From positions 36,312-100,311 of the forward strand of contig JBKCNM010000032.1 in assembly GCA_046297395.1 (NCBI GenBank): a DNA stretch of 64,000 bases, read 5' to 3'. The notes beneath the pieces are model-generated. The model saw nothing but the letters and a program-made list of their open reading frames with translations. It did no database searches and was not told the origin of the DNA. Positions 1 through 64,000 of the stretch are shown one piece after another. The position numbers and the translations under genes were made by a program. Source of the stretch: Bacteroidota bacterium (lineage in GTDB: Bacteria; Bacteroidota; Bacteroidia; UBA4408). Numbering within the stretch: position 1 is the stretch's first letter; each line of letters begins with the position of its first letter.

Positions 1-207
1 TTTTACAATCCTCTGCAATGCCTCTTTAAGGATAGGTATATTTACATTGAGCTTTTTTAGTAAAAAAGGAGTAACATGCTCGTCAACCATCAAAATGGCT
101 GTTAGCAAATGTCCCGTGTCAACTGCCTGTGTTTCGTTTTGCGAAGCGAGCTGAACTGCCTGTTGAATGGCCTCTTGAGATTTGATGGTGTACTGATTGA
201 GGTTCAT
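1..207 (-). CDS. clpB: ATP-dependent chaperone ClpB, N-terminal fragment (gene continues beyond window start)
   Basis: Reverse-strand translation from ATG at 205-207 gives MNLNQYTIKSQEAIQQAVQLASQNETQAVDTGHLLTAILMVDEHVTPFLLKKLNVN..., the conserved ClpB/Clp N-domain start. Not in the ORF track because it is truncated by the window edge. Confidence 0.7.
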   Translation of the reverse strand, partial: MNLNQYTIKSQEAIQQAVQLASQNETQAVDTGHLLTAILMVDEHVTPFLLKKLNVNIPILKEALQRIVK

Positions 208-394
208 AGGTTTTTTTTGTACATGCACATCAAACCATGAACCGTAATTAAAAAACGGAAGAATTGACAATAAATAAAATAAAATACAGAAATAATGTCT
301 GTGAAAAACCTTAAATCACTGACAAAAAATCATGGTTACAACCTAAAAAGAAGGTATAAACACTTTATTTTGAAAAGAAACTTTTGTAGGATAA

Positions 395-1951
395 TCATTT
401 GATCCAGTTTTGTCTTGTAACCATAAGTGCTTCCTGCACTGTGATGCGGTTTCCTTTATTATATGCTGCAACAAAAGGGCCTGTTGGCAAAGAGGATTTT
501 TGATTTCTGAAAGTTTTGGCTGCTGCATACTCCGAAAATTGACCGATGGTATACTTGAACCATCCATCATGCATTTCCGGAGTGATTGTTTCAGTCACGG
601 TAAGTTCTTTTGCAATCTGTTCGGTAGGGGCATTTTTTCTGACAGCACAAATCTGCACGCGATACATGATACCCGACGAATGGATATTGTTTTGTGCAAT
701 CGCACCGGCTTCTGTACTATCTGCGCCAACACTACCAGGCTTAGATCCCTGCTTGGTTTCTGTGTTTTTTGGTTTGGTTTCTACAGCCATTCCTTTGGAA
801 TCTGAATTTGTCTGCGAATTACCGATGAGCGTATTTTGCTTGGCCTCGTTTTTTGATTTTTCTGAGGCTGATTGATTTTGCTGCACATCGTTTGAAGGTG
901 TGTTTCTTTTTTGTATGTTTAATGAAGGAGTATTCGCTAAAGATTTGTTGTCTGAACTTTTTTGAGCATCAGAAGGGCTCTCCGTTGCAGGTTTATTGCC
1001 TGCAGCAGCAGTCTCAACCGGCGCGGGTGGTTTTTTATATTTTTCAATATCTTCCGGATTTCCCAAACGAAATGCGATACCTCCTGTGCTGACAGGAAGA
1101 TTAATGGTTTGACCATCTTTCAGATAACTAAAGGTGCCTTCAATGTCAATGAAAGCTGCCTCTGATTCAATTTTAATGAGTTTGTATGAACAAAAGAATG
1201 ATTTGGTATTTGGCATTTCCGTCCAAATAATTCTTGCCCTTGAATTTACAAAAGAAAAGCTCGCTCCTTGAGAGTCGTAAACTTTTACAGCAAATCCTGT
1301 GGGAATGATATCCTCCATTCTGGCAAAACCTGTTGTTCCATCAGGGTTGTTAACCACAACCTTAATAAGTACTGATTTCTCCGTGAGATTCACAATTTCC
1401 CTCGTACAGTTCATTCCGGAGGAAGGCGATTCAGATTTCCCGAAATCTTTTTCAGCGACAGGAGGCGTGTCCGATGAACTTACTTTTTTTTCTTGGCTTG
1501 AAGAGGATTTGCCATAAAGAACTGAGGAAGATGGCAAATCATAGGTACGCTTATCATTGTTTTCGAGATAAGAAAACAAACCGGATAAATTAAACCTACC
1601 CGAGCTTCCCTCAGGATATACCAGTTTGTAAGTAATGGCAAAAGCATCTCTGTTTGGAAAATCCGTCCATGTGATTGACAGTGTACTATCTTTCAGAACA
1701 AAAATTCCTCCTTTGATATCCGAAGGAATTGCATTAAACCCGGCGGGTAACTTTTGTTCGAACTTAACAATCCCGGAAACTGTGCCTCTTTTTACGGAAA
1801 GTTCAACCAACAAAGTGTTGTTAACGCCGGAAGAGGGTTGTACCTTCTGGTCTACAACCAAAGTTGAGGACGGCAATAGAGCCATCCAAATAATACCAAG
1901 AAGTTGAAAAAAGGCTAAACAGAGCTGTATCATTTTTTTAAATACAGCCAA
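395..1951 (-). CDS. SPOR-domain protein with two internal repeated modules (secreted/periplasmic)
   Basis: N-terminal signal peptide. Two similar ~75-aa modules (…ITWTDFPNR…YKLVYPEG…FSYLENNDK… / …IIWTEMPNT…YKLIKIES…FSYLKDGQT…). Ser/Thr/Lys/Asn-rich linker. C-terminal SPOR-like peptidoglycan-binding domain (…YRVQICAVRK…GWFKYTIGQFSEYAAAKTF…). First codon is TTG; the alternative ATG start is at 1933. Confidence 0.65.
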   Translation of the reverse strand: MAVFKKMIQLCLAFFQLLGIIWMALLPSSTLVVDQKVQPSSGVNNTLLVELSVKRGTVSGIVKFEQKLPAGFNAIPSDIKGGIFVLKDSTLSITWTDFPNRDAFAITYKLVYPEGSSGRFNLSGLFSYLENNDKRTYDLPSSSVLYGKSSSSQEKKVSSSDTPPVAEKDFGKSESPSSGMNCTREIVNLTEKSVLIKVVVNNPDGTTGFARMEDIIPTGFAVKVYDSQGASFSFVNSRARIIWTEMPNTKSFFCSYKLIKIESEAAFIDIEGTFSYLKDGQTINLPVSTGGIAFRLGNPEDIEKYKKPPAPVETAAAGNKPATESPSDAQKSSDNKSLANTPSLNIQKRNTPSNDVQQNQSASEKSKNEAKQNTLIGNSQTNSDSKGMAVETKPKNTETKQGSKPGSVGADSTEAGAIAQNNIHSSGIMYRVQICAVRKNAPTEQIAKELTVTETITPEMHDGWFKYTIGQFSEYAAAKTFRNQKSSLPTGPFVAAYNKGNRITVQEALMVTRQNWIK

Positions 1952-2102
1952 AGATATCCTTGTTACTTCAGGCTAATCATGCTTTCACATCCTAGTTTTA
2001 AACAAACAATTGTTTATTGTCTGAGGGATGTAGTTTGACAAGGACCGCCTGAAGCAGACAAATCAATGCGCCCTTTTTGAGGGCAAATGAAGGAGATGGA
2101 TT

Positions 2103-2294
2103 TTACTGAGCCAATTTTACATTCACAGCATTCAGGCCTTTTTTGCCTTGCTGTACATCAAAGGTAACTTCATCATTTTCCTTGATGTTATCCACCAAAC
2201 CTGTTTGGTGAACGAAAACTTCTTCTCCGGATTCTTGAACGATGAATCCGTAGCCCTTTGAGTTGTTAAAGAATTTAACTTTCCCTTTTTTCAT
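2103..2294 (-). CDS. cspA: cold-shock protein (CspA family)
   Basis: 63 aa, KGKVKFFNNSKGYGFI…VFVH motif typical of cold-shock domain proteins. ATG start. Confidence 0.9.
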   Translation of the reverse strand: MKKGKVKFFNNSKGYGFIVQESGEEVFVHQTGLVDNIKENDEVTFDVQQGKKGLNAVNVKLAQ

Positions 2295-2404
2295 AAGTAT
2301 TGCATTTAATGTGGGATCATTCCCGTGAATCCGGAATGCTTGACAGAATTAAAATTGTGATTTATTTAAAAACAATTAAATCTTTCATGTATTCAAGATC
2401 GGGC

Positions 2405-2412
2405 CAAAGATA
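2405..2412 (-). promoter_or_regulatory. candidate Bacteroidota sigma-A -7 element (TAtcTTTG on minus strand) for the csp gene, giving ~105-nt 5' UTR
   Basis: Reverse complement of caaagata matches the TAnnTTTG -7 consensus. Long 5' UTRs are typical of cold-shock genes. Inference only. Confidence 0.3.
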
Positions 2413-2521
2413 TAAATTTATCTTTAGCAAGAATGAATTTAAAATTATGGGAATAATTATTCAAATTTGCCGAGGCCGAAATCAGGTCTTTCCTTGATAT
2501 AATCGCATATTCCCAGTCATT

Positions 2522-3247
2522 ATGAAGCTTCGCACCGAACATCTGTTTAAAAAATACAAGAGTCGCCTTGTGGTAAACGATGTATCTGTAGAGGTAAACC
2601 AAGGCGAAATCGTTGGATTATTGGGTCCTAATGGTGCCGGTAAAACCACCACTTTTTACATGACAGTAGGCCTGATAAGGCCAAATGCCGGGAAAATATT
2701 TCTGGATGATCGCGACATCACCAGTGAGCCCATGTATAAGCGGGCCAAGCTTGGAATTGCATACCTGCCGCAGGAAGCAAGCGTTTTCAGAAAGTTATCT
2801 ATAGAGGACAACATCAAGGCTATACTTGAAATGACCCATCTCAGCCAGAAGCAACAAACCGAAAAACTGGAAACATTATTAGATGAGTTTTCGCTGCAGC
2901 ATGTGCGCAAAAACCGGGGTGATTTGCTCAGCGGAGGAGAAAGAAGAAGAACAGAGATTGCCAGGGCATTGGCAGTAGATCCTGTCTTCATCCTGCTGGA
3001 TGAGCCTTTTGCCGGGGTTGACCCCATTGCTGTAGAAGATATTCAGGAGATTGTGGGAAAACTGAAAGAAAAAAATATTGGCATTTTAATTACCGACCAT
3101 AATGTGCATGAAACCCTAGGGATAACCAATCGTGCCTATTTGCTTTTCGAAGGAAAAATTCTCAAACATGGTACGCCCCGAGAACTTGCCGATGACGAGC
3201 TGGTAAGAAGGGTATATTTAGGACAAAACTTTGAACTCAGGGGATAA
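2522..3247 (+). CDS. lptB: LPS export ABC transporter ATP-binding protein LptB
   Basis: Walker [13 protein letters not shown] signature LSGGERRR, Walker B ILLDEP. LptB-type length (241 aa) and N-terminus. Confidence 0.85.
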
Positions 3248-3250
3248 TCC

Positions 3251-4174
3251 TCAGCGAAGCCTGCTTCTTCTGATCAGGTATTCCGAAAGTACAGGTTCAA
3301 AACCCCTGGCAACATCCACTTCCACAAGGTCTATTCTATATTGGGCACACCTGTTCCGGATGCTATCCATAAAGGCCTCCATACGGGACACATAACTTGC
3401 CCTTACCTCGGTAGGATTGAGTTGCATTTTTTCTCCGGACTCCAGATCCACAAACTTGTATGGCCTGTTCTCAAAAGCAAATGCACGCTCGGTATGCCGG
3501 TCGGCTACATGAAAAAGTATGACCTCATGCCGGTTATGCCTCAGGTGCTGAAGAGCTGAAAAAACTGACTCAAACTCGCCGCCTGTTTCGAGCATATCTG
3601 TGAACATGATTACCAGAGAGCGTTTGTGTATGGTTTCAGCCAGGCGATGCAGGGCATCATGTATATGGCTTTGTCCCTGCTGGGGGGTATTGAATTGTAG
3701 GGTAAACGGTTCGAGGTAACTGTAAATCAACTGTTGATGAATCATGCTCGAACGGGCAGGGGTTTCAATCTTAGTATCACCAGAAAAAATGGTTAATCCG
3801 AAGGCATCTCTCTGCGCCCTGAACAATTGGACAAGAGCTGCCATAGCCTTTACAGAGAAAGACAACTTGTTTTCGTCCTGCCAGAAATCACGAATAGCCG
3901 GATAATACATTGAAGGAGATACATCCAAGACAAGCCTGCAACGGAGATTGGTTTCCTCTTCAAACTGCTTTACAAACAATTTTTCTGTGCGGCCGTATAG
4001 CTTCCAATCTATATGCCGGGTTGGCTCTCCTGTATTGTAAAGGCGATGCTCAGCAAATTCAACTGAGAAACCATGGAAAGGACTTTTATGCAAGCCTGTG
4101 ATGAAACCCTCTACCACCTGCCTGGCGAGCCACTCCAACCTGGAGAACCGGTTTACTTCCTGTTTGTAAAGCAT
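3251..4174 (-). CDS. DUF58 domain protein (vWA-like, MoxR-associated family)
   Basis: MLYKQEVNRFSRLEWLARQVVEGFITGLHKSPFHGFSVEF is the hallmark DUF58 N-terminus. The ORF-track start at 4204 is a GTG extension; ATG at 4174 fits family N-termini. Confidence 0.8.
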   Translation of the reverse strand: MLYKQEVNRFSRLEWLARQVVEGFITGLHKSPFHGFSVEFAEHRLYNTGEPTRHIDWKLYGRTEKLFVKQFEEETNLRCRLVLDVSPSMYYPAIRDFWQDENKLSFSVKAMAALVQLFRAQRDAFGLTIFSGDTKIETPARSSMIHQQLIYSYLEPFTLQFNTPQQGQSHIHDALHRLAETIHKRSLVIMFTDMLETGGEFESVFSALQHLRHNRHEVILFHVADRHTERAFAFENRPYKFVDLESGEKMQLNPTEVRASYVSRMEAFMDSIRNRCAQYRIDLVEVDVARGFEPVLSEYLIRRSRLR

Positions 4175-4205
4175 TTTTGGATGCGTAAAAGTAATACATG
4201 ACACG

Positions 4206-4245
4206 AAAAAAACAGGGACCGGCTGTTGAGCCGATCCCTGTAACT
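4206..4245 (-). terminator. putative rho-independent terminator downstream of trxA
   Basis: Imperfect hairpin ACAGGGAcCGGC…GCCGaTCCCTGT followed by a U-run on the minus strand (A-run gaaaaaaa on the plus strand). Confidence 0.4.
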
Positions 4246-4287
4246 AATCAACTAATGGACTTCATCACGCGAAATCCATTACCCGAT

Positions 4288-4608
4288 TCAAACAATTTGT
4301 GCTTCAAGTTTTTGGGCAAGCACGGATTTGGGTACTGCACCCACCTGCTTGTCAACAACCTGTCCGCCTTTAAATATGAGTAGCGTAGGAATGTTTCTGA
4401 TACCAAATCGCGCAGAAATTCCGGAATTTGCATCCACATCAACTTTGCCTACAACTGCTTTTCCTGCGTAATCATTAGCCAATTCATCAACAATCGGTCC
4501 AACCATGCGGCATGGTCCACACCATTCTGCCCAAAAATCAACCAATACAGGTTTGTCTGAATGAATGACCAATTCATCAAAATTGGAGTCTGTTAGTTCG
4601 AGTGCCAT
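4288..4608 (-). CDS. trxA: thioredoxin
   Basis: WCGPC active site. N-terminus MALELTDSNFDELV typical of TrxA. ATG at 4608 preferred over the upstream extension. Confidence 0.9.
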   Translation of the reverse strand: MALELTDSNFDELVIHSDKPVLVDFWAEWCGPCRMVGPIVDELANDYAGKAVVGKVDVDANSGISARFGIRNIPTLLIFKGGQVVDKQVGAVPKSVLAQKLEAQIV

Positions 4609-4723
4609 AGCTTCTTGTTTCGGGCTCAAAAGTAGAAAGGGGGGTACATTTTCACAAATGAATTCTGCTAACTAACCTTTAAGACTTTGGTTTATTGTCC
4701 TTTACGTATTTTTAGCCCTCTCA

Positions 4724-6124
4724 ATGCCAGAAAATATGATACAAAATATTGATAATGTGATAATTACAGACATTACCGAAGAGGGGAAAGGCCTTGGGCG
4801 TCATGAAGATAAGGTGGTTTTTGTGACGGGCGCTTTGCCGGGTGACCGGGTAAATGTGAGGGTCAGAAAGCACAAAAAAAATTTCATTGAAGCTGATATT
4901 CAATCATTTGAATCTAAGTCAACAGATCGCATCAATCCCAGGTGCAAGCATCTTCCCTTGTGCGGGGGGTGTAAATGGCAAGATTGGGATTATCCTGCCC
5001 AACTGAGGCACAAAGAAAAGTATGCCCGGGAACAACTGAAAAGAATAGGAAAGATTACTGAGGTGGAATATCTGCCCATCAAGGGTGCCAAAGAGATTTT
5101 TGCATACCGCAACAAACTGGAGTTTTCCTTTACCTCCAACAGGTGGTTGTTTGCAGAAGAGATGGGTGATACCCCGATGGAGAAAAACGCACTTGGGTTT
5201 CATGTTCCGGGAAGATTTGACAAAATTTTTGGTGTAGAGGAATGTCATCTCATGGCTCCCATTCACAACCGCATCCGCAACAAAGTATATGAAATTGGCA
5301 TCAGCATGGGCCTTGGATTCCACAACCCAAAAACAAAAGAAGGTTATTTGAGAAACCTGATTCTTCGTAACAGCAGAAGCGGTCAATGGATGCTTACGCT
5401 GGTGGTGGGACACGAAGATCGGAAAAGTGCAGAGGACTTGCTGCAAAAGATCAAGGATTGCTTTCCGGAAATCAGCAGTATATACTATATCATCAACACA
5501 AAAAAGAACGACTCGGTTACAGATTTACCTTGCATTCACTTCTCCGGCGCTCATTATATTGAGGAAAAATTGGGTAAGCTCACTTTCCGTATCAGCCCCA
5601 ACTCCTTCTTTCAAACCAATCCTTCACAGGCTGAAATTCTTTACGAACTGGTGGAGCGCATGCTCGAACCGGATGGAAACCAGGTACTGTATGACCTCTA
5701 TTCGGGAACAGGCAGCATTGGCTTATACCTGGCAGGGGGTGTCAAGAAAATTGTTGGTATTGAGTATGTACAGCAGGCTGTAGACGATGCCTATGCAAAC
5801 GCAGCACTTAATGGAATTCGGCATGCCTCCTTTTTTGCAGGCGACCTGAAATCATTGCTCTCCCCTTCACTTTTTGAGCAGTTTGGGAAACCGGATGTAA
5901 TTGTTACCGATCCGCCCAGGTCGGGTATGCACCCTGAAGTGGTTCAGCAGATTATTCAATCGGAAGCAAAAACTTTGGTGTATGTTAGTTGTAATGTAGC
6001 CACGCAGGCAAGAGACATCGCTTTGCTGATGCCTTATTATATTCCAGTGTTGTCAGGCGCAGTTGATATGTTCCCACATACTGGACATATGGAAAATGTT
6101 GTTAAACTCATCCGCAGAAATTAG
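4724..6124 (+). CDS. rlmD: 23S rRNA (uracil-5-)-methyltransferase RlmD/RumA (TRAM + SAM methyltransferase)
   Basis: N-terminal TRAM domain, Fe-S cysteines (CKHLPLCGGCKWQ), C-terminal class I methyltransferase motifs (DLYSGTGSIG, DPPR). Confidence 0.85.
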   Translation: MPENMIQNIDNVIITDITEEGKGLGRHEDKVVFVTGALPGDRVNVRVRKHKKNFIEADIQSFESKSTDRINPRCKHLPLCGGCKWQDWDYPAQLRHKEKYAREQLKRIGKITEVEYLPIKGAKEIFAYRNKLEFSFTSNRWLFAEEMGDTPMEKNALGFHVPGRFDKIFGVEECHLMAPIHNRIRNKVYEIGISMGLGFHNPKTKEGYLRNLILRNSRSGQWMLTLVVGHEDRKSAEDLLQKIKDCFPEISSIYYIINTKKNDSVTDLPCIHFSGAHYIEEKLGKLTFRISPNSFFQTNPSQAEILYELVERMLEPDGNQVLYDLYSGTGSIGLYLAGGVKKIVGIEYVQQAVDDAYANAALNGIRHASFFAGDLKSLLSPSLFEQFGKPDVIVTDPPRSGMHPEVVQQIIQSEAKTLVYVSCNVATQARDIALLMPYYIPVLSGAVDMFPHTGHMENVVKLIRRN

Positions 6125-6160
6125 TAAATGGCTTGTCATGATTACCTTTGGCAACAGGGG

Positions 6161-7660
6161 ATGAAAAGCAAGTTGGTTTTATTTTTATTCATGTTTTTTG
6201 CATTTGGTTTTACCAATGCAAAAGAAGAATATACCATTTCATTTAATACCAACTGCAGGGCTGCCTATGAAAACTTCATGGCGATGCGCTTCAAGGATGG
6301 AGAAAAATACCTGGAGCAGGAGAGAAAAGCGAATCCCAAAAATGCAGTTATATACTTCATTGAAAACATCCCTGATGTCATTAAATGTTTCATAACAGAA
6401 GAGGATGCAGTTTTTGAATCGCTCAAAAAAAACAGGGAAAGACGCATCAATATCCTTGAAAAAACCGACGAGAATTCACCTTACCATCACCTGATGCTGG
6501 CAGAGTCTCACCTATTTTGGGCAATTGCCAGAATTAAATACGGAGAGTATATTACCGCGGCCCTGGAAATAAACAAGGCTTATCGCCTGCTTAGCGAGAA
6601 CAAAAAAAAGCATCCGGGATTTAAGCTCAATGACAAAAGCCTCGGGCTTCTGCATTTTTTAATTGGTACAATGCCTGATTCCTATAAATACATCACCAAC
6701 ATTTTAGGTATCAGAGGAACTGTAAATCAGGGACTGAATGAACTCCGGGGATTTTACCGTTTGACAATCAACAACAAGGAATTTGAAATATACCAAACCG
6801 AAGCCATACTCTATCTGGGAATGGTGCTCATCAACTATACTCCCTATGAACAAGAGGCACTGAATCTAATGTTGGAGATTGACAAAATTCGACAACCTAA
6901 TCCGCTTCTTTTGTACATCTATGCTTCTATTGGATTAAAATCCGGCAAGTCTGATCAGGTAATTAATCTCTTTCAAAATCACATGCCGGGTCCTGAATAC
7001 TATGTGTTTCCCTATCTCTATCTTCAATACGGAGAGGCCAAACTTAACCGACTTGATGAAGATGCATGGATTTGGATATATAAGTTCTTACATCATTTCC
7101 ATGGTAAAAATTATATTAAAGCTGCCAATCAAAGACTCTTTTGGTATCATCTTTTAAATGCGAATGAGGAAAAAGCAAACTTTTATTTCAAAGAAATTGA
7201 CCTTCGTGGGGAAGTGATTGTAGATGAGGACAAGCAGGCACAACGCAATTTCAAAAACAACCATAAGCCCTTGCCGGGTTTGCTGAAGGCTCGTATGCTA
7301 TACGATGGGGGCTATTACAAACGCGCCTTTGCAGCACTCACTTCTATGGACCCCAAAGAGTTTACCTTGTTGCATCACCAATTGGAATATTTATACCGAC
7401 TTGCCCGCGTGCAACAAAAAATAGGACAGGAAAATCTGGCCATCATCAATTATGAGAAAGCTTTAAAACTCGGTGAAGGTCATCCTTACTATTTTTCTTC
7501 ATCTTCTGCCTTGCAATTGGGATTGATAAGCGAAGCAAAAGGAGACAAGGACGCAGCAAAAAAATATTTTCAAAAAGTACTTTCTTCCGACACACATGAT
7601 TTTAAGAACAGCATCGATCAAAAAGCCAAAGCCGGGCTTAGCCGCTTGAATGAAAATTAA
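6161..7660 (+). CDS. TPR-repeat protein, secreted (hypothetical)
   Basis: Signal peptide MKSKLVLFLFMFFAFGFTNA. TPR-like repeats near the C-terminus (YEKALKLGEGHPYY…AKKYFQKVL). No recognisable catalytic motifs. Confidence 0.55.
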   Translation: MKSKLVLFLFMFFAFGFTNAKEEYTISFNTNCRAAYENFMAMRFKDGEKYLEQERKANPKNAVIYFIENIPDVIKCFITEEDAVFESLKKNRERRINILEKTDENSPYHHLMLAESHLFWAIARIKYGEYITAALEINKAYRLLSENKKKHPGFKLNDKSLGLLHFLIGTMPDSYKYITNILGIRGTVNQGLNELRGFYRLTINNKEFEIYQTEAILYLGMVLINYTPYEQEALNLMLEIDKIRQPNPLLLYIYASIGLKSGKSDQVINLFQNHMPGPEYYVFPYLYLQYGEAKLNRLDEDAWIWIYKFLHHFHGKNYIKAANQRLFWYHLLNANEEKANFYFKEIDLRGEVIVDEDKQAQRNFKNNHKPLPGLLKARMLYDGGYYKRAFAALTSMDPKEFTLLHHQLEYLYRLARVQQKIGQENLAIINYEKALKLGEGHPYYFSSSSALQLGLISEAKGDKDAAKKYFQKVLSSDTHDFKNSIDQKAKAGLSRLNEN

Positions 7661-7663
7661 AAT

Positions 7664-8278
7664 TCATTGGAGTGTTTTAATCAATGTGATTAAGCCAAGA
7701 ATGGAAATTAAAATACCGGCAAACTTTGAGATTTTGGCAATTGCTGCAGACTTCAGGTGTTTTCTGATATACCCGGCCAGGTAGATTTTTAAAATATCGA
7801 ATCCAAAAACCACCGAGATGGTAGCTGAAAAATGCAACAATGTGTGAATAGGATTTCCGGCGAAATCGGAGATGGTAAGTCCTACCGCTCCAACCCAGAA
7901 AAAAATCACAGACGGATTGGTCAAATTGAATACAAACCCTTTTACCAACAATGAAATTCCTTTCTCTCTGAATTCAGCAGGGGTCTCCCCTGTTTTCCTC
8001 ATCGAGCCATAGAAGATGATTCCGCCGTAAAAAATGAGCAGACCGCTTCCGATAATGGTTGCCAGATATCGGTTTTCCGGAGAGTTTAAAATTCCTACCA
8101 AGCCGAAATAAGACAAAAAAATGCAAGAAATATCAGAGAGAATGATTCCTGTTTCAAGCATCATTGCACTTCTCACACCTTGACTGATGGCTGTTTTAAT
8201 CAGCAAAAAAAATACCGGACCGATGAGCACACTCAACAATGCACCCATCAGTGCGCCTTGGAGGATGGCATGCATCAT
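7664..8278 (-). CDS. LysE/RhtB family amino-acid exporter
   Basis: 204 aa, ~6 TM helices, typical LysE-type N-terminus. Start overlaps the upstream GH3 stop (ATGA). Confidence 0.7.
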   Translation of the reverse strand: MMHAILQGALMGALLSVLIGPVFFLLIKTAISQGVRSAMMLETGIILSDISCIFLSYFGLVGILNSPENRYLATIIGSGLLIFYGGIIFYGSMRKTGETPAEFREKGISLLVKGFVFNLTNPSVIFFWVGAVGLTISDFAGNPIHTLLHFSATISVVFGFDILKIYLAGYIRKHLKSAAIAKISKFAGILISILGLITLIKTLQ

Positions 8279-9822
8279 CCTTGTTTCTGTAATTGTCTCT
8301 CAACAAATAATTCCCATTCGGCAAAGGCCTCTCCTTTAAGTACACGCGGAAATTTATTCTGTCCTCCTTCCTTGCCTTTTGACTTCAACCAATCCAGAAA
8401 AATATGTGCAGGAATAACTTTTACCCGTATGTCCTTCAATGCTGCTTTTCTCTCTACAGCATAATCATCATTGATTTTACACAGATGCTCGTCAATGATT
8501 TTTGAGGCATCATCATCAGAGAGCTTTCCGTTTTCAATGCCGATATACCACTTGTGGGCAAACAGATTTTCATGATGTATACCCGAAACAACATACTCCG
8601 GAATGCTGGAGTCTGTTATTGAAGACAAGTGTGCAATAGCAGCATTCATATTTTCTACGGACAGATGCTCACCTACAAGACTCAAAAAATGTTTTGTTCT
8701 GCCGGTAATTACAATTTCAAAATGTTCTATAGAAGTAAACTTAATGGTATCGCCGATTAGATATCTCCATGCTCCGCTATTGGTGGAGAGCAAGATTGCA
8801 TATTCCTTTCCTTCCTCAACCTCATTGAGGGCGAGTGCCCTGGCGTTTGGAAGAATCTTTCCATCTGAATCAAAATGCTGATCATTAAATGGAACAAACT
8901 CGTAATAGATTCCATTGTTTAACACCAGTTGCATTCCTTTGGCTGAGGGACGGCTGGTATAGGCCACAAACCCCTCGGATGCGAGGTAATTTTCAATGTA
9001 TAGCAAGGGCCTGGCCAACAATCCTTCAAAGCCTTTTTTGTAAGGAGTAAAAGACACCCCACCATGGACAAAAATGTGGAGGTTTGGCCAGATATCATGA
9101 ATGGATTTGAGTTTGTACCTCTCGATGATTTTTTCAAAAATAATTTGAATCCATGCGGGTACGCCCACCACGATTCCAATGTCCCAGCCCGGAGCAGAAT
9201 CCACAATCATTTCAATTTTTGTATTCCAGTCACGCTCCTTGGCAATGCTGTTACCCGGTTTGTAAAAATACTGGAACCATGATGGAATCTTACTTGCGGT
9301 AATGCCGCTCAAATCTCCCTGATAGTAATCACCCATATGAACCAGGTGTGTACTTCCACCAACCATTAAAAATCCGCGGTTCAAGAGTTTGTCAGGCAGT
9401 TCATATTTGGAGAGTGTAAGAATCTGTCGGATGCTTGCTCTCTTGATTGAACGAATCATTTCTGAAGTAAGTGGGATGTGCTTGCTGGCTGCATCAGATG
9501 TTCCGCTGCTCAGGGCAAAATATTTTACCTTCCCCGGCCAGCAGATGTCCTCTTCACTCTGCAAACATCTGTGCCACCATTTGCTGTACATGCTGTTATA
9601 GTCATGTATTGGCACTTTGTTTTGAAACTCCTGCAAGGGGTTTCTGGCGAAAAATATATCATCAAATTGATGGTGTCTGCCAAATGCAGTGTTTCTGGAT
9701 TTTCTGAGAAGCTTCAGCAGTTGGTTCTTCTGAACCCTCTGACCACTCCGAAGAATCCGGATTTCCGGTATCGATCTTTTGATTCCGACAACGCCGGACA
9801 ATATGGTTCCTACCAATGCCAT
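8275..9822 (-). CDS. GH3 family (auxin-responsive-promoter-like) acyl acid amido synthetase homologue
   Basis: Strong similarity pattern to bacterial GH3 family proteins (…YFALSSGTSD…, …GGVSFTPYK…, C-terminal domain). ATG at 9822 chosen; the ORF-track 5' extension would overlap the upstream gene. Confidence 0.75.
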   Translation of the reverse strand: MALVGTILSGVVGIKRSIPEIRILRSGQRVQKNQLLKLLRKSRNTAFGRHHQFDDIFFARNPLQEFQNKVPIHDYNSMYSKWWHRCLQSEEDICWPGKVKYFALSSGTSDAASKHIPLTSEMIRSIKRASIRQILTLSKYELPDKLLNRGFLMVGGSTHLVHMGDYYQGDLSGITASKIPSWFQYFYKPGNSIAKERDWNTKIEMIVDSAPGWDIGIVVGVPAWIQIIFEKIIERYKLKSIHDIWPNLHIFVHGGVSFTPYKKGFEGLLARPLLYIENYLASEGFVAYTSRPSAKGMQLVLNNGIYYEFVPFNDQHFDSDGKILPNARALALNEVEEGKEYAILLSTNSGAWRYLIGDTIKFTSIEHFEIVITGRTKHFLSLVGEHLSVENMNAAIAHLSSITDSSIPEYVVSGIHHENLFAHKWYIGIENGKLSDDDASKIIDEHLCKINDDYAVERKAALKDIRVKVIPAHIFLDWLKSKGKEGGQNKFPRVLKGEAFAEWELFVERQLQKQG

Positions 9823-9863
9823 CAGGTCAATCTTGTAAAATGCAAATATAAGAGGAAAGCTAT

Positions 9864-10904
9864 TTATGCCCCAAGCGGGAAACGGTGTATCTGAAAACCG
9901 GCCGGAATGGGCTGATGCTCGCAAATTGCCGAGGCAATGATCCCGGCCAAATAAGGGGCCAATAGGACGCCTCTTGTTCCCAAACCATTGAATATCCATG
10001 CATTTGATTGAATGCTGCTTTGTCCCAGTACCGGTGCGCGGTCAACGCTTGCAGGCCTCACGCCTGCCTCATGATTCAGAATCTTGTATGGAACACGAAT
10101 CAATTCGTCAAGCGCAGCTGTCAGTGTATTTCTTCCATCCTCAGTAGGAAGGCAATTGAGATTATCCCAGTCGTAGGTAGAACCTAGCTTGAAAATACCG
10201 GGCGCAATCGGTACGAGGTATTTTTCGTCAACCAACAAGGAGTCCTCAGGGAAATTCTCGATGGCCAGGGTTAAGATTTCTCCTTTTACAGGGTTAAAAA
10301 AAGCCTGAGGAAAAAAACGAGAAACTTGTGAATATCCTGTGCTTAATAACAAATCAGTAAACGACTCACCCTCATAGTTAAGTCCGCCGGAATAAAACTC
10401 AAGACGGGAAAGGTCAATTTTTTTTTCAATTAATCTTCCCTCCTCTCTCAAACGGTTTCTCAAAGCCGACAAAAAGACGGAAGTATTCAGATAACCTGCT
10501 TTATTTACCAAGATATAATCCTGCATTTTTTTCCATTGGAGCGGATAGGGATTCTCATGCACTTGCTCATCCAGAAAAGCAGATAACTCAAGCGCCTTCT
10601 TGCCTAAGAGTTGTTTTGTCTCATGTGTAATGGGTTTAAATAATGGCAAAGAATAAAAACATTTTATCCCCAAACTCGATTCTGCTTGTGAATACATTTC
10701 GTTTGCTGCCCTGATACATGGCCATGCATGATTTACAGCATTCAGCCTTCTAAAAACAATCGGGTTAATAAGTCCTGCAGCTATACCGGAACAGCTGTTT
10801 GGTGACGCAGCATCATATACACGAAAATCAACTTTTCGTTTAAGAAGTTCAAGAATCAGGGCGCTTCCTGCAATCCCCTGGCCTGCGATCAGTATTCTTT
10901 GCAA
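9864..10904 (-). CDS. FAD-dependent oxidoreductase (MnmC C-terminal domain / DAO-like)
   Basis: N-terminal dinucleotide-binding motif ILIAGQGIAGSALILEL, C-terminal G..RP motif of the DAO family. TTG start. Confidence 0.65.
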   Translation of the reverse strand: MQRILIAGQGIAGSALILELLKRKVDFRVYDAASPNSCSGIAAGLINPIVFRRLNAVNHAWPCIRAANEMYSQAESSLGIKCFYSLPLFKPITHETKQLLGKKALELSAFLDEQVHENPYPLQWKKMQDYILVNKAGYLNTSVFLSALRNRLREEGRLIEKKIDLSRLEFYSGGLNYEGESFTDLLLSTGYSQVSRFFPQAFFNPVKGEILTLAIENFPEDSLLVDEKYLVPIAPGIFKLGSTYDWDNLNCLPTEDGRNTLTAALDELIRVPYKILNHEAGVRPASVDRAPVLGQSSIQSNAWIFNGLGTRGVLLAPYLAGIIASAICEHQPIPAGFQIHRFPLGA

Positions 10905-10918
10905 TATGCTTTAGAAGT

Positions 10919-11998
10919 TTATTTTATTACCTGTAATTTCTGTCTGTACACTTCGCCCCTGCTTCCGGTAATAAGCATTTGATAACAGCCGGAGGGGATG
11001 TTATCAAGAGACAAGTGATTGGTTCCGGGGACAACCGTGTAGGTAGCAATCCTTTTTCCGCAGAGATCGAAGATGCGGAGAGATCCTAGATCATTGTTCA
11101 GTGGAGATTCTAAGGTAATGCCTGATGTTGCAGGATTGGGAAAGCAGGAAAACACAGCGTTTTGTTTTTCTGCCAATCCTGTAAGAATACCGCTTCCATT
11201 AAATACTTTGGCTCTTGTTACATTATTTGTATTTGGATCAACTTCGAATTCAGCAACTAAATAAGGCGTTCCGTTTCTTACCCATGAGTAGCTAATCACA
11301 GTGTCGGTGGGGAAGAAGACAATGATTGTATCATTTAACAGACTATCGATGAAGTCAAAATAGAGGGAATCCGCACTTACACGGGTTTGTTTAACCCTTA
11401 AACAATCGTAAAAAATTCCGGCAGGACCATTAAAGGTGCCGCTTGCATCCACTTCAAAAAACTGATATGTTGTACGATGAATGCTGATATTGGCTTGCAG
11501 GCCGGAATCGTAAATGGCAGGATAGACAAAACTGAACGAATGATCTACCTGAGAGCCCGGGGACAAAGGTGCAGGCATGAGGCACTGTCCACCCACAAAG
11601 TTGATGGTATCGAAGGGAGAAGATGATGCAAGTGAAAGTACACCTTGCATGTAAAAACCGGTGGCGTTTGAAATAAGGGGATAAGCAACAGAATCTGTAA
11701 AACTAAAAATTCCAAACTCCGCATTGGGGAAATAAGTAGAAAATTGGAAAGGGATTTGGGATGGATTGCTAAAAAACTGGGCAGAACTATCCTCGATATT
11801 GATGGATGTGGCGTAATCCCAGATTTGATTCAGGCCCGGAGAGGTAATTGTGAGAGCGGAGGTATCGGGGTTGTTATCGATAAATTCAAACAAAAAATCT
11901 CCCGCATTGGGTAGGTTTGATGGAAGAAGTGTTTGAGCGTTGGAAGTAAAAATCACGCCTAATAGAGCAAAGGTGAAAAATAGTTTTAGGGTTTTCAT
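10919..11998 (-). CDS. secreted protein with T9SS C-terminal sorting domain (type A CTD)
   Basis: Signal peptide MKTLKLFFTFALLGVIFTSNAQ. C-terminal ~80 aa (…LSLDNIPSGCYQMLITGSRGEVYRQKLQVIK) matches the Por_Secre_tail pattern. Confidence 0.75.
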   Translation of the reverse strand: MKTLKLFFTFALLGVIFTSNAQTLLPSNLPNAGDFLFEFIDNNPDTSALTITSPGLNQIWDYATSINIEDSSAQFFSNPSQIPFQFSTYFPNAEFGIFSFTDSVAYPLISNATGFYMQGVLSLASSSPFDTINFVGGQCLMPAPLSPGSQVDHSFSFVYPAIYDSGLQANISIHRTTYQFFEVDASGTFNGPAGIFYDCLRVKQTRVSADSLYFDFIDSLLNDTIIVFFPTDTVISYSWVRNGTPYLVAEFEVDPNTNNVTRAKVFNGSGILTGLAEKQNAVFSCFPNPATSGITLESPLNNDLGSLRIFDLCGKRIATYTVVPGTNHLSLDNIPSGCYQMLITGSRGEVYRQKLQVIK

Positions 11999-12059
11999 GG
12001 TTTTTAAATGAGTCATGGCAAATGTATCAAAATATGGCATTTGCTTGTATTTTTGGCAC

Positions 12060-13103
12060 ATGTTAAAATACGGGTTTCTATTTGTTTTTCTCTTCCCCTC
12101 GATGGGCTTAATGGCTCAGAACACGGAGCCGCACCTCAGAAATATTCGTCAACTCACCTACGGTGGAGACAACGCTGAGGCATATTTCAGTTTTGACAAC
12201 CAGCATCTGTGTTTTCAAAGTAACAATCCCAAATGGAATCTCTCCTGCGACCAGATTTTCGATCTTTCTATTGACAAAGCTCTTGCAGATACTTCCTACC
12301 ATCCGCCTATGATCAGTGATGGAAGGGGACGAACCACCTGTTCTTATTTTTTAAAAAACGGACATGTTTTATTTGCCAGTACTTCTCATTTGCAAAAAGA
12401 TTGTCCTCCCCCACCGGCGCCCAGAGAAGACAAAAAATACCTTTGGGCACTGTATCCATTCGACATATTTGTGGCAGATGGAACAGGAAAAATTGTGAAC
12501 CGTCTCACCTCTGAAAAAGGATCTGATGCGGAAGCCACTGTATCTCCTGATGGAAAAAAAATTGTTTTCACAAGTGACCGAAGTGGCGACCTTGAACTGT
12601 ACACCATGGATGTTGATGGAAAAAATGTAAAACAGATTACCGATCAGCCCGGATATGATGGCGGGGCTTTTTTTAGTCCTGATGGAAAAAAACTGGTTTT
12701 TCGTGCCTCCAGACCGCAACCCGGAAAGGAACTAGACGAATATAAAGCCTTACTCCGTGAGGGATTGGTTGCACCTACCAACATGGAAATTTTCACTTGT
12801 AATGTAGACGGATCTGACCTCAAACAGGTTACGAAACTTGGAAAGGCCAACTGGGCACCATTTTTTCATCCCGGAGGAAAGAAAATTATTTTCTCTTCTA
12901 ACCACAACAGCAGCAGGGGCTACAACTTCAATCTTTTTATGATTAATGCCGACGGAACAGGCCTCGAACAAATTACTGCGGAAAGCAATTTCAATGCTTT
13001 TCCTATGTTTTCGTATGATGGAAAGAAACTGGTTTTCTCAAGCAACAGAAACAATCACGGAACGAGGGATACCAATCTTTTTATTGCCGACTGGGTCGAA
13101 TGA
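12060..13103 (+). CDS. PD40/WD40-like beta-propeller repeat protein (TolB-like periplasmic)
   Basis: Signal peptide. Repeated …SPDGKK(I/L)VF…DG… PD40 motifs (at least 5 copies). Confidence 0.8.
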   Translation: MLKYGFLFVFLFPSMGLMAQNTEPHLRNIRQLTYGGDNAEAYFSFDNQHLCFQSNNPKWNLSCDQIFDLSIDKALADTSYHPPMISDGRGRTTCSYFLKNGHVLFASTSHLQKDCPPPPAPREDKKYLWALYPFDIFVADGTGKIVNRLTSEKGSDAEATVSPDGKKIVFTSDRSGDLELYTMDVDGKNVKQITDQPGYDGGAFFSPDGKKLVFRASRPQPGKELDEYKALLREGLVAPTNMEIFTCNVDGSDLKQVTKLGKANWAPFFHPGGKKIIFSSNHNSSRGYNFNLFMINADGTGLEQITAESNFNAFPMFSYDGKKLVFSSNRNNHGTRDTNLFIADWVE

Positions 13104-13126
13104 TTGTTTGGAAGAAAAACCTTGCA

Positions 13127-14116
13127 TCACTTTTCTCTGAGCCAATAAACCAGTAAAAACAACAAACCAGAAAGCATGATCAGTTTGATGATTCTGCTCA
13201 GGCTGTGGTAGTCGGATGATGAATTCGCAAATGCCAGTCTGTATAAAAACCAGGCTGCCGGCATCTGCAGAGCAAGGGTGATGTACCCAATTGAAAAATA
13301 ATCCTTTGAGCCAATCATTTTGTATTGAAGAAAAAACAAGGGAAGACAAACCAGACAAACAAAAAAACCTGACAAGGTTCTGGCAAAATTGATGCCCATC
13401 TGGATGGGAATGGTTTTGGATCCAATGCTGATATCTCCCATCAGATCCTCTGTATCTTTTACAATTTCGCGGGCCATGGTAAGAAAAAAAGCAAAGCCTG
13501 AATAGGCAGCTGCCCAATACCACATCATATGTAAATTATGTGTAATAGCCTTGGGGATATCAGGATAACTGAGAAACAGCTCCTGATTTTCGGCAATCTG
13601 AACCTTAAACTGATTGATTAAACCGGGCATTTCATACATCACCGGCAACAGTGGCACAACTGCGGTAAGAATGGCTACCACAAGGTTTCCGATTAAAAAC
13701 ATGCGCTTAAACTCACTCGAATAAAACCAAAGCAATCCTACGCTTATGATATGAATAAATACCAGATTGGTAACACCTGATTGTTTTGAGACAAACCATC
13801 CGATACTGATACCGGTGATTGAAAATATAAAATGAAGCAACATTCCCTTCCGGGGTGTCATGCTTATTCCAAGCACCATTTTTTCGGGTTTATTAATGGC
13901 ATCGGTAGCTGTATCAAAGTAATCATTGATGGCATAGCCGGCTGCAGTAATCAATACCACAGAGCATACGAGCATAAAAAAATGCCTTTCGGAAAGGCTG
14001 AAAGAAAGATTTGCTGAATGTGCAAATAAACCAATTATGCAATACCTGATCAGGTACATAGTGAGGATAATGATCAGGAGATTGGGCCAGCGAGTGAGTT
14101 TTAAAATTCGAATCAT
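13127..14116 (-). CDS. UbiA family prenyltransferase
   Basis: Multi-TM protein with NDxxDxxxD-type motif (YAINDYFDTATD). Confidence 0.8.
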   Translation of the reverse strand: MIRILKLTRWPNLLIIILTMYLIRYCIIGLFAHSANLSFSLSERHFFMLVCSVVLITAAGYAINDYFDTATDAINKPEKMVLGISMTPRKGMLLHFIFSITGISIGWFVSKQSGVTNLVFIHIISVGLLWFYSSEFKRMFLIGNLVVAILTAVVPLLPVMYEMPGLINQFKVQIAENQELFLSYPDIPKAITHNLHMMWYWAAAYSGFAFFLTMAREIVKDTEDLMGDISIGSKTIPIQMGINFARTLSGFFVCLVCLPLFFLQYKMIGSKDYFSIGYITLALQMPAAWFLYRLAFANSSSDYHSLSRIIKLIMLSGLLFLLVYWLREK

Positions 14117-14157
14117 AGGTCAGCTTTCAAATGTAGGAAATAATGCTGATGGCACCT

Positions 14158-15321
14158 TTAACAGGCCCTTCCGATGCGCTGCTCTCCGAACTTTTTTTTG
14201 ATGCGGTCGATGGCATGATACAAACTGATTTGTTCGGTAGTATCTTCAAAAAGTGAAACCTGTTGCATACCGTTTACCAATCCCGAAAACTTAAGTCCTA
14301 TCAAACGGATGAGCATTCGGCGATTGTATAATCTCATAAAAAGTTCAAGTGTGGTTTCTATAATAACATTGTCAAGTGATGTATAAGGAATCTTTTTCTG
14401 CATGGTGCGCGTATCGAAATCGGAATAGCGGATTTTAACGGTAATACAGGAAGTGAGCTTGCCCTGTTTACGCAGACCGAAACAAAGGTCTTCAACCATC
14501 CTGATAAGCATTCTGCGCATGGCTTGTACATCTGTACTGTCTCTGTCGAAAGTGGTTTCCGTACTGATTGACTTGCGCTCCGAATAAGGCTCAACAGGTG
14601 TTTGATCAATGCCGTTGGCTTTTAGCCATAAGATTTTTCCTGTTTGCCCCATCACCGACTCAAGCATCTCAGGAGGAATACCCGCAAGGGTTTGGATGAT
14701 AGAAATGCCCATGCTTCGAAGTTTGACATAGGTTTTTTCGCCGATCATAGGAATTTTACGGATGGAAAGCGGCCACAAAAAAGGCGTAACCTCTGTTTTC
14801 GAAACCATTCGCTCCCCATTGGGCTTGCTCTCACCTGTGGCTATTTTGGCTACCGTTTTGTTAACCGACAAGCCAAACGAGGCAGGAAGCCCCGTTTGAT
14901 CTGCAATGGTTTTACGCAGTTCACGCGTCCATTGAAGGGTCCCATAAAACCTATCCATTCCCGTCATATCAAGGTAATGCTCATCAATGGAAGCTTTTTC
15001 AAAGAGAGGTACCTTCCCGGCAATCACCTCAGTAACCATTTCTGAATAACGGCTGTAAAGATCCATGTCGCCATGAATAAAAACTGCTTCGGGACAAAGC
15101 CTCCTTGCCATTTTTATAGGCATTGCCGATGCCACACCAAAACGCCTGGCTTCATAACTGCAACTGCTTACCACACCACGGTCAGAGGTTCCCCCAATAA
15201 TCACCGGCTTGCCAAGCAGTGTGCTGTTCTGCAAACGCTCTACAGACACAAAAAAAGCATCCAGATCAATATGCACAATCTGTCTTTCGGGTACGGATAA
15301 ACAATCAGGATGAGGCTTCAT
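14158..15321 (-). CDS. dinB: DNA polymerase IV (Y-family)
   Basis: VHIDLDAFFVSVE…SCSYEARRFGV motifs. ATG at 15321 chosen over the longer extension. Confidence 0.85.
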   Translation of the reverse strand: MKPHPDCLSVPERQIVHIDLDAFFVSVERLQNSTLLGKPVIIGGTSDRGVVSSCSYEARRFGVASAMPIKMARRLCPEAVFIHGDMDLYSRYSEMVTEVIAGKVPLFEKASIDEHYLDMTGMDRFYGTLQWTRELRKTIADQTGLPASFGLSVNKTVAKIATGESKPNGERMVSKTEVTPFLWPLSIRKIPMIGEKTYVKLRSMGISIIQTLAGIPPEMLESVMGQTGKILWLKANGIDQTPVEPYSERKSISTETTFDRDSTDVQAMRRMLIRMVEDLCFGLRKQGKLTSCITVKIRYSDFDTRTMQKKIPYTSLDNVIIETTLELFMRLYNRRMLIRLIGLKFSGLVNGMQQVSLFEDTTEQISLYHAIDRIKKKFGEQRIGRAC

Positions 15322-15392
15322 GGATTCGCAGAAAACGAATTTATTAGTTATTTGCGAATAGCAAGAAGTCAATAAATTAGTTTTTGGCTTAT

Positions 15393-15409
15393 TTACTGAG
15401 ATTCAGTAA
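15393..15409. promoter_or_regulatory. perfect 17-bp palindrome TTACTGA-GAT-TCAGTAA upstream of dinB (candidate operator)
   Basis: Read directly from sequence. Lies ~72-88 nt upstream of the dinB ATG. Confidence 0.4.
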
Positions 15410-15421
15410 GTAAGTTTTCTG

Positions 15422-15464
15422 CCGGAAAAATTCAGGAGCAGGAGATACACGAAAAGACTCCTGA
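15422..15464 (-). terminator. putative terminator downstream of skp
   Basis: CAGGAG…CTCCTG hairpin followed by a U-run on the minus strand. Confidence 0.35.
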
Positions 15465-15537
15465 AAAGCCATTCTTACGAGTGGAAAAATCAAAAAATGT
15501 GCCTGCAATGAAATGTTGCCGGCCCATAGGCAAGCGC

Positions 15538-16137
15538 TTATTTTTTCTGTAAAGCCCGGTACTGCTTGTTCATGCCCTCCACCACTTCTGCTGTGATGTC
15601 GAGGCTGTCGTTGGCAAACAAAATGCCGCTACCGTGGGTATAGCCTAAGATATAAGTATAGTGTGTGCTCTTATAAACCTTTTTAAGATAATCGGTAATG
15701 CTTTTTGTAATCTGCTCGTTTTTTTCCTGTTCATCCTTGAGGAGGCGTTGTTCGGTTTGTTCGCGGAAAGCGGATAGCTTTTGTTCTTTCTGCAAGAACT
15801 CCTGCTGTTGCCTCAGGCTTTCTTCCTCACTCAGGCGAGATGCAATTTCGCGAAAGTTTTGTTCCTCGTTTGCCAGGGTTTGGTACTTGGAGGCAAACTC
15901 ACTCTCAGCCTGATCGCGCTGGGCTCCCAGCTTTTTCTTTATTTCGGTAACCATGTCATACTTTTCCCATAGCGAATCAGTATTTACATAAACAATCTTG
16001 GCTCCTTTAAGATCAATCTTCGGTGCATGAAACCTATCAGAGTTGGTACTGGCTTCACCTTTGAAATGCAGCCAATACAACAATCCTGTCAGGATAAACA
16101 AAACAGAAAACAAAACAATGGAGACAATTGGTTTCAT
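15538..16137 (-). CDS. skp: OmpH/Skp family periplasmic chaperone
   Basis: Signal/TM N-terminus, coiled-coil Q/E/K-rich body, 199 aa. Typical Bacteroidota OmpH-like protein. Confidence 0.7.
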   Translation of the reverse strand: MKPIVSIVLFSVLFILTGLLYWLHFKGEASTNSDRFHAPKIDLKGAKIVYVNTDSLWEKYDMVTEIKKKLGAQRDQAESEFASKYQTLANEEQNFREIASRLSEEESLRQQQEFLQKEQKLSAFREQTEQRLLKDEQEKNEQITKSITDYLKKVYKSTHYTYILGYTHGSGILFANDSLDITAEVVEGMNKQYRALQKK

Positions 16138-17558
16138 TTGGTTTTTTTACGGCTTTCTAATGTGATATGACGCTCCAGAAACTCATCAATTTTTTCGACA
16201 GGAATCCGTTTAGCGAGAATCGTTTTATTTTTATCGAGCACATAAATAACAGGCGTGCTGTGTATGTCGTATAGTGTTCTGAATGGATTTTGTAATTCAA
16301 TGTCTGCCACATTCACCCAGTTTAATTTTTCTTTCCTGATAAAATCTGTCCATTTGTTCCGCTCTGCCTCAGTGCATACTGCAAATACTTCGAGGTTTCT
16401 TTTCTTCAGTTTTTCATTGTATTCCTTTAGCAGTACAGGTATTTCCTTTTTGCAATGCGAGCAATCGGGATCCCAGAATGCAAGAACAACAAAATCATTC
16501 CTGAAATTATAGAGGGTTTGATAAACACCGGATGTGTCTTTAAGCGTGAGATTGGGGGCTTTTTTTCCAATAAGCAAAGGCTTTAATTTGCCTGCTTTGT
16601 CTTTGATCTTGAACAAGGTTACACTGTCTGCCCAAACAGCCTGGCCTGTGCGGTAGTATTTGTCAACCATATCAACAAATACAGCTTCAAAACCCATGAT
16701 GTTTGACTTTTCATAGGTGCTCGTAAATTCTACTACACAATATTTGAAGACCTCTTTGTTGGCTTTGGCTCTTTCGCATATTTCAATACAGGATTTGCTG
16801 ATTGAGTCAGGAATCTGGAAGGTAAGATTGTCAAGATAGGTTTTTAGCCTTGCATGAAATACGGGCGTACGAAGAAGCCCTTCATTGGAGAAATCAAGAC
16901 CATCGAAAAAATGTTGCTTGTAATAATTGTATTGAAAAACAGAATCTTTGCGGCCATTGGGCAACAAGGGGATCTCTGGTATTTCCGGATCCTGACTGGC
17001 TTTAAAGATGGTGGTAAGAAAAGATTTAGGGTGTTGATTGATAAAATTCTTTTTGTAATTCTTTACTTCATTGTCTGTTTCTGCTGCTTGCTTTTTTGCG
17101 TTTTCAATGCTGTCCTTGGGCGCTTTTTTGTCATCAATCTTTTCTCTTAAGCGGGTAATTAATTTGCCTTTGGCTTCAATAAATTTTAGGTAGTCATAAA
17201 ACAACTGATTTTCATTACTCCCTTTTACTTTCATTGAATAAACAAAATTGCCGGTATCTGTTTCAAGGCTGAATTCCTGTTCCGATGTAATCAAAAATTC
17301 AAAGTACCGTTTGCTGGGTAAGACAGTGAGATATATGCCCGGTTTCAATTTTTCCTTGCCTTCAAAAACCAGGTTCCCTTTTGAATCACATCTTACTGTA
17401 TCAATCACATACTGTTTATCTGCAAAATGATTTCCTAGCAATACAGTGGTATCTTTTAATCCGTTTATTTTAACCTTGATTTTGTAGCCCTGATCGGCAG
17501 CAAATACAAATGTGCTTGAAAGAAAGCAGAGCAAACCTGCGATATAACTGTATTTCAT
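16134..17558 (-). CDS. TlpA-like thiol-disulfide oxidoreductase with N-terminal DUF4369-like domain
   Basis: C-terminal thioredoxin fold with CSHC active site (…FWDPDCSHCKKE…). Signal peptide after ATG at 17558. Confidence 0.8.
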   Translation of the reverse strand: MKYSYIAGLLCFLSSTFVFAADQGYKIKVKINGLKDTTVLLGNHFADKQYVIDTVRCDSKGNLVFEGKEKLKPGIYLTVLPSKRYFEFLITSEQEFSLETDTGNFVYSMKVKGSNENQLFYDYLKFIEAKGKLITRLREKIDDKKAPKDSIENAKKQAAETDNEVKNYKKNFINQHPKSFLTTIFKASQDPEIPEIPLLPNGRKDSVFQYNYYKQHFFDGLDFSNEGLLRTPVFHARLKTYLDNLTFQIPDSISKSCIEICERAKANKEVFKYCVVEFTSTYEKSNIMGFEAVFVDMVDKYYRTGQAVWADSVTLFKIKDKAGKLKPLLIGKKAPNLTLKDTSGVYQTLYNFRNDFVVLAFWDPDCSHCKKEIPVLLKEYNEKLKKRNLEVFAVCTEAERNKWTDFIRKEKLNWVNVADIELQNPFRTLYDIHSTPVIYVLDKNKTILAKRIPVEKIDEFLERHITLESRKKTK

Positions 17559-17625
17559 ATGCTTTATCCTGCTAATATAGATAACCCCATGACAAATTCC
17601 CCGATTAATAATTGTTAAGCAATCA

Positions 17626-18306
17626 TCAGCGTAAATCAATCAATTCATATCCGGGATAGTTCTTTTGGTTGAAGGAAAAACTATCCTCACTGATATTTGC
17701 ATTGGGTATAAATTTTCTGATGGTATAGGTGGTTTCAGTGCCATCCTTACCCATGATTTTGAATGAGGTGATTTCCGCTTTCTGCTTGTCAATCGTGAGG
17801 ACAAGTGTGTGGTAATTTTTTTTCTTAGGTTCAATGGGATAGAGTTTAACAAGCTGCACAACATTCCCTTTTTTTGTTTTCTCCTCTTTTACAAATTCAA
17901 ACTTAAAGCCTTTTTCATAAATTGAAAAAATGTTTGAAGGCGTGATGGCATTTTCCGATTTTTCTTTTTCTTCTGCATCACTCAATTGTATTTCAGCCGC
18001 TTCCTTGATAATCGTATGGATGCTTTTGGAATCATTGATGACCGTTTGTCCGGAAGTTTCGATGCGGTACTTTTTTCCTTTCACTAAAATCTTTCCATCC
18101 TGTTTTTCATTTGTCCGGTTGGCTTTGTTTTCGACCAGGATAGAAAACTCCGCCTGAATGGATTTATAAGCCTTGTTTTTACTGCTAAGGCCGTCTAAAA
18201 TCTTCTTTGCTTTTGCCTCAGTTGGATTACTTTGGGCAATGATGCGGAAACTTGAAAAAAGAAGAATACCCGACAAGACAATGAAGAATAGGTGTCGGTC
18301 AACCAT
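17626..18306 (-). CDS. LolA-like outer-membrane lipoprotein carrier protein
   Basis: Signal peptide, ~225 aa, LolA-family-like sequence. Conserved position downstream of ftsK in Bacteroidota. Confidence 0.65.
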   Translation of the reverse strand: MVDRHLFFIVLSGILLFSSFRIIAQSNPTEAKAKKILDGLSSKNKAYKSIQAEFSILVENKANRTNEKQDGKILVKGKKYRIETSGQTVINDSKSIHTIIKEAAEIQLSDAEEKEKSENAITPSNIFSIYEKGFKFEFVKEEKTKKGNVVQLVKLYPIEPKKKNYHTLVLTIDKQKAEITSFKIMGKDGTETTYTIRKFIPNANISEDSFSFNQKNYPGYELIDLR

Positions 18307-18351
18307 TGATTCAATGCGTTAGGAGGCAAATGTCTGAAGTTTGCGACAGGC

Positions 18352-20901
18352 TTACAGAAAATTCTTTTCCCTGAGATAATCATCGAGTGCCTGCTCCGTT
18401 TGAAACATGACTTGTCTGGCTTTGCTGCCTTCGTTAGGGCCCACAATTCCCGCTGCTTCCAGCTGGTCAACAATCCTACCTGCGCGGTTGTATCCCAGCT
18501 TGAGCCTGCGCTGAAGCAAGGAGGTTGAACCCTGCTGGTGCTGAACGATAATTCGCGCCGCTTCAACAAAATACTGGTCTATTGAACCCAAATCCACTTC
18601 TTCTTTCTTTTCACCTGCATCCTCCCCTGTAAATTCAGGCAACTCGTAGGCACTTGGGTAACTCTGCTGGGCACCTATAAATTCGGCAATTTTCTCTACC
18701 TCAGGCGTATCGACAAATGCACACTGTATCCTAACCAAGTCATTTCCTGTGGAGAGCAACATGTCGCCCCTGCCAATAAGCTGTTCGGCACCACCTGCAT
18801 CCAAAATGGTTCTGGAGTCAATTTTTGCCGAAACACGAAATGCAATCCTTGCAGGAAAGTTTGCCTTGATGGTTCCTGTGATGATGTTCACAGATGGCCT
18901 TTGAGTAGCAATAATCAGATGTATTCCTATGGCTCTTGCCAATTGAGCAAGGCGGGCTATGGGCATCTCCACTTCTTTTCCGGCAGTCATAATCAGGTCT
19001 GCAAACTCATCAATTACCAGCACAATGTAGGGCAGATACCGGTGGCCGTGGTTGGGATTCAGTCGCCTGCTGATGAATTTGGCATTGTATTCCTTTAGAT
19101 TTCTTACCTGCGCATCCTTCAGAAGTTCATATCGGTTATCCATCTCAATACATAATGAATTGAGTGTATAGATTACTTTTTTTGTATCGGTAATAATGGG
19201 CTCACCGGAATCAGGAAGCTTTGCCAGAAAATGTTTCTCAATAATGTTAAACAGGGTGAGTTCTACCTTTTTGGGATCTACCAGCACAAACTTGAGTTGC
19301 GAGGGATGCTTTTTATAGAGCAGAGAAACAAGAATTGCGTTGATGCCTACCGACTTCCCTTGGCCTGTTGCACCAGCCATGAGCAAGTGCGGCATTTTTG
19401 CCAGATCGGCTATGAAAATATCATTGGATATGGTTTTCCCCAGTGCAACAGGTAAATCAAATTCAGTATGCTGAAATTTTTCTGAAGACATGATGGAACG
19501 CATAGAAACTATTTCGGATTTCAGGTTAGGCACCTCGATGCCTATGGTCCCTTTTCCGGGGATGGGTGCGATAATTCGGATACCCAGTGCTGAAAGGCTC
19601 AGCGCGATGTCGTCTTCAAGGTTTTTAATCTTCGATATCCGAACACCCGGAGCCGGTACTATTTCATACAAGGTAACCGTTGGACCGACGGTGGCTTTTA
19701 TTTTGTCAATCTCTATTCCATAATTTCTGAGCGTCTCAATAATTCTGTCCTTATTGGTGTTCAGTTCCTCATTGTTGATGGTGATTGAATCTGAACCACG
19801 CACCTCCAGAAGATCTATGGGAGGATGCTTATAACCGGAGAGATCTAGTTTGGGATCATAATCAACCTGTTTTTCACCCGGTAATTGAACAGCCACCAGT
19901 TTTTCAGTTTCAAATTCTGAGGGCACCGTTGTTTCATGCGATACAGATGGAGCAGGCTTTTCAATCTCAAATGCTACCTGCCCATTTGTAACTATGGGAT
20001 CAGGGGAACTTTCCGGTAAGCTTACCTCAAGCTTGATGTCCGATTCTCTGACGGGAGGGAAGATGGATTTTTTGGCTGCTGCATCAAACATGATGACCGG
20101 TTCTCCCTGGCTGAACCTTTCAACAAGAGGATTTACGATATCCTTTGGTTCTTGTACCGATGATTCTTTTGAGGCCTCATCCGTAATTGTAGTACTTTGC
20201 TCTACCACCTTCGCCTCTATTCTGTCACGCTGAGGCATGAGCGACAACAGAATTTTTCGGTAAGCGATAACAGCGATACCGAGCATAAAAACCAGCATCA
20301 AGTAGGTCCCTGTGATTCCCAGCCAGGATTCACTGATTTGTGCCAGTTGGAATCCAAAAGTGCCGCCCACAAACTGATATTTTTCATTAAAAAAACATCC
20401 CAGAGAAAATGAGATGGAAACTACCCATGGCAGCAAGTGAAAAAAGGTGGTTCGGGGGCGAAAAAGAGACTTTTGAAACAAGAGGTTCATCCCCCATTGA
20501 AAAGTTACTGCCGAAAAAAGGAGGGTCGCAAAACCAAATCCCTTTGCGATGGTAAAATGACTGAGGATTGCACCGGTCTTGCCCAGAAAATTACCTGCGA
20601 TTTTATTGTCTCCGGCCAGCCAACCTGAAAACAAATCGGACACCAGGTCATTATCTGAACGCCATGTAAAAAAATATGAGACTCCTGAAACAACAAAAAC
20701 AACGGTAAAAAAAAGAAGCGACAAGCCTGCAATTCTTGCTGTGCGGTCGTCTGCCAGCATACCTGCTATCCCTTTGGCCTTTTTGTCTGCATTGCTTTGC
20801 TTTTTCAGGTAGGGCGATTCATTAGACACATCTTCTCCCTGAGAGGAAGCAGGGGCCTCGGGCTGACTATTTCGATTCTTTTTTCTTGTGGTTTCTGCCA
20901 T
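18352..20901 (-). CDS. ftsK: DNA translocase FtsK/SpoIIIE
   Basis: N-terminal TM segments, Pro/Glu-rich linker, C-terminal motor with Walker A (GATGQGKS) and gamma wHTH domain. Confidence 0.9.
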   Translation of the reverse strand: MAETTRKKNRNSQPEAPASSQGEDVSNESPYLKKQSNADKKAKGIAGMLADDRTARIAGLSLLFFTVVFVVSGVSYFFTWRSDNDLVSDLFSGWLAGDNKIAGNFLGKTGAILSHFTIAKGFGFATLLFSAVTFQWGMNLLFQKSLFRPRTTFFHLLPWVVSISFSLGCFFNEKYQFVGGTFGFQLAQISESWLGITGTYLMLVFMLGIAVIAYRKILLSLMPQRDRIEAKVVEQSTTITDEASKESSVQEPKDIVNPLVERFSQGEPVIMFDAAAKKSIFPPVRESDIKLEVSLPESSPDPIVTNGQVAFEIEKPAPSVSHETTVPSEFETEKLVAVQLPGEKQVDYDPKLDLSGYKHPPIDLLEVRGSDSITINNEELNTNKDRIIETLRNYGIEIDKIKATVGPTVTLYEIVPAPGVRISKIKNLEDDIALSLSALGIRIIAPIPGKGTIGIEVPNLKSEIVSMRSIMSSEKFQHTEFDLPVALGKTISNDIFIADLAKMPHLLMAGATGQGKSVGINAILVSLLYKKHPSQLKFVLVDPKKVELTLFNIIEKHFLAKLPDSGEPIITDTKKVIYTLNSLCIEMDNRYELLKDAQVRNLKEYNAKFISRRLNPNHGHRYLPYIVLVIDEFADLIMTAGKEVEMPIARLAQLARAIGIHLIIATQRPSVNIITGTIKANFPARIAFRVSAKIDSRTILDAGGAEQLIGRGDMLLSTGNDLVRIQCAFVDTPEVEKIAEFIGAQQSYPSAYELPEFTGEDAGEKKEEVDLGSIDQYFVEAARIIVQHQQGSTSLLQRRLKLGYNRAGRIVDQLEAAGIVGPNEGSKARQVMFQTEQALDDYLREKNFL

Positions 20902-21039
20902 GAAATCCGCCGCTAAAAGCCTAACAAAAGTATTTTAATTGCCTTCGACTGGTTAAGAACGATAAAAAATACATCAACAATTTAAGGTTGATAACCCCTG
21001 TTCATGAAAAAAATTGTGTCAAAACAAAGGAATACAATT

Positions 21040-23466
21040 TCAACTCTTGTTGCCGTATCCGTAGCTGTAACCATAGCCATACCCATAGCCGTATCCATAC
21101 TTGCCAAGGAAATAACCAAACTTACCCATACGGACTTTATTCAGGATAAGCGCGTATTTTGGATTGCTGTTGATGGTACTCATTTCATGGAACATGTTCA
21201 GTGAGTCGCGATAAGGAAATCTGGAGTTAATCACATTGACTGCTACATCACAATGTTTAATGAGTTCCACTGCGTCCGAAAGAATTGAAAATGGAGGTGT
21301 ATCAATAATTACATAGTCAAATTTTTCTCTTCCATAGGAGAAAATATCATTGATGTAATCACTTAATATAAGTTCACTGGCGTTTGGTGGAATGCTGCCG
21401 CACAGAAGCAGGCTAAGGTTGGGAATCGGCGATTGCACAATACAATCGGCAGTTTTGTTTTTGCCAATCAGAATATCGGATATTCCGGTCTCTGCCGTGT
21501 AGTTAAAGGCAGCACCAATACGGGGTTTATGAAGGTCGAATTCAAGCAAGAGCACTTTCTTGCCTGAACGGGCAAGAATCACGCTCAAATTGATGGAGCA
21601 AAATGTTTTTCCTTCACCCGGATTTTTGGAAGTTAAAAGATACACCCTGCAGGGGTTTGGTTGCGTAACCTGATACTGAAGATTGGTGCGGATGATCCGG
21701 AATGATTCCATGATCGGTGATTTTGGATTGAATCCGAAAATGGAATTTTCTGATTGTGCTCCTTTCGATTCATTCATATAAAGGACATCACCCAAAACAG
21801 TAAGAGATGTTTTTTCTTTGAGTTCATTGATTGATTCCACTTTCTCAAAAAAGAGCGTAATTACAAAGACAAGAATGACAGAAATAGCCAAACCTACACC
21901 CATAAATGTGAAAGTGATTCTGAATTTGTTTGGCCTTACAATACCATTTGATCTGGCTGACTCAATGATTTTGGATTCCGGTACAATACCGGCCCTGGCA
22001 ATCTTCGTATTGGCTTTTCGCTCAAGCAGGTATTCATACATTTTCTGATTAATCTCCAGCTGCCTTTGTATGTTTAGCAACTCTCTCTGCCTGGTCGGAA
22101 TCTCCCAAATTTCTCCTTCATATTTTTTGATGTTTATATCCAGCTTTTCGATTTGCTTGAGGATATCGCTCTTGGCATTTTGAGCATATTGAATGAGCTT
22201 TTCTTTTTTATATTGAAGATCTTTTTCAAGGTTCTTCAATTCCACAATACTCATTTGCTTTTTGTTTCTTTCAACAAAGATTCTTTCCTGTACTTCATAG
22301 ATCGATTCCAAGGCTTTCTTCAGGTAAAATTCATCATCCGGAAGAAAAAACAAAGGAGGTGTCTCGCCATTATCCGGACGATCAATAATCATTTTTAGTA
22401 CACCGTTATAGGCCTCTATGTTTATTTGAAGCTTCTTTTTAATTTCTTCGGCTTCAATTATCTGATTGAAGAAAATTTCCTCTTCTTTCCCAAGATTCAG
22501 AATGGCCTTATTTTCCCTGTAAGCCTGCAACTGACCCTGAAGTTCCTGTATAATCTTCTCAAGTTCATCAAGTTGTTTATTGATATACTCTATGGTTCTT
22601 TCGTTGATTTGCAATTTGGATCTCAGGGAGTAATTAATAAACACATTGCACAGGGAATCCAGCACGATTACGGCCCTTTCAGGAATATTGTCTTCATACA
22701 TCACCTGAATGATTCCGGTGTATTGGGGAATCTCACAATTCAGAGACTGCTTCACTCTCTGTATCATGTAATTAGGATGATGGACCAAGAACTTATACTT
22801 TGAATTTTGAACCAAAAAAAGATTCTTAGGGGTAACCACAGGATTAAGGGTTACCAACATATTGAAATTGGTAGAAAGAGCACTCTCACCAAATTTGTAG
22901 ACATGCTTGAATTCTTTCTGCCCTAACTTATACGATATCTCGTACTTATCGAATGAAAGGATATTGAGAAAAATCGGAGCTTCATACAACTCCGGGCGAA
23001 TGTTTTCGACCTTTACCTTAAAAGGTAAATCAGAAAACACCTCGGTGGTTTTAAAACGGCCAATGATAAAGTAAGCCACATCCAAATTGAGATTCGACAG
23101 GGCATCGCTAATCAAATCGTGTGATTTAAAAACCCGGATTGCATTGTAGTTCTGGGTATAGTCAAAGTAACCGGCATACATCATTACACCTGTACCTTGT
23201 GTAATGGTGTTGTTGGCATCATAAGTATCATTTGATTTTATCAATATCTGCGAACTTGCAGAATACACATACTCTAAATCATAGGTGTAGATATAAGCGA
23301 ATAAGTATGAAAGCACCTGTGAAGCAAGTAAAATTATCCAGTTCTTGGAAAATATCTTCCAAGCCGATTTAAGGTCACCGGCATCAATCAGGGAATTTGT
23401 TTTGCTTTTCACGGACTGAAAATAATGATCGTTTTTTTCCTTAAAATGATGCGCAATATACAACAA
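21040..23466 (-). CDS. polysaccharide co-polymerase / BY-kinase (Wzc-like tyrosine autokinase) with (GY)n C-terminal tail
   Basis: Wzz-like N-terminal region, two TM segments, C-terminal CpsD/CapB ATPase with Walker A (KNPGEGKTF) and terminal tyrosine cluster KYGYGYGYGYGYSYGYGNKS. TTG start in ORF track. Confidence 0.8.
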   Translation of the reverse strand: MLYIAHHFKEKNDHYFQSVKSKTNSLIDAGDLKSAWKIFSKNWIILLASQVLSYLFAYIYTYDLEYVYSASSQILIKSNDTYDANNTITQGTGVMMYAGYFDYTQNYNAIRVFKSHDLISDALSNLNLDVAYFIIGRFKTTEVFSDLPFKVKVENIRPELYEAPIFLNILSFDKYEISYKLGQKEFKHVYKFGESALSTNFNMLVTLNPVVTPKNLFLVQNSKYKFLVHHPNYMIQRVKQSLNCEIPQYTGIIQVMYEDNIPERAVIVLDSLCNVFINYSLRSKLQINERTIEYINKQLDELEKIIQELQGQLQAYRENKAILNLGKEEEIFFNQIIEAEEIKKKLQINIEAYNGVLKMIIDRPDNGETPPLFFLPDDEFYLKKALESIYEVQERIFVERNKKQMSIVELKNLEKDLQYKKEKLIQYAQNAKSDILKQIEKLDINIKKYEGEIWEIPTRQRELLNIQRQLEINQKMYEYLLERKANTKIARAGIVPESKIIESARSNGIVRPNKFRITFTFMGVGLAISVILVFVITLFFEKVESINELKEKTSLTVLGDVLYMNESKGAQSENSIFGFNPKSPIMESFRIIRTNLQYQVTQPNPCRVYLLTSKNPGEGKTFCSINLSVILARSGKKVLLLEFDLHKPRIGAAFNYTAETGISDILIGKNKTADCIVQSPIPNLSLLLCGSIPPNASELILSDYINDIFSYGREKFDYVIIDTPPFSILSDAVELIKHCDVAVNVINSRFPYRDSLNMFHEMSTINSNPKYALILNKVRMGKFGYFLGKYGYGYGYGYGYSYGYGNKS

Positions 23467-23629
23467 ATAGGCATTAAGTTAGATTTTAAACGCCACCTTT
23501 CTGATGGAAAGGAGTATAGTGCATTTCTTGTGCATTGATGACCCATAAATGAGGAGGTAATAGATAGTTGGCCTGTCCCTTATTTTTAGGAGAAGCAACG
23601 GAATTTGAGTCAAAAATAGTGGTTATTCT

Positions 23630-24292
23630 CTACTTCCTGAGAGAGGCAATCCTGGTCATTCCACCTTTTACAATATCATCTTTGTTAACAAGGATGGTAG
23701 AATCAATAGGAAGGAACAAATCAACACGAGAACCAAATTTGATGAAACCAAATTCAGCATTTTGCAAACAGACATCACCTTTGTTAAGACGGCAAACCAT
23801 TCGGCGTGCAAGGGCTCCGGCTATCTGACGCATTAGCACAGGGCCAAAACCTGTGTTTTGTATCACAACTGTTGTCCTTTCATTCTCTGTTGATGATTTT
23901 GGATGCCAAGCAAAAAGATATTTACCGGGATGGTATTTGTAATAACTCACCATGCCGTTGCATGGATTGCGATTGATATGAACATTGAAAGGAGACATAA
24001 ATATGCTCACCTGAATAGCATCAGTCTTAAGATATTCCGGCTCGAATACTTTTTCGATAACAACTATTTTACCATCAGCAGGAGCAATGATGGCATCCGT
24101 ATCAGATACCTGTATTCGCTCCGGGTTGCGGAAAAATTGTAAAATAAGCACCAGAAAAAGAATCAATAAAAAAGCAATAAATAAAGACCAAGATGGAGGC
24201 AAATAATAATGTGAGGCCAGAGAAAGCGGCAAGGCAATGGTTAAAAAAAGCAGCAGAGTAGCTTTGCCTTCTGGATGAAACCGATACTTCAT
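23630..24292 (-). CDS. psd: phosphatidylserine decarboxylase family protein
   Basis: 220-aa Psd-like sequence with the …FGSRVDLFLP… processing region. N-terminal TM segments. Confidence 0.8.
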   Translation of the reverse strand: MKYRFHPEGKATLLLFLTIALPLSLASHYYLPPSWSLFIAFLLILFLVLILQFFRNPERIQVSDTDAIIAPADGKIVVIEKVFEPEYLKTDAIQVSIFMSPFNVHINRNPCNGMVSYYKYHPGKYLFAWHPKSSTENERTTVVIQNTGFGPVLMRQIAGALARRMVCRLNKGDVCLQNAEFGFIKFGSRVDLFLPIDSTILVNKDDIVKGGMTRIASLRK

Positions 24293-24315
24293 TTTCTTGT
24301 TTTTATAGCGTTTGA

Positions 24316-25677
24316 TTATTGATTACTGACCCTTCGAAAAGCCCGTTTACTCATTTTTGTACCTAATCTCCAGATGATAATCAGCGAAGAAGTATAAAAC
24401 AAAGTGCAGGGGATTTTATAACGCACCAAGGCACCGAAATTGGCTGTTGAAAGGCCTACAAAGAAAGAAAAAAGTATTGTGTAAAAGGTGCAAAAAACAA
24501 GAATGGGTTCATTTAAAATAATTCGAAAAAAATTGACAAGGCCCACCTTGTAAACAATGTATAGTAGCAGTAAAATGAAGGCGGAATTTTCAAGAGCCGA
24601 AATAAACATGACAAAATTTTTCGCTTCCCAAATAAAAGGCCTGAATAATCCGGCGGTAAGTGCAGGAAAAAATTTAGATAAAATACCGGGAATGGTGGGA
24701 TCAAATGACCCGATATCGAAGGAATTTCCCTGGTAGTATTCCTGCTTTAAATCATTTTGGGTTACTGACGCCTTTACCAAGATTGATTCCAGAGAAGAAT
24801 ATTGTCCCAGACTGCTTCGTGTAAAAACAAAAACAACTGACATCACACCAATAAAAACACTAAGGATAACTGGAGCAAGGATAAATTTTACGATTCTGTT
24901 GTCGAATCCCGAAATGTATTTAAGTGCGACCCATAGAAACAACCCAATCATCAGGCTCACAAAAATATAGGGTTTAATAGAGATTACAAGCATGGCTGCA
25001 AGGATGGCGGAAATAGAATAGGAGAAAATACTTTTCCTGAGGATGAAAATACTGTAAATGCTATAGGTCAACCAAAGTGCACCGCAGAGAGTATAGGAAT
25101 CCTTCATGATTCCACCTCCCCAGAAGCAGACCGAGGGAATAAACAGCACAGAAAATGCAAAATGACGATATAATTGAGGATAATTATTCACAAAAAGAAG
25201 ATACAACTTCCAAAAACCGGAATAGGTCACTAAGCTTAAAACAAGTGTTGCCGGGATGTATGAATTAAAAGAGACATATTGAAATACAGAGGTGAATCTC
25301 ACCACAGAAAATGATTGAGAATCGTACCAGTATCCGGGATATCCAGTTTTTAAATCAAATTGAAAGTAATTTTCCAGCGACCTGTCATTCAGCATGATTC
25401 TGATATAGGCAGCCGGTTTTTTAAAACTTAATTTCTTTAAAGCAAGGCTTGAAAACTGATAAGCAGTTGAATCCCCTCCGTTGTAATAGTAGACATAAAC
25501 AATGCAGAAAAAAAAGGAAAAAACAAGTTTAAACAATAGCCCCGTTGAGAAAAACCGATAGTGTGGCTGAGTGGCTATTCGCTCTGATTGATAAATTTTT
25601 GCAAACTGATAGAAAATAAATATATACAAAAACCCTAACAGGAAATCCCATTCATTGACATAAGTATTTTCAAACAT
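24316..25677 (-). CDS. polytopic integral membrane protein (putative Wzy/EpsG-like polymerase or glycosyltransferase; function unknown)
   Basis: 453 aa, at least 10 hydrophobic helices, no soluble domains. Sits between wzc/psd and a GT4 gene. Confidence 0.45.
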   Translation of the reverse strand: MFENTYVNEWDFLLGFLYIFIFYQFAKIYQSERIATQPHYRFFSTGLLFKLVFSFFFCIVYVYYYNGGDSTAYQFSSLALKKLSFKKPAAYIRIMLNDRSLENYFQFDLKTGYPGYWYDSQSFSVVRFTSVFQYVSFNSYIPATLVLSLVTYSGFWKLYLLFVNNYPQLYRHFAFSVLFIPSVCFWGGGIMKDSYTLCGALWLTYSIYSIFILRKSIFSYSISAILAAMLVISIKPYIFVSLMIGLFLWVALKYISGFDNRIVKFILAPVILSVFIGVMSVVFVFTRSSLGQYSSLESILVKASVTQNDLKQEYYQGNSFDIGSFDPTIPGILSKFFPALTAGLFRPFIWEAKNFVMFISALENSAFILLLLYIVYKVGLVNFFRIILNEPILVFCTFYTILFSFFVGLSTANFGALVRYKIPCTLFYTSSLIIIWRLGTKMSKRAFRRVSNQ

Positions 25678-25701
25678 TCGGTGTAAAAATACTTAATTTG
25701 C

Positions 25702-26946
25702 ATGGGAATGAAAAAACGGATCATATACATCTCGTATGATGGGATGACAGACCCTCTTGGGCAGTCTCAGGTGCTTCCTTACCTGAAAGGTATTTCACTT
25801 GCAGGCTATTCAATTACACTGATAAGCCTCGAAAAAGAAATACCTTTTGGGCAATCAGGTAAAGAAATATCCGAATTATGTGAAACGCATTCAATCCATT
25901 GGATTCCTAAAATCTATCAAAAAAAAATACCCGTTCTTTCGCCAATACTAAACCTATTTAGCTTGATTCAAGAATCCGACAAGCTGCAAAAACAAGCGAT
26001 TTTTAACATGATCCATTGCCGTTCCTACATGTCAGGAATCGTTGGTTACAGAGCCAAGCATAAATATGGTACCACTTTTTTGTTTGACCCAAGGGGATTC
26101 TTTGCAGATGAAAGAGTTGACGGAAATTTATGGAACCTCTCAAATCCCATCTATCGGTTGGTTTACAGGTATTTCAAAAAAAAGGAAAAACAATTCATTA
26201 CTCAGGCAGACCATATTGTGTCGCTCACCCATGCGGGGAAAGAGGTGATTTGCAAGAAAATCTTGCCCGGTTTTCCACCTAATAAAATAACCGTCATTCC
26301 CTGCTGTGCTGATACCCAGCTTTTCTCACTTGCCTCAATAGATCATGGTAAGCTGAATACCATGAAAGCTTCCTTGGGATTAAGCAATAAGTTTGTGCTC
26401 ATCTATCTGGGAGCCGTTGGAACATGGTACCTGACCAGTGAAATGATGAAGTTTTACGCTGTACTCCGAGAAAAAAAAACAAATACCCATTTTCTTTTTG
26501 TAACCGCTGAAAACCCTCAAATTATCATTGATGAAGCTGCTAAATGGCAAATTCCACAGACGGAGATTACCATTGTTAAATCACCACGCAAACTTGTGCC
26601 CTATTACCTTGCCATGAGCGATGCGGGAATCTTTTTCATCAAACCTTCCTTTTCCAAACAGGGCTCCTCTCCTACCAAACTCGGCGAAATGCTGAGCATG
26701 GGAATCCCTGTAATTTGCAACGCAGGAGTAGGCGATGTAGAAAGTATCATCAGCGCCACCCAAACAGGAGTATGCCTCAAATCTTTTTCTGAAACCGAGA
26801 TGACTGATGCAATTGAAATTATTGCCGGCATGAGTGACAAAAGCATGAATGTTGAAAAAGCACAAAAAGCAATTGCCTTTTTCTCGCTCGAGCAAGGAAT
26901 TAAAAGCTATCTGGGTATTTATGAATCGCTCTTGGGAAAACCTTAA
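25702..26946 (+). CDS. glycosyltransferase family 4
   Basis: N-terminal …IIYISYDGMTDPLGQSQVLPYLKGIS… typical of this GT4 subgroup. C-terminal GT-B motifs (E…GIPVIC). Confidence 0.8.
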   Translation: MGMKKRIIYISYDGMTDPLGQSQVLPYLKGISLAGYSITLISLEKEIPFGQSGKEISELCETHSIHWIPKIYQKKIPVLSPILNLFSLIQESDKLQKQAIFNMIHCRSYMSGIVGYRAKHKYGTTFLFDPRGFFADERVDGNLWNLSNPIYRLVYRYFKKKEKQFITQADHIVSLTHAGKEVICKKILPGFPPNKITVIPCCADTQLFSLASIDHGKLNTMKASLGLSNKFVLIYLGAVGTWYLTSEMMKFYAVLREKKTNTHFLFVTAENPQIIIDEAAKWQIPQTEITIVKSPRKLVPYYLAMSDAGIFFIKPSFSKQGSSPTKLGEMLSMGIPVICNAGVGDVESIISATQTGVCLKSFSETEMTDAIEIIAGMSDKSMNVEKAQKAIAFFSLEQGIKSYLGIYESLLGKP

Positions 26947-27407
26947 TGATGGTATTTGCTGCCATGCAAAATGGTGAATGCCCGGTATAGCTGCTCTACA
27001 AAAAATAAACGCACCATTTGGTGTGTAAAGGTCATCTTTGAGAGAGAGACCGAACCTTTTGATTTGTTCCTTAACTGATTGGAAAATCCATAAGGTCCAC
27101 CACAGACAAAACAGATTGTTTTTGTTGACTGATTCATTGAAGACTGGAGGAATCCTGCAAATTCCTCAGAGGTAAAAGTTTTTCCTTTTTCATCAAGCAA
27201 CCATAGATGCCAGTCGACATCTACTTTTGAGAGAATCTGCTTTTCCTCAGCTGCAATCTGTTGCTCGGGGCTGAGGCTTCCTTTTAATTCAGGGAGACAG
27301 ATATATTCATAAGAGATGTACCGATGAATCTTTTCCTCATATAAGCGAATTCCTTCAAGTAAATAGGCATCCCTCGTTTTACCGGCAACCAGAAAAATAA
27401 TCTTCAT
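26943..27407 (-). CDS. rlmH: 23S rRNA (pseudouridine1915-N3)-methyltransferase RlmH
   Basis: 154 aa, SPOUT family, matches RlmH along its length (MKIIFLVAGKTRD…CGGPYGF). Confidence 0.9.
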   Translation of the reverse strand: MKIIFLVAGKTRDAYLLEGIRLYEEKIHRYISYEYICLPELKGSLSPEQQIAAEEKQILSKVDVDWHLWLLDEKGKTFTSEEFAGFLQSSMNQSTKTICFVCGGPYGFSNQLRNKSKGSVSLSKMTFTHQMVRLFFVEQLYRAFTILHGSKYHH

Positions 27408-27410
27408 CTG

Positions 27411-28217
27411 TTACTTCACATCCACCAGCTCAACATCAAAGATGAGCGTGGCTTTTGCAGGAATCACAGGCGGTCTGCCTGCTTCACCATAAGCCAATTG
27501 ATAAGGGATGATCAGCCTGGCTTTCTCTCCGGTGCGAAGCAAACCAATGCCTTCGTCCCATCCCTTAATCACCCTTCCCTGACCAAGAGGGAACTGTATG
27601 GGCTGATCGCGTTCTACAGAACTGTCGAAAATTTTACCATCCTCAAAATAACCGGTATAATGTACACTTACAGTTTTATTGGGTTCTGCTTTCAAGCCTG
27701 TGGCATTTTCATTCAGGCGTATCCACTTAAGACCACTGGCTGTTTGCAAGGTGTCTTTTCCGGACACATTATAGGGCACAGGCACAAATGGATCTTTTGC
27801 GTCGAGCAATTCAACCTCAAAAATGAGCGTGGAATTGGGAGGAATTGTTCCCATGTTTCGGTCTCCATAACCCAAATTCGGAGGAATGGTAAGACGGGCC
27901 TTGTCCCCCACTTTGAGAAGGGCAATTCCCTCGTCCCAGCCTTTGATAACCTGTCCGGCCCCCAGCTTGAAGCTAAATGGTTGTCCGCGCTTCACACTGC
28001 TGTCAAAAATAGTATCATTGGTAAGCCTGCCCGTGTAATGAACAGTAACCTTGCCATTTTTTACAGGACTGCGACCATTGCCCTGCTGGAGAATTTCATA
28101 CTTGAGACCGGATGTTGTGGTAATGGTTTTACTAGATTCCATGGATTTGTTTTTATTTTGTGAATAAACGGGTACGGCAAGCAAACTGGCTGCCAGAAGA
28201 ATGACAGAAATTTTCAT
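27411..28217 (-). CDS. FKBP-type peptidyl-prolyl cis-trans isomerase, two tandem FKBP domains, signal peptide
   Basis: Two copies of the V.VHYTG.L.DG..FDSS…G.GQVIKGWDEG… motif. Confidence 0.9.
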   Translation of the reverse strand: MKISVILLAASLLAVPVYSQNKNKSMESSKTITTTSGLKYEILQQGNGRSPVKNGKVTVHYTGRLTNDTIFDSSVKRGQPFSFKLGAGQVIKGWDEGIALLKVGDKARLTIPPNLGYGDRNMGTIPPNSTLIFEVELLDAKDPFVPVPYNVSGKDTLQTASGLKWIRLNENATGLKAEPNKTVSVHYTGYFEDGKIFDSSVERDQPIQFPLGQGRVIKGWDEGIGLLRTGEKARLIIPYQLAYGEAGRPPVIPAKATLIFDVELVDVK

Positions 28218-29110
28218 GGTTTTGCTGATTTGATGACTTTTTTAATTTCAATGTCGAATACCAATGGTGAGAAAGCAGGAATTCTCTCGTTCTCCATGGC
28301 GCCATATGCCTTGGCAGAAGGAATGATCAACCTTGCTTCAGAGCCGGCATGCATACCGGGAATCGCTTCATCCCATCCTGAAATAACCATTCCGATGCCG
28401 ATTGGAAATTTTGCAGGTTCTCCCCTGTCATAAGACGAGTCGAATACTTTTCCATCCAGCAAGGCGCCACGATAATGCACAAGAATGGTATCTCCTTTGT
28501 TTACCAATGCTCCTTTACCCTTCTTTTTCTCAATCACATAAATTCCATTTTTGTCAGGTTTTTGTGTAATTTTTTGTTCTGTTATGTACTTGCTGATGAG
28601 TGAATCTTCTGCTTGTTTGTTTTTCTCGGCCATCTCTTTTCTTTTGTCCATCTCCTTTTGCTGCATAGCCTTGAAATCCTTTTCGGTTTGCACAGCCTTA
28701 ACCCTCATGGTAAATTTGATGTCTGAGCCCTTCTTGAATTCTTTGGGCATCTCACCTCTGAGTGTCTTGGTAAAAAACGAATCAGCACTGAGAATAAACT
28801 GAGCACTGTCTCCGTTATGTAAAAGTTTAAATCCTTCCATCAGATCGCCTTTGAATTCACTTTTTTCCACCTTGATCATAAAGGGTCTGCCAAGTCTTTT
28901 GCTATCGAAAAGGAGAGAATCCTTGATTGAAAAATATTTGAGTTCGAGCGTGAGAATGTCCCCGTCATTTATTTGCTTGCTGCTACCTGTTGAAACAATG
29001 CGATAGTGTAAGCCGGAATCTGTGATTTCGAACTGATCATACCTGCTTTTATTACAAGAAAAAAGGGTAATCAGAACCAAGGATGAGAACAAGAAGATGT
29101 GTTTATTCAT
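28214..29110 (-). CDS. FKBP-type peptidyl-prolyl isomerase lipoprotein (FkpA/GldI-like)
   Basis: Lipobox LFSC. C-terminal FKBP domain (…ILVHYRGALLDGKVFDSSYDRGEP…ISGWDEAI…). Confidence 0.85.
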   Translation of the reverse strand: MNKHIFLFSSLVLITLFSCNKSRYDQFEITDSGLHYRIVSTGSSKQINDGDILTLELKYFSIKDSLLFDSKRLGRPFMIKVEKSEFKGDLMEGFKLLHNGDSAQFILSADSFFTKTLRGEMPKEFKKGSDIKFTMRVKAVQTEKDFKAMQQKEMDKRKEMAEKNKQAEDSLISKYITEQKITQKPDKNGIYVIEKKKGKGALVNKGDTILVHYRGALLDGKVFDSSYDRGEPAKFPIGIGMVISGWDEAIPGMHAGSEARLIIPSAKAYGAMENERIPAFSPLVFDIEIKKVIKSAKP

Positions 29111-30002
29111 ATGCAGTCTGTGAAGCTACTTTTTCTAAAAAGAGCTCAAAAATAAGGGTTTTGTTCGGTGGTACAATATTTCCTGCACTTCCTTTGCTAC
29201 CAAATGCGAGTGCAGGGTGTAATACAAACATGGAGCGCTCACCGCTTTTCATGGAATAGACAGCCATTTGCAGACCCTTCAGCAACTGATCGGGCGTTCC
29301 GGCCAGATACTCAAATGCATCATCATATTCATTGGAATCAAAAACAGTCCCATCGGTGAACATCCCCTTCCACTTGAGTATCACTTTTTCACCGGGCACA
29401 ACCTGTAATCCTTTTCCCTCATCTACTGTTTGTTTATAAATGCCCGGGTAAATCTCCTGTTCAGCCGATAGGTGACTCCTGACAATAAAATTGGCGAAAC
29501 CTGTATCAGCCTGATACTCATTTTCTACTGCTCCGGAGGTGGCATTCGCTGATTGAACATAAACGGGCTTTGCATTACTTATACTTATCGTACGCATATA
29601 AACATCAATCAAATCATCATCCGGCAAATCCATTCCACAAGAAAGACCTCCTGAATGAAAGAGGCTTCCTGCTTGCAATGTAAACACACTGCTATCTCCC
29701 GCCTGGTTGAACAGCAGCATTTTTCTCAGCGCAGATGTTGCAGGCAAAGAATCAAAAAAAACAGTATCAGCATAGGCTGCTCCGTTATAGCCCACAAGGA
29801 GAGGCAGTTCATACTTTTTTTTTGCGAAAGCTTTAACAACAAAATGGCAATACATCCCATGCAATGAGACCGGCCTGGAACCGGGCTCAATTCTCTTTGC
29901 AAAAAAATTTTTTCCCAGCATAGTGAATTCCTTTTCGGACTTACACCCCTGAGCGAAAACAAATAAAGAGGCAATCAAAAGAACCCACAGCGGGTTTTTC
30001 AT
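29103..30002 (-). CDS. FKBP-type peptidyl-prolyl isomerase lipoprotein
   Basis: Lipobox FAQGC. C-terminal FKBP domain (…ILKWKGMFTDGTVFDSN…). Confidence 0.8.
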   Translation of the reverse strand: MKNPLWVLLIASLFVFAQGCKSEKEFTMLGKNFFAKRIEPGSRPVSLHGMYCHFVVKAFAKKKYELPLLVGYNGAAYADTVFFDSLPATSALRKMLLFNQAGDSSVFTLQAGSLFHSGGLSCGMDLPDDDLIDVYMRTISISNAKPVYVQSANATSGAVENEYQADTGFANFIVRSHLSAEQEIYPGIYKQTVDEGKGLQVVPGEKVILKWKGMFTDGTVFDSNEYDDAFEYLAGTPDQLLKGLQMAVYSMKSGERSMFVLHPALAFGSKGSAGNIVPPNKTLIFELFLEKVASQTAYE

Positions 30003-31318
30003 CTGAACAACTTGATGATGTCGTTGAAATTTGCGTAAAGCATCAAACCTAAAAGAAGGACCATACCCACGGTTTGTGCATATTCCATGAATTTTTCTCC
30101 GGGCTTCCTTCTGAAAATGATTTCGTAAAGGAGAAACATCACATGCCCCCCATCCAGTGCAGGAATGGGAAGCAGATTCATAAAGGCCAGTGCAATAGAA
30201 AAAAATGCAGTAAGATTCCAGAACCTGAACCAGTCCCAGGTTGGAGCAAATACCTTTCCGAAGGTGATGAAACCACCCAGTGATTCATAACCTTTGATGC
30301 GGGAGTCGAAAAACAAATTAAACTGCTTAATATAATCACGCATGGTATGATAAGCCTTTACCGTGCCGGCAGGAAATGATGCAAAAAAGCCATATTCTTT
30401 TTTATCGAGATGTAAAAAGCGATCCGGTGTATGGTTGTAAACGCCCACTTTTCCATCCTCACCCACATGAATTGTCATTGATACTTCTTTTCCATTGCGC
30501 ATCACAATAACATTGAGTGGCTTTCCTGCATGTAATCTGGTTTGTTTCCTGAATACATCAAAGTATGCATCCCTGATGCCATTTACAGACAGCAGACTGT
30601 CTCCCTTGAGCAAACCTGCTTTTTGTGCAGGCGTTCCGGGTGGAACCTCAGCCACCACAAAAGGAATTCTTGGCAGGATAAAATCACTTTCCTTGTTCAT
30701 GAGAGATTTCATGATTTCAGGACTCACCGACACAAAAACTTTCTCCCCATTCCTGTTCAATTCAATTTTGTTGCTTTGATTGATGATGATATGAGGAAGG
30801 ATTTTTGAAAAATTGACAATCTCCTCCCCATCGATGGAAACAATTTTATCCCCATCCCTAAAGCCTGCACTCAGGGCAAGCGAATCGCAGCTTATTCCGT
30901 ATTTCAGACTTTTGGTTGGCAGGTATTCTTCTCCATAGAAAAACATGATCATGCTGTAGATCACAATTCCTACAAGGATATTCACTGTTACTCCACCAAT
31001 CATGATGATGAGTCGTTGCCAGGCCGGTTTTGAACGAAATTCCCAAGGTTGCGGAGGCTGTTTGAGTTGCTCCTTGTCAAGGGATTCATCAATCATTCCG
31101 GCAATTTTTACATAACCGCCCAGCGGCAACCATCCGATACCGTATTCCGTTTCGCCGCGTTTCTTTTTGAAGAGTGAAAACCAGGGATCAAAAAAGAGAT
31201 AAAATTTATCCACCCGTGTTTTGAACCATCTCGCAGGCAGGAAATGTCCGAGCTCATGCAAAATAATCAGCAGGGAAAGAGAAAGTATCAGTTGAAGGGC
31301 TTTGATGAGTATTTCCAT
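29999..31318 (-). CDS. rseP: RIP metalloprotease RseP (site-2 protease)
   Basis: HELGH zinc motif in TM1, PDZ domain, C-terminal LDGG motif. Confidence 0.9.
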   Translation of the reverse strand: MEILIKALQLILSLSLLIILHELGHFLPARWFKTRVDKFYLFFDPWFSLFKKKRGETEYGIGWLPLGGYVKIAGMIDESLDKEQLKQPPQPWEFRSKPAWQRLIIMIGGVTVNILVGIVIYSMIMFFYGEEYLPTKSLKYGISCDSLALSAGFRDGDKIVSIDGEEIVNFSKILPHIIINQSNKIELNRNGEKVFVSVSPEIMKSLMNKESDFILPRIPFVVAEVPPGTPAQKAGLLKGDSLLSVNGIRDAYFDVFRKQTRLHAGKPLNVIVMRNGKEVSMTIHVGEDGKVGVYNHTPDRFLHLDKKEYGFFASFPAGTVKAYHTMRDYIKQFNLFFDSRIKGYESLGGFITFGKVFAPTWDWFRFWNLTAFFSIALAFMNLLPIPALDGGHVMFLLYEIIFRRKPGEKFMEYAQTVGMVLLLGLMLYANFNDIIKLFR

Positions 31319-31322
31319 TTGA

Positions 31323-32477
31323 TTAATGTTTTATTTGCCCTGCCAGTTTACGGGTCTCGCGGTCGGTTTCAAGCAGAGCGTCCAGCGAGGGCTCGGCAAG
31401 ATAAGGGATATTCTCCATGCAGCGCTCAATGAGGTTGCTCATCTCGGTAAATCCAATCTTTCCTTCTAAAAATTTGGCCACGGCAATCTCATTGGCCGCA
31501 TTGAGAACACAGGGCATGTTGCCTCCTCTCTCCAGTGCCTCGAAAGCAAGCGCCAGGTTTCTGAATGTTTTTATGTCAGGAGATTCAAAACTCAGGGTTG
31601 GATAACGGAGAAAATCGAAGCGGGGAAATGCATTCGTCATCCGCTCCGGATAATGCAATGCATAATGAATGGGAAGCTTCATGTCCGGCAATCCCAGCTG
31701 TGCTTTGATTGAGCCGTCGCCAAACTGCACCATTGAGTGGATGATTGATTGGGGATGAACGAGCACTTCTATCCTTGAGGCCGAAACCCCGAAAAGCCAA
31801 TATGCCTCAATCACCTCCAGTCCTTTGTTCATCAGACTTGCTGAGTCGATGGTGATTTTTGCACCCATTACCCAGTTGGGATGCTTGAGCGCCATTTGTG
31901 GAGTAACCGTCGACAAAAAGGCTTGGTCTTTGCCCCTGAATGGGCCGCCACTGGCAGTGAGCATAATTTTTTCAACCACCTGGCCACCTTCTCCTACAAG
32001 ACATTGGTAAATGGCAGAGTGCTCACTGTCTACAGGAATAATCTGAACACCTTTTTCTTGCGCAAGCTTGGTGATGAGACTACCCGCCACCACCAGAGTT
32101 TCCTTGTTGGCCAGCGCAATATTCTTACCGGATTCGATGGCAGCAATGGTTGGTAACAAACCTGCAAATCCCACCATGGCTGTGAGCACAATCTCTGCTT
32201 TAGACAAACGGATTTCTTGCTCCAGTTCTTCGCCGCTTGTTACCTTCATGCCGGTATTGTGGAGCAAATGGGACAGTTCCGGAAGACCTTCCCTGTTGCC
32301 CAGAATAACCACCCTGGGTTTGTACTTCAAGGCTTGACGGGCGAGCAAGTCCACATTTGAACCGGCGGCAAGCAAGTCAACTTCGAACCGTCCCGGATGT
32401 TCATCAACTACTTGAAGCGCCTGAGTACCAATGGATCCGGTTGAACCCAGTAGGCAAATTGTTTTTTTATTATTCAT
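31323..32477 (-). CDS. dxr: 1-deoxy-D-xylulose-5-phosphate reductoisomerase
   Basis: LGSTGSIG NADPH-binding motif and full-length Dxr similarity. ATG at 32477 overlaps the upstream stop (TGATG). Confidence 0.9.
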   Translation of the reverse strand: MNNKKTICLLGSTGSIGTQALQVVDEHPGRFEVDLLAAGSNVDLLARQALKYKPRVVILGNREGLPELSHLLHNTGMKVTSGEELEQEIRLSKAEIVLTAMVGFAGLLPTIAAIESGKNIALANKETLVVAGSLITKLAQEKGVQIIPVDSEHSAIYQCLVGEGGQVVEKIMLTASGGPFRGKDQAFLSTVTPQMALKHPNWVMGAKITIDSASLMNKGLEVIEAYWLFGVSASRIEVLVHPQSIIHSMVQFGDGSIKAQLGLPDMKLPIHYALHYPERMTNAFPRFDFLRYPTLSFESPDIKTFRNLALAFEALERGGNMPCVLNAANEIAVAKFLEGKIGFTEMSNLIERCMENIPYLAEPSLDALLETDRETRKLAGQIKH

Positions 32478-33343
32478 CAAAATCTCATGTATTCCTGAGG
32501 ATCCACGGCTATTCCCTGGTACCAAATTTCAAAATGCAGATGGGGGCCCGTACTTGTCTCTCCGGTGCTGCCAACGATGGCGATGGCCTCACCGGGCCCC
32601 ACTTTTTCTCCCTGCTGCCTGAGTAAAACTGAATTGTGTTTATATACTGACATCAGGTTGTTTTCGTGCTGCAGCTGTATCACATAACCATGGTCCATGG
32701 TCCATCCTGCAAATACAACCGTACCGCCGAGCGTGGCCTTCACTGCGTCGTCTTTCTGTGCCACAATGTCTACCCCAAAATGTCCTCCGCTCTGCCTGAA
32801 AGAGGCACTTACGAGACCATTGAGTGGAGGAAAAAAAAAGTAAGAGGCAATGCCTTCAATATTTCCTTTAAAACCTGATGCCAGTGAGTTCTTCTCACGC
32901 TGTTCAACATAAGTACGAAAAGCAGAATCGTTTGGGGAAGCGTCCACAGGCAAATCCCTGTATTTAAAATCCTTTGGTATGGGTTGGTCTTCTTTTACAG
33001 CAGCTTTTTTGCCGGCAATGATTTGTTCAAGATTGCCAATATAGAGTTCTCGTGAGCGTAATTTCTGATCCATGGAATCTGTTCGAATCACAAGTTGAAC
33101 AAGCTTTTTTCGCATGGTTACATCAGCATATCCGGGGATGTATTCCCTGAGGGGCGTAAACGCGATGATATAGGTAAGCAGAAAAATAAAGAACAAGGTC
33201 ACAGATCCTATGAAAACAAATAGGTTGAGAGGGGAAATGACGAAGGAGGCTTTTTCCTCAAACGAGGACTCGTCCATAACCACCAGCCGGTATGGATTTC
33301 TTAATTTTTCTCTCCACTCTTTGCGTGGTGATTTTCCCTCCAT
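32477..33343 (-). CDS. M23 family peptidoglycan DD-metalloendopeptidase, membrane anchored
   Basis: N-terminal TM anchor. C-terminal LytM domain with HxxxD…H.H motifs (GVDI…GPHLHFEIW). ATG at 33343 preferred over the TTG extension. Confidence 0.8.
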   Translation of the reverse strand: MEGKSPRKEWREKLRNPYRLVVMDESSFEEKASFVISPLNLFVFIGSVTLFFIFLLTYIIAFTPLREYIPGYADVTMRKKLVQLVIRTDSMDQKLRSRELYIGNLEQIIAGKKAAVKEDQPIPKDFKYRDLPVDASPNDSAFRTYVEQREKNSLASGFKGNIEGIASYFFFPPLNGLVSASFRQSGGHFGVDIVAQKDDAVKATLGGTVVFAGWTMDHGYVIQLQHENNLMSVYKHNSVLLRQQGEKVGPGEAIAIVGSTGETSTGPHLHFEIWYQGIAVDPQEYMRF

Positions 33344-33447
33344 GTTTGCACAAATATCGAAATAAGCATTCAAATTTGGTTTAAATGAAGCAGGCTTGTC
33401 AGCAAAAGACAATAATTTTGTCCATCCATCGTTTTGCGGGTTAGGCT

Positions 33448-36066
33448 TTGAAAAATCGTTTTATATACCGGTGTTTACTGACCATCATGCCGGTCGCCTT
33501 TCTGTTAGGGGCATGTTCTGTTAAAAAGAACACCCTTATTAGCCGCAATTTTCATCAACTTTCTACCCATTACAACGGCTGGTTCTACACCAACGAAATC
33601 ATCAATACAGCGGTGGAGAAAATGCAATCCTCACACAAGGACAATTACAATAAAATTCTTCCCCTCTATATATATGGAAGCATTGAGGACGGCAAAAGCA
33701 TGACTTCGGATATGGAAAAAGCCTTCAAGAAAATATCCACTTGTATCCAGCGTCATTCAATGTTAATCCGCGACCAGCAGTACAACCCATGGATATATGA
33801 TTCGTATATCCTTGTTGGAAAAACCCATTTCTACAAACACGATTACTTTGCCGGACTGGAGTCTTTTGAGTATGTATCTTCCAGAACCAAGGGGAAGCCT
33901 GTGCGTTATGAAGCCATGTTATGGATGCTCCGTACCTACAATGAAACCGGCCTTTTTTCGAGCAGCCAGGGACTCATTGACCTCATGGCGGAGCAAAAGA
34001 AAATTCCACGCAAATACCTTAAGGATTATTACGGATTGGTGGCAGATTACAACATTAAAATCCGAAATTATCCTCAGGCAGTGAAGGCGCTTGCCAAAAC
34101 CATTCCGCTCATGCGCCGCGGCAAGGAAAAGGCCAGGTTTTATTTTGTGCTCGCGCAACTTTACAGAAAAACGGGGCAGGCACAATTTGCGGCTACCTGC
34201 TACGGAAGAGCCATGAAAATGACACCCGACAACGAAATGCAATTTCAGGCGAAAATGAAACTTGCAGGCAGTGTGGCACCCGGTGGCAGCACCAAAGAGG
34301 TAAAAAAACTCCTTGCCCGCATGTTGAAAAGCGAGAAGTATAGCGATTTCAAGGACCAAATCTATTATGCTCTCTCTCAGGTGCACCATGCAGAAGCAAA
34401 TTTTGAAGAAGAAAAAACCGATCTGATGAACTCAGTAAAATACTCTCAAAAAAATAAAAATCAAAGGGGAATGTCTGCGCTGGCCCTCGCAAATTTGCTT
34501 TTTGAAACCGGAAATTATCCATTATCTGAAAACTATTACGACACAGCTATTGCGGCCTTACCCGCAGATTTTGAAGACATTGAACAGATTAAAAACAAGA
34601 AAGCAAATTTATCTGCGCTGGTAGGTCATATTCGAACCGCACAGACCCAGGACTCTCTGCTCAGACTTTCGGAGATGGGAGAAGAACAGAGAAATGTGTT
34701 CATCGACAAAATGATTGACAAACTCAAAAAGGAAGAAGAGCGGGCCATGCGGGAGCTCGAAGCCGGTCAAAATAACCAGAACGGAATATTTACGCCAACG
34801 GTGAGCAACAACAATCAACCAAGCGGCGCAACCTGGTATTTCTATAACCCTGCTGCCCTGAGCCTTGGCTTTACTGAGTTCATTAAAAAGTTCGGAAACC
34901 GAAAACTGGAAGACAATTGGAGGCGCAGCAACAAACCTGCCGTGGCAGATGAAAGCACACAACAAAACCCAGAAAAAGAAGGAGGCAAATCAGGCTCCAA
35001 TGCTTCCTCTGGAAGCAAAGACTCGACAATCACAACAAGCTCAGTAAAAACCCGCAAGGAATATCTTCAGGACATTCCTCTTACCCCTGAAAAAAAGAAA
35101 TCCTCCTCCAATTCTGTAAAAAATTCCCTGTTTAACATGGGTTTGATTTATCGTGAACAACTTGGTGACAACAGACATGCTGCTGAGGCATTTGAAAAAA
35201 TCATTAAAAAATTCCCGGGAGATTCCCTTGAATGCATCTGCTATTACTATCTCTTCAGAATTTATACCCAGCAAGGTGATGACAAAGAATCTGCCAAATA
35301 CAAGCAGCTCATTCTCGACAAATATGGACAAACAGAATATGCTGCGCTGATTAAAAATCCTGATTTTAATCTTGAGAAAAATGCCAAGCTGAATGCTTCG
35401 GATATTTATTACACAGAAACATTTGACCTGTTTAAAAATGAGCTTTATGACAGTTGTTACAAACGCTGCACGGTCGCCGATAGTCTTTTTCCAAAATCCG
35501 AAAATACCCCCAGATATGCCCTCTTGAAAGCCATGTGCAAAGGAAAGATAGGAGGTAAAGACGATATGATCCTGTCTTTAAAACAGGTGATGGCTGACTT
35601 TGGCTCTCATCCTGTAAAAAACAGGGCAGCCGAAATCATTGAACTTCTTGAGGGAGGCGCTAAGGATAAAAAAGATACCACTGCCAAAGAAATCTATCTA
35701 GATCCTACCAACTCAGCACAGCTCTTCCTGATGGTGATAAAAAATTCCTCAGGAGATCTTAACCACCTGAAAACAATCATATCTGAATTCAACGGAACCA
35801 ATTTTGGTTCATCCCAACTGAACACAGAAGACATGCTGCTGGGCAAGGAATACAAAGCAATTTCGGTAAAAGAATTCAAAGACATGGAAAAAGGCATGGT
35901 GTATTTCAACCAGATTAAAAACACCAAGGGCCTGACAGAAGGGATGAGCCCTGAAAACTTTATCATGCTGATGATTACTCCAGATAATTTGAGGATTTTG
36001 TTCAAGGAGAACAAGCCCCTCGAGTACAAAACTTTTTTTGAGAAAAAATACCCGAAAGGGATATAA
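33448..36066 (+). CDS. TPR-repeat lipoprotein, SprE/PorW-like (possible T9SS/gliding accessory)
   Basis: Lipoprotein signal peptide (…FLLGAC), N-terminal TPR repeats, central S/N/Q-rich low-complexity linker, 872 aa (SprE-sized). TTG start. Assignment to SprE/PorW is an inference. Confidence 0.7.
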   Translation: MKNRFIYRCLLTIMPVAFLLGACSVKKNTLISRNFHQLSTHYNGWFYTNEIINTAVEKMQSSHKDNYNKILPLYIYGSIEDGKSMTSDMEKAFKKISTCIQRHSMLIRDQQYNPWIYDSYILVGKTHFYKHDYFAGLESFEYVSSRTKGKPVRYEAMLWMLRTYNETGLFSSSQGLIDLMAEQKKIPRKYLKDYYGLVADYNIKIRNYPQAVKALAKTIPLMRRGKEKARFYFVLAQLYRKTGQAQFAATCYGRAMKMTPDNEMQFQAKMKLAGSVAPGGSTKEVKKLLARMLKSEKYSDFKDQIYYALSQVHHAEANFEEEKTDLMNSVKYSQKNKNQRGMSALALANLLFETGNYPLSENYYDTAIAALPADFEDIEQIKNKKANLSALVGHIRTAQTQDSLLRLSEMGEEQRNVFIDKMIDKLKKEEERAMRELEAGQNNQNGIFTPTVSNNNQPSGATWYFYNPAALSLGFTEFIKKFGNRKLEDNWRRSNKPAVADESTQQNPEKEGGKSGSNASSGSKDSTITTSSVKTRKEYLQDIPLTPEKKKSSSNSVKNSLFNMGLIYREQLGDNRHAAEAFEKIIKKFPGDSLECICYYYLFRIYTQQGDDKESAKYKQLILDKYGQTEYAALIKNPDFNLEKNAKLNASDIYYTETFDLFKNELYDSCYKRCTVADSLFPKSENTPRYALLKAMCKGKIGGKDDMILSLKQVMADFGSHPVKNRAAEIIELLEGGAKDKKDTTAKEIYLDPTNSAQLFLMVIKNSSGDLNHLKTIISEFNGTNFGSSQLNTEDMLLGKEYKAISVKEFKDMEKGMVYFNQIKNTKGLTEGMSPENFIMLMITPDNLRILFKENKPLEYKTFFEKKYPKGI

Positions 36067-36224
36067 AAAAGTGGGTAAGTACAATTTATCGCACCGCTCA
36101 ACCTCTTATCCTTGCTACATTCCTGTCCTGGGGAGTTTGGGAGGGAGCTGGTCGTAAACGACTTACCCGGCACAAAAATAGAAAACTTTTGTTGTCATGC
36201 AGTATTGTCTTGCATTACTTTGGT

Positions 36225-36761
36225 ATGTTTGCAAGTATGAAAGATGTGGGTTTATTCGCAAATTATGGCACGCTTGCCGGACTCCTGGCTTCATTGGTTT
36301 TTGTATTGATGTGCTTGGCAGGAATCAATCCTTTCGAAGGTGCCTCAATTGCCATCTCTGTCATTCCTGTAGCTTTTATCTATCAGGGAACACGCAAAGC
36401 AAGAGAGCGTGAGTCGCATGAGTTTTCATACGGAAAAGCATTTAAAGCCGGTTTGTACATTGCTTTTTTTTATGCTTCACTTTATGCTGTTCTCATCTAC
36501 ATTTATCTTCAATTTTACGGAGATGCCATTGTTGAGGAAACAAAAAACAGCACCCTCGATAAGCTGGAATTACTGGAAGGAAAGCTGGGATCATCGATGT
36601 ATGAAAAGGCAGTTGATGGAGTGGAAAAAATATCTGCCGGAAATCTTGCCCTTGGTCGTTACTGGAACAACCTCATCTGGGGTGTCATTGTTTCACTTGT
36701 CACCTCTGCCCTACTCAAAAAGAAAACAGATCCTTTTAGTCAAACAGAATCCGAAAATTGA
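36225..36761 (+). CDS. DUF4199 membrane protein
   Basis: Four TM helices with a conserved pattern. Characteristic Bacteroidota partner of the downstream GT2 gene. Confidence 0.7.
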   Translation: MFASMKDVGLFANYGTLAGLLASLVFVLMCLAGINPFEGASIAISVIPVAFIYQGTRKARERESHEFSYGKAFKAGLYIAFFYASLYAVLIYIYLQFYGDAIVEETKNSTLDKLELLEGKLGSSMYEKAVDGVEKISAGNLALGRYWNNLIWGVIVSLVTSALLKKKTDPFSQTESEN

Positions 36762-37729
36762 ACAACAATCCCGACATAAGCATAGTTATACCATTGCTGA
36801 ATGAGGCTGAATCCTTACCTGAACTCCATGCATGGATTGTAAAGGTGATGGAGCATCATGGTTTCACTTATGAAATCCTTTTTATTGATGATGGAAGTAC
36901 TGACCAATCATGGGCTATTATCTGTGCACTTGCAAAAAACAATGTGTACACCGGTGGATGCAAGTTTCAAAGAAACTATGGCAAATCTGCTGCACTGAAT
37001 ACCGGTTTTGGTATGGTAAAAGGAAAAGTAGTGATTACCATGGATGCAGATTTGCAAGATAGTCCTGAAGAAATTCCTGAACTCTACAACCTTATTCAGC
37101 TGGAAGGATATGACATAGTGAGTGGCTGGAAAAAAAAACGCTACGATCCTATCACAAAAACCCTACCCACCAAACTATTCAATTGGGCAACCCGAAAAAT
37201 AAGCGGCATAGAGCTGCATGATTTCAATTGTGGACTCAAAGCATATAAGCTACAAGTAGTAAAAAGTATTGAAGTTTATGGCGAGATGCACCGTTACATT
37301 CCAGTGATTGCCAAGTGGGCAGGGTTCAGAAAAATAGGCGAAAAAGCTGTTGCTCACCAAGCAAGGAAATACGGTACTACAAAGTTTGGTATTGAAAGGT
37401 TTGTCAATGGATTTTTGGACTTATTCAGCATTACCTTCATGTCGAAGTTCGGCAAAAGGCCCATGCACTTTTTTGGTTTTATTGGTACCATTGCTTTTTT
37501 AATTGGATTCCTTATTTCCTTGCTACTTATCGGGGAGAAGATTTACTCACTCTTCGTACTCAAGTTTATCCCAAGAGATGTTACAGATCAACCACTTTTT
37601 TACCTTGCCCTAACAAGCATGATCATTGGCACACAACTTTTTCTTGCCGGCTTTCTGGGAGAACTGATTACCCGAAACTCTTCTATTCGAAATCAATACT
37701 TGCTTGCTGAAAAAATTGATATCAAATGA
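36758..37729 (+). CDS. glycosyltransferase family 2 (polyprenyl-phosphate sugar transferase, DPM1-like) with C-terminal TM helices
   Basis: ISIVIPLLNE…DDGSTD…DADLQD GT-A motifs. TTG start overlapping the DUF4199 stop. Confidence 0.85.
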   Translation: MNNNPDISIVIPLLNEAESLPELHAWIVKVMEHHGFTYEILFIDDGSTDQSWAIICALAKNNVYTGGCKFQRNYGKSAALNTGFGMVKGKVVITMDADLQDSPEEIPELYNLIQLEGYDIVSGWKKKRYDPITKTLPTKLFNWATRKISGIELHDFNCGLKAYKLQVVKSIEVYGEMHRYIPVIAKWAGFRKIGEKAVAHQARKYGTTKFGIERFVNGFLDLFSITFMSKFGKRPMHFFGFIGTIAFLIGFLISLLLIGEKIYSLFVLKFIPRDVTDQPLFYLALTSMIIGTQLFLAGFLGELITRNSSIRNQYLLAEKIDIK

Positions 37730-38328
37730 TGAAAATCATCTGTGTAGGGCGAAACTATAGCGATCATATCAAGGAATTGAAGAATGAAAAGCCGGATAAA
37801 CCGGTGATATTTTGCAAGCCGGAATCTGTTCTTCTTCAATCACCTGCTGAATTTGTATTGCCCGCATGGGATAGTAAAATCCACTACGAATGCGAACTTG
37901 TTTTGCGTATTGGAAAAGATGGCAAACATATTCCTGAGCAGGCAGGGAATGATTGGATAGATGGCATTGGACTTGGGATTGATTTTACTGCCAGAGATTT
38001 ACAGGAAAAACTAAAAAACAAAGGGCTGCCATGGGAAAGGGCAAAGTCTTTCGATGGCTCTGCCATCTTGGGAGAGATAAAACCATATAAAGCCGGATCT
38101 TATCAGTTTTTCATGAAGTTAAACGACCTTGTTGTGCAAAACGGAAATACTGAGCAAATGCTCTTCAGTTTCTCAGAAATTATTGCAGATATTTCATCCT
38201 GGATGAGTCTCAGCAAAGGTGATTTGATTTTTACCGGCACGCCTGCAGGTGTGGGTCCGGTGACAAAAGGTGATGTTTTAAAAGGGTACTTGGATGATCA
38301 GGAGAATTTTGTTTGCCATATCAAATAG
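37726..38328 (+). CDS. fumarylacetoacetate hydrolase (FAH) family protein
   Basis: …IICVGRNYSDH…HYECEL… motifs of the FAH family. ATGA overlap with the GT2 stop. Confidence 0.85.
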   Translation: MMKIICVGRNYSDHIKELKNEKPDKPVIFCKPESVLLQSPAEFVLPAWDSKIHYECELVLRIGKDGKHIPEQAGNDWIDGIGLGIDFTARDLQEKLKNKGLPWERAKSFDGSAILGEIKPYKAGSYQFFMKLNDLVVQNGNTEQMLFSFSEIIADISSWMSLSKGDLIFTGTPAGVGPVTKGDVLKGYLDDQENFVCHIK

Positions 38329-38338
38329 CCAAAGCTAA

Positions 38339-39001
38339 CTACACAATTTTTCCATCTTTTAGCATGATGGTTCTTTGCGTCATGGCTGCAATGTCTTTCT
38401 CGTGCGTAACTATCACAACTGTTTTTCCCTGATTATGCACCTGCTTCAATAAGTCCATCACTTCGTAGGAGGTCGTTGTATCAAGCGCTCCGGTGGGTTC
38501 ATCTGCGAGAATAAGTTTAGGATTCGAAATCAGCGCCCTTGCAATGGCGACTCTTTGTTTCTGCCCGCCACTTAATTCAGAAGGCAGGTGATTTGCCCAA
38601 TCTTTCAATCCAAGTTTGTCGAGTAACTCCATGGCAGTAAGATTTCTTTTTTTTCGGCTGACGCCACGGTAATACAGCGGAAGAGCAACATTTTCCTGTG
38701 CGGTTTTAAAATTCACCAAATTAAACGACTGAAAAACAAAGCCTATCAATTCGTTCCTGAGTTTGGCTGCTTTTGTCTCCGTTAAATCTTTCATGGCTTT
38801 TCCGTGGAGCAGATAATGACCCTGGTCATGAAAGTCCAACAAACCCAAAATATTCAGGAGGGTAGATTTACCTGAACCGCTGGAACCCATAATGGAAACC
38901 ATTTCCCCTTCTTGAATATGCAAGTCAATACCCTTGAGTACTTCCAAGGAATGATCTCCCGTGAAATAACTTTTTCGTATGCCCTCCAACTTTACCACCA
39001 T
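38339..39001 (-). CDS. ABC transporter ATP-binding protein (LolD/MacB-type)
   Basis: Walker [25 protein letters not shown], Walker B LILADEPT. Confidence 0.85.
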
Positions 39002-39104
39002 GCAAATAAAGGGCATTCAGGCCATCGATTCTTTAAAAATTTGTGACATTATGTAAAAAGCCGGGTAAAAGTTGGGAGGGTTTTATGATATAAGCCCATT
39101 TTCC

Positions 39105-39112
39105 TATATTTG
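39105..39112 (+). promoter_or_regulatory. Bacteroidota-type -7 promoter element TATATTTG for tRNA-Ser
   Basis: Matches TAnnTTTG, 7 nt upstream of the tRNA 5' end. T-rich -33-like stretch ~20 bp further upstream. Confidence 0.5.
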
Positions 39113-39119
39113 CGCGTCC

Positions 39120-39209
39120 GGTGAGGTGCCTGAGAGGCCGAAAGGAACAGTTTGCTAAACTGTCGTACGGGTAACCGTACCGAGGGTTCGAATCCCTCCC
39201 TCACCGCCA
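39120..39209 (+). tRNA. tRNA-Ser (anticodon GCT)
   Basis: Acceptor stem GGTGAGG/CCTCACC. Anticodon stem ACAGT…ACTGT with loop TTGCTAA. Long variable arm (class II). T-arm GAGGGTTCGAATCCCTC. Encoded CCA. Confidence 0.85.
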
Positions 39210-39216
39210 CCAAACA

Positions 39217-39241
39217 TCGCCCGAAAGGGCGTTATTTTTTT
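39217..39241 (+). terminator. rho-independent terminator after tRNA-Ser
   Basis: GCCCGAAAGGGC hairpin followed by a T7 run. Confidence 0.7.
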
Positions 39242-39345
39242 GGAGTGAAGTCAAGCTTGCTTGAACGAACACAAGAAAAAATAATACCTCACGAAGTGAG
39301 GTGTGATGTTTGGTGAAGCCTCCCCCAATTGGGGATCATGAAATC

Positions 39346-39391
39346 ATCCCTCCCTCACCGCCACCAAACATCGCCCGAAAGGGCGTTATTT
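39346..39391 (+). repeat. 46-bp perfect direct repeat of the tRNA-Ser 3' end plus terminator hairpin (copy 2; copy 1 at 39192-39237)
   Basis: Identical string ATCCCTCCCTCACCGCCACCAAACATCGCCCGAAAGGGCGTTATTT occurs twice, 154 bp apart. The intervening DNA contains a degenerate tRNA-like 5' half (GTGAGGTG…). Confidence 0.85.
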
Positions 39392-39450
39392 CCCATTAAG
39401 ACAGGATGTTCGTTAATGTAATATATCGGCAAACAAAAAGTGTTTGATTA

Positions 39451-39480
39451 AATAAAAAAAGCCGGACTATGTCCGGCTTT
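39451..39480 (-). terminator. bidirectional rho-independent terminator downstream of gldJ
   Basis: GCCGGAC-TAT-GTCCGGC hairpin flanked by an A-run and a T-run. Confidence 0.7.
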
Positions 39481-39497
39481 CTCTTTTTGCATTTCTG

Positions 39498-41042
39498 TTA
39501 TTTCTTCACATTTGCACCCAATCCTGCAGGGCTACCTACCCTGTCCATGGCGCAACGGAAACCGAGCCAATTGGTGGATTGTTTCTCATCAAGAAAGCGC
39601 CTTGTGCCGGGATTCATATAATACGCTCTGTCTTTCCAGCTGCCTCCTTTGTATACCCTGGCTTTGTCGTCAACCATGGATGATTTTGCGTATTCATACA
39701 TACCCATAGATTCTTTCTTTTCGGGATCAGGAACTGCTTTCCAGTCTTCAATCGCCTGCGACTGAATATCACCATCAAGATAATTGATGTTATCTGCTCT
39801 TTTGTAATTTCTACGCTCAGCGAGGTTGTCCTTCTCAACAGTTACATCTCTCCACTTCAACTGTCCGGGTATGCCAGTGATATTACCTGAGGAATCTGTA
39901 GTTACTTCTTCTAGTTTGGCATCAACTTTTCCTTCATCATCAAGAACCTTTGTCTTAAACACATTGCCTCTGAATGGACGGAAATCAGCTTTGTCTTCAC
40001 CACTGAGAGGACGATAAACATCCATCACCCATTCGCTTACATTGCCTGCCATGTTGTAAAGGCCAAAATCATTTGGCCAATAGGCAAGAACTGGAGAAGT
40101 GATATCAGCATTGTCGTTGAGCGCACTGGCAACACCCATATTGTCGCCTCTGCTTCTTTTAAAGTTGGCCATCATGCGACCAATATGAATCTCCTGATCG
40201 TTACGAACATAGTGACCATTCCAGGGATAAATACGACGCTCACTGATAATTTCATCGTTGGTATTACCTATGAAAGAGAGCGCTGCATATTCCCATTCCG
40301 CCTCGGTGGGCAGTCTGTAGTTAGGCAAAAGCATCCCATCTTCCATGCGTACTTTTCTTTCTCCGGCGCCTTTTGGATTGAGGTCAGGCAAAAGTCTTTG
40401 AACGGTTCCTTCATACTGTCCTGCAAGATAGGCATCGGTGTTAAAAGAGTTTTGGTTGGACCAATTCGCCGGATCCCATTGGAGGATTCCTTCTCTTACA
40501 AGAATCATTTCGTTTACACGATCTGTACGCCAGGTACAATAGTTGGAAGCCTGTAGCCAGTTTACACCAACGACGGGATAATTGGAGTAGGCGGGATGTC
40601 TCAGATAATATTCAACATAGGGTTCGTTATATCCGAGTCTTTCTCTCCATACCAAGGTATCGGGGAGCGCCTTTTTGAGCACTTCCGGAAAATCTGTTCC
40701 GTAAACACTTCTTAGCCAATAAAGATATTCTCTGTAGTTTGAGTTGGTAACCTCTGTTTCGTCGATATAAAAAGATGAAACAGTAACCTTTCTTGGGATA
40801 TTGTTCCAATCATACATCACATCTTGTTCAACCCTTCCCATGGTAAATGATCCGCCTTCAACAAGAACAAGTCCGGGACCTGTTTCCTGTTCCACATATG
40901 GAAGTTTTTCAAAACCACCATTGTCGGGAGAATTGTAATCCCAGCCTGTGGCATTGGATTTGTCTTTGCTGCAAGAGGCCAAGGTGATTGCAACGATGGC
41001 CAGGGAGAGCAACCCTTTGAACCCTGTGTTTTTCATTGTCAT
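39498..41042 (-). CDS. gldJ: gliding motility lipoprotein GldJ (FGE-sulfatase-like domain)
   Basis: Lipoprotein signal (…ITLASC). N-terminal region closely matches GldJ (…GLVLVEGGSFTMGRVEQDVMYDWNNIPRKVTVSSFYIDETEVTN…), i.e. a formylglycine-generating-enzyme-like fold. ~515 aa. Confidence 0.8.
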   Translation of the reverse strand: MTMKNTGFKGLLSLAIVAITLASCSKDKSNATGWDYNSPDNGGFEKLPYVEQETGPGLVLVEGGSFTMGRVEQDVMYDWNNIPRKVTVSSFYIDETEVTNSNYREYLYWLRSVYGTDFPEVLKKALPDTLVWRERLGYNEPYVEYYLRHPAYSNYPVVGVNWLQASNYCTWRTDRVNEMILVREGILQWDPANWSNQNSFNTDAYLAGQYEGTVQRLLPDLNPKGAGERKVRMEDGMLLPNYRLPTEAEWEYAALSFIGNTNDEIISERRIYPWNGHYVRNDQEIHIGRMMANFKRSRGDNMGVASALNDNADITSPVLAYWPNDFGLYNMAGNVSEWVMDVYRPLSGEDKADFRPFRGNVFKTKVLDDEGKVDAKLEEVTTDSSGNITGIPGQLKWRDVTVEKDNLAERRNYKRADNINYLDGDIQSQAIEDWKAVPDPEKKESMGMYEYAKSSMVDDKARVYKGGSWKDRAYYMNPGTRRFLDEKQSTNWLGFRCAMDRVGSPAGLGANVKK

Positions 41043-41130
41043 ACAATGATGTTTTGAATTAAAACGCAAATTAATGGTATTTATTGCTGATTATCAAGTG
41101 CCTTTTTAACGGAGAGATCCGACAAAAGGT

Positions 41131-42099
41131 TTAGAAAGTGGGGCAATTAACTGTGTTAAATACCTTTCTTTTCTTTCTGCAATAGAATTGAAAAGAGGCT
41201 GTTAACTCGTGAGAGCCATATCCACCACGGAGTTTGGAGATGGTCACATCATAGCTGTATCCTATTTTGAAGATGTTGTATCTGAAGCCAACAAGTGTAA
41301 TCAGGGCATCTCTGTTTCTGTACCAGAGACCACCTACGAATGGTCCTTTGGTAAAATACATTCCAAGATTGAGCTGTTGAAATGTCCCTTGCATCTGATA
41401 AATCACATTGGGAGATAAGTTGATGTCATCGTCCTCGCCCACAGGTATAATGGCCCCAATGTGACCGGTATACTTTCGGTAGAGGCGGGAATTATTGGCG
41501 CTTCCTGTCTTGATAAAAGCTTCATCCGGTTCTGCAAGATGGTGTACTGCTATTCCGCCAAAGAAATTGTTCCCAAAACCCATAATTCCTGCTGAAAAAT
41601 CTGCAAAGGAGCGATTGTTTCTGGCGAATCTTTCGTTGGTATTATAAATGAATCCATAACGGGAATGAATTTGATCAGGAAAGTTCATTCGGGAAGGATC
41701 AATGGTGCGCTGGACAAAGGTTGCTTGTATGGCTGCACGAATTGAAAATGAACGATTTACATTGATTTGATAGGAGTAAATACCGGATACTGAATTGGTA
41801 TTGATGGTTCCATTTCCCATTCTGTCGCTGTAGGCAATTACGCCAATACCACCGCCCAGATCATCAACATGTCTGTCGAATGTAGCTGCGTAGGTCACAT
41901 AGTTACCAATCACTCCGGGCCATTGGTTGCGATAGGTAGTAACCACTCTGGGACAACGGACAGAGCCGGCAAATGCAGGATTTAGGAAAAGGGGGTTGGC
42001 ATAAAATTGCGAAAAGTGCAAATCTTGTGCCTCCACTTTAAAAGTGATTGACTGAACAAGAATTACCAGTGGCAACAGGATTTTGATTCCCTTCATCAT
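41131..42099 (-). CDS. T9SS membrane protein, PorP/SprF family
   Basis: Signal peptide, then the family hallmark QDLHFSQFYANPLFLNPAFAG. ~320-aa beta-barrel-like body. ATG at 42099; the ORF-track N-terminal extension is antisense to porU. Confidence 0.8.
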   Translation of the reverse strand: MMKGIKILLPLVILVQSITFKVEAQDLHFSQFYANPLFLNPAFAGSVRCPRVVTTYRNQWPGVIGNYVTYAATFDRHVDDLGGGIGVIAYSDRMGNGTINTNSVSGIYSYQINVNRSFSIRAAIQATFVQRTIDPSRMNFPDQIHSRYGFIYNTNERFARNNRSFADFSAGIMGFGNNFFGGIAVHHLAEPDEAFIKTGSANNSRLYRKYTGHIGAIIPVGEDDDINLSPNVIYQMQGTFQQLNLGMYFTKGPFVGGLWYRNRDALITLVGFRYNIFKIGYSYDVTISKLRGGYGSHELTASFQFYCRKKRKVFNTVNCPTF

Positions 42100-42202
42100 T
42101 TTTTTCGAAACAACAAATTTATTATTTTTTTGGTTAGACAATAACATATGTCGAATTTCGTTCTGATAAATCACAAAAAAAGTTGATGTGCTCTCGAAGT
42201 TT

Positions 42203-45200
42203 ATGGTTTTAAAACCTTCCATTGTCAATATTATTGTGTGCTGCCTTTGCGTTTCTGCAGGTTCGATGCTGGCACAAACCAAGGTTAAAATCACTTTGAA
42301 CTGGGAAAAACCTGCAATGATGGGTGTTGAAGGCTTCATGAAGCCGGGCATGAGGTTCAGAGATTTTTGTCAGCCTGTTCAGATTAACAACTGCTGGATT
42401 CCTGAATATCAGCGCAGCCTCACCAATTTCCCTGCACATGGGTCATCGCAATTGATTAATCCGATTGTTGAACCCCTCACCGAAGAGGAGCAGCTTACAC
42501 TCACAGGCTGCAATGAGCTTCCGGAAAATTTTGAGGTTTTTACTAGTACCGGTTTAGAACGAGGAAAAAACATCCAGTTCATCAGGATGATACCAATCCG
42601 ACAGCAGAAAGGCAGAAATCCCGAAAAGCTAAAGAGTGCCACATTGCTATTTAGTAATCCCCAACCTACCGGTGAACAGAAAAGAGTGCGCACATTTGCC
42701 ACATCATCTGTTCTTAAGCAAGGCAAATGGTATCGGATTGGAATCACATCCGATGGCGTTTATAAATTGGATTATCGTTTCATAAAAAACACATTGGGTG
42801 TAGATCCTACTCAGATTAATCCACAACACATCCGGGTGTACGGCAATGGTGGAGGCCTGCTGCCTTTTTTAAATTCTGTCAGTCGTCCCGACGATCTTGT
42901 TGAAAATGCAATCAGGGTAGAAGGTGAATCTGATGGAATCTTCGATTCCACAGATTTCGTCTGGTTTTTTGGGCAAGGTCCGCATGTTTGGGTTCCCTCA
43001 GCAGGTTGTATTCCCCTCTCTCATCGTCTGCACTATTTCAGTGACACCAGCTATTACTACATCAATTTCGATACAGGTCCGGGTAAACGGATGAACAGAA
43101 CACCCTACAACGACAACAGTACATCGGTTAGCATTACAAAATTTGATGAATTTCAATACTACGAAAATGAAGCTGTAAACCTACTCTTATCAGGAAGGCG
43201 TTGGTTTGGAGAGAAGTTTGAAAATATTCCTGAATACACCTTCGATTTCAATTTTCCGAACATCAGCACAAACGATTCTGCAACAGTAAAGGCAGTTGTT
43301 ATGGCAAGATCAAAACCACAAAGCAGCTTCACACTTTCCTGCCAGAATTCCTCAAGAGAGATAAAACCTCCCATCATTGACCCCGGGGTTTACTACAGTG
43401 CTTATGGTAGAATTGACTCAGGATGTGTGAAATTGCTGCCAAACCAGCAAAAGCTTACTGTTAAGTTAGCTTTCAATAAAAACCCCTTGTTTGCCTCTGC
43501 CGTCGGCTACCTCGATTACCTTGAGGTTCATGCAATCAGACAATTAAGGATGTTCGGCAATTATCTTCAATTTCGGAGTCTGAGCACAGTTGCTCCCGGG
43601 CAGCAAGGAAAATTTATCATTGGTGATGCTTCAGCCACAAGCATTGTTCTAGATGTAACAAATCCACTTGAACCTTTTTTAATTGAAGGCAGAGTGGATG
43701 GCAATCAGCTGGTTTTTCATGCAGATGTTTCCGCCCTCAGGGAATATGTTGCGTTTAACCCTTCATCCAATGCATTAAAAACGCCGGTGTATTTTGGCGA
43801 AACATCCAATCAAGACTTGCATGGCAGTAATCCTGTTGACTTGATCATGGTTGTTCATCCGCTTTTTTGGGAACAAGGCCTCCGAATCAAAAGATTGCAT
43901 GAAACCAATGATGGTTTGAGGGTACTCATGGCAACTCCGCAAATGATTTACAACGAATTTTCATCAGGCAAACAAGATATCACTTCAATCAAATCTCTTG
44001 CAAAATTGTTTTATGACAAAGCTGCCACCCCCGCTGATCAGCCCAAATACCTTTTGCTTTTCGGGGATGCCAGCTATAACAACAAGAATCGCACAAAAAA
44101 CGGAAATACGGATTTCATTCCCAGCTACCAAAGTGAAGAATCTCTGGCCATGATTTTTTCATATGTGAGCGATGATTATTTTGGCTTGCTCGACGACAAT
44201 GAAAGCGACATGCTTTCAAGTCCCATAGACATTGGCATCGGTCGTTTGCCGGTTAAAACGGCCGAGGAAGCAAAAAATGTTACTGATAAAATCATTCAGT
44301 ATGAAACTTTAAAATACCCCGAGAATGCGCTGCAATCCAATAATTGCAACAGCACAGGACTTGCGGTGAATGGCGATTGGAAGAACACGGTTTGTTTTGT
44401 AGCCGACGACCAGGACAACGGCATTCACATGATGGATGCCGACCGATTGGCAACATTTGTGGATACTACACACAAAGTATACAACATCGAAAAAATTTAT
44501 ACTGATTTTTACAAACAGTTCACCAGTGCCGGTGGACAGAGATATCCTGATGCCAATAGTGCCATTAACCAGCGTGTACAGCGTGGTGCTTTGATTGTAA
44601 ATTACACAGGACATGGGAGTGAAGCAGGATGGGCACAAGAAAGAATACTGGAGGTAAAGGATATTCTCTCATGGAAAAACGAAGAGAGGAATCCGTTTTT
44701 TGTGACAGCCACCTGCGAGTTTTCCAGATTTGATGATCCACTGAGAACATCTGCAGGTGAGGATGTAATCCTTCAGGCAGGGGGTGGCGGAATTGGTTTG
44801 CTTACTACCACAAGACTGGTGTATTCCGGGCCCAACTTTACCCTGAACAACAATTTTATCTCCAACGCATTTGTGATTGATTCTACCACCGGAAAATTTT
44901 ATACCCTTGGCGATTTAACCCGCATCACAAAAAATATCAGTGCTACGCAGAATCCCAACAGCAACAACCACCGCAATTTTACCCTACTTGGTGATCCTGC
45001 AATGCGACTCAATTATCCCCAGAAAAAAATCACCACAACATCCGTGAAACTGATACCATCATCAAGTACTTCAGACACACTAAGGGCTTTGAGTAAAGTG
45101 GAAGTGACAGGATATGTAACAGATGAAAACGGGATCAAATTGAGCAATTTTAACGGGTTTGTTTACCCCAGCATATTCGATAAAAAATCCATCATCCGCA

Positions 45201-46114
45201 ACCTCAGGAACGACAGCACAGGTTCTGACCAAACGCCTCGGAGAAACTTTTCCGTTCAAAAAAACATTTTATACAAAGGAAAGGTGAGTGTTACCAATGG
45301 AGAATTCAGTTTTGTATTTGTGGTACCTAAGGACATTGCCTATAATTTTGGGAAGGGTAAAGTGTCCTATTATGCCATCTCTAAAAATATAGATGCAAAT
45401 GGTTATTTTGATGATTTTATCATTGGGGGAACAAATACAAATGCCCCCACTGACAACTCCGGACCTGAAATTAAATTATTTATGAATGATGATAAGTTTA
45501 TAGCAGGGAGTATTACCGATGAAAATCCGCGACTGATTGCTTACATCAGTGATGAAAACGGAATCAATACGGTCGGCTCAGGTATCGGCCATGATATTGT
45601 TGCTTCACTGAATGAGAACAATCAAAGCAGCATTGTACTAAACGACTATTACCAGTCTGATCTGAACAGTTACCAATCTGGCAGTATTCAATATCCTTTT
45701 AAAGACCTCGCGGAAGGCAATTATACTTTGTCGCTTAAAGTTTGGGATGTATACAATAATTCCGGCAAAGGCAAGACAGAGTTTACAGTTGCTCGCTCCG
45801 CCAAGCTTGCCCTCGATCATGTGATGAATTATCCGAATCCGTTTACCACCCGCACCCGTTTTCTTTTTGAGCACAACAGACCTTGTGAGCCACTGGATGT
45901 GCTGATTCAGATCTTTTCAGTTTCAGGAAAGCTGGTAAAAAGCATCGAGTCCAGCATCCAATGTGAAGGGTATCGCTCAGACAAAATAGAATGGGACGGA
46001 AGAGACGATTTTGGAGATAAAATCGGAAAAGGAGTATATATATACCGAATACAGGTTACTGCTTCAGATGGAAACAGCGCCGAAAAATTTGAAAAACTTG
46101 TGATCTTAAATTAA
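42203..46114 (+). CDS. porU: T9SS sortase PorU (C25 gingipain-family peptidase)
   Basis: Signal peptide. C25 peptidase core with catalytic His (NYTGHGSE) and Cys (TATCEFSRFDD). C-terminal CTD-like beta-sandwich. ~1300 aa, typical of PorU. Immediately followed by porV. Confidence 0.8.
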   Translation: MVLKPSIVNIIVCCLCVSAGSMLAQTKVKITLNWEKPAMMGVEGFMKPGMRFRDFCQPVQINNCWIPEYQRSLTNFPAHGSSQLINPIVEPLTEEEQLTLTGCNELPENFEVFTSTGLERGKNIQFIRMIPIRQQKGRNPEKLKSATLLFSNPQPTGEQKRVRTFATSSVLKQGKWYRIGITSDGVYKLDYRFIKNTLGVDPTQINPQHIRVYGNGGGLLPFLNSVSRPDDLVENAIRVEGESDGIFDSTDFVWFFGQGPHVWVPSAGCIPLSHRLHYFSDTSYYYINFDTGPGKRMNRTPYNDNSTSVSITKFDEFQYYENEAVNLLLSGRRWFGEKFENIPEYTFDFNFPNISTNDSATVKAVVMARSKPQSSFTLSCQNSSREIKPPIIDPGVYYSAYGRIDSGCVKLLPNQQKLTVKLAFNKNPLFASAVGYLDYLEVHAIRQLRMFGNYLQFRSLSTVAPGQQGKFIIGDASATSIVLDVTNPLEPFLIEGRVDGNQLVFHADVSALREYVAFNPSSNALKTPVYFGETSNQDLHGSNPVDLIMVVHPLFWEQGLRIKRLHETNDGLRVLMATPQMIYNEFSSGKQDITSIKSLAKLFYDKAATPADQPKYLLLFGDASYNNKNRTKNGNTDFIPSYQSEESLAMIFSYVSDDYFGLLDDNESDMLSSPIDIGIGRLPVKTAEEAKNVTDKIIQYETLKYPENALQSNNCNSTGLAVNGDWKNTVCFVADDQDNGIHMMDADRLATFVDTTHKVYNIEKIYTDFYKQFTSAGGQRYPDANSAINQRVQRGALIVNYTGHGSEAGWAQERILEVKDILSWKNEERNPFFVTATCEFSRFDDPLRTSAGEDVILQAGGGGIGLLTTTRLVYSGPNFTLNNNFISNAFVIDSTTGKFYTLGDLTRITKNISATQNPNSNNHRNFTLLGDPAMRLNYPQKKITTTSVKLIPSSSTSDTLRALSKVEVTGYVTDENGIKLSNFNGFVYPSIFDKKSIIRNLRNDSTGSDQTPRRNFSVQKNILYKGKVSVTNGEFSFVFVVPKDIAYNFGKGKVSYYAISKNIDANGYFDDFIIGGTNTNAPTDNSGPEIKLFMNDDKFIAGSITDENPRLIAYISDENGINTVGSGIGHDIVASLNENNQSSIVLNDYYQSDLNSYQSGSIQYPFKDLAEGNYTLSLKVWDVYNNSGKGKTEFTVARSAKLALDHVMNYPNPFTTRTRFLFEHNRPCEPLDVLIQIFSVSGKLVKSIESSIQCEGYRSDKIEWDGRDDFGDKIGKGVYIYRIQVTASDGNSAEKFEKLVILN

Positions 46115-46145
46115 GCATTACTCAAAACCATATCTTTGTCAGACC

Positions 46146-47390
46146 ATGTTGAATCCTCTTTTTCCTTTGAAAAAAACCGCTAAAATCACCATCCTTTTTT
46201 TAATGGCTGTTGGTGGTTCCTTTGCACAAAAAGCCACAAATACCCAGCTCGCCAGTGATAAGCTTCAGATTAATACCATCACCACAGCTGTTCCTTTTTT
46301 ACTCATCGGGCCGGATTCAAAGGCGGGCGGAATGGGTGAAACAGGAGTTGCTACCGAAGCAGATTGTAATTCCATGCACTGGAATCCTGCAAAGTATGCG
46401 TTTATAGAAAAACAAAGTGGGTTCTCGCTTTCTTATATTCCATGGTTGAGACAATTGGTAGACGACATCAATCTTTCTTATTTGTCAGGATATTACAAGG
46501 TGGGAAAAGACCAGACACTGGCTGCTTCCCTTCGCTATTTTTCTCTCGGAAATATCATGTTCACTGATAATAATGGAACGAACATCAGGGAATTCCGTCC
46601 CAATGAATTTGGTTTGGATGTGGCATACTCGCGCAAACTTTCGGACCGTGTTTCAGGTGGATTAGCCCTTCGATATGTCTATTCCAACCTCACAGGAGGC
46701 ATCAATGTGGCAGGTGCAAATACAAAAGCCGGCCAATCGGTTGCGGCAGATGTATCATTCCTTTATCAAAACACCGATATGGAAATAAATGGAAACAAGA
46801 GTAGACTTGCCTTTGGTGCAAACATTTCCAATATCGGTTCAAAGATGTCCTACACCACTACCCTTCGCAGAGACTTTATTCCAGTTAATATGAGACTTGG
46901 GGGCTCTTTCCGACTGAACATGGACCAGTACAATGCAATTGCCATTCATCTTGATTTCAATAAACTTTTGGTACCTACACCTCCTGTTTATGAAGTGGAT
47001 GCAAGCGGAAAAATTGTTACCGGCCCGGATGGTACTCCTAACATTGCTGCCGGAGAAAATCCACACAGGTCTTTGGCTTCAGGAATTTTCGGTTCATTTT
47101 CTGATGCTCCCGGTGGCAGCCGAGAGGAACTGAGGGAGGTAATGACAAATGTGGGATTGGAATATTGCTACGACAACCTTTTTTCTTTCCGTACAGGCTA
47201 TTTTCATGAAAATGTTACGAAGGGTAACAGACAGGTTTTTACAGTAGGATTTGGCATTCGCTACAGCTCCTTTAACTTCGATGCATCCTATTTAATTCCC
47301 ACCAACCGACAAAACAGTCCACTGAACAATACCTTTCGGTTCACACTGGGATTTGATTTCGGTGAAAGCAAAAAGAAATCCAAAGAATAA
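46146..47390 (+). CDS. porV: T9SS outer-membrane shuttle protein PorV (LptO)
   Basis: Signal peptide. Conserved PorV motif …VPFLLIGPDSKAGGMGETGVA…. 414-aa beta-barrel. Genomic pairing with porU. Confidence 0.8.
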   Translation: MLNPLFPLKKTAKITILFLMAVGGSFAQKATNTQLASDKLQINTITTAVPFLLIGPDSKAGGMGETGVATEADCNSMHWNPAKYAFIEKQSGFSLSYIPWLRQLVDDINLSYLSGYYKVGKDQTLAASLRYFSLGNIMFTDNNGTNIREFRPNEFGLDVAYSRKLSDRVSGGLALRYVYSNLTGGINVAGANTKAGQSVAADVSFLYQNTDMEINGNKSRLAFGANISNIGSKMSYTTTLRRDFIPVNMRLGGSFRLNMDQYNAIAIHLDFNKLLVPTPPVYEVDASGKIVTGPDGTPNIAAGENPHRSLASGIFGSFSDAPGGSREELREVMTNVGLEYCYDNLFSFRTGYFHENVTKGNRQVFTVGFGIRYSSFNFDASYLIPTNRQNSPLNNTFRFTLGFDFGESKKKSKE

Positions 47391-47399
47391 ATTCCTCGG

Positions 47400-47882
47400 A
47401 TGAGAGATATCCGCATAGGTCATGGGTATGATGTACATCAACTCACAGAAGGTCGCAAACTGATTTTGGGCGGGGTAGACATCCCTCATCATAAAGGAGC
47501 ATTGGGGCATTCTGATGCCGATGTACTTCTTCATAGCATCTGTGATGCCTTGCTCGGTGCTCTGGCCTTAGGAGATATAGGCAAACACTTCCCTGATACA
47601 GATGCAAATTTTAAAAACATAGATAGCCGTATTTTGCTGGAAAAGGTCTGCCGACTGGTGACTGATAAAGGATACCTAATTTCAAATATTGATGTATCAC
47701 TTTGTCTTGAGAAACCCAAAGTACTTCCCTATGCCGATGCGATGAAAAAAAACATTGCCGAAATAACCGGGCTCACTGCAGACAGAATATCCATCAAAGC
47801 CACAACCTCAGAAAAGATGGGCTTTGTAGGAAGACAAGAAGGAGTTTTCTGCCACTGCTCAGCCCTCCTCTTTCTGCCCTGA
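47400..47882 (+). CDS. ispF: 2-C-methyl-D-erythritol 2,4-cyclodiphosphate synthase
   Basis: IGHGYDVH…GHSDADV…DIGK motifs. 160 aa. Confidence 0.9.
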   Translation: MRDIRIGHGYDVHQLTEGRKLILGGVDIPHHKGALGHSDADVLLHSICDALLGALALGDIGKHFPDTDANFKNIDSRILLEKVCRLVTDKGYLISNIDVSLCLEKPKVLPYADAMKKNIAEITGLTADRISIKATTSEKMGFVGRQEGVFCHCSALLFLP

Positions 47883-47963
47883 GTTTGTTAAATATGCGGG
47901 GTGGATAACTTTTCCCGAACTGAGATAAAGTACCCCAACACTTTGTAATTTTGATGCCGGAAA

Positions 47964-48284
47964 ATGAAAAGATTCGCCTTGCCTCCCGGTTTCAAATGGC
48001 TTAAAAACAAATACTTCATTTCTTCTATTTTGATGCTTTCCTGGCTTGCCTTTTTTGATCGGTTTGATCTCATGAGCCAGTATCGTCTGCAAAAGACTCT
48101 TCAAAATCTCAAAGCGGAAAAAAATTTCTATGAAAAAGAAATATCGCTGAACAGAAATACCATAGATGAGCTCAACAACAATCCGGAGAAAAGAGAAAAA
48201 TTTGGGAGAGAAAAATACCTGATGAAGAAGAATGATGAGGATATTTTCCTGATTATTGATACCCTCAGTCAATCAGCACAATAA
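47964..48284 (+). CDS. septum formation initiator (FtsB/DivIC-like) protein
   Basis: Single N-terminal TM followed by a coiled coil. 106 aa. Confidence 0.55.
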   Translation: MKRFALPPGFKWLKNKYFISSILMLSWLAFFDRFDLMSQYRLQKTLQNLKAEKNFYEKEISLNRNTIDELNNNPEKREKFGREKYLMKKNDEDIFLIIDTLSQSAQ

Positions 48285-48321
48285 CACCTGAATTTTAAAA
48301 ACTTGGCATAAAAATTTACGC

Positions 48322-49026
48322 TTACAAGTTGCGTAAAAAGATGCGCTTGGTTACAGGAAGGAGTGTTTCCTGAAATGGAAGTTGGTGCGTGCAAATCACC
48401 GCAGAAACGGCCGGATTGGGCAAGGTGCTGTTATACCTGATTAATTCTGTTTTTATCGAATTAAATGTATCCGTGATGCTGTTGTAAAAAGACTTGCAAT
48501 AGTTTACATACATCAATCTGTATTTTTCTGAGGGATCTTCAATCATTGAAACCTCATAATGGTAAACTTTTTTTTCGTTTTGCGATCCGCTCAAAAAAAT
48601 CAGGTATCCTGCATCCTTGTTTAGTGGCAGTAAACCTACCGCCTCAATTTTAACCATCTTCTCCACCAGGTTAAAAATTTCCTTTCCCTCTTCGATGCTC
48701 TTTTTCAAGCAAGGAGATGCATACAGCAACAATTCATTGATCTGCTCCATCACCTTATCATTGCTAATCATGTTTTCATAAAGCAACTGCATGTTTGTAT
48801 AATCTATTCCCCTTAGCCGCATGGGAATGCTGTCCTGAAAGAGTTGTTTACGCTGCAAAAGGCTTTCCACATTGGTGTAATGTGAAATAACCTCAGAAAA
48901 AGCAGGGTAAAGCATGGTTTGGTCATAGCTTTCCTTTACCTCTTTAAGAAAGGCAAGCAGCATATACTTTTTATACTCCAAATCTGTGGTATACTCAGTA
49001 AGCCAGTTTTTAGAAAGTGGTTTCAT
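48322..49026 (-). CDS. hypothetical protein (predicted all-alpha, cytoplasmic)
   Basis: 234-aa ORF with coding-like composition. No recognisable motifs. Confidence 0.45.
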   Translation of the reverse strand: MKPLSKNWLTEYTTDLEYKKYMLLAFLKEVKESYDQTMLYPAFSEVISHYTNVESLLQRKQLFQDSIPMRLRGIDYTNMQLLYENMISNDKVMEQINELLLYASPCLKKSIEEGKEIFNLVEKMVKIEAVGLLPLNKDAGYLIFLSGSQNEKKVYHYEVSMIEDPSEKYRLMYVNYCKSFYNSITDTFNSIKTELIRYNSTLPNPAVSAVICTHQLPFQETLLPVTKRIFLRNL

Positions 49027-49073
49027 GATTCTTTGTCTTGTTTACGAAAGACAAAGGGACACAGTTTCAGGTT

Positions 49074-49661
49074 TTACCTGAAGAAACTTTTTTTAGCTGT
49101 TCGCCACAAGATTTGAAAATCCAAAAAAAGATTTTGTTTCTCGGTATATTGCAAAGCTAATTCCAGCTTGGCAGGTAGTATCCTGGTTTTGTAGATCTCC
49201 TCCGGGTCATCGCCCTTGAGCAATTCATTTTCATCAATAAACAAAAGGGAAGCTTCATCGGTGATGCCGGGTTTTACCTGCAAGACTTTTTCATATTTGC
49301 CTGTATAGAAGGCAGCATAATCGGGAACCTCCGGTCGGGGACCTACCAGACTCATCTCGCCAAGGAGCACATTCAGGAGCTGAGGCAATTCATCTAGTTT
49401 GTATTTACGAAGCCACTTCCCTACCCGTGTAATTCGGTTGTCGTTGTGAGTGGTTATGGGCATGCCCTTTGCAGCATCTTTTCGCATGGTGCGGAACTTG
49501 AATAATCGAAAAGGTTTTCCATGTAAACCCATGCGGGTGTGAAGGAAGAATATCCCACCCGGGCTATCGATAACGATAATAAGAGAAAGCAGTACAAACA
49601 GAGGGAAAAAAAGCAGCAAAAGAAACAGAGAAAAAAAGAAGTCAAAAAGCCTTTTCGTCAT
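49074..49661 (-). CDS. initiating phosphoglycosyl (sugar) transferase, PglC/WbaP small type
   Basis: Single N-terminal TM plus the Bac_transf domain (…RPLLLKRGLDI-like…DELPQLLNVLLGEMSLVGPRP). Confidence 0.85.
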   Translation of the reverse strand: MTKRLFDFFFSLFLLLLFFPLFVLLSLIIVIDSPGGIFFLHTRMGLHGKPFRLFKFRTMRKDAAKGMPITTHNDNRITRVGKWLRKYKLDELPQLLNVLLGEMSLVGPRPEVPDYAAFYTGKYEKVLQVKPGITDEASLLFIDENELLKGDDPEEIYKTRILPAKLELALQYTEKQNLFLDFQILWRTAKKSFFR

Positions 49662-50878
49662 GCGGGCAATAAAGAATTGCAGGCCTCAATCAGGTTGTGC
49701 ACCACCACTTCCTGCTGTTCAGTAGTGATTCCATAAAAAAGCGGAAGTGAAATCTCTGTGGAGAAATTGTTGTATGCCACAGGGAAATCTTCCATTTTGT
49801 AGCCCAGCTCTTTGTAATAGGTTAGCATGGGTAAAGGCACAAAATGTACATTAACTGCAATATCTGCTTCAAACATTTTTGCCATCACCGCATCTCTTTG
49901 ATCGGCAGAAATTCCTTTGATTCTTAGGGGATAAAGGTGCCATGCAGAAGTTCTGTTTTCATCCTGCAGCAAAGGCAACAAAAATCGCTTGTGATCCCGC
50001 AACAATCGGTTGTAATTTTCAACAGCTTTTTTTCGGAAGGAGAGTGTTTCCTCATATTGAGCGAGTCCAACCAAACCAAGAGCAGCTGCAATATCTGTCA
50101 TGTTGCATTTGTAACCCGGCTCAACGATGTCGTATTTCCAATTGCCTTTTTGCATTTTGGCAAGTGCATCCTTTGTTTGTCCGTGCAAGGACTTGATGCA
50201 TAAATCGCGGTAGGCTTCTTCGTTGGAAAATGGCGTTGGCAAACGAAAAGCAAGTGCACCACCTTCTGCTGTGGTAAGGTTTTTTACTGCATGAAAAGAA
50301 AAAGCAGATGCATCGGCAAGGTTTCCGGTTCGTTGGCCATGGTAAGTGGCACCAAAAGAATGTGCAGCGTCTGAGAGCACAAAGATTCTTCCTAATTCTT
50401 TGAATTTTCCTCTGGGATTTCCTTGTTGAAAAAGTAGCATATTGGCCGGATCGTTCACCATCCGGTAGATGGCATGGTAATCGCAGGGCATACCGGCAAA
50501 ATCTACAGGCATAATCACCCGGGTAGCGGGAGAAATAGCTTTTTGTATTGCCTCTGGGCTGATATTAAAATCGTCCGGCCTGGTATCCACAAACACAGGT
50601 TTTGCACCGCAGTGCATCACCACATTGGCGGTAGCAGAATATGTATAGGCGGGCAGAATCACCTCGTCGCCCTCTTGAAGTTCCAACCAGCGCAGCATCA
50701 TCTCGAGCGCAGCGGTGGCTGAATTCAGACATAGCGTTTGTGGATTGTTGCACCAAGCAGCCAGTTCTTTCTCAAACTTTTTTGTTTTCGGTCCGGTTGT
50801 AATCCAACCAGAACGAAGGGTATCCACCACTTCCCTGATGGCTTCTTCTGAAATATGTGGGGGCGAAAACGGAATCAT
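49658..50878 (-). CDS. DegT/DnrJ/EryC1/StrS family PLP-dependent sugar aminotransferase
   Basis: Family-wide similarity (MIPFSPPHISEEAIREVVDTLRSGWITTGPK…). ATGA overlap with the downstream sugar transferase. Confidence 0.85.
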   Translation of the reverse strand: MIPFSPPHISEEAIREVVDTLRSGWITTGPKTKKFEKELAAWCNNPQTLCLNSATAALEMMLRWLELQEGDEVILPAYTYSATANVVMHCGAKPVFVDTRPDDFNISPEAIQKAISPATRVIMPVDFAGMPCDYHAIYRMVNDPANMLLFQQGNPRGKFKELGRIFVLSDAAHSFGATYHGQRTGNLADASAFSFHAVKNLTTAEGGALAFRLPTPFSNEEAYRDLCIKSLHGQTKDALAKMQKGNWKYDIVEPGYKCNMTDIAAALGLVGLAQYEETLSFRKKAVENYNRLLRDHKRFLLPLLQDENRTSAWHLYPLRIKGISADQRDAVMAKMFEADIAVNVHFVPLPMLTYYKELGYKMEDFPVAYNNFSTEISLPLFYGITTEQQEVVVHNLIEACNSLLPA

Positions 50879-50879
50879 T

Positions 50880-52700
50880 TCAATTGATATTGTCGCCTCT
50901 TAGTTTGCGGAATTTTACCCTGGCATCGGCGGCGTAAATACTTCCGGGGTATTTGGTGATGAGTTCCTGATACCATTTCATGGCAGCCTGTGTGTCTTTA
51001 TAGTGAATAACATAAATTTCTGCTGCCAAATAGCAGGCATCATCAGCGTAAATTTCCTCGTTGTATGTACCTGCAATTTCTTCTAAATAAATCAGCGCCT
51101 GTTTGTATGACTGGTGCTTGGCTGCGATGGTATATTTTCTGAACAATACTTCATCCGACAAACCATGAAAAGGGTACAAGCGGGAGATGGAATCATAGGA
51201 GAGCAAAGCGAGTGAATCCCTGTTCTGGTATAAAAACAAATCGCCCCTGGCAAACATCTGCAACGGTTCTCTCACCGAGTCCTGCCCGAGGTTATCGGTA
51301 ATAATCATGGAAAGATCGAGCGCATCATTGGCAATGAGTTTACTTGTGGCTGCTTTCAAAACCAACAATTGTGCCTGCGCCCATTCAAAATCACCGCGAT
51401 AGTATGATAGTCGTGCGTTACGAAATTTGGCCTCTTGCCCCAACACATCATGTTTATAATTTTTCTCCACCTGTGAATACAGCAAACTGGCTTCCCACAC
51501 ATCACCTGTGAACAGGAGAACATCAGCTTTTTCAAGCTTGGCGCGTGTTCTCTGTACATCATCCACGGCAGGCAATTGAATCACCTGATCGAGGAGGGAA
51601 AGAGCCGTATCTTGCTGGTTCAGATAAAAAGCCTTGAAATGCGCAAAATCACGAATCATGGAGGCTGTTGATGGCTGTATGCCCAGTTCATTCAGTCCCA
51701 TGGAAAAGGCGCTGTCTGTTTGTTGTAGGTCTATTTGGGAATAAACAGGTCTTTGGGAGAGCTTCAGGTATTGGTTGGAAATGTATTCTCTGCGTGCCTG
51801 ATCATAATAAGGATTTTTCCGGCCTTTGGTAAGTTCGTACTGGAGAATATTTGCTGCTGCCGAGAAATCCTGGTTGGCAGAAGCCACCTGCGCAAGTTCA
51901 AACAATTCAGGCGACTTATTACCTGAGCGTTTATCGAGTGCCCTGAGTTGTTCGAAGGCTGCTAAAAAATTCTTCTCCTGCTGGAATAACCAAACCAGCA
52001 TATTGGTAAATACATCCCGTTGTGGATACTGCTGAATCTTTTTCAGCAATTGTTGTTTGAGCAATTGTCTGCGCTCGGGTGAATTCTCATCATCAAGGTT
52101 GGTTTGCAATGCATTTTGCACCTGCACCAAATAGCCCTCATTGTAGTTAATGGCCTCAAGGTACTGATCAATCATGTTGGGCAGGTCTTTTTTTGCACTG
52201 TACATTTCAGCCAATTCAAAATAAAAAGGATATAAAAACCCCATTTTTTCTTGACCTGCCTGGAGCACGGCGATGCCCAAATCAGGCAAAGAAGCTGCCT
52301 GCAAGGCTCCCGACAAATTGATGAACAGGGATTGATCAGCATCAAAGGATTTTGCTCTTGCAGTTATCAATTTCATCGCATCCGCCGGGCGTTCGGTATT
52401 TGTGTATAAGGATGCGAGAGATACTATCGCAGCATTGCTGCCGTTGTTTTTGCGGACAATTTTCTTGAGGAATTTTTCAACTTCTGCTTCTTTTTTGAGA
52501 GACAACATACATCTCACATAAAACTGCATGGTCTCATCATCCTGTCCGGATTTGTAGAGTGTGGAAAATAAATCGGCAGCTTTTTTAAATTCCCCCGATT
52601 CATACAATTGTTTGGCGAGCTTCATGTCATCGTTTTGCTGACCCATGGAGACAAGATTCCAAAGGCATAAACAAACAAAAGATAACAGGCGCAAACGCAT
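50880..52700 (-). CDS. TPR-repeat protein, secreted (hypothetical)
   Basis: Signal peptide. Multiple TPR-like helical repeats. Confidence 0.55.
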   Translation of the reverse strand: MRLRLLSFVCLCLWNLVSMGQQNDDMKLAKQLYESGEFKKAADLFSTLYKSGQDDETMQFYVRCMLSLKKEAEVEKFLKKIVRKNNGSNAAIVSLASLYTNTERPADAMKLITARAKSFDADQSLFINLSGALQAASLPDLGIAVLQAGQEKMGFLYPFYFELAEMYSAKKDLPNMIDQYLEAINYNEGYLVQVQNALQTNLDDENSPERRQLLKQQLLKKIQQYPQRDVFTNMLVWLFQQEKNFLAAFEQLRALDKRSGNKSPELFELAQVASANQDFSAAANILQYELTKGRKNPYYDQARREYISNQYLKLSQRPVYSQIDLQQTDSAFSMGLNELGIQPSTASMIRDFAHFKAFYLNQQDTALSLLDQVIQLPAVDDVQRTRAKLEKADVLLFTGDVWEASLLYSQVEKNYKHDVLGQEAKFRNARLSYYRGDFEWAQAQLLVLKAATSKLIANDALDLSMIITDNLGQDSVREPLQMFARGDLFLYQNRDSLALLSYDSISRLYPFHGLSDEVLFRKYTIAAKHQSYKQALIYLEEIAGTYNEEIYADDACYLAAEIYVIHYKDTQAAMKWYQELITKYPGSIYAADARVKFRKLRGDNIN

Positions 52701-52701
52701 C

Positions 52702-53316
52702 TTATTTTTTACTGAGTTTGAGTATCACTGAATCAACCAGAACATCCAAGGAGTCAAAAGCTGCAAAGTGCATCTTGTATTGAAGGGATTTGTTTTCTGT
52801 ATAGGTGTACAACTTGTCGATGGCCCTTTTCTCATCAGCCAAATAACGGCTTGCTTCTTCCTTTTCAAATTTTCCGTTCACATAATCATGACGAAGATTT
52901 TGTAGCTGGCTCTTGCTGTACTCCAATTGTTTCTCCAACATTTCTTTGGGCTCTTCTTCTGTTTCTTTCACCTCCTTGATGCCTTTTTTTTCTCTCTCCT
53001 CCTCTTCTCCGGATTGGTTCTCAAACCAACGAACAAGACTATAGGCAGATATCAGTTCAATGGTTTTGTCATCATGTTTTCCTCCGTCCAAAGCATTGAT
53101 TTTTTCTATTTTCTCGGCAATGGTAACCGCTACTTTTTCTGCTTTTTCAAAGGCGATGCTCTCAAAGATACTATCGGTCTTTTCCAGTTTCATAGACAGT
53201 GAATCTATGGTCTGTGTATAGGAATCATTCTCTTTTTTAGAATTGCAGGCAACACATAGAAGGATAGTTGGTACAAGAAGAAATAGTTTAATAGAAGTGT
53301 TCATCATCGAATCCAT
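52702..53316 (-). CDS. acidic lipoprotein (hypothetical)
   Basis: Lipobox LLCVAC. Glu/Lys-rich body. 204 aa. Confidence 0.45.
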   Translation of the reverse strand: MDSMMNTSIKLFLLVPTILLCVACNSKKENDSYTQTIDSLSMKLEKTDSIFESIAFEKAEKVAVTIAEKIEKINALDGGKHDDKTIELISAYSLVRWFENQSGEEEEREKKGIKEVKETEEEPKEMLEKQLEYSKSQLQNLRHDYVNGKFEKEEASRYLADEKRAIDKLYTYTENKSLQYKMHFAAFDSLDVLVDSVILKLSKK

Positions 53317-54578
53317 TCAAAACCTGTATAAGGAACAAGACATGCCGGTATTCTGATACCATCCGGACTTTGGTTGTTTTCAAGCAAGGCTGCCACGATA
53401 CGAGGCAAGGCAAGTGCGGAACCATTGAGTGTATGGGCAAGGGCAGGTTTTGCATCCCCCTCGCGGTACCTAAGCTTGAGGCGGTTGCTCTGAAAGGTTT
53501 CAAAGTTGGAAACCGAACTCACTTCGAGCCAGCGTTGCTGGGCTGTTGAGTATACTTCCATGTCGTAGGTCATGGCTGAGGCAAAGCTCATGTCGCCTCC
53601 GCAAAGCCTTAGGACCCTGAACGGCAATTCGAGACTTTTAAGCAGTCCGGCCACATAGGTTTGCATCTCTTCGAGCACCTCATATGATTTAGATGGATGG
53701 GCAATCTGCACGATTTCCACCTTGTCGAACTGATGCAGTCGATTGAGTCCTCGCACATCCTTGCCGTAGGAACCTGCTTCACGGCGGAAGCAAGGCGTGT
53801 ATCCGGCATTTTTGATGGGCAGGTCGCCGGCTTTTACAATCACATCCCGGTAGATATTGGTGATCGGTACCTCGGCTGTAGGGATGAGGTACAGGTGATC
53901 GATGCCTACATGGTACATCTGTCCTTCCTTGTCAGGTAATTGACCGGTGCCAAAACCGGAATCTTCATTTACCAGAATGGGAGGCTGTACCTCTGTGTAT
54001 CCTTCCTGCTCTGCCCGATGAAGAAAGTAATTGATGAGCGCACGCTGAAGTTTTGCTCCTTTCCCTTTGTAAACCGGAAATCCTGCGCCGGTAAGTTTCA
54101 CCCCAAGTTCAAAATCAATAAGGTCATATTGTTGGGCAAGCTCCCAATGGGGTTTTGCATTGGCTGGAAGCACGGGTATGTCGCCATGGGAATAGACCAC
54201 CTGGTTGTCTTCAGGAGTGAATCCCTCAGGCACGAGATGGTATGGCACATTGGGAAGAGTGACCAGGAAATCATGCAGGGCAGTTTCCGCTTCCCGAAGG
54301 GCATTTTCTCCATGCTTTGCAAGCTCTTTCAGGGAGGCAGACTTTGCTCTGAGGGTTTCTGCTTCATCCTTCTTTCCCTGCTTAAACAGCTGGCCTACCG
54401 AATCTGAGATTGCATTGATTTCGGAGAGCACCTGCTCAAGTTGTGTTTGTTGTTTTTTGCGGGCATCATCCAGGGAAATAACCTTATGAATAGCCTCAGC
54501 TGCATCCTTCACTTTTTTGCGGGTGAGGCCTGCAATCACTTTGTCCTTGTTGTCTCTGATATATTGTACCTGTAACAT
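53304..54578 (-). CDS. serS: serine--tRNA ligase
   Basis: N-terminal coiled-coil arm plus class II aaRS core motifs. ATG at 54578 (MLQVQYIRDN…). Confidence 0.9.
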   Translation of the reverse strand: MLQVQYIRDNKDKVIAGLTRKKVKDAAEAIHKVISLDDARKKQQTQLEQVLSEINAISDSVGQLFKQGKKDEAETLRAKSASLKELAKHGENALREAETALHDFLVTLPNVPYHLVPEGFTPEDNQVVYSHGDIPVLPANAKPHWELAQQYDLIDFELGVKLTGAGFPVYKGKGAKLQRALINYFLHRAEQEGYTEVQPPILVNEDSGFGTGQLPDKEGQMYHVGIDHLYLIPTAEVPITNIYRDVIVKAGDLPIKNAGYTPCFRREAGSYGKDVRGLNRLHQFDKVEIVQIAHPSKSYEVLEEMQTYVAGLLKSLELPFRVLRLCGGDMSFASAMTYDMEVYSTAQQRWLEVSSVSNFETFQSNRLKLRYREGDAKPALAHTLNGSALALPRIVAALLENNQSPDGIRIPACLVPYTGFEWIR

Positions 54579-54685
54579 AAGCACGGCAAAAATAACCTTA
54601 TTGACCATGCAATGTGTGAAAACTATGAAAACGAAGGGAATAAGTCTCTTAAATTATCTTACTTTTGTGTGCAAGTAAAAGAACG

Positions 54686-54988
54686 ATGCATTTTGACCCA
54701 TCCATGCTTGAGGAGTTAAAATCCAAAATTCTGGCACTTACACATGTTCATTCGGCACTTTCAGAGAAGCACCGAAGTTTACTTGCAGAAGCAGAGGGAC
54801 TGAAACACGAGATCCGCACCAAGTCGGAGGAGGTTTCGGAGCTGCGCAGGGAACTGGCGCTGATGAGGGGGCAGTTGAACGAAAAGCAAGGGCTCGAAAA
54901 GAGCCAGGCAGAAACCAAAAAGTTCATCGGCGAAATGCTCTCGGAGATCAGCCGCTACCTTGAGGAATCCAAGCCTGACATTGCCTGA
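54686..54988 (+). CDS. coiled-coil protein upstream of zapA (hypothetical; ZapB-like?)
   Basis: ~100-aa predicted coiled coil. Conserved position before zapA. ATG at 54686 preferred over the TTG extension. Confidence 0.4.
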   Translation: MHFDPSMLEELKSKILALTHVHSALSEKHRSLLAEAEGLKHEIRTKSEEVSELRRELALMRGQLNEKQGLEKSQAETKKFIGEMLSEISRYLEESKPDIA

Positions 54989-55000
54989 GTAAACAAAACA

Positions 55001-55276
55001 ATGGCTGCAGAAACCATCCATATCACAATTGCCGGTAAAATATTTCCGGTAAAGGTTAGCAACCGGGCCGAGGGAGAAAAATATCTCCTCGCCGCCGGAC
55101 TTGTTGAGGAGAAAATGGAAAAGTATGCCAGCAATTTCAATACCCGGCATAGCACTGACCTCATGGCCATGTGTTTACTGGAATTTGCCTTTCAGCAAGT
55201 TGACTGGCAAAATACTCAAAACGAACTAGGCAGACAGGTGTCTGACCTCACGGCAATGGTTCAGCAGGTTCTTTAA
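55001..55276 (+). CDS. zapA: cell division protein ZapA
   Basis: 91 aa, ZapA-like N-terminus (…IHITIAGKIFPVKV…). Located upstream of rny, as is typical. Confidence 0.65.
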   Translation: MAAETIHITIAGKIFPVKVSNRAEGEKYLLAAGLVEEKMEKYASNFNTRHSTDLMAMCLLEFAFQQVDWQNTQNELGRQVSDLTAMVQQVL

Positions 55277-55324
55277 CAGGACGGCATCAACGATTGTGTT
55301 CCGCCACAAAAAAAAGGAAACACA

Positions 55325-56887
55325 ATGGACATTGTATCAATTGTCATCGGCCTCGCAGGAGGTCTCATTCTGGGAGCCAGTATCGTAGCTACCATGCTTC
55401 GCAAACAGGTGCTCAACCAGGTAAACATGCTTAAAAAAGAAGCTGAAGAAAAAGGCGAAATCATTAAGCAGGAAAAAATTCTTCAAGCCAAGGAAAAATT
55501 TCTTCAGCTCAAGGCAGAGCACGAAAAAACCATCGCAGAGAAAAATGCGGGCTTGCAGGAAAAACAACAGCAGGTTTTCCAGCAGGAAAACAAAATCAAG
55601 CAAAAAGAGCAGGTACTCAACCAAAAGATTGAAGAAACCCAGCGCAAACAGCAGGAGGCCCAGCAAGCCAAAGAGATTCATCAACAACAGGTGGATGTGC
55701 TCAAAAGGAAGCAGGAAGAACTTGACAAATCCCTGAAAAAACAAGTTGAACAACTACAGGTGGTGGCAGGTCTCACTGCTGAAGAAGCCAGAACCCAGTT
55801 GGTGGAAGCCCTGAAATCGGAAGCCAAAACACAGGCACTCTCCCATATTAAAGATATCATGGAAGAGGCCAAGCTCACCGCCAATAAGGAGGCTAAAAAG
55901 ATTGTTATTCAAACCATCCAGCGCGTGGCCACCGAGCATGCAGTTGAAAATTCAGTATCGGTATTTAACATCGACAATGATGAAATCAAGGGCCGCGTTA
56001 TCGGAAGAGAAGGGCGCAACATTCGTACCCTTGAATCTCTTACGGGTGTAGAAATTATCGTGGATGACACACCTGAAGCCATCATCCTCTCCTGTTTCGA
56101 TCCGGTACGCCGTGAAATTGCCAGGCTGGCTTTGCATCAGTTGGTTTCCGATGGTCGTATTCACCCTGCCCGTATTGAGGAAGTAGTGGAAAAAGTAAAA
56201 AAGCAGATTGAAGAAGAAATCATTGAAACCGGTAAGCGCACGACCATAGACCTTGGTATTCATGGTCTGCATCCGGAACTGATACGGATGGTGGGCAGGA
56301 TGAAGTATCGTTCCTCTTACGGACAAAACCTCTTGCAGCACAGCCGTGAAGTTGCCAACCTTTGCGCTACCATGGCAGCAGAACTTGGACTGAATGTGAA
56401 GTTGGCAAAACGCGCGGGACTCCTCCATGACATCGGAAAGGTTCCGGACGACCAGCCGGAGTTGCCGCACGCCATTCTAGGAATGCAGTTGGCAGAAAAA
56501 TTCAAGGAGAATCCGGAAGTATGCAATGCCATAGGTGCGCACCATGATGAGATTGAGATGACCAGCTTGCTGAGTCCAATCATTCAAGTATGTGATGCCA
56601 TATCAGGATCTCGTCCGGGCGCACGCAGAGAAATTGCAGAATCTTACATCAAACGATTGAAAGACCTGGAGACCATTGCCATGACCTATCCCGGCGTAAA
56701 CAAGACCTTTGCTGTGCAGGCCGGGCGCGAACTAAGGGTAATGGTAGAAAGTGAAAGGGTTGACGACAAACAGGTAGATCAGCTTGCTTTTGATATTTCG
56801 CAGCGCATCCAAACAGAGATGACTTATCCGGGACAAATTAAAATTACAGTTATCAGAGAAACAAGAGGCGTGAGTTATGCCAAATAA
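55325..56887 (+). CDS. rny: ribonuclease Y
   Basis: N-terminal TM, coiled-coil, KH domain ([13 protein letters not shown]), HD domain (LLHDIGK…HH). Confidence 0.9.
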
Positions 56888-57308
56888 GGATGAGTCAACA
56901 CATAAATTTGGTGTGAACAAGAGTGATGAAGAATGGTTTCATGAATTGGGTGCAGAAGCCTATTATGTACTCAGGGAGAAAGGAACCGAGAGACCCTTTA
57001 TCAATCATTATTACAAGCTGAATGACCAAGGTGTATATTGTTGCAGGGGCTGTGAAACGCCCCTGTTTTTGTCGGAAGCAAAATACGATAGCGGGAGCGG
57101 ATGGCCTGCATTTTATGCAGCGCTTGATCCCTCAAAAATTTTAGAGAAAAGGGACACCACACATGGAATGATCCGTACAGAAGTTATGTGTGCCCATTGC
57201 GGAGGTCATTTGGGTCATGTCTTTGATGATGGTCCGCAACCTACCGGCATGCGTTACTGCATCAACTCTGCTTCACTGCATTTTGTGAAAGCAGAAAGTG
57301 AGAAGTAG
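56877..57308 (+). CDS. msrB: peptide-methionine (R)-S-oxide reductase MsrB
   Basis: Two CxxC zinc motifs and a catalytic RYCINSASL motif. Confidence 0.9.
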
Positions 57309-57526
57309 CCAATAGACTGCTCGTTTACTAATCAAGCAGGCCGCAGTATAAATCGGCAATCATAGGCTTTTTTAAAAAGGTTTATATATGATTATGTGTT
57401 CAACTTGGGAAACTGATTGAACAAACTTCTTTAATTATGTAACAAGTCTGATCCAAATCATTTTCCATTAACTGATATTCAAAGTTTAAAATTACCGGAA
57501 CAGGAAGGATTACATTCAGGTAATCA

Positions 57527-60091
57527 CTAACGCAAGTCGTACCAGTCTTTTTTGCGGCTGAGTTTTAAGTCCTGCAACACTGATGCCCTCACATTGATGT
57601 CTACCGTGTACATTTTACGAGGCCCATAGGGAATCACATTGATGCGCATCTCCCAGCAATGCAGGTCGCGGTACAGGTTAAAATTAGGTATGATTACATC
57701 TTTTGCGGTAAAATCATATCCACTGCTGAACTGCAATTTCCATTTAGGTGTAATGCTCAGGTCACCGTTTACAGATATGGTTTGCACATAGCTTCCTACA
57801 TAGGCAGGTTTATTATAACTGATATTATAAAATACAGAAAGGTTCCAAGGAATATTAAAATCTATGTAGGCATCTCTTTCTGCATTTATCTTTTCTAACT
57901 CCTCTGGCGTGGCTTTATCGGAAGTAACAGGTTTTTTGGCCTGGGGAGGCTTTAAGGTAAATCCAATATTGAGTGCTGAGGAAGTAAGTCTTGCCCACTT
58001 TCCGGTAACATCATATTCCCAAAGTGCGCGTTTTTTGCCGGAATTAACATCCACATAATAAGGATCAACAACTGCTGTGTAGTTGATGTTTATGTTATTG
58101 AACAGAATGGTTCTTGCATTGATATTAAGCGGACTTAACTTCATGGAATCGGCCCGGAGATTGTAAACCGAGCTGAGGTTAAATGCATCGAGCAAGGTAA
58201 TTTTTTTTGCTTCTCCGGTAGTGTCGCCCGGCAGCTTATATTTCATTTGAAGATTGTTGCTAAGTGCAAATGTGGCAGTACTTTGTTTGTTCACAGGAGG
58301 AGCACCGTAGATACTTGTTTCAAAAGGGGAATAAGAGACTGTTTTGCCATTGAATTCATAACTATCGGCACCTGTGATGGTGGGTTGATAAGTATATGTC
58401 ACACTGGGAATCATGAGGTGGCGGAAGCCCTGGATAAAACCTTTCTTAAACAAATAGTAGCCATAGATATTGGTGCGCACGGTGGTGTTTATTCTCAGCG
58501 TTCGAGCAGCGCGAAATCCGCTGATGGTATCAGTAACGAGTGAATCATTTTCACCTGCCTTTACCACGCGTCTATTAATGGTCTTAAGATACCATGCCTC
58601 ATTGTAATTGGCAGCAGGTGTAACAATCAGGTTACGAAACAAACGAAAATTGGTGCTGAGGGATACATCTTGTCGCAATCCGTTGCGCATCACTTTGTCG
58701 AGTCGGTTACGAATATCTCTTATGAAACCGGTATCGGTGGTGGTAATCACATTCCTGAAATCAGCGGCATATACCAGCCTGAGGTCAGTAATAAATTTGG
58801 GTTTCCCAATGGTCCATTTATTACCCAGGGGATTGATTCCAGTCATGTTCAGGGTGAAAGTGGGCAGGTTCAGATTCATGCTTCTGGTGGCTGCATTCTG
58901 ATCCTGAGAAGCAGTGGCATTAAAACTGAAAGGCGTTCCTAAAAATATTTTGGTGTAATTGATGTTGGAGGCAAATGTATTCTGCACATATCCTGCGATG
59001 TCGCGGGAAGCAATGTTACTTACCTTTCCAGCGTTTACGCTGGCTGAAAACCTGCTGTCGGGACGGGCTCTGGCATCCTGGTCGTGCAACCATGTAAAGC
59101 GTATGTCTCGGTTAAGCGCATAATTCGGGAAACCCCTTTCGCCTTGTTTGATATTGGCGTAAGACACACCGATGCTACCCGAGTATTTATAGCGAACGGC
59201 ATACCCGGTTCTCACCCTGCCCCTATAGCTTCCGCGACTGTAGGCATCCACAGAAAATGTCATGTCCAGCTTGTCGTTAATGCCCCAGTAGTAGCCAAGT
59301 TCTTCAAGACCAAACCCGAGGCCGTCAGAATTAAACGGACGAGGCAAAATCAAACCATTGGATCTTCCCTTTTTGTTTGGAAAGAAACCGAATGGAACGG
59401 CGAGCGGGGTAGGAACTCCTGCTACCACCAAATCTGCAGGCCCTGTAACAATTTGTTTGTCCTTAATCACTTTCACTTTCCGGAGCGAAAAATAAAAATG
59501 AGGTGTATCATGTTCGCAGGTAGTGTATTTTCCCCTGCGCATGTAAAAATTATCCGAACTGTCTTTCTTCACTTGGTCGCCATGGAGGAATCCTTCATCC
59601 TGCTTGGTCCTAACATCATGGATTTTCCCTTTTTTGGTTTTGTAGTTATAGGTCATTTTAACGGCCTTAAACTCCTGGTCACCTTGTGTGAAGAGGGGAT
59701 TGCCTATGATTTTTCCAGTTGAATCAGGCAAGCCGTGGGCAAATAGCAAATTCTTCTTGAGGTCTACTCTGATGAATTCCGACTTGAGAGCAATGTCTTC
59801 AAAATACACCTCCGCCTTGCCATAGAGATACACACGCTGACTATCAACTTCGAATCGCATGGAATCATGCGCTAGGTATTTCACCTGAGATTCAAGGGCA
59901 TTCTTTGAAATCTTGACTTCGTTTTTTGGTTTAAAATTCAGGCTATCTGAACCGGTAGTGTCCGGTTTCGTTGGCAGATCACTGTTTTGTGCCCCTGCAA
60001 TATGAGCATGAAGCAGGAGCAATACGATGACAAACAGGCAATGATTGCGGTTAATAACTTCCTTAAAAACTTGCTGAACTGAGGCTGGCAA
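57527..60091 (-). CDS. large outer-membrane protein, putative LPS-assembly protein LptD/OstA-family
   Basis: OstA-like N-terminal region (…KAEVYFEDIALKSEFIRVDL…YTTCEHDTPHFYF…) followed by a ~700-aa beta-rich region. Probable TTG start at 60091, giving signal peptide (M)PASVQQVFKEVINRNHCLFVIVLLLLHAHIAGAQ. The ORF-track extension to 60304 looks non-coding. Confidence 0.55.
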   Translation of the reverse strand: MPASVQQVFKEVINRNHCLFVIVLLLLHAHIAGAQNSDLPTKPDTTGSDSLNFKPKNEVKISKNALESQVKYLAHDSMRFEVDSQRVYLYGKAEVYFEDIALKSEFIRVDLKKNLLFAHGLPDSTGKIIGNPLFTQGDQEFKAVKMTYNYKTKKGKIHDVRTKQDEGFLHGDQVKKDSSDNFYMRRGKYTTCEHDTPHFYFSLRKVKVIKDKQIVTGPADLVVAGVPTPLAVPFGFFPNKKGRSNGLILPRPFNSDGLGFGLEELGYYWGINDKLDMTFSVDAYSRGSYRGRVRTGYAVRYKYSGSIGVSYANIKQGERGFPNYALNRDIRFTWLHDQDARARPDSRFSASVNAGKVSNIASRDIAGYVQNTFASNINYTKIFLGTPFSFNATASQDQNAATRSMNLNLPTFTLNMTGINPLGNKWTIGKPKFITDLRLVYAADFRNVITTTDTGFIRDIRNRLDKVMRNGLRQDVSLSTNFRLFRNLIVTPAANYNEAWYLKTINRRVVKAGENDSLVTDTISGFRAARTLRINTTVRTNIYGYYLFKKGFIQGFRHLMIPSVTYTYQPTITGADSYEFNGKTVSYSPFETSIYGAPPVNKQSTATFALSNNLQMKYKLPGDTTGEAKKITLLDAFNLSSVYNLRADSMKLSPLNINARTILFNNININYTAVVDPYYVDVNSGKKRALWEYDVTGKWARLTSSALNIGFTLKPPQAKKPVTSDKATPEELEKINAERDAYIDFNIPWNLSVFYNISYNKPAYVGSYVQTISVNGDLSITPKWKLQFSSGYDFTAKDVIIPNFNLYRDLHCWEMRINVIPYGPRKMYTVDINVRASVLQDLKLSRKKDWYDLR

Positions 60092-60187
60092 CCGGCTATG
60101 ATTTGGTTTTAATTTGGTCGAGCGCAAATTTAACCAAATTTCGGGGTGTATATTGTAAGCAAATATAATACATGGATAAGTCCTGCC

Positions 60188-61399
60188 ATGACGGCTTGTC
60201 TGCTCATGCTTTTTTGTTGCGTCTTGATACAGGCCGCAGCACCCGTGGGAAAGTTTACGCTTGTGATTGATGCAGGCCATGGGGGTGAGGATCCGGGTTG
60301 CCATGGTGACAGGTTCAAGGAGAAAGAAGTGGCATTGGCTATTGCTCTGAAATTTGGAAAACTTGTAGAGAAGAACTGCCGGGATGTGGAGGTGGTATAT
60401 ACCCGAAAAACGGATGTATTTTTGGAGCTCAATGAGCGGGCGGCCATTGCCAATAATAACAGAGCGGATTTATTTGTATGCATTCATTGCAATGCCTCTC
60501 CCAATCGCAAGGTTTTTGGAAGCGAGACCTATGTGATGGGGTTGCATAAGTCGAAAGGGAATCTGGATGTTGCCAAGAGGGAGAATGCCGCCATCCTTCT
60601 TGAGGAAAACTACCAGAAAAATTATGACAATTTTGATCCCAACTCCGATGAAGCCAATATCATTTTTACGATGTATCAAAATGCTTTTCTGGAACAAAGC
60701 CTGGACCTTGCCTCAAAAATTCAGTATTATTATAATGAGAAAGCCTGCCGTATCAACAAAGGCGTAAAACAGGCAGGTTTTTTGGTATTGTGGAAAACCT
60801 CCATGCCTAGTTTACTTACAGAAACAGGCTTTTTAACAAACCCTGAAGAGGAGAAATTTCTTGGATCAGAAAAAGGGCAGGATCATATGGCACTTTCTTT
60901 GTTTTTGGCATTCCGCAAATACAAAGATGAGGTGATGCAGAAAAAAACTGCACAGGCAGATAGTTTGGAAATGCTTCCCGGTTGCAAATCAGAAAAGAAT
61001 GGCTCAACCCTCCCGCTGGATGATGTGCTCAAGGAAGAGGTAAAAGTCGGGAATGACAAAATGGTTTCAGATGCTGCGCACCAAAATGAGATCAAAGAGA
61101 CACCTCCTGTTCCGGCAGGATATTTCAGTGTTCAATTTTATGGAACGCCTCTGCATGTAAAAGCAAAATCTTCTGAGCTTCGCGGGATAAAGCCTAATCT
61201 TGTTCTTGATATAGGAAAAGGGAAAAAATATTTTTCCGGAGAATTCTATCGTTTTGAAGATGCGATGGAACACCAGAAAAAACTTCGAAAAAAAGGTTTC
61301 GAGGATGCATTTGTAGTGGGCATCAAGGGTAAAAATAGAATTCCTGCAGGTGAGCTCCTGAATGAACAAAAGAAAAATTCAGAAAGCCTTGTTGAATGA
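60188..61399 (+). CDS. N-acetylmuramoyl-L-alanine amidase (Amidase_3) with C-terminal SPOR domain
   Basis: …LVIDAGHGGEDPG… zinc-amidase motifs. C-terminal SPOR-like domain (…YFSVQFYGTPLHVKAKSSEL…). ATG at 60188; the GTG at 60146 is an alternative. Confidence 0.85.
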   Translation: MTACLLMLFCCVLIQAAAPVGKFTLVIDAGHGGEDPGCHGDRFKEKEVALAIALKFGKLVEKNCRDVEVVYTRKTDVFLELNERAAIANNNRADLFVCIHCNASPNRKVFGSETYVMGLHKSKGNLDVAKRENAAILLEENYQKNYDNFDPNSDEANIIFTMYQNAFLEQSLDLASKIQYYYNEKACRINKGVKQAGFLVLWKTSMPSLLTETGFLTNPEEEKFLGSEKGQDHMALSLFLAFRKYKDEVMQKKTAQADSLEMLPGCKSEKNGSTLPLDDVLKEEVKVGNDKMVSDAAHQNEIKETPPVPAGYFSVQFYGTPLHVKAKSSELRGIKPNLVLDIGKGKKYFSGEFYRFEDAMEHQKKLRKKGFEDAFVVGIKGKNRIPAGELLNEQKKNSESLVE

Positions 61400-61441
61400 G
61401 CCCTTTCCACTTGTTCATAAACATGTATATTTGCGAGCACT

Positions 61442-62410
61442 GTGGCATTAAACAGAGAAATTAAAATCGGCCTTGTCATCGCCATTTCGGTGCTGGCATT
61501 CGTATTTGGGTTCAACTTTCTAAAAGGAAAAAACATCTTCGGTTTCAGGAAAACCTATTACGCAGTATATGAGAATGTAAATGGTCTTACCGAATCAAAC
61601 CCTGTTTTTGTCAGAGGGTTAAACATCGGTAATGTAAACAAGATTTATTTCCATCCCCAAGAAACGAATCTGATCATTGTGGAGATTGCGCTGAAAGACC
61701 GGGATTTGCTGATCCCCAAGAATTCTGTTGCCACCATATACTCAAGCAGTCTCTTTGGCGGAATGGCCATAGACTTGAAATACAGCAATGAAAAAACATT
61801 TTACCAGCCGGGAGATACACTGAAGTCTGCTTTGCAAAGCGGCCTCACAGATGAGATTGGCAAGCAGATTGTGCCGGTAAAAGAGAAAGCTGAAAAATTG
61901 CTTGTTTCCATCGATTCCCTTATCAACAACCTGAATACCGTTTTTGCGGGCAAAACCAAGGGTAACCTGAAGCAAAGTATTCAATCGCTAAACACCATGA
62001 CCAACGATCTGGCGGGTTTGGTCAAAGAGCAAAGACAAAGGTTGGGAGAGATTGCTGAGCATGTTCATTCCATCACAAAAAATCTGAAAAACAGCAACAA
62101 GCGTATCGAAAATATCCTTGCCAACCTCAACCAGGTGAGCGATTCTCTCGTGAAGGCCAACATTGCAGGAACTGTTCGCAACGCAAACCAGGCGCTATCA
62201 GATGTGAGTCAGGTAATGGGAAAAATTAACCGGGGTGAAGGTTCACTGGGCATGCTTGTAAACGACCATAAACTTTACAACAACCTTGAGTCCAGTTCAA
62301 GGGATTTGGATAGCCTGCTTGCCGATCTAAAAGCACATCCCGGAAGGTATGTGCATTTTTCTGTTTTTGGTAAAAAAGATAGAAAATCCAAGGCCAAAGC
62401 CGCCAAATAA
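61442..62410 (+). CDS. MlaD/MCE family protein
   Basis: N-terminal TM, MCE domain (…GLNIGNVNKIYF…), long C-terminal coiled coil. GTG start. Confidence 0.75.
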   Translation: MALNREIKIGLVIAISVLAFVFGFNFLKGKNIFGFRKTYYAVYENVNGLTESNPVFVRGLNIGNVNKIYFHPQETNLIIVEIALKDRDLLIPKNSVATIYSSSLFGGMAIDLKYSNEKTFYQPGDTLKSALQSGLTDEIGKQIVPVKEKAEKLLVSIDSLINNLNTVFAGKTKGNLKQSIQSLNTMTNDLAGLVKEQRQRLGEIAEHVHSITKNLKNSNKRIENILANLNQVSDSLVKANIAGTVRNANQALSDVSQVMGKINRGEGSLGMLVNDHKLYNNLESSSRDLDSLLADLKAHPGRYVHFSVFGKKDRKSKAKAAK

Positions 62411-62491
62411 ATCCGCTTGATTAATTTTAGCAAATAACCTTCTTTAACTGCTTATCGCCTGTTTTTTGTTGGGCATAATTTTCTACCTTAG

Positions 62492-63799
<1,308 letters not shown>

Positions 63800-63830
63800 A
63801 CAATAAGCACACAGATAGTCAAACAAAGTC

Positions 63831-64000
63831 ATGGATTCACTCAAGGAAAAATTCATCAGTAAAGCGAAGCCTCTTGCTGCTGAAATCAAACAAATCATCA
63901 AAGAACATGGTGATAAAAAATTAGGGGAGTATAGTGTAGCAGATGTGTACCAGGGAATGAAAGGGATGATTGGCATGGTTACTGAAACATCCAAGCTCGA
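63831..64000 (+). CDS. gltA: citrate synthase, N-terminal fragment (continues past window end)
   Basis: MDSLKEKFISKAKPLAAEIKQIIKEHGDKKLGEYSVADVYQGMKGMIGMVTETSKL matches the citrate synthase N-terminus. Confidence 0.65.
   Translation, partial: MDSLKEKFISKAKPLAAEIKQIIKEHGDKKLGEYSVADVYQGMKGMIGMVTETSKL

Follow-up and report, generated by a model that had tools for sequence, protein, structure and literature searches.

The 3' end of a tRNA-Ser(GCT) gene is present twice in the 64-kb window analysed here (a stretch of 64,000 nucleotides of Bacteroidota DNA), and the locus raises the question of whether the second copy is the trace of an integrated element or arose in place. The 46-mer ATCCCTCCCTCACCGCCACCAAACATCGCCCGAAAGGGCGTTATTT occurs exactly twice (39192-39237 and 39346-39391), 154 bp from start to start. 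No third match is found in the 64 kb when up to three mismatches are allowed, and 0.00 are expected from 100 shuffles; the perfect direct repeat described in the initial annotation is real and far beyond chance. Its first copy consists of the 18 terminal nucleotides of the tRNA, including the CCA, and of 28 nt of trailer and terminator hairpin, and a spacer of 108 bp separates it from the second. The repeat reflects a 154-bp unit present in 1.3 head-to-tail copies, which share these 46 bp (Table 1); TRF reported no repeat in the window because just 1.3 copies are present. A covariance model of the unit (CM R1) scores positions 39208-39361 at 132 bits. The duplicated material is neither foreign DNA nor a dead tRNA, but a quasi-palindromic module native to a clade of Bacteroidota. 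We consider it probable that the 154-bp unit is a native, conserved module of the tRNA-Ser(GCT) 3' flank, duplicated in place by unequal crossover, transcribed and structured.

Each unit runs from the last 18 nt of the tRNA through the trailer, the terminator, three hairpins, a trailer-complementary segment and a C-rich block to a T-arm-like hairpin. The spacer had been described as holding the octamer GTGAGGTG, a hairpin CCTCACGAAGTGAGG and a 14-bp perfect palindrome TCCCCAATTGGGGA. The octamer (39296-39303) and the hairpin (39287-39301) are present; the palindrome is absent, the actual letters being CTCCCCCAATTGGGGA, which are perfectly palindromic only over the 12 bp CCCCAATTGGGG (39323-39334). 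A further feature had been overlooked: the 11-nt spacer segment GATGTTTGGTG is the exact reverse complement of the trailer CACCAAACATC found in both repeat copies, and the two form a putative helix, P1. In per-unit folds the T tract of the terminator pairs with the A-rich tract to form a second helix, P2, which in one relative (L016) reaches about 27 bp of near-perfect pairing. In hairpin A, at the tip of P2, 100% of cells are paired and compensatory changes are seen at 3 pairs across lineages; in hairpin D, 98.7% of cells are paired across 11 units and the inner pairs covary. The C-rich block of the most divergent relative (L036) reads GCCTCCCTCACC, a copy of the acceptor 3' strand. Both plus-strand intrinsic terminators, T1 (39218-39231) and T2 (39372-39385), are G+C-rich hairpins followed by a T run. 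The box TATATTTG is the only TAnnTTTG sequence in 39000-39520, and a regex scan found none inside the units on either strand in any lineage; a sigma-70 promoter scan of the locus was uninformative.

Table 1. Features of the tRNA-Ser(GCT) locus, with positions counted from the first letter of the window
Feature	Position	Strand	Basis
-7 promoter box TATATTTG (Bacteroidota-type, TAnnTTTG), just 5' of the tRNA	39105..39112	+	regex scan, both strands
tRNA-Ser(GCT) gene with encoded CCA	39120..39209	+	ARAGORN; Rfam RF00005, 55.8 bits
Repeat copy 1: last 18 nt of the tRNA, trailer and terminator hairpin	39192..39237	+	
Complete 154-bp tandem unit, from the 3' part of the tRNA T-loop to the loop of the T-arm-like hairpin	39192..39345	+	
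P1 5' strand, tRNA trailer CACCAAACATC	39208..39218	+	perfect 11-nt complement of 39305-39315
Intrinsic terminator T1, hairpin CGCCCGAAAGGGCG (39218-39231) and T tract	39218..39241	+	terminator scan
Hairpin A TCAAGCTTGCTTGA, tip of longer helix P2	39251..39264	+	per-unit folds
A-rich tract, P2 partner of the terminator T tract	39273..39286	+	per-unit folds
Hairpin C, CCTCAC-GAA-GTGAGG	39287..39301	+	terminator-like on the minus strand, T run after
P1 3' strand (IR') GATGTTTGGTG, complementary to the trailer	39305..39315	+	
Conserved C-rich block GCCTCCCCC	39318..39326	+	alignment A1
Hairpin D GGGGATCATGAAATCATCCC, T-arm-like; the second tRNA 3' copy begins with its 3' strand	39331..39350	+	RNAalifold helix
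Repeat copy 2: truncated second unit (trailer, terminator T2 hairpin 39372-39385)	39346..39391	+	
tRNA 3' copy inside repeat copy 2	39346-39363	+	

The spacer had also been read as a decayed tRNA copy. ARAGORN finds one gene only, and the RF00005 model has no match in 39238-39345 at E<=10. The octamer GTGAGGTG, taken for a remnant of the tRNA acceptor, is the 3' strand of hairpin C, and other lineages retain a hairpin at this position with unrelated sequences (GGCAC/GTGCC, GGCA/TGCC). An 11-codon ATG reading frame in the unit was likewise rejected as a small gene, its frame not being conserved in L014.

Among relatives the number of units ranges from 1 to 3.3. Both extremes occur in one sister species, where loci with identical flanks hold one unit (L035) and 3.3 units as measured by TRF (L024), and another relative (L019) has at least two diverged units. 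For the window's own species, the indication of further units comes from one contig end (L003), where the contig runs on into another unit in what could be an assembly loop; many contigs of the related loci break inside the repeat. The module occupies the orthologous ABC-tRNA locus in species with 94% and 78% identity in the flanking ABC protein, and within a thinly sampled lineage it is carried by all syntenic relatives (L001, L002, L003, L006, L015, L024, L035 and L036), so that comparing occupied with empty tRNA-Ser sites, as had been proposed, yields no empty site. Unit types follow host synteny, with no pattern of horizontal movement. Three related species differ at the distal edge of the last partial unit, and therefore more than one event is needed. 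One locus with the same ABC gene and a unit of the L014 type (L007) was considered as a horizontal replacement; it is probably a chimeric assembly joined through the identical 87-nt tRNA, its contig ends 15 nt past the copy, and we excluded it as evidence. Look-ups of the flanking proteins returned Salibacter (P0006) and neighbour homologues (P0124, P0131) that were non-syntenic or without a tRNA. The relatives thus share the duplication, no integrated element is seen and the repeat is locally unique, which is essentially the pattern that the initial annotation had named as favouring a simple local duplication. Its suggestion of replication slippage fits as well, the repeat being head to tail and its copy number differing between loci.

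The unit changes far more slowly than synonymous sites. Its identity to two relatives is 96.8% and 89.1%, against 80% and 66% at third codon positions, and the DNA past the last terminator is unalignable. The helices are kept through compensatory changes in lineages whose unit sequences have diverged. The window's own trailer/IR' pair has a duplex energy of -24.4 kcal/mol; the mean is -23.9 kcal/mol for pairs within a lineage, against -9.9 +/- 2.3 for pairs between lineages, and z-scores relative to shuffles range from -4.9 to -8.7. Across helices, 92.7% of cells are paired, compared with 82% in shuffled sequences and 35-43% when the partners are slid, with double changes at 12 pairs, and the fold of the read-through transcript has a z-score of -6.5. 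The signal for a strand is weak, with 14 G.U cells against 3 A.C cells and plus- and minus-strand folding energies that are indistinguishable. The covariation is no proof of RNA function, because template-switch correction of quasi-palindromes, which acts on DNA, can mimic compensatory change in close inverted repeats.

As to origin, unequal crossing-over or replication slippage probably took place between the T-loop/T-stem of the tRNA (ATCCC) and the matching 3' strand of hairpin D, with which the flank module ends. Once two copies were in place, homologous recombination would enlarge or shrink the array. In each unit a credible intrinsic terminator precedes most of the module, and therefore only read-through transcripts could contain it. 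The module probably works as an RNA: some transcripts started at the tRNA promoter would run past the first terminator, and the read-through extension would fold into the conserved helices and stop at either the second terminator or the second CCA. From such a transcript, enzymes of tRNA processing could liberate a structured RNA about 150-190 nt long, comparable to the RtT RNA made from E. coli tyrT.

The 178-bp repeats of E. coli tyrT/tyrV (RtT RNA, RF00391; rttR, tpr) are the closest known case, as an analogue only. There the repeat is released as RtT RNA during tRNA processing (Bosl and Kersten, 1991, as cited in PMC4986893 and PMC2965389); as these two sources present it, the function of the repeats and of the RNA has been unclear since the 1991 description. 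In both systems the units lie directly 3' of a tRNA gene, on the same strand and head to tail (3.1 copies of 178 bp in E. coli, 1.3 copies of 154 bp here and 3.3 in L024). The last 18-19 nt of the tRNA, including CCA, are repeated in every unit of both (in E. coli, 19 nt from the tRNA-Tyr 3' end close each unit). In both, the T-stem part of that copy is base-paired to another stretch of the unit, through the closing helix GGGGAAGGAU/AUCCUUCCCC of RF00391 and through hairpin D (GGGGAU/AUCCCU) here, which is shorter, and small GNA-loop hairpins lie just 5' of the copy in each. The two differ in tRNA and phylum (Tyr in E. coli, Ser and Pro here) and have no detectable sequence similarity (pairwise z 1.3). 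The RF00391 model, which scores 133-138 bits on E. coli, has no match at E<=10 in 39000-39520 or in L036, L017, L039 or L022. Scanning the unit against all of Rfam, at gathering scores and at E<=10, likewise gave nothing, with Chlorobi-1 scoring best (12.5 bits, E 1.8). The units described here also have an intrinsic terminator and the trailer/IR' helix, both outside the RF00391 consensus structure, and the protamine-like ORF is not conserved in them; termination at E. coli tyrT is Rho-dependent within the repeats. Another E. coli RNA, 3'ETS-leuZ, is a short functional product of a tRNA 3' trailer that stops at the operon terminator and lacks tandem repetition. It resembles the RNA proposed here in deriving from the 3' trailer of a tRNA transcript, and differs in having no tandem tRNA 3' copies; we know of no sponge target for the module here. 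By analogy with E. coli RtT, the small stable RNA that had been suggested for the locus is plausible.

The module is found behind other tRNA genes as well. In L017 a homologous module follows tRNA-Pro(TGG) and carries the tRNA-Pro 3' end, and the stem of its hairpin D matches its host tRNA (CAGGAT/ATCCTG); two modules behind unrelated tRNAs in one genome align with a pairwise z of 8.1. The tRNA-Pro module needs some copy-and-adapt process beyond plain local duplication. In gut Bacteroidales a related array stands behind a different tRNA-Ser(GCT), with a single module in L138, and with a 207-bp unit in exactly 2.0 copies in each of L137, L140, L141, L142 and L039; counted by the distinct contig places recovered, there is one copy in one and two copies in four others. 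Every CM match in about 770 kb of loci adjoins a tRNA; in the 64 kb of the window, the only further CM match is weak and falls on the minus strand of this very unit (17 bits, E 0.11). These observations raise a broader reading, possible but doubtful in our view, in which an unannotated Bacteroidota family resembling RtT has colonised different tRNA 3' ends (Ser-GCT, Pro-TGG), copying itself together with the stretch from T-loop to CCA and with its hairpin re-matched to each host. Such a family would consist either of regulatory RNAs made from tRNA precursors or of a new kind of cargo-free miniature element that targets tRNA ends.

An unlikely alternative keeps the view of the initial annotation that the copies are attL and attR of an excised or decayed element. 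Here the 154-bp unit would be a cargo-less derivative of a tRNA-Ser-targeting integrative element that retains only attP (NBU2-like, from a prophage, or like a CIME or tycheposon remnant). An integrase supplied in trans would build the arrays, either by integrating further copies one after another or by catalysing unequal exchange. The locus does show the classical mark of att sites, a tRNA 3' end in direct repeat. As at the att sites of tRNA-targeting tyrosine integrases, the repeat starts at or near the T-loop, the crossover point of many tRNA-specific integrases, and lies downstream of an intact tRNA-Ser; NBU2 in Bacteroides (PMC8816746) and many IMG/VR elements use tRNA-Ser 3' ends. The T-stem-like inverted repeat of hairpin D has been kept and agrees with the host tRNA, tRNA-Pro included, and in L014, L016 and L029 the trailer after the last copy is unlike the trailer of the unit, as an attR would show. 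Serial integration leaving partial tRNAs, from which arrays of such fragments can arise, is documented for tycheposons (10.1101/2020.12.28.424599).

Several observations stand against an integrative origin. None of about 20 related loci has an integrase or cargo between the copies, and no match of the genome, metagenome or viral scans holds an integrase, cargo or a longer version between the copies. We looked for a full-length parent element in these sequences and recovered mini-versions at tRNAs only: the right-end pattern of the unit matches no viral contig, and in genomes and metagenomes it matches tRNA-adjacent mini-versions, plus chance matches in high-GC DNA. Apart from one mislabelled bacterial contig (L039), BLAST searches of phages and plasmids matched nothing but tRNA 3' ends, and the literature yielded nothing usable on the NBU2 att sequence or on sequence strings. 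The syntenic relatives offer no empty site, and unit types go with host synteny; the DNA between the copies is a conserved, vertically inherited part of the chromosomal flank. A decaying scar would not evolve more slowly than synonymous sites, and the strong constraint on the unit therefore speaks against one. The copy is also shorter than verified att fragments: IMG/VR att fragments of tRNA-Ser include most or all of the T-loop (...TTCG) upstream of AATCCC, many keeping GGGTTCG, and verified fragments hold the whole T-arm or more before element DNA begins, whereas the units here start at (A)ATCCC. At the other end, perfect identity extends 28 bp beyond the tRNA, through the terminator.

The gut Bacteroidales provide a direct comparison. 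In other strains a genuine integrated element, with an integrase and Bro-N, occupies the same tRNA-Ser(GCT), and its architecture is different: it has its own trailer, its attR copy comprises about 70 nt of the tRNA, and it sits between the tRNA and the module. In L138 the module is present with no duplication at all.

Another very unlikely possibility is a MITE-like, non-autonomous palindromic element, mobilised by some other enzyme, that targets tRNA 3' ends and duplicates the stretch from T-loop to CCA. It would account for homologous modules at two unrelated tRNAs of one genome, each with its host's 3' end and a matched hairpin D stem, and for a module that is a long quasi-palindrome with inverted repeats. 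Hairpins with GNA triloops closed by C-G, which are stable in single-stranded DNA, recur beside the tRNA copy here and in E. coli. Against it, neither the window nor about 770 kb of loci contains dispersed copies according to the CM, the inverted repeats lie short of the ends of the unit (45 nt follow IR'), and their sequences change in every lineage, unlike ends recognised by a transposase. Target duplications of 14-18 bp match no known bacterial transposase, the distribution appears vertical and no candidate enzyme was seen.

We give equally little credence to a purely structural DNA feature, in which an inverted duplication of trailer and terminator has produced back-to-back convergent intrinsic terminators that insulate the tRNA from a convergent gene, the tandem copy being neutral. 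In its favour, 700 bp hold 8 terminator-like sites where 1.1 would be expected (among them the plus-strand T1 and T2 and, on the minus strand, hairpin C with its T run), the downstream gene of the window is convergent, and the quasi-palindromic layout is as mirrored terminators would produce. Against it, the conserved C-rich block, hairpin D and the kept trailer/IR' complementarity are left unexplained, the convergent gene already has its own strong bidirectional terminator (39458-39480) and the downstream gene of the gut species is co-directional.

Local duplication of a native tRNA flank thus stays our preferred reading, and it has a bearing on how genomic islands and att sites are annotated. 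Past integration is routinely taken as proven wherever a tRNA 3' end recurs as a short direct repeat, and local tandem duplication of a conserved flank can give the same signature. The array of the gut Bacteroidales is naturally polymorphic in copy number and has a real mobile element at the same tRNA, which makes it a ready experimental system. An analogue of the RtT repeats is now found in a distant phylum and at other tRNAs, where covariation and constraint argue for function. If the broader family exists as outlined above, then together with E. coli RtT such tRNA-end repeats would be a recurrent phenomenon across phyla, with a common mechanism.

The 46-mer ATCCCTCCCTCACCGCCACCAAACATCGCCCGAAAGGGCGTTATTT occurs in the window in two perfect copies spaced 154 bp apart, and no further match was found within the 64 kb at up to three mismatches (shuffles expect none). 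Copy 1 consists of the final 18 nt of tRNA-Ser(GCT), including CCA, and a 28-nt trailer with a hairpin/T-run terminator. The initial annotation had correctly located this repeat and read it as an attL/attR-like scar enclosing a decayed tRNA copy. In our best reading, the tRNA 3' end has been duplicated in tandem along with a conserved, structured module of its 3' flank. The 108-bp spacer gave no signal with any tRNA model (ARAGORN; Rfam tRNA model), which fails to support the proposed pseudo-tRNA, and matched no Rfam family. It does contain GTGAGGTG and the hairpin CCTCACGAAGTGAGG as described; a 14-bp perfect palindrome reported with them is absent, only CCCCAATTGGGG being perfect. Within the spacer, GATGTTTGGTG is the exact reverse complement of the trailer segment CACCAAACATC in both repeat copies.

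Coordinates of features in the window and in comparison loci (L-numbers; window positions unless a locus is named)
Feature	Location	Strand	Remark
SRP RNA, small Bacteroidales type	36069-36175	-	RF04183, 89 bits
Mechanically listed ORFs overlapping the SRP RNA	35694-36173; 35809-36084
ABC ATPase gene	38339-39016	-	divergent from tRNA-Ser
-7 box TATATTTG	39105-39112
tRNA-Ser(GCT)	39120-39209	+	ARAGORN, Rfam
Predicted fold of a read-through transcript	39120-39395
46-mer, copy 1	39192-39237
46-mer, copy 2	39346-39391
GATGTTTGGTG	39305-39315
CCCCAATTGGGG	39323-39334
Hairpin AAAGCCGGAC-TAT-GTCCGGCTTT	39458-39480
FGE-sulfatase-domain gene	39498-41036	-	convergent with tRNA-Ser
Type IX secretion cluster	39498-47390
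GNA mini-hairpins	39287-39301; L017 2020-2035, 3330-3345; L036 tRNA-sense hairpin D; L149 units
tRNA-Pro(TGG) locus with module copies	L017:3122-3480		MAG STL-BAC3
Gut integrated element at tRNA-Ser(GCT)	L139:1-2000; L098:4300-4700; contig ends L103, L129

All units are built in one order. The trailer comes first and leads into an intrinsic terminator, made up of a hairpin and a U run. Hairpin A follows; it caps a longer helix formed by that U run and an A-rich tract further downstream. Then come hairpin C, IR' (complementary to the trailer of its own unit), a conserved C-rich block GCCUCCCCC and hairpin D (GGGAUC...AUCCC); the tRNA 3' copy begins with the 3' strand of hairpin D. The complementarity of trailer and IR' is kept although their sequence differs in almost every lineage: duplex energies average -23.9 kcal/mol within units versus -9.9 +/- 2.3 when the two partners come from unrelated lineages, and z-scores against shuffles lie between -4.9 and -8.7. 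Paired cells made up 92.7% of the RNAalifold helices in a MAFFT alignment, versus 82% in shuffles and 35-43% with slid partners, the structure being derived from the same alignment as was scored; 12 pairs of these helices showed changes on both sides. Template switching in quasi-palindromes could likewise generate such compensatory changes at the DNA level, and they therefore do not prove an RNA function. An alternative is that the module represents mirrored terminators. Folding energies of the plus and minus strands of the units do not differ, and the 14 G.U versus 3 A.C cells in the helices weakly favour the tRNA strand. GNA-triloop mini-hairpins closed by C-G (C-GAA-G, C-GCA-G and GCGAAGC are examples) recur beside the tRNA 3' copy in both Bacteroidota and E. 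coli; in single-stranded DNA, loops of this kind show unusual stability.

Contigs whose ABC protein is identical to that of the window (L001, L002, L006) share its arrangement with a few spacer SNPs, and several contigs break within the repeat; in L003 the second 46-mer runs on into a further unit. A pattern of the unit's right end, run on viral contigs and on one-genome-per-species and metagenome collections, matched none of the viral contigs. Its matches (L012/L015, L014, L016, L017, L019, L022, L024 and L029) were, apart from chance hits in high-GC DNA, exclusively tRNA-Ser(GCT) genes directly trailed by one or more units, and none of these genomic and metagenomic loci has genes between tRNA and copy. 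Copy number is polymorphic: L024 holds 3.3 units of 155 bp (TRF), and a single unit is present in L035, which has identical flanks and represents the same species in a different sample; this fits the local duplication that the initial annotation had kept as a fallback. L019 carries at least two units, identical in their outer parts and diverged around hairpin A. In L036, where the ABC protein is 78% identical and the ABC-tRNA synteny is the same, the module is strongly diverged and was recognised by a covariance model built from the other units (30.5 bits, E 2e-4). Unit identity between the window and L035 is 96.8% (80% at third codon positions of the ABC gene) and between the window and L015 89.1% (66%), and the 100 nt beyond the last terminator are unalignable (47-49% identity). 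The unit is therefore conserved, not decaying. The duplication would have had its junction at ATCCC, common to the T-loop/T-stem and hairpin D, with recombination subsequently altering copy number. One contig, L007 (GCA_046303495.1, JBKCGK010000167.1), joins the ABC-tRNA flank of the window species to the unit type and downstream flank found in another organism (L014); the probable cause is chimeric assembly across the identical tRNA gene, and if the contig were real it would represent a horizontal replacement of the module.

The covariance model also found a second module in L017 (58.9 bits, E 2e-10), directly 3' of tRNA-Pro(TGG). A trailer/IR' pair of its own (CAAACAACTCGAAAAGCC / GGCTTTTCGAGGTGTTT) is present in this module, as are a terminator, hairpins, an A tract and the C-rich block, and its hairpin D stem matches tRNA-Pro (CAGGAT...ATCCTG). 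The tRNA-Pro 3' end is copied within it (AATCCTGCCACCCCGA), followed by a second, partial unit, for about 1.7 copies in all. The Ser and Pro units of this genome are clearly homologous (pairwise z 8.1). As this copy shows, the module can be transplanted and matched anew to a different tRNA. Simple local duplication does not account for the tRNA-Pro copy, and we therefore retain the mobile-element reading at a modest probability.

A genuine element is available for comparison. L039 (MT837328.1, human faeces), matched by BLAST in a phage collection and labelled 'Bacteriophage sp.', looks like a mislabelled chromosomal fragment of a gut Bacteroidales bacterium: it carries tRNA-Ser(GCT), a PcfJ-like gene and an autotransporter gene, and a neighbouring protein is identical on contigs of up to 367 kb. 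Behind its tRNA-Ser(GCT), different from that of the window, stand exactly 2.0 copies of a unit of 206-207 bp. This unit begins in the T-loop; within it are CCAAAC, a terminator, several hairpins, a degenerate copy of the tRNA 3' end in inverted orientation, and GATGTTTTGTGAG (compare GATGTTTGGTGAAG in the window). In the same species the module occurs once, without a second tRNA 3' copy, in L138 and twice in L137, L140, L141 and L142, and L139, L098 and L115 carry an integrated element at this tRNA; the element has genes for a tyrosine integrase and Bro-N and places its own trailer and terminator behind the tRNA. These three states in one species identify the module as chromosomal flank and the duplication as a polymorphic local event. 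The attR of the element, at the ends of contigs L103 and L129, is about 70 nt of tRNA followed by chromosomal CCAAA; both contigs stop just beyond this point, where the repeat module begins. The array is also present in a related gut species (L143), with compensatory changes in its hairpins. tRNA-Ser 3' fragments in IMG/VR retain the T-loop, wholly or for the most part, immediately upstream of the shared 3' end, and many also retain the T-stem 5' strand; the units, unlike these fragments, begin at (A)ATCCC. Real att structures at the gut tRNA-Ser(GCT) look different from the repeat, and the att-scar reading is unsupported.

No integrase was found near tRNA-Ser in the window. The adjoining type IX secretion cluster includes FGE-sulfatase-domain (GldJ/PorK-like), PorP/SprF and C25 peptidase (PorU-like) genes. 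Type IX secretion genes and the small SRP RNA of Bacteroidales type assign the window to the Bacteroidota, as does the Flavobacteriales label of a close relative. A strong 10-bp hairpin between A and T runs, also kept in L035, lies outside the repeat module and is a bidirectional terminator for the convergent FGE-sulfatase-domain gene.

The only Bacteroidota-type -7 box in the region precedes the tRNA, and none lies inside any of the units checked, on either strand. With no internal promoter and under strong constraint, the module most plausibly acts, we infer, when transcripts of the tRNA gene read through into it, either by yielding a processed RtT-like RNA or by helping to determine how 3' ends form. 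The possible small RNA raised in the initial annotation would fit this reading. In the predicted fold of such a transcript, the tRNA 5' acceptor strand pairs equally well with the distal and the genuine 3'-strand copies, and two alternative tRNA-like conformers are predicted.

The E. coli tyrT/tyrV locus (L149) holds 3.1 copies of a 178-bp unit, each ending with the last 19 nt of tRNA-Tyr and annotated by Rfam as RtT (RF00391). The tyrT repeats are known for their 178 bp x 3.14 structure, for Rho-dependent termination within them and for unequal crossing-over that removes one tyrT copy. The closing helix of RtT, formed by the inverted copy GGGGAAGGAU and the T-stem part of the tRNA 3' copy, resembles hairpin D of the window, and in both E. 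coli and Bacteroidota T-stem-5'-like sequence and small GNA-loop hairpins precede the tRNA copy. The E. coli and window units share no sequence similarity (z 1.3), and RF00391 matched neither the window nor its relatives. Passages in PMC4986893 and PMC2965389 citing Bosl and Kersten 1991 describe how tRNA processing frees RtT RNA from the tyrT transcript, and connect this RNA with the response to limiting amino acids. E. coli RtT is an analogue of the window module and not a member of the same family. The units described here extend RtT-like tRNA-distal repeats to a new phylum and to new tRNAs, in a form absent from Rfam.

Follow-up and report, generated by a model that had tools for sequence, protein, structure and literature searches.

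A PorP/SprF-family gene between gldJ and porU–porV in Bacteroidota and its pairing with gldJ

What is a PorP/SprF-family barrel gene doing between gldJ and the porU–porV pair when no cargo gene lies beside it? The question is raised by a 64-kb stretch of DNA from a Bacteroidota bacterium (contig JBKCNM010000032.1; hereafter the window). A sequence-only reading of this stretch had answered it by proposing a dedicated PorP–PorU–PorV attachment sub-complex. We followed up that reading with profile searches, comparison of related loci and structure prediction, and arrive at a different partner for the PorP/SprF gene.

Gene identities at the locus

Profile searches placed the products of all four genes well above curated family cut-offs, in agreement with the identities and positions first assigned from the sequence. 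The minus-strand gldJ gene (open reading frame 39498–41069) encodes an FGE-fold gliding-track lipoprotein that scores 493.6 bits against TIGR03524 (cut-off 458.2), also matches PF03781 and carries the lipobox LASC. Its reading frame opens with a TTG codon at 41069, and the ATG at 41042 is the likely start. The GldK model gave 251.5 bits on this product, below its cut-off of 350, and P. gingivalis PorK structures can be aligned with the protein. The gldJ product is GldJ, distinct from GldK.

Upstream of gldJ and also on the minus strand lies the PorP/SprF-family gene (41131–42099; here porP), which encodes a 322-residue outer-membrane barrel protein with a signal peptide. It matches TIGR03519 with 232.1 bits (cut-off 90.55) over residues 6–305 of 322 and PF11751 with 207.9 bits (cut-off 22.3), and it carries an N-terminal QDxHFSQFY motif as well as the motif QDLHFSQFYANPLFLNPAFAG. 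The longest open reading frame extends to 42351. However, the start at 42099 (MMKGIK..., opening a signal peptide) is the right one, given homologue lengths of 315–350 residues and a family-model alignment that begins at residue 6.

On the plus strand, porU runs from a GTG at 42188 or an ATG at 42203 to 46114 and encodes a long-form C25-family T9SS sortase (NF033707, 1316 bits; PF01364, Peptidase_C25, 337 bits). The proposed His/Cys dyad of this enzyme was upheld, in that the His of NYTGHGSEAGW (the GHG motif) and the Cys of FVTATCEF (the TATC motif) both align with their counterparts in P. gingivalis PorU (PDB 6za2). PorU also has its own C-terminal sorting domain (TIGR04183, 27 bits against a cut-off of 23). 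We take the aligned P. gingivalis residues to be the catalytic His657 and Cys690. The porV gene (46146–47390, plus strand) starts 32 nt on from the porU stop codon; its product is a type A carrier/shuttle barrel (NF033710, 479.4 bits, cut-off 250) that also matches PF19572 and contains VPFLLIGPDSKAGGMGE, so that both motifs quoted by the sequence-only reading are present. The next gene, ispF (YgbB; 47400–47882, plus strand), is a kept neighbour 3' of porV: PF02542 matches the gene downstream of porV in related loci, and in tblastn searches the window product matches the position after porV in most of them. It is probably a passenger of the porU–porV unit.

The wider window had been credited with a substantial part of the T9SS machinery. 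Two further components are indeed encoded here, a PorW/SprE lipoprotein (33448–36066, plus strand; NF052312, 624.5 bits, cut-off 250), separated from the gldJ–porP–porU–porV block by unrelated genes, and a type A cargo protein with a T9SS C-terminal domain (10919–12061, minus strand; TIGR04183, 31.5 bits against 23, residues 307–376). The broader claim was overstated, since searches of the window found no gldKLMN, sprA, sprT, porQ, porZ, porG or porE. The T9SS genes of the window are interspersed with housekeeping genes (dxr, SRP RNA, an ABC ATPase, tRNA-Ser, serS and RNase Y).

Conserved gene order around porP

We used porV as an anchor to compare gene order across genomes. In 61 of the 62 species-level genomes that were informative, gldJ and porP lie on one strand and porU and porV on the other, in the same order as in the window, and in three further loci porP is in place at a contig edge. 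The block, including ispF in its extended form, is not a chance grouping and is common to many uncultured Bacteroidota. It also surrounds PorP homologues of 54–57% identity. Across the loci, identities are 45–57% for PorP, 52–61% for PorV and 38–50% for PorU; by these values, PorP is conserved to much the same degree as the core parts over roughly 60 species.

Within the block, porP is transcribed divergently from porU and co-directionally with gldJ, just upstream of it and separated from it by a median of 44.5 nt (under 100 nt at 67 of the 70 loci). A gene of GldJ type likewise directly follows porP in five further PorP clusters, which share 33–46% identity with the window protein, so that this position is seen in at least six clusters of sequences. 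One of the five, represented by locus L091, has porP followed by gldJ and murF and lacks porU and porV. The most persistent genomic partner of porP is gldJ, not the porU–porV pair. Whether the sequences beyond about 45% identity form a single orthologous group is unproven, because neither sequence identity nor a neighbour-joining tree of family representatives separates gldJ-linked members from cargo-linked or orphan ones.

Characterized loci show parts of this arrangement. In F. johnsoniae, gldJ (Fjoh_1557) adjoins porU (Fjoh_1556) and porV (Fjoh_1555) on the opposite strand (PMC7440613), which resembles the layout of the window; a further likeness is the Mur ligase gene that follows gldJ in several of the related loci. 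However, nothing separates gldJ from porU in F. johnsoniae, whereas the window and about 60 related genomes have a PorP/SprF gene between them, upstream of gldJ and on its strand. The P. gingivalis porP–porK–porL–porM–porN genes, which are co-transcribed, and C. hutchinsonii sprP (CHU_0170), which precedes gldK (CHU_0171), resemble the window in placing a PorP-family gene immediately upstream of a gene for an FGE-fold ring or track lipoprotein, without cargo in cis (PMC5445135). They differ in that the window lipoprotein is the paralogue GldJ rather than PorK/GldK, and in that gldL, gldM and gldN do not follow. Because GldJ is a paralogue of GldK, the porP–gldJ pairing mirrors the porP–porK/gldK pairing.

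These comparisons bear on the original proposal, which made PorP the third member of a PorP–PorU–PorV sub-complex and explained the shared divergent control region by cooperation of the three proteins in cargo attachment. The adjacency of porP to porU–porV in 64 of the 65 loci that have upstream DNA, together with its occurrence in several distant lineages, is what such a sub-complex would lead one to expect, as is the lack of a cargo gene in cis. Attachment complexes of P. gingivalis, moreover, sit on PorKN rings (PMC12365241), so the track, the attachment complex and PorP could be physically close. The strand of porP is nevertheless that of gldJ and opposite to that of porU, L091 retains the porP–gldJ pair with porU and porV absent, and the two F. 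johnsoniae units adjoin without porP, so the adjacency does not depend on it (PMC7440613). The P. gingivalis PorP complex is likewise independent of PorU and PorV: PorE–PorP–PG1035 assembles in porU and porV mutants (PMC9143113), and a pull-down of the attachment complex with PorZ does not have PorP among its listed partners (PMC12365241). Type B export does not depend on PorV, and neither does the bond between SprF and GldK (PMC12635249). We therefore regard a dedicated PorP–PorU–PorV sub-complex as improbable.

The divergent spacer itself is as originally described, 88 bp to the GTG at 42188 (42100–42187) or 103 bp to the ATG at 42203 (42100–42202), and its regulatory function is putative. 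A scan for sigma-70-type promoters found sites in the spacer to be no commoner than in shuffled sequence. On the minus strand, 14 nt upstream of the porP ATG, TAAATTTG (42114–42121) exactly matches TAnnTTTG, the Bacteroidota -7 promoter consensus. As a candidate promoter of porP, and possibly of porP–gldJ, this site is only suggestive, because the 51 matches to TAnnTTTG across the whole window represent no enrichment. An exact match lies upstream of porP in just 17 of 70 loci, and no porU-facing one occurs within the spacer. At the other end of the putative unit, a GC-rich hairpin with flanking T/A runs (39458–39480, minus strand, within an inverted repeat at 39450–39488) lies 18 nt past the gldJ stop codon and is a candidate terminator of porP–gldJ. 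The terminator scan reported it on the plus strand; because its arms are near-palindromic and A/T runs lie on both sides, it could act either way. The same scan found no terminator-like site between porP and gldJ in the window.

Predicted fold and C-terminal cysteines of PorP

We modelled the window PorP with AF2. The model has about 14 strands over residues 51–304 (pLDDT 80.6, pTM 0.77) and a disordered C-terminal tail. A Foldseek search with it returned as top match a chain of the F. johnsoniae T9SS translocon complex 8gl6 (E = 4e-9), taken to be PorV from its 367-residue length, followed by FadL, TbuX and TodX. PorP is predicted from this model to be a PorV/FadL-like 14-strand outer-membrane barrel of carrier type, with an N-terminal plug-like segment as in the FadL-like carriers PorV and PorQ. 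The likeness is limited, however: TM-scores are only about 0.5, the PorV and PorQ profile models do not match the window PorP, and PorV lacks its Cys-containing C-tail. A sequence search of the PDB returned no PorP/SprF chain.

The tail reads C307-RKKRKVFNTVN-C319-PTF, and C-x11-C-P-[ST]-F ends all 120 of 120 close homologues. Across 157 family representatives, 72 have both C49 and C307, 61 have neither, and the two mixed classes number 1 and 23 (Fisher p = 6e-23, a statistic that ignores phylogenetic relatedness). This pattern in the sequences makes it probable that an internal disulfide joins Cys49 to Cys307 at the seam of the barrel.

[quoted passage not shown] Its partner is not expected to be GldJ, because GldJ lacks that cysteine: Arg298 of the window GldJ stands at the position of the tether cysteine (Cys356 in PorK, Cys343 in GldK), and GldJ orthologues never have Cys there. 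SprF of F. johnsoniae, which carries SprB and is joined to GldK by a disulfide, belongs to the same PorP/SprF family and also combines a carrier-type barrel with periplasmic C-tail cysteines around an N-C-P motif. Its tail, ...SISNC324-P-C326-TQSPV according to the primer table of Liu et al., aligns C319, the family-conserved 'NCP' cysteine, with the helper Cys324 rather than with the GldK-bonding Cys326. Whereas the SprF cysteines C324-P-C326 are vicinal and the tail continues beyond them, those of the window PorP are 11 residues apart and the protein ends three residues after the second; the window tail has no vicinal Cys-X-Cys, and C319 has no equivalent of Cys326 beside it. PorG, which is disulfide-bonded to PorK/GldK, is also an outer-membrane barrel whose periplasmic tail has Cys near the C-terminus (...KPCYCAE in F. 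johnsoniae) that bonds the track cysteine, but it belongs to another family, has a smaller, 8-strand barrel and is no carrier. The CPxF tail is no marker of the gldJ-linked class, because cargo-linked paralogues share it. In one gldJ-linked homologue (P0232), Trp replaces the terminal Cys.

Cargo, anchor and track

The reading we favour, at about an even chance of being right, is that the window PorP is a machinery-linked, track-associated protein made together with GldJ. Its basis is the observed gene identities, synteny, orientation, fold model and cysteine conservation, from which we infer co-transcription of porP and gldJ, track association and disulfide tethering. The locus would then consist of two conserved divergent units, porP–gldJ and porU–porV(–ispF). 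PorP would be co-produced with GldJ and would act at the GldJ–GldK–GldN gliding/energising track, much as P. gingivalis PorP works with PorK, encoded in the same operon, and SprF with GldK; the cysteine of its periplasmic Cys-Pro-x-Phe tail could form a disulfide to the GldK cysteine. The model draws on the bond between SprF tail cysteines and GldK Cys343 in a track made of GldJ, GldK and GldN (PMC12635249) and on a reported PorP–PorK interaction (PMC9143113). The F. johnsoniae gldJ locus, which works without a porP in that place (PMC7440613), counts against it.

Under the same model, any type B cargo of the window PorP would be encoded elsewhere in the genome. As the sequence-only reading held, the gene has no adjacent cargo: its neighbours are gldJ and porU, and no gene for type B (CHU_C/TIGR04131) cargo was found beside porP, either in the window or in any related locus that was read. 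It is the sole PorP-family gene found in the 64-kb window. By comparison, F. johnsoniae sprF lies in the sprCDBF operon beside its cargo gene sprB, and paralogues at two other loci (L087 and L089) adjoin genes for PKD- and CHU_C-containing cargo.

The window PorP may instead be a plain type B carrier in the manner of SprF or P. gingivalis PorP. Its cargo gene would then lie elsewhere in the genome, and its position next to gldJ would reflect nothing more than shared regulation of gliding genes or ancestry, without a special role in the machinery. Family membership fits such a carrier, as do the tail shared with cargo-linked paralogues, two sampled relatives that are orphans without T9SS neighbours, and the failure of sequence to separate gldJ-linked, cargo-linked and orphan classes. 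In P. gingivalis the gene for PG1035 lies away from porP. PG1035 is the type B partner of PorP in that species (PMC9143113). We nevertheless consider an ordinary carrier a rather unlikely account, since conservation equals that of core components over about 60 species, the place directly upstream of gldJ recurs across so many sequence clusters, and cognate carriers usually cluster with their cargo genes (PMC10202324).

Alternatively, the window PorP could be the counterpart of the P. gingivalis core PorP as a static anchor that binds a PorE-like peptidoglycan-binding lipoprotein and fixes the apparatus to the cell wall, and that neither rides on the moving track nor engages it. [quoted passage not shown] In none of the loci read does a PorE-like gene (TPR, beta-propeller, OmpA_C) adjoin porP, and none turned up among the window genes scanned, which are all but about 20 of the open reading frames of at least 150 codons in the first 33 kb together with those beyond. 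We give a static anchor little credence.

Returning to the track-associated PorP, a more far-reaching form of this reading can be sketched, although we hold it to be a long shot. The window protein would represent a widespread, undescribed class of cargo-less PorP, co-expressed with GldJ and riding the GldJ–GldK–GldN track covalently through its C-terminal cysteine, and would serve as an outer-membrane adaptor that links the moving track to either the PorU–PorV attachment complex or the translocon. If true, such a class of track adaptors would account for the lasting linkage of gldJ, porP, porU and porV.

Composition of the block and its surroundings

We used an ORF map and profile searches to assess the four envelope genes proposed in the sequence-only reading, and all four were confirmed at the coordinates given there. 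These are gldJ at 39498-41069(-) (TIGR03524, 493.6 bits against a cut-off of 458.2), the PorP/SprF-family gene, here called porP, at 41131-42099(-) (TIGR03519, 232.1 bits versus 90.55; PF11751, 207.9 bits), porU from 42188 or 42203 to 46114(+) (NF033707, 1316 bits; Peptidase_C25) and porV at 46146-47390(+) (NF033710, 479.4 bits). The peptide motifs quoted in that reading are present in the translations, and in an alignment with the solved P. gingivalis PorU the His and Cys match their counterparts. The divergent spacer from the porP ATG (42099) to the porU start is, as proposed, 88 or 103 bp. The longest ORF for porP extends to 42351; the shorter gene starting at 42099, which had been preferred, is the right one, because homologues are 315-350 aa long, the family model alignment begins at residue 6 and MMKGIKILLPLV... 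is a signal peptide.

Two side claims about the window also hold: 33448-36066 encodes PorW/SprE (624.5 bits in the profile search), and the T9SS cargo gene at 10919-12061(-) carries a type A sorting domain. The window is nevertheless not a T9SS island. Between and around the T9SS genes lie dxr and genes for an M23 peptidase, an SRP RNA, a DUF4199 protein, a glycosyltransferase, an ABC ATPase and tRNA-Ser, and further neighbours are ispF, sugar-modifying enzymes, serS, RNase Y, LptD and enolase. Profile searches of the window ORFs apart from about 20 of at least 150 aa, mostly at 1-33 kb, found no gldKLMN, sprA, sprT or porQ/Z/G/E, nor did the Pfam/NCBIfam scan of this set reveal a PorE-like gene. 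No second PorP paralogue was found when a local PorP HMM was run against all window ORFs.

Directly 3' of porW/sprE lies a Bacteroidales-type small SRP RNA (36069-36175(-); RF04183, 89.1 bits versus 55.2), so that the ORFs called at 35694-36173 are spurious; the DUF4199 membrane protein gene (36189-36761(+)) comes next. A tRNA-Ser(GCT) at 39120-39209(+) separates the ABC ATPase gene from gldJ. Its 3' end contains the start of a 46-nt exact repeat (39192-39237 and 39346-39391, copies 154 bp apart) that extends about 28 nt past the tRNA and includes the CGCCCGAAAGGGCG hairpin. This repeat looks like the att-site scar of an integrated, since lost element, or a local duplication.

Conservation of the block and linkage of porP to gldJ

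The conservation of the block was analysed by a PorV-anchored scan with one genome per species. The 80 closest loci listed all derive from metagenome-assembled genomes of uncultured Bacteroidota, the nearest being a Flavobacteriales genome (PorV identity 93%). Genomes labelled Vicingus/Vicingaceae are among the carriers of this locus. Cytophagia, Sphingobacteriia and Flavobacteriaceae are absent from this sample, and F. johnsoniae, C. hutchinsonii and P. gingivalis were compared through published locus descriptions. When the window proteins were mapped onto the loci, a porP-gldJ pair divergent from porU-porV was present in 61 of the 80, mostly followed by ispF. At three further loci porP is correctly placed but at a contig edge, and 15 are too short for the block order to be judged; only one of the loci listed (L024) lacks both porP and gldJ although 6 kb of sequence precede porU. 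The same block surrounds PorP homologues of 54-57% identity in loci fetched through PorP. Identities to the window proteins (PorP 45-57%, GldJ 59-69%, PorV 52-61% and PorU 38-50%) put the evolutionary rate of PorP close to that of the core components.

This locus of known gene families is real and strongly conserved. Because gldJ next to porU-porV has already been described without porP in F. johnsoniae (PMC7440613), the neighbourhood itself is known and does not require porP. The locus is a one-gene variant of that arrangement, and its distinctive feature is the added porP upstream of gldJ.

porP and gldJ share a strand; between the porP stop and the gldJ ATG the median distance is 44.5 nt, and 67 of 70 loci have fewer than 100 nt. 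A scan of the window detected no terminator-like site between the two genes, and a strong hairpin lies 18 nt 3' of gldJ. At a single locus (L071, 3284-4774) an insertion of about 1.5 kb separates porP from gldJ, and porP still adjoins porU.

Upstream of porP, an exact Bacteroidota -7 box, TAAATTTG, is found at a distance of 14 nt. The -7 motif is not enriched across the window, its exact form precedes porP at only 17 of the 70 loci, and a sigma-70-type promoter scan returned sites no more numerous than in shuffled sequence. By eye, a GTATAATTGT or CGTATAA-like element recurs 25-40 nt upstream of porP in many loci (including L011, L028, L037, L048, L063, L065 and L078). It may represent a -7 box of variant form (TAnnATTG), or else a recognition site for a regulator or an ECF sigma factor; in the window only a weak form, TGTTATTG, occurs, some 30 nt ahead of the porP start codon. 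An exact TAnnTTTG, TATCTTTG, at 46131-46138(+) falls within the 31-nt porU-porV gap, 8 nt before the porV ATG; it could act as an internal promoter for porV or be a coincidental match.

We extended the analysis to more distant family members, retrieved by searching 1.84 billion cluster representatives, and sampled their genomic context. In five clusters (33-46% identity) PorP lies directly upstream of a gene best matching GldJ models, and in three of these five the pair is divergent from C25/porU genes. One of the five (L091) has the order porP, gldJ, murF, with porU and porV absent. Two other sampled clusters adjoin PKD/CHU_C type B cargo, and two are orphans with no T9SS neighbours. In two distant lineages (L085, 36-7750; L094, 1-6706) a tandem pair of Peptidase_C25 genes (about 1270 aa each) takes the place of the single porU, divergent from porP-gldJ and without porV in the stretch read; the pair is perhaps PorU plus a PorU2-like copy. 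A neighbour-joining tree of 157 family members is star-like and does not resolve a common clade of gldJ-linked genes, nor do pairwise identities, whose ranges overlap, separate the classes. For these reasons we claim one orthologous group only at 45% or greater identity to the window protein.

Proposed assignment of PorP to the secretion machinery

The sequence-only reading suggested that porP is not a cargo-adjacent SprF and that it belongs to a dedicated PorP-PorU-PorV attachment sub-complex. The first proposal is supported. The second is not: the gene orientation and the L091 locus link porP to gldJ, P. gingivalis mutants in porU and porV still assemble the PorE-PorP-PG1035 complex (PMC9143113), and the bond between SprF and GldK forms without PorV (PMC12635249). 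We also set aside the possibility that PorU is the cargo of PorP, since the sorting domain of PorU fits the type A model and P. gingivalis PorU is reported to be a PorV partner (PMC9143113, PMC5445135).

In P. gingivalis porP is co-transcribed with porK-porL-porM-porN, and in C. hutchinsonii sprP (CHU_0170) precedes gldK (CHU_0171) (PMC5445135). The porP-gldJ pair echoes these porP-porK and sprP-gldK pairings, and profile search and structure alignment identify GldJ as a paralogue of GldK/PorK. The reading we favour for the added PorP is that of a GldJ partner, linked to the machinery and associated with the track, rather than a member of the attachment complex.

Tail cysteines and a candidate tether to the track

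A PDB sequence search with PorP found no relative, and its fold is therefore known as a prediction only. The AlphaFold2 model, built from 43 homologues (pLDDT 80.6), shows about 14 strands forming a barrel across residues 51-304, and a C-terminal tail of low confidence. Structure comparison ranks a chain of the F. johnsoniae T9SS translocon complex 8gl6 first, ahead of FadL, TbuX and TodX, in agreement with the description of PorP/SprF proteins as PorV-like carrier barrels (PMC10202324).

The window PorP has exactly three cysteines, C49, C307 and C319. In the model C49 immediately precedes strand 1 and C307 immediately follows the last strand, and the presence of the two is strongly coupled (both in 72 sequences, neither in 61, mixed in 1 and 23; Fisher p = 6e-23, uncorrected for relatedness). 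Because of this coupling and these flanking positions, C49 and C307 are probably joined by a disulfide within the protein, at the seam of the barrel; C319 would then be free. All 120 of the closest homologues terminate in C-[KR]-x-[KR]3-x-F-[RN]-T-[IV]-x-C-P-[ST]-F.

The cysteine-bearing tail recalls SprF, whose C-tail Cys-X-Cys is disulfide-bonded to Cys343 of GldK in the GldJ-GldK-GldN filament that forms the moving track; PorG bonds the same cysteine (Liu et al. 2025, PMC12635249). The equivalent PorK Cys356 has been mapped in the peptide GCFLGNFK, and attachment complexes have been shown to sit on PorKN rings (Gorasia et al. 2025, PMC12365241). Translation of the mutagenesis primers of Liu et al. 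gave the regions for comparison (GldK ...DRGC343FMANFKP; SprF ...SISNC324PC326TQSPV). The window GldJ reads IGR298MMANFK at the Cys343 site, and in 68 GldJ orthologues this position is occupied by Q, E, D, R, A or M, never by Cys. GldJ is therefore excluded as the disulfide partner there, leaving GldK as the candidate; experimentally, too, SprF forms no bond with GldJ (PMC12635249).

Tethering of PorP to GldK through its tail cysteine is plausible from these alignments. We put it no higher because the family-conserved N-C-P cysteine, C319, aligns with the helper Cys324 of SprF and not with the GldK-bonding Cys326, because cargo-linked paralogues share the same C-terminal tail, and because one gldJ-linked member has no terminal Cys.

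In the papers cited here, tail cysteines are discussed only for close homologues of SprF and for PorG. Among the nearest family representatives (P0121-P0270), 120 of 150 (about 80%) have a Cys-Pro-x-Phe-type C-terminus regardless of genomic context, with the upstream tail cysteine additionally in 63. Tail cysteines may therefore be a feature of the whole PorP/SprF family and not special to SprF. If PorP functions in ordinary cargo carriage, the finding shrinks to a synteny variant of the known gldJ and porU-porV neighbourhood. As a protein paired genetically with the track protein GldJ, with no cargo gene nearby and an invariant Cys-bearing C-terminal tail, PorP is a concrete tether candidate. 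The locus is a clean candidate for establishing how far the disulfide-tether mechanism extends within the PorP family, and bears on which further barrels ride the GldK/PorK track and on the role of the core PorP.
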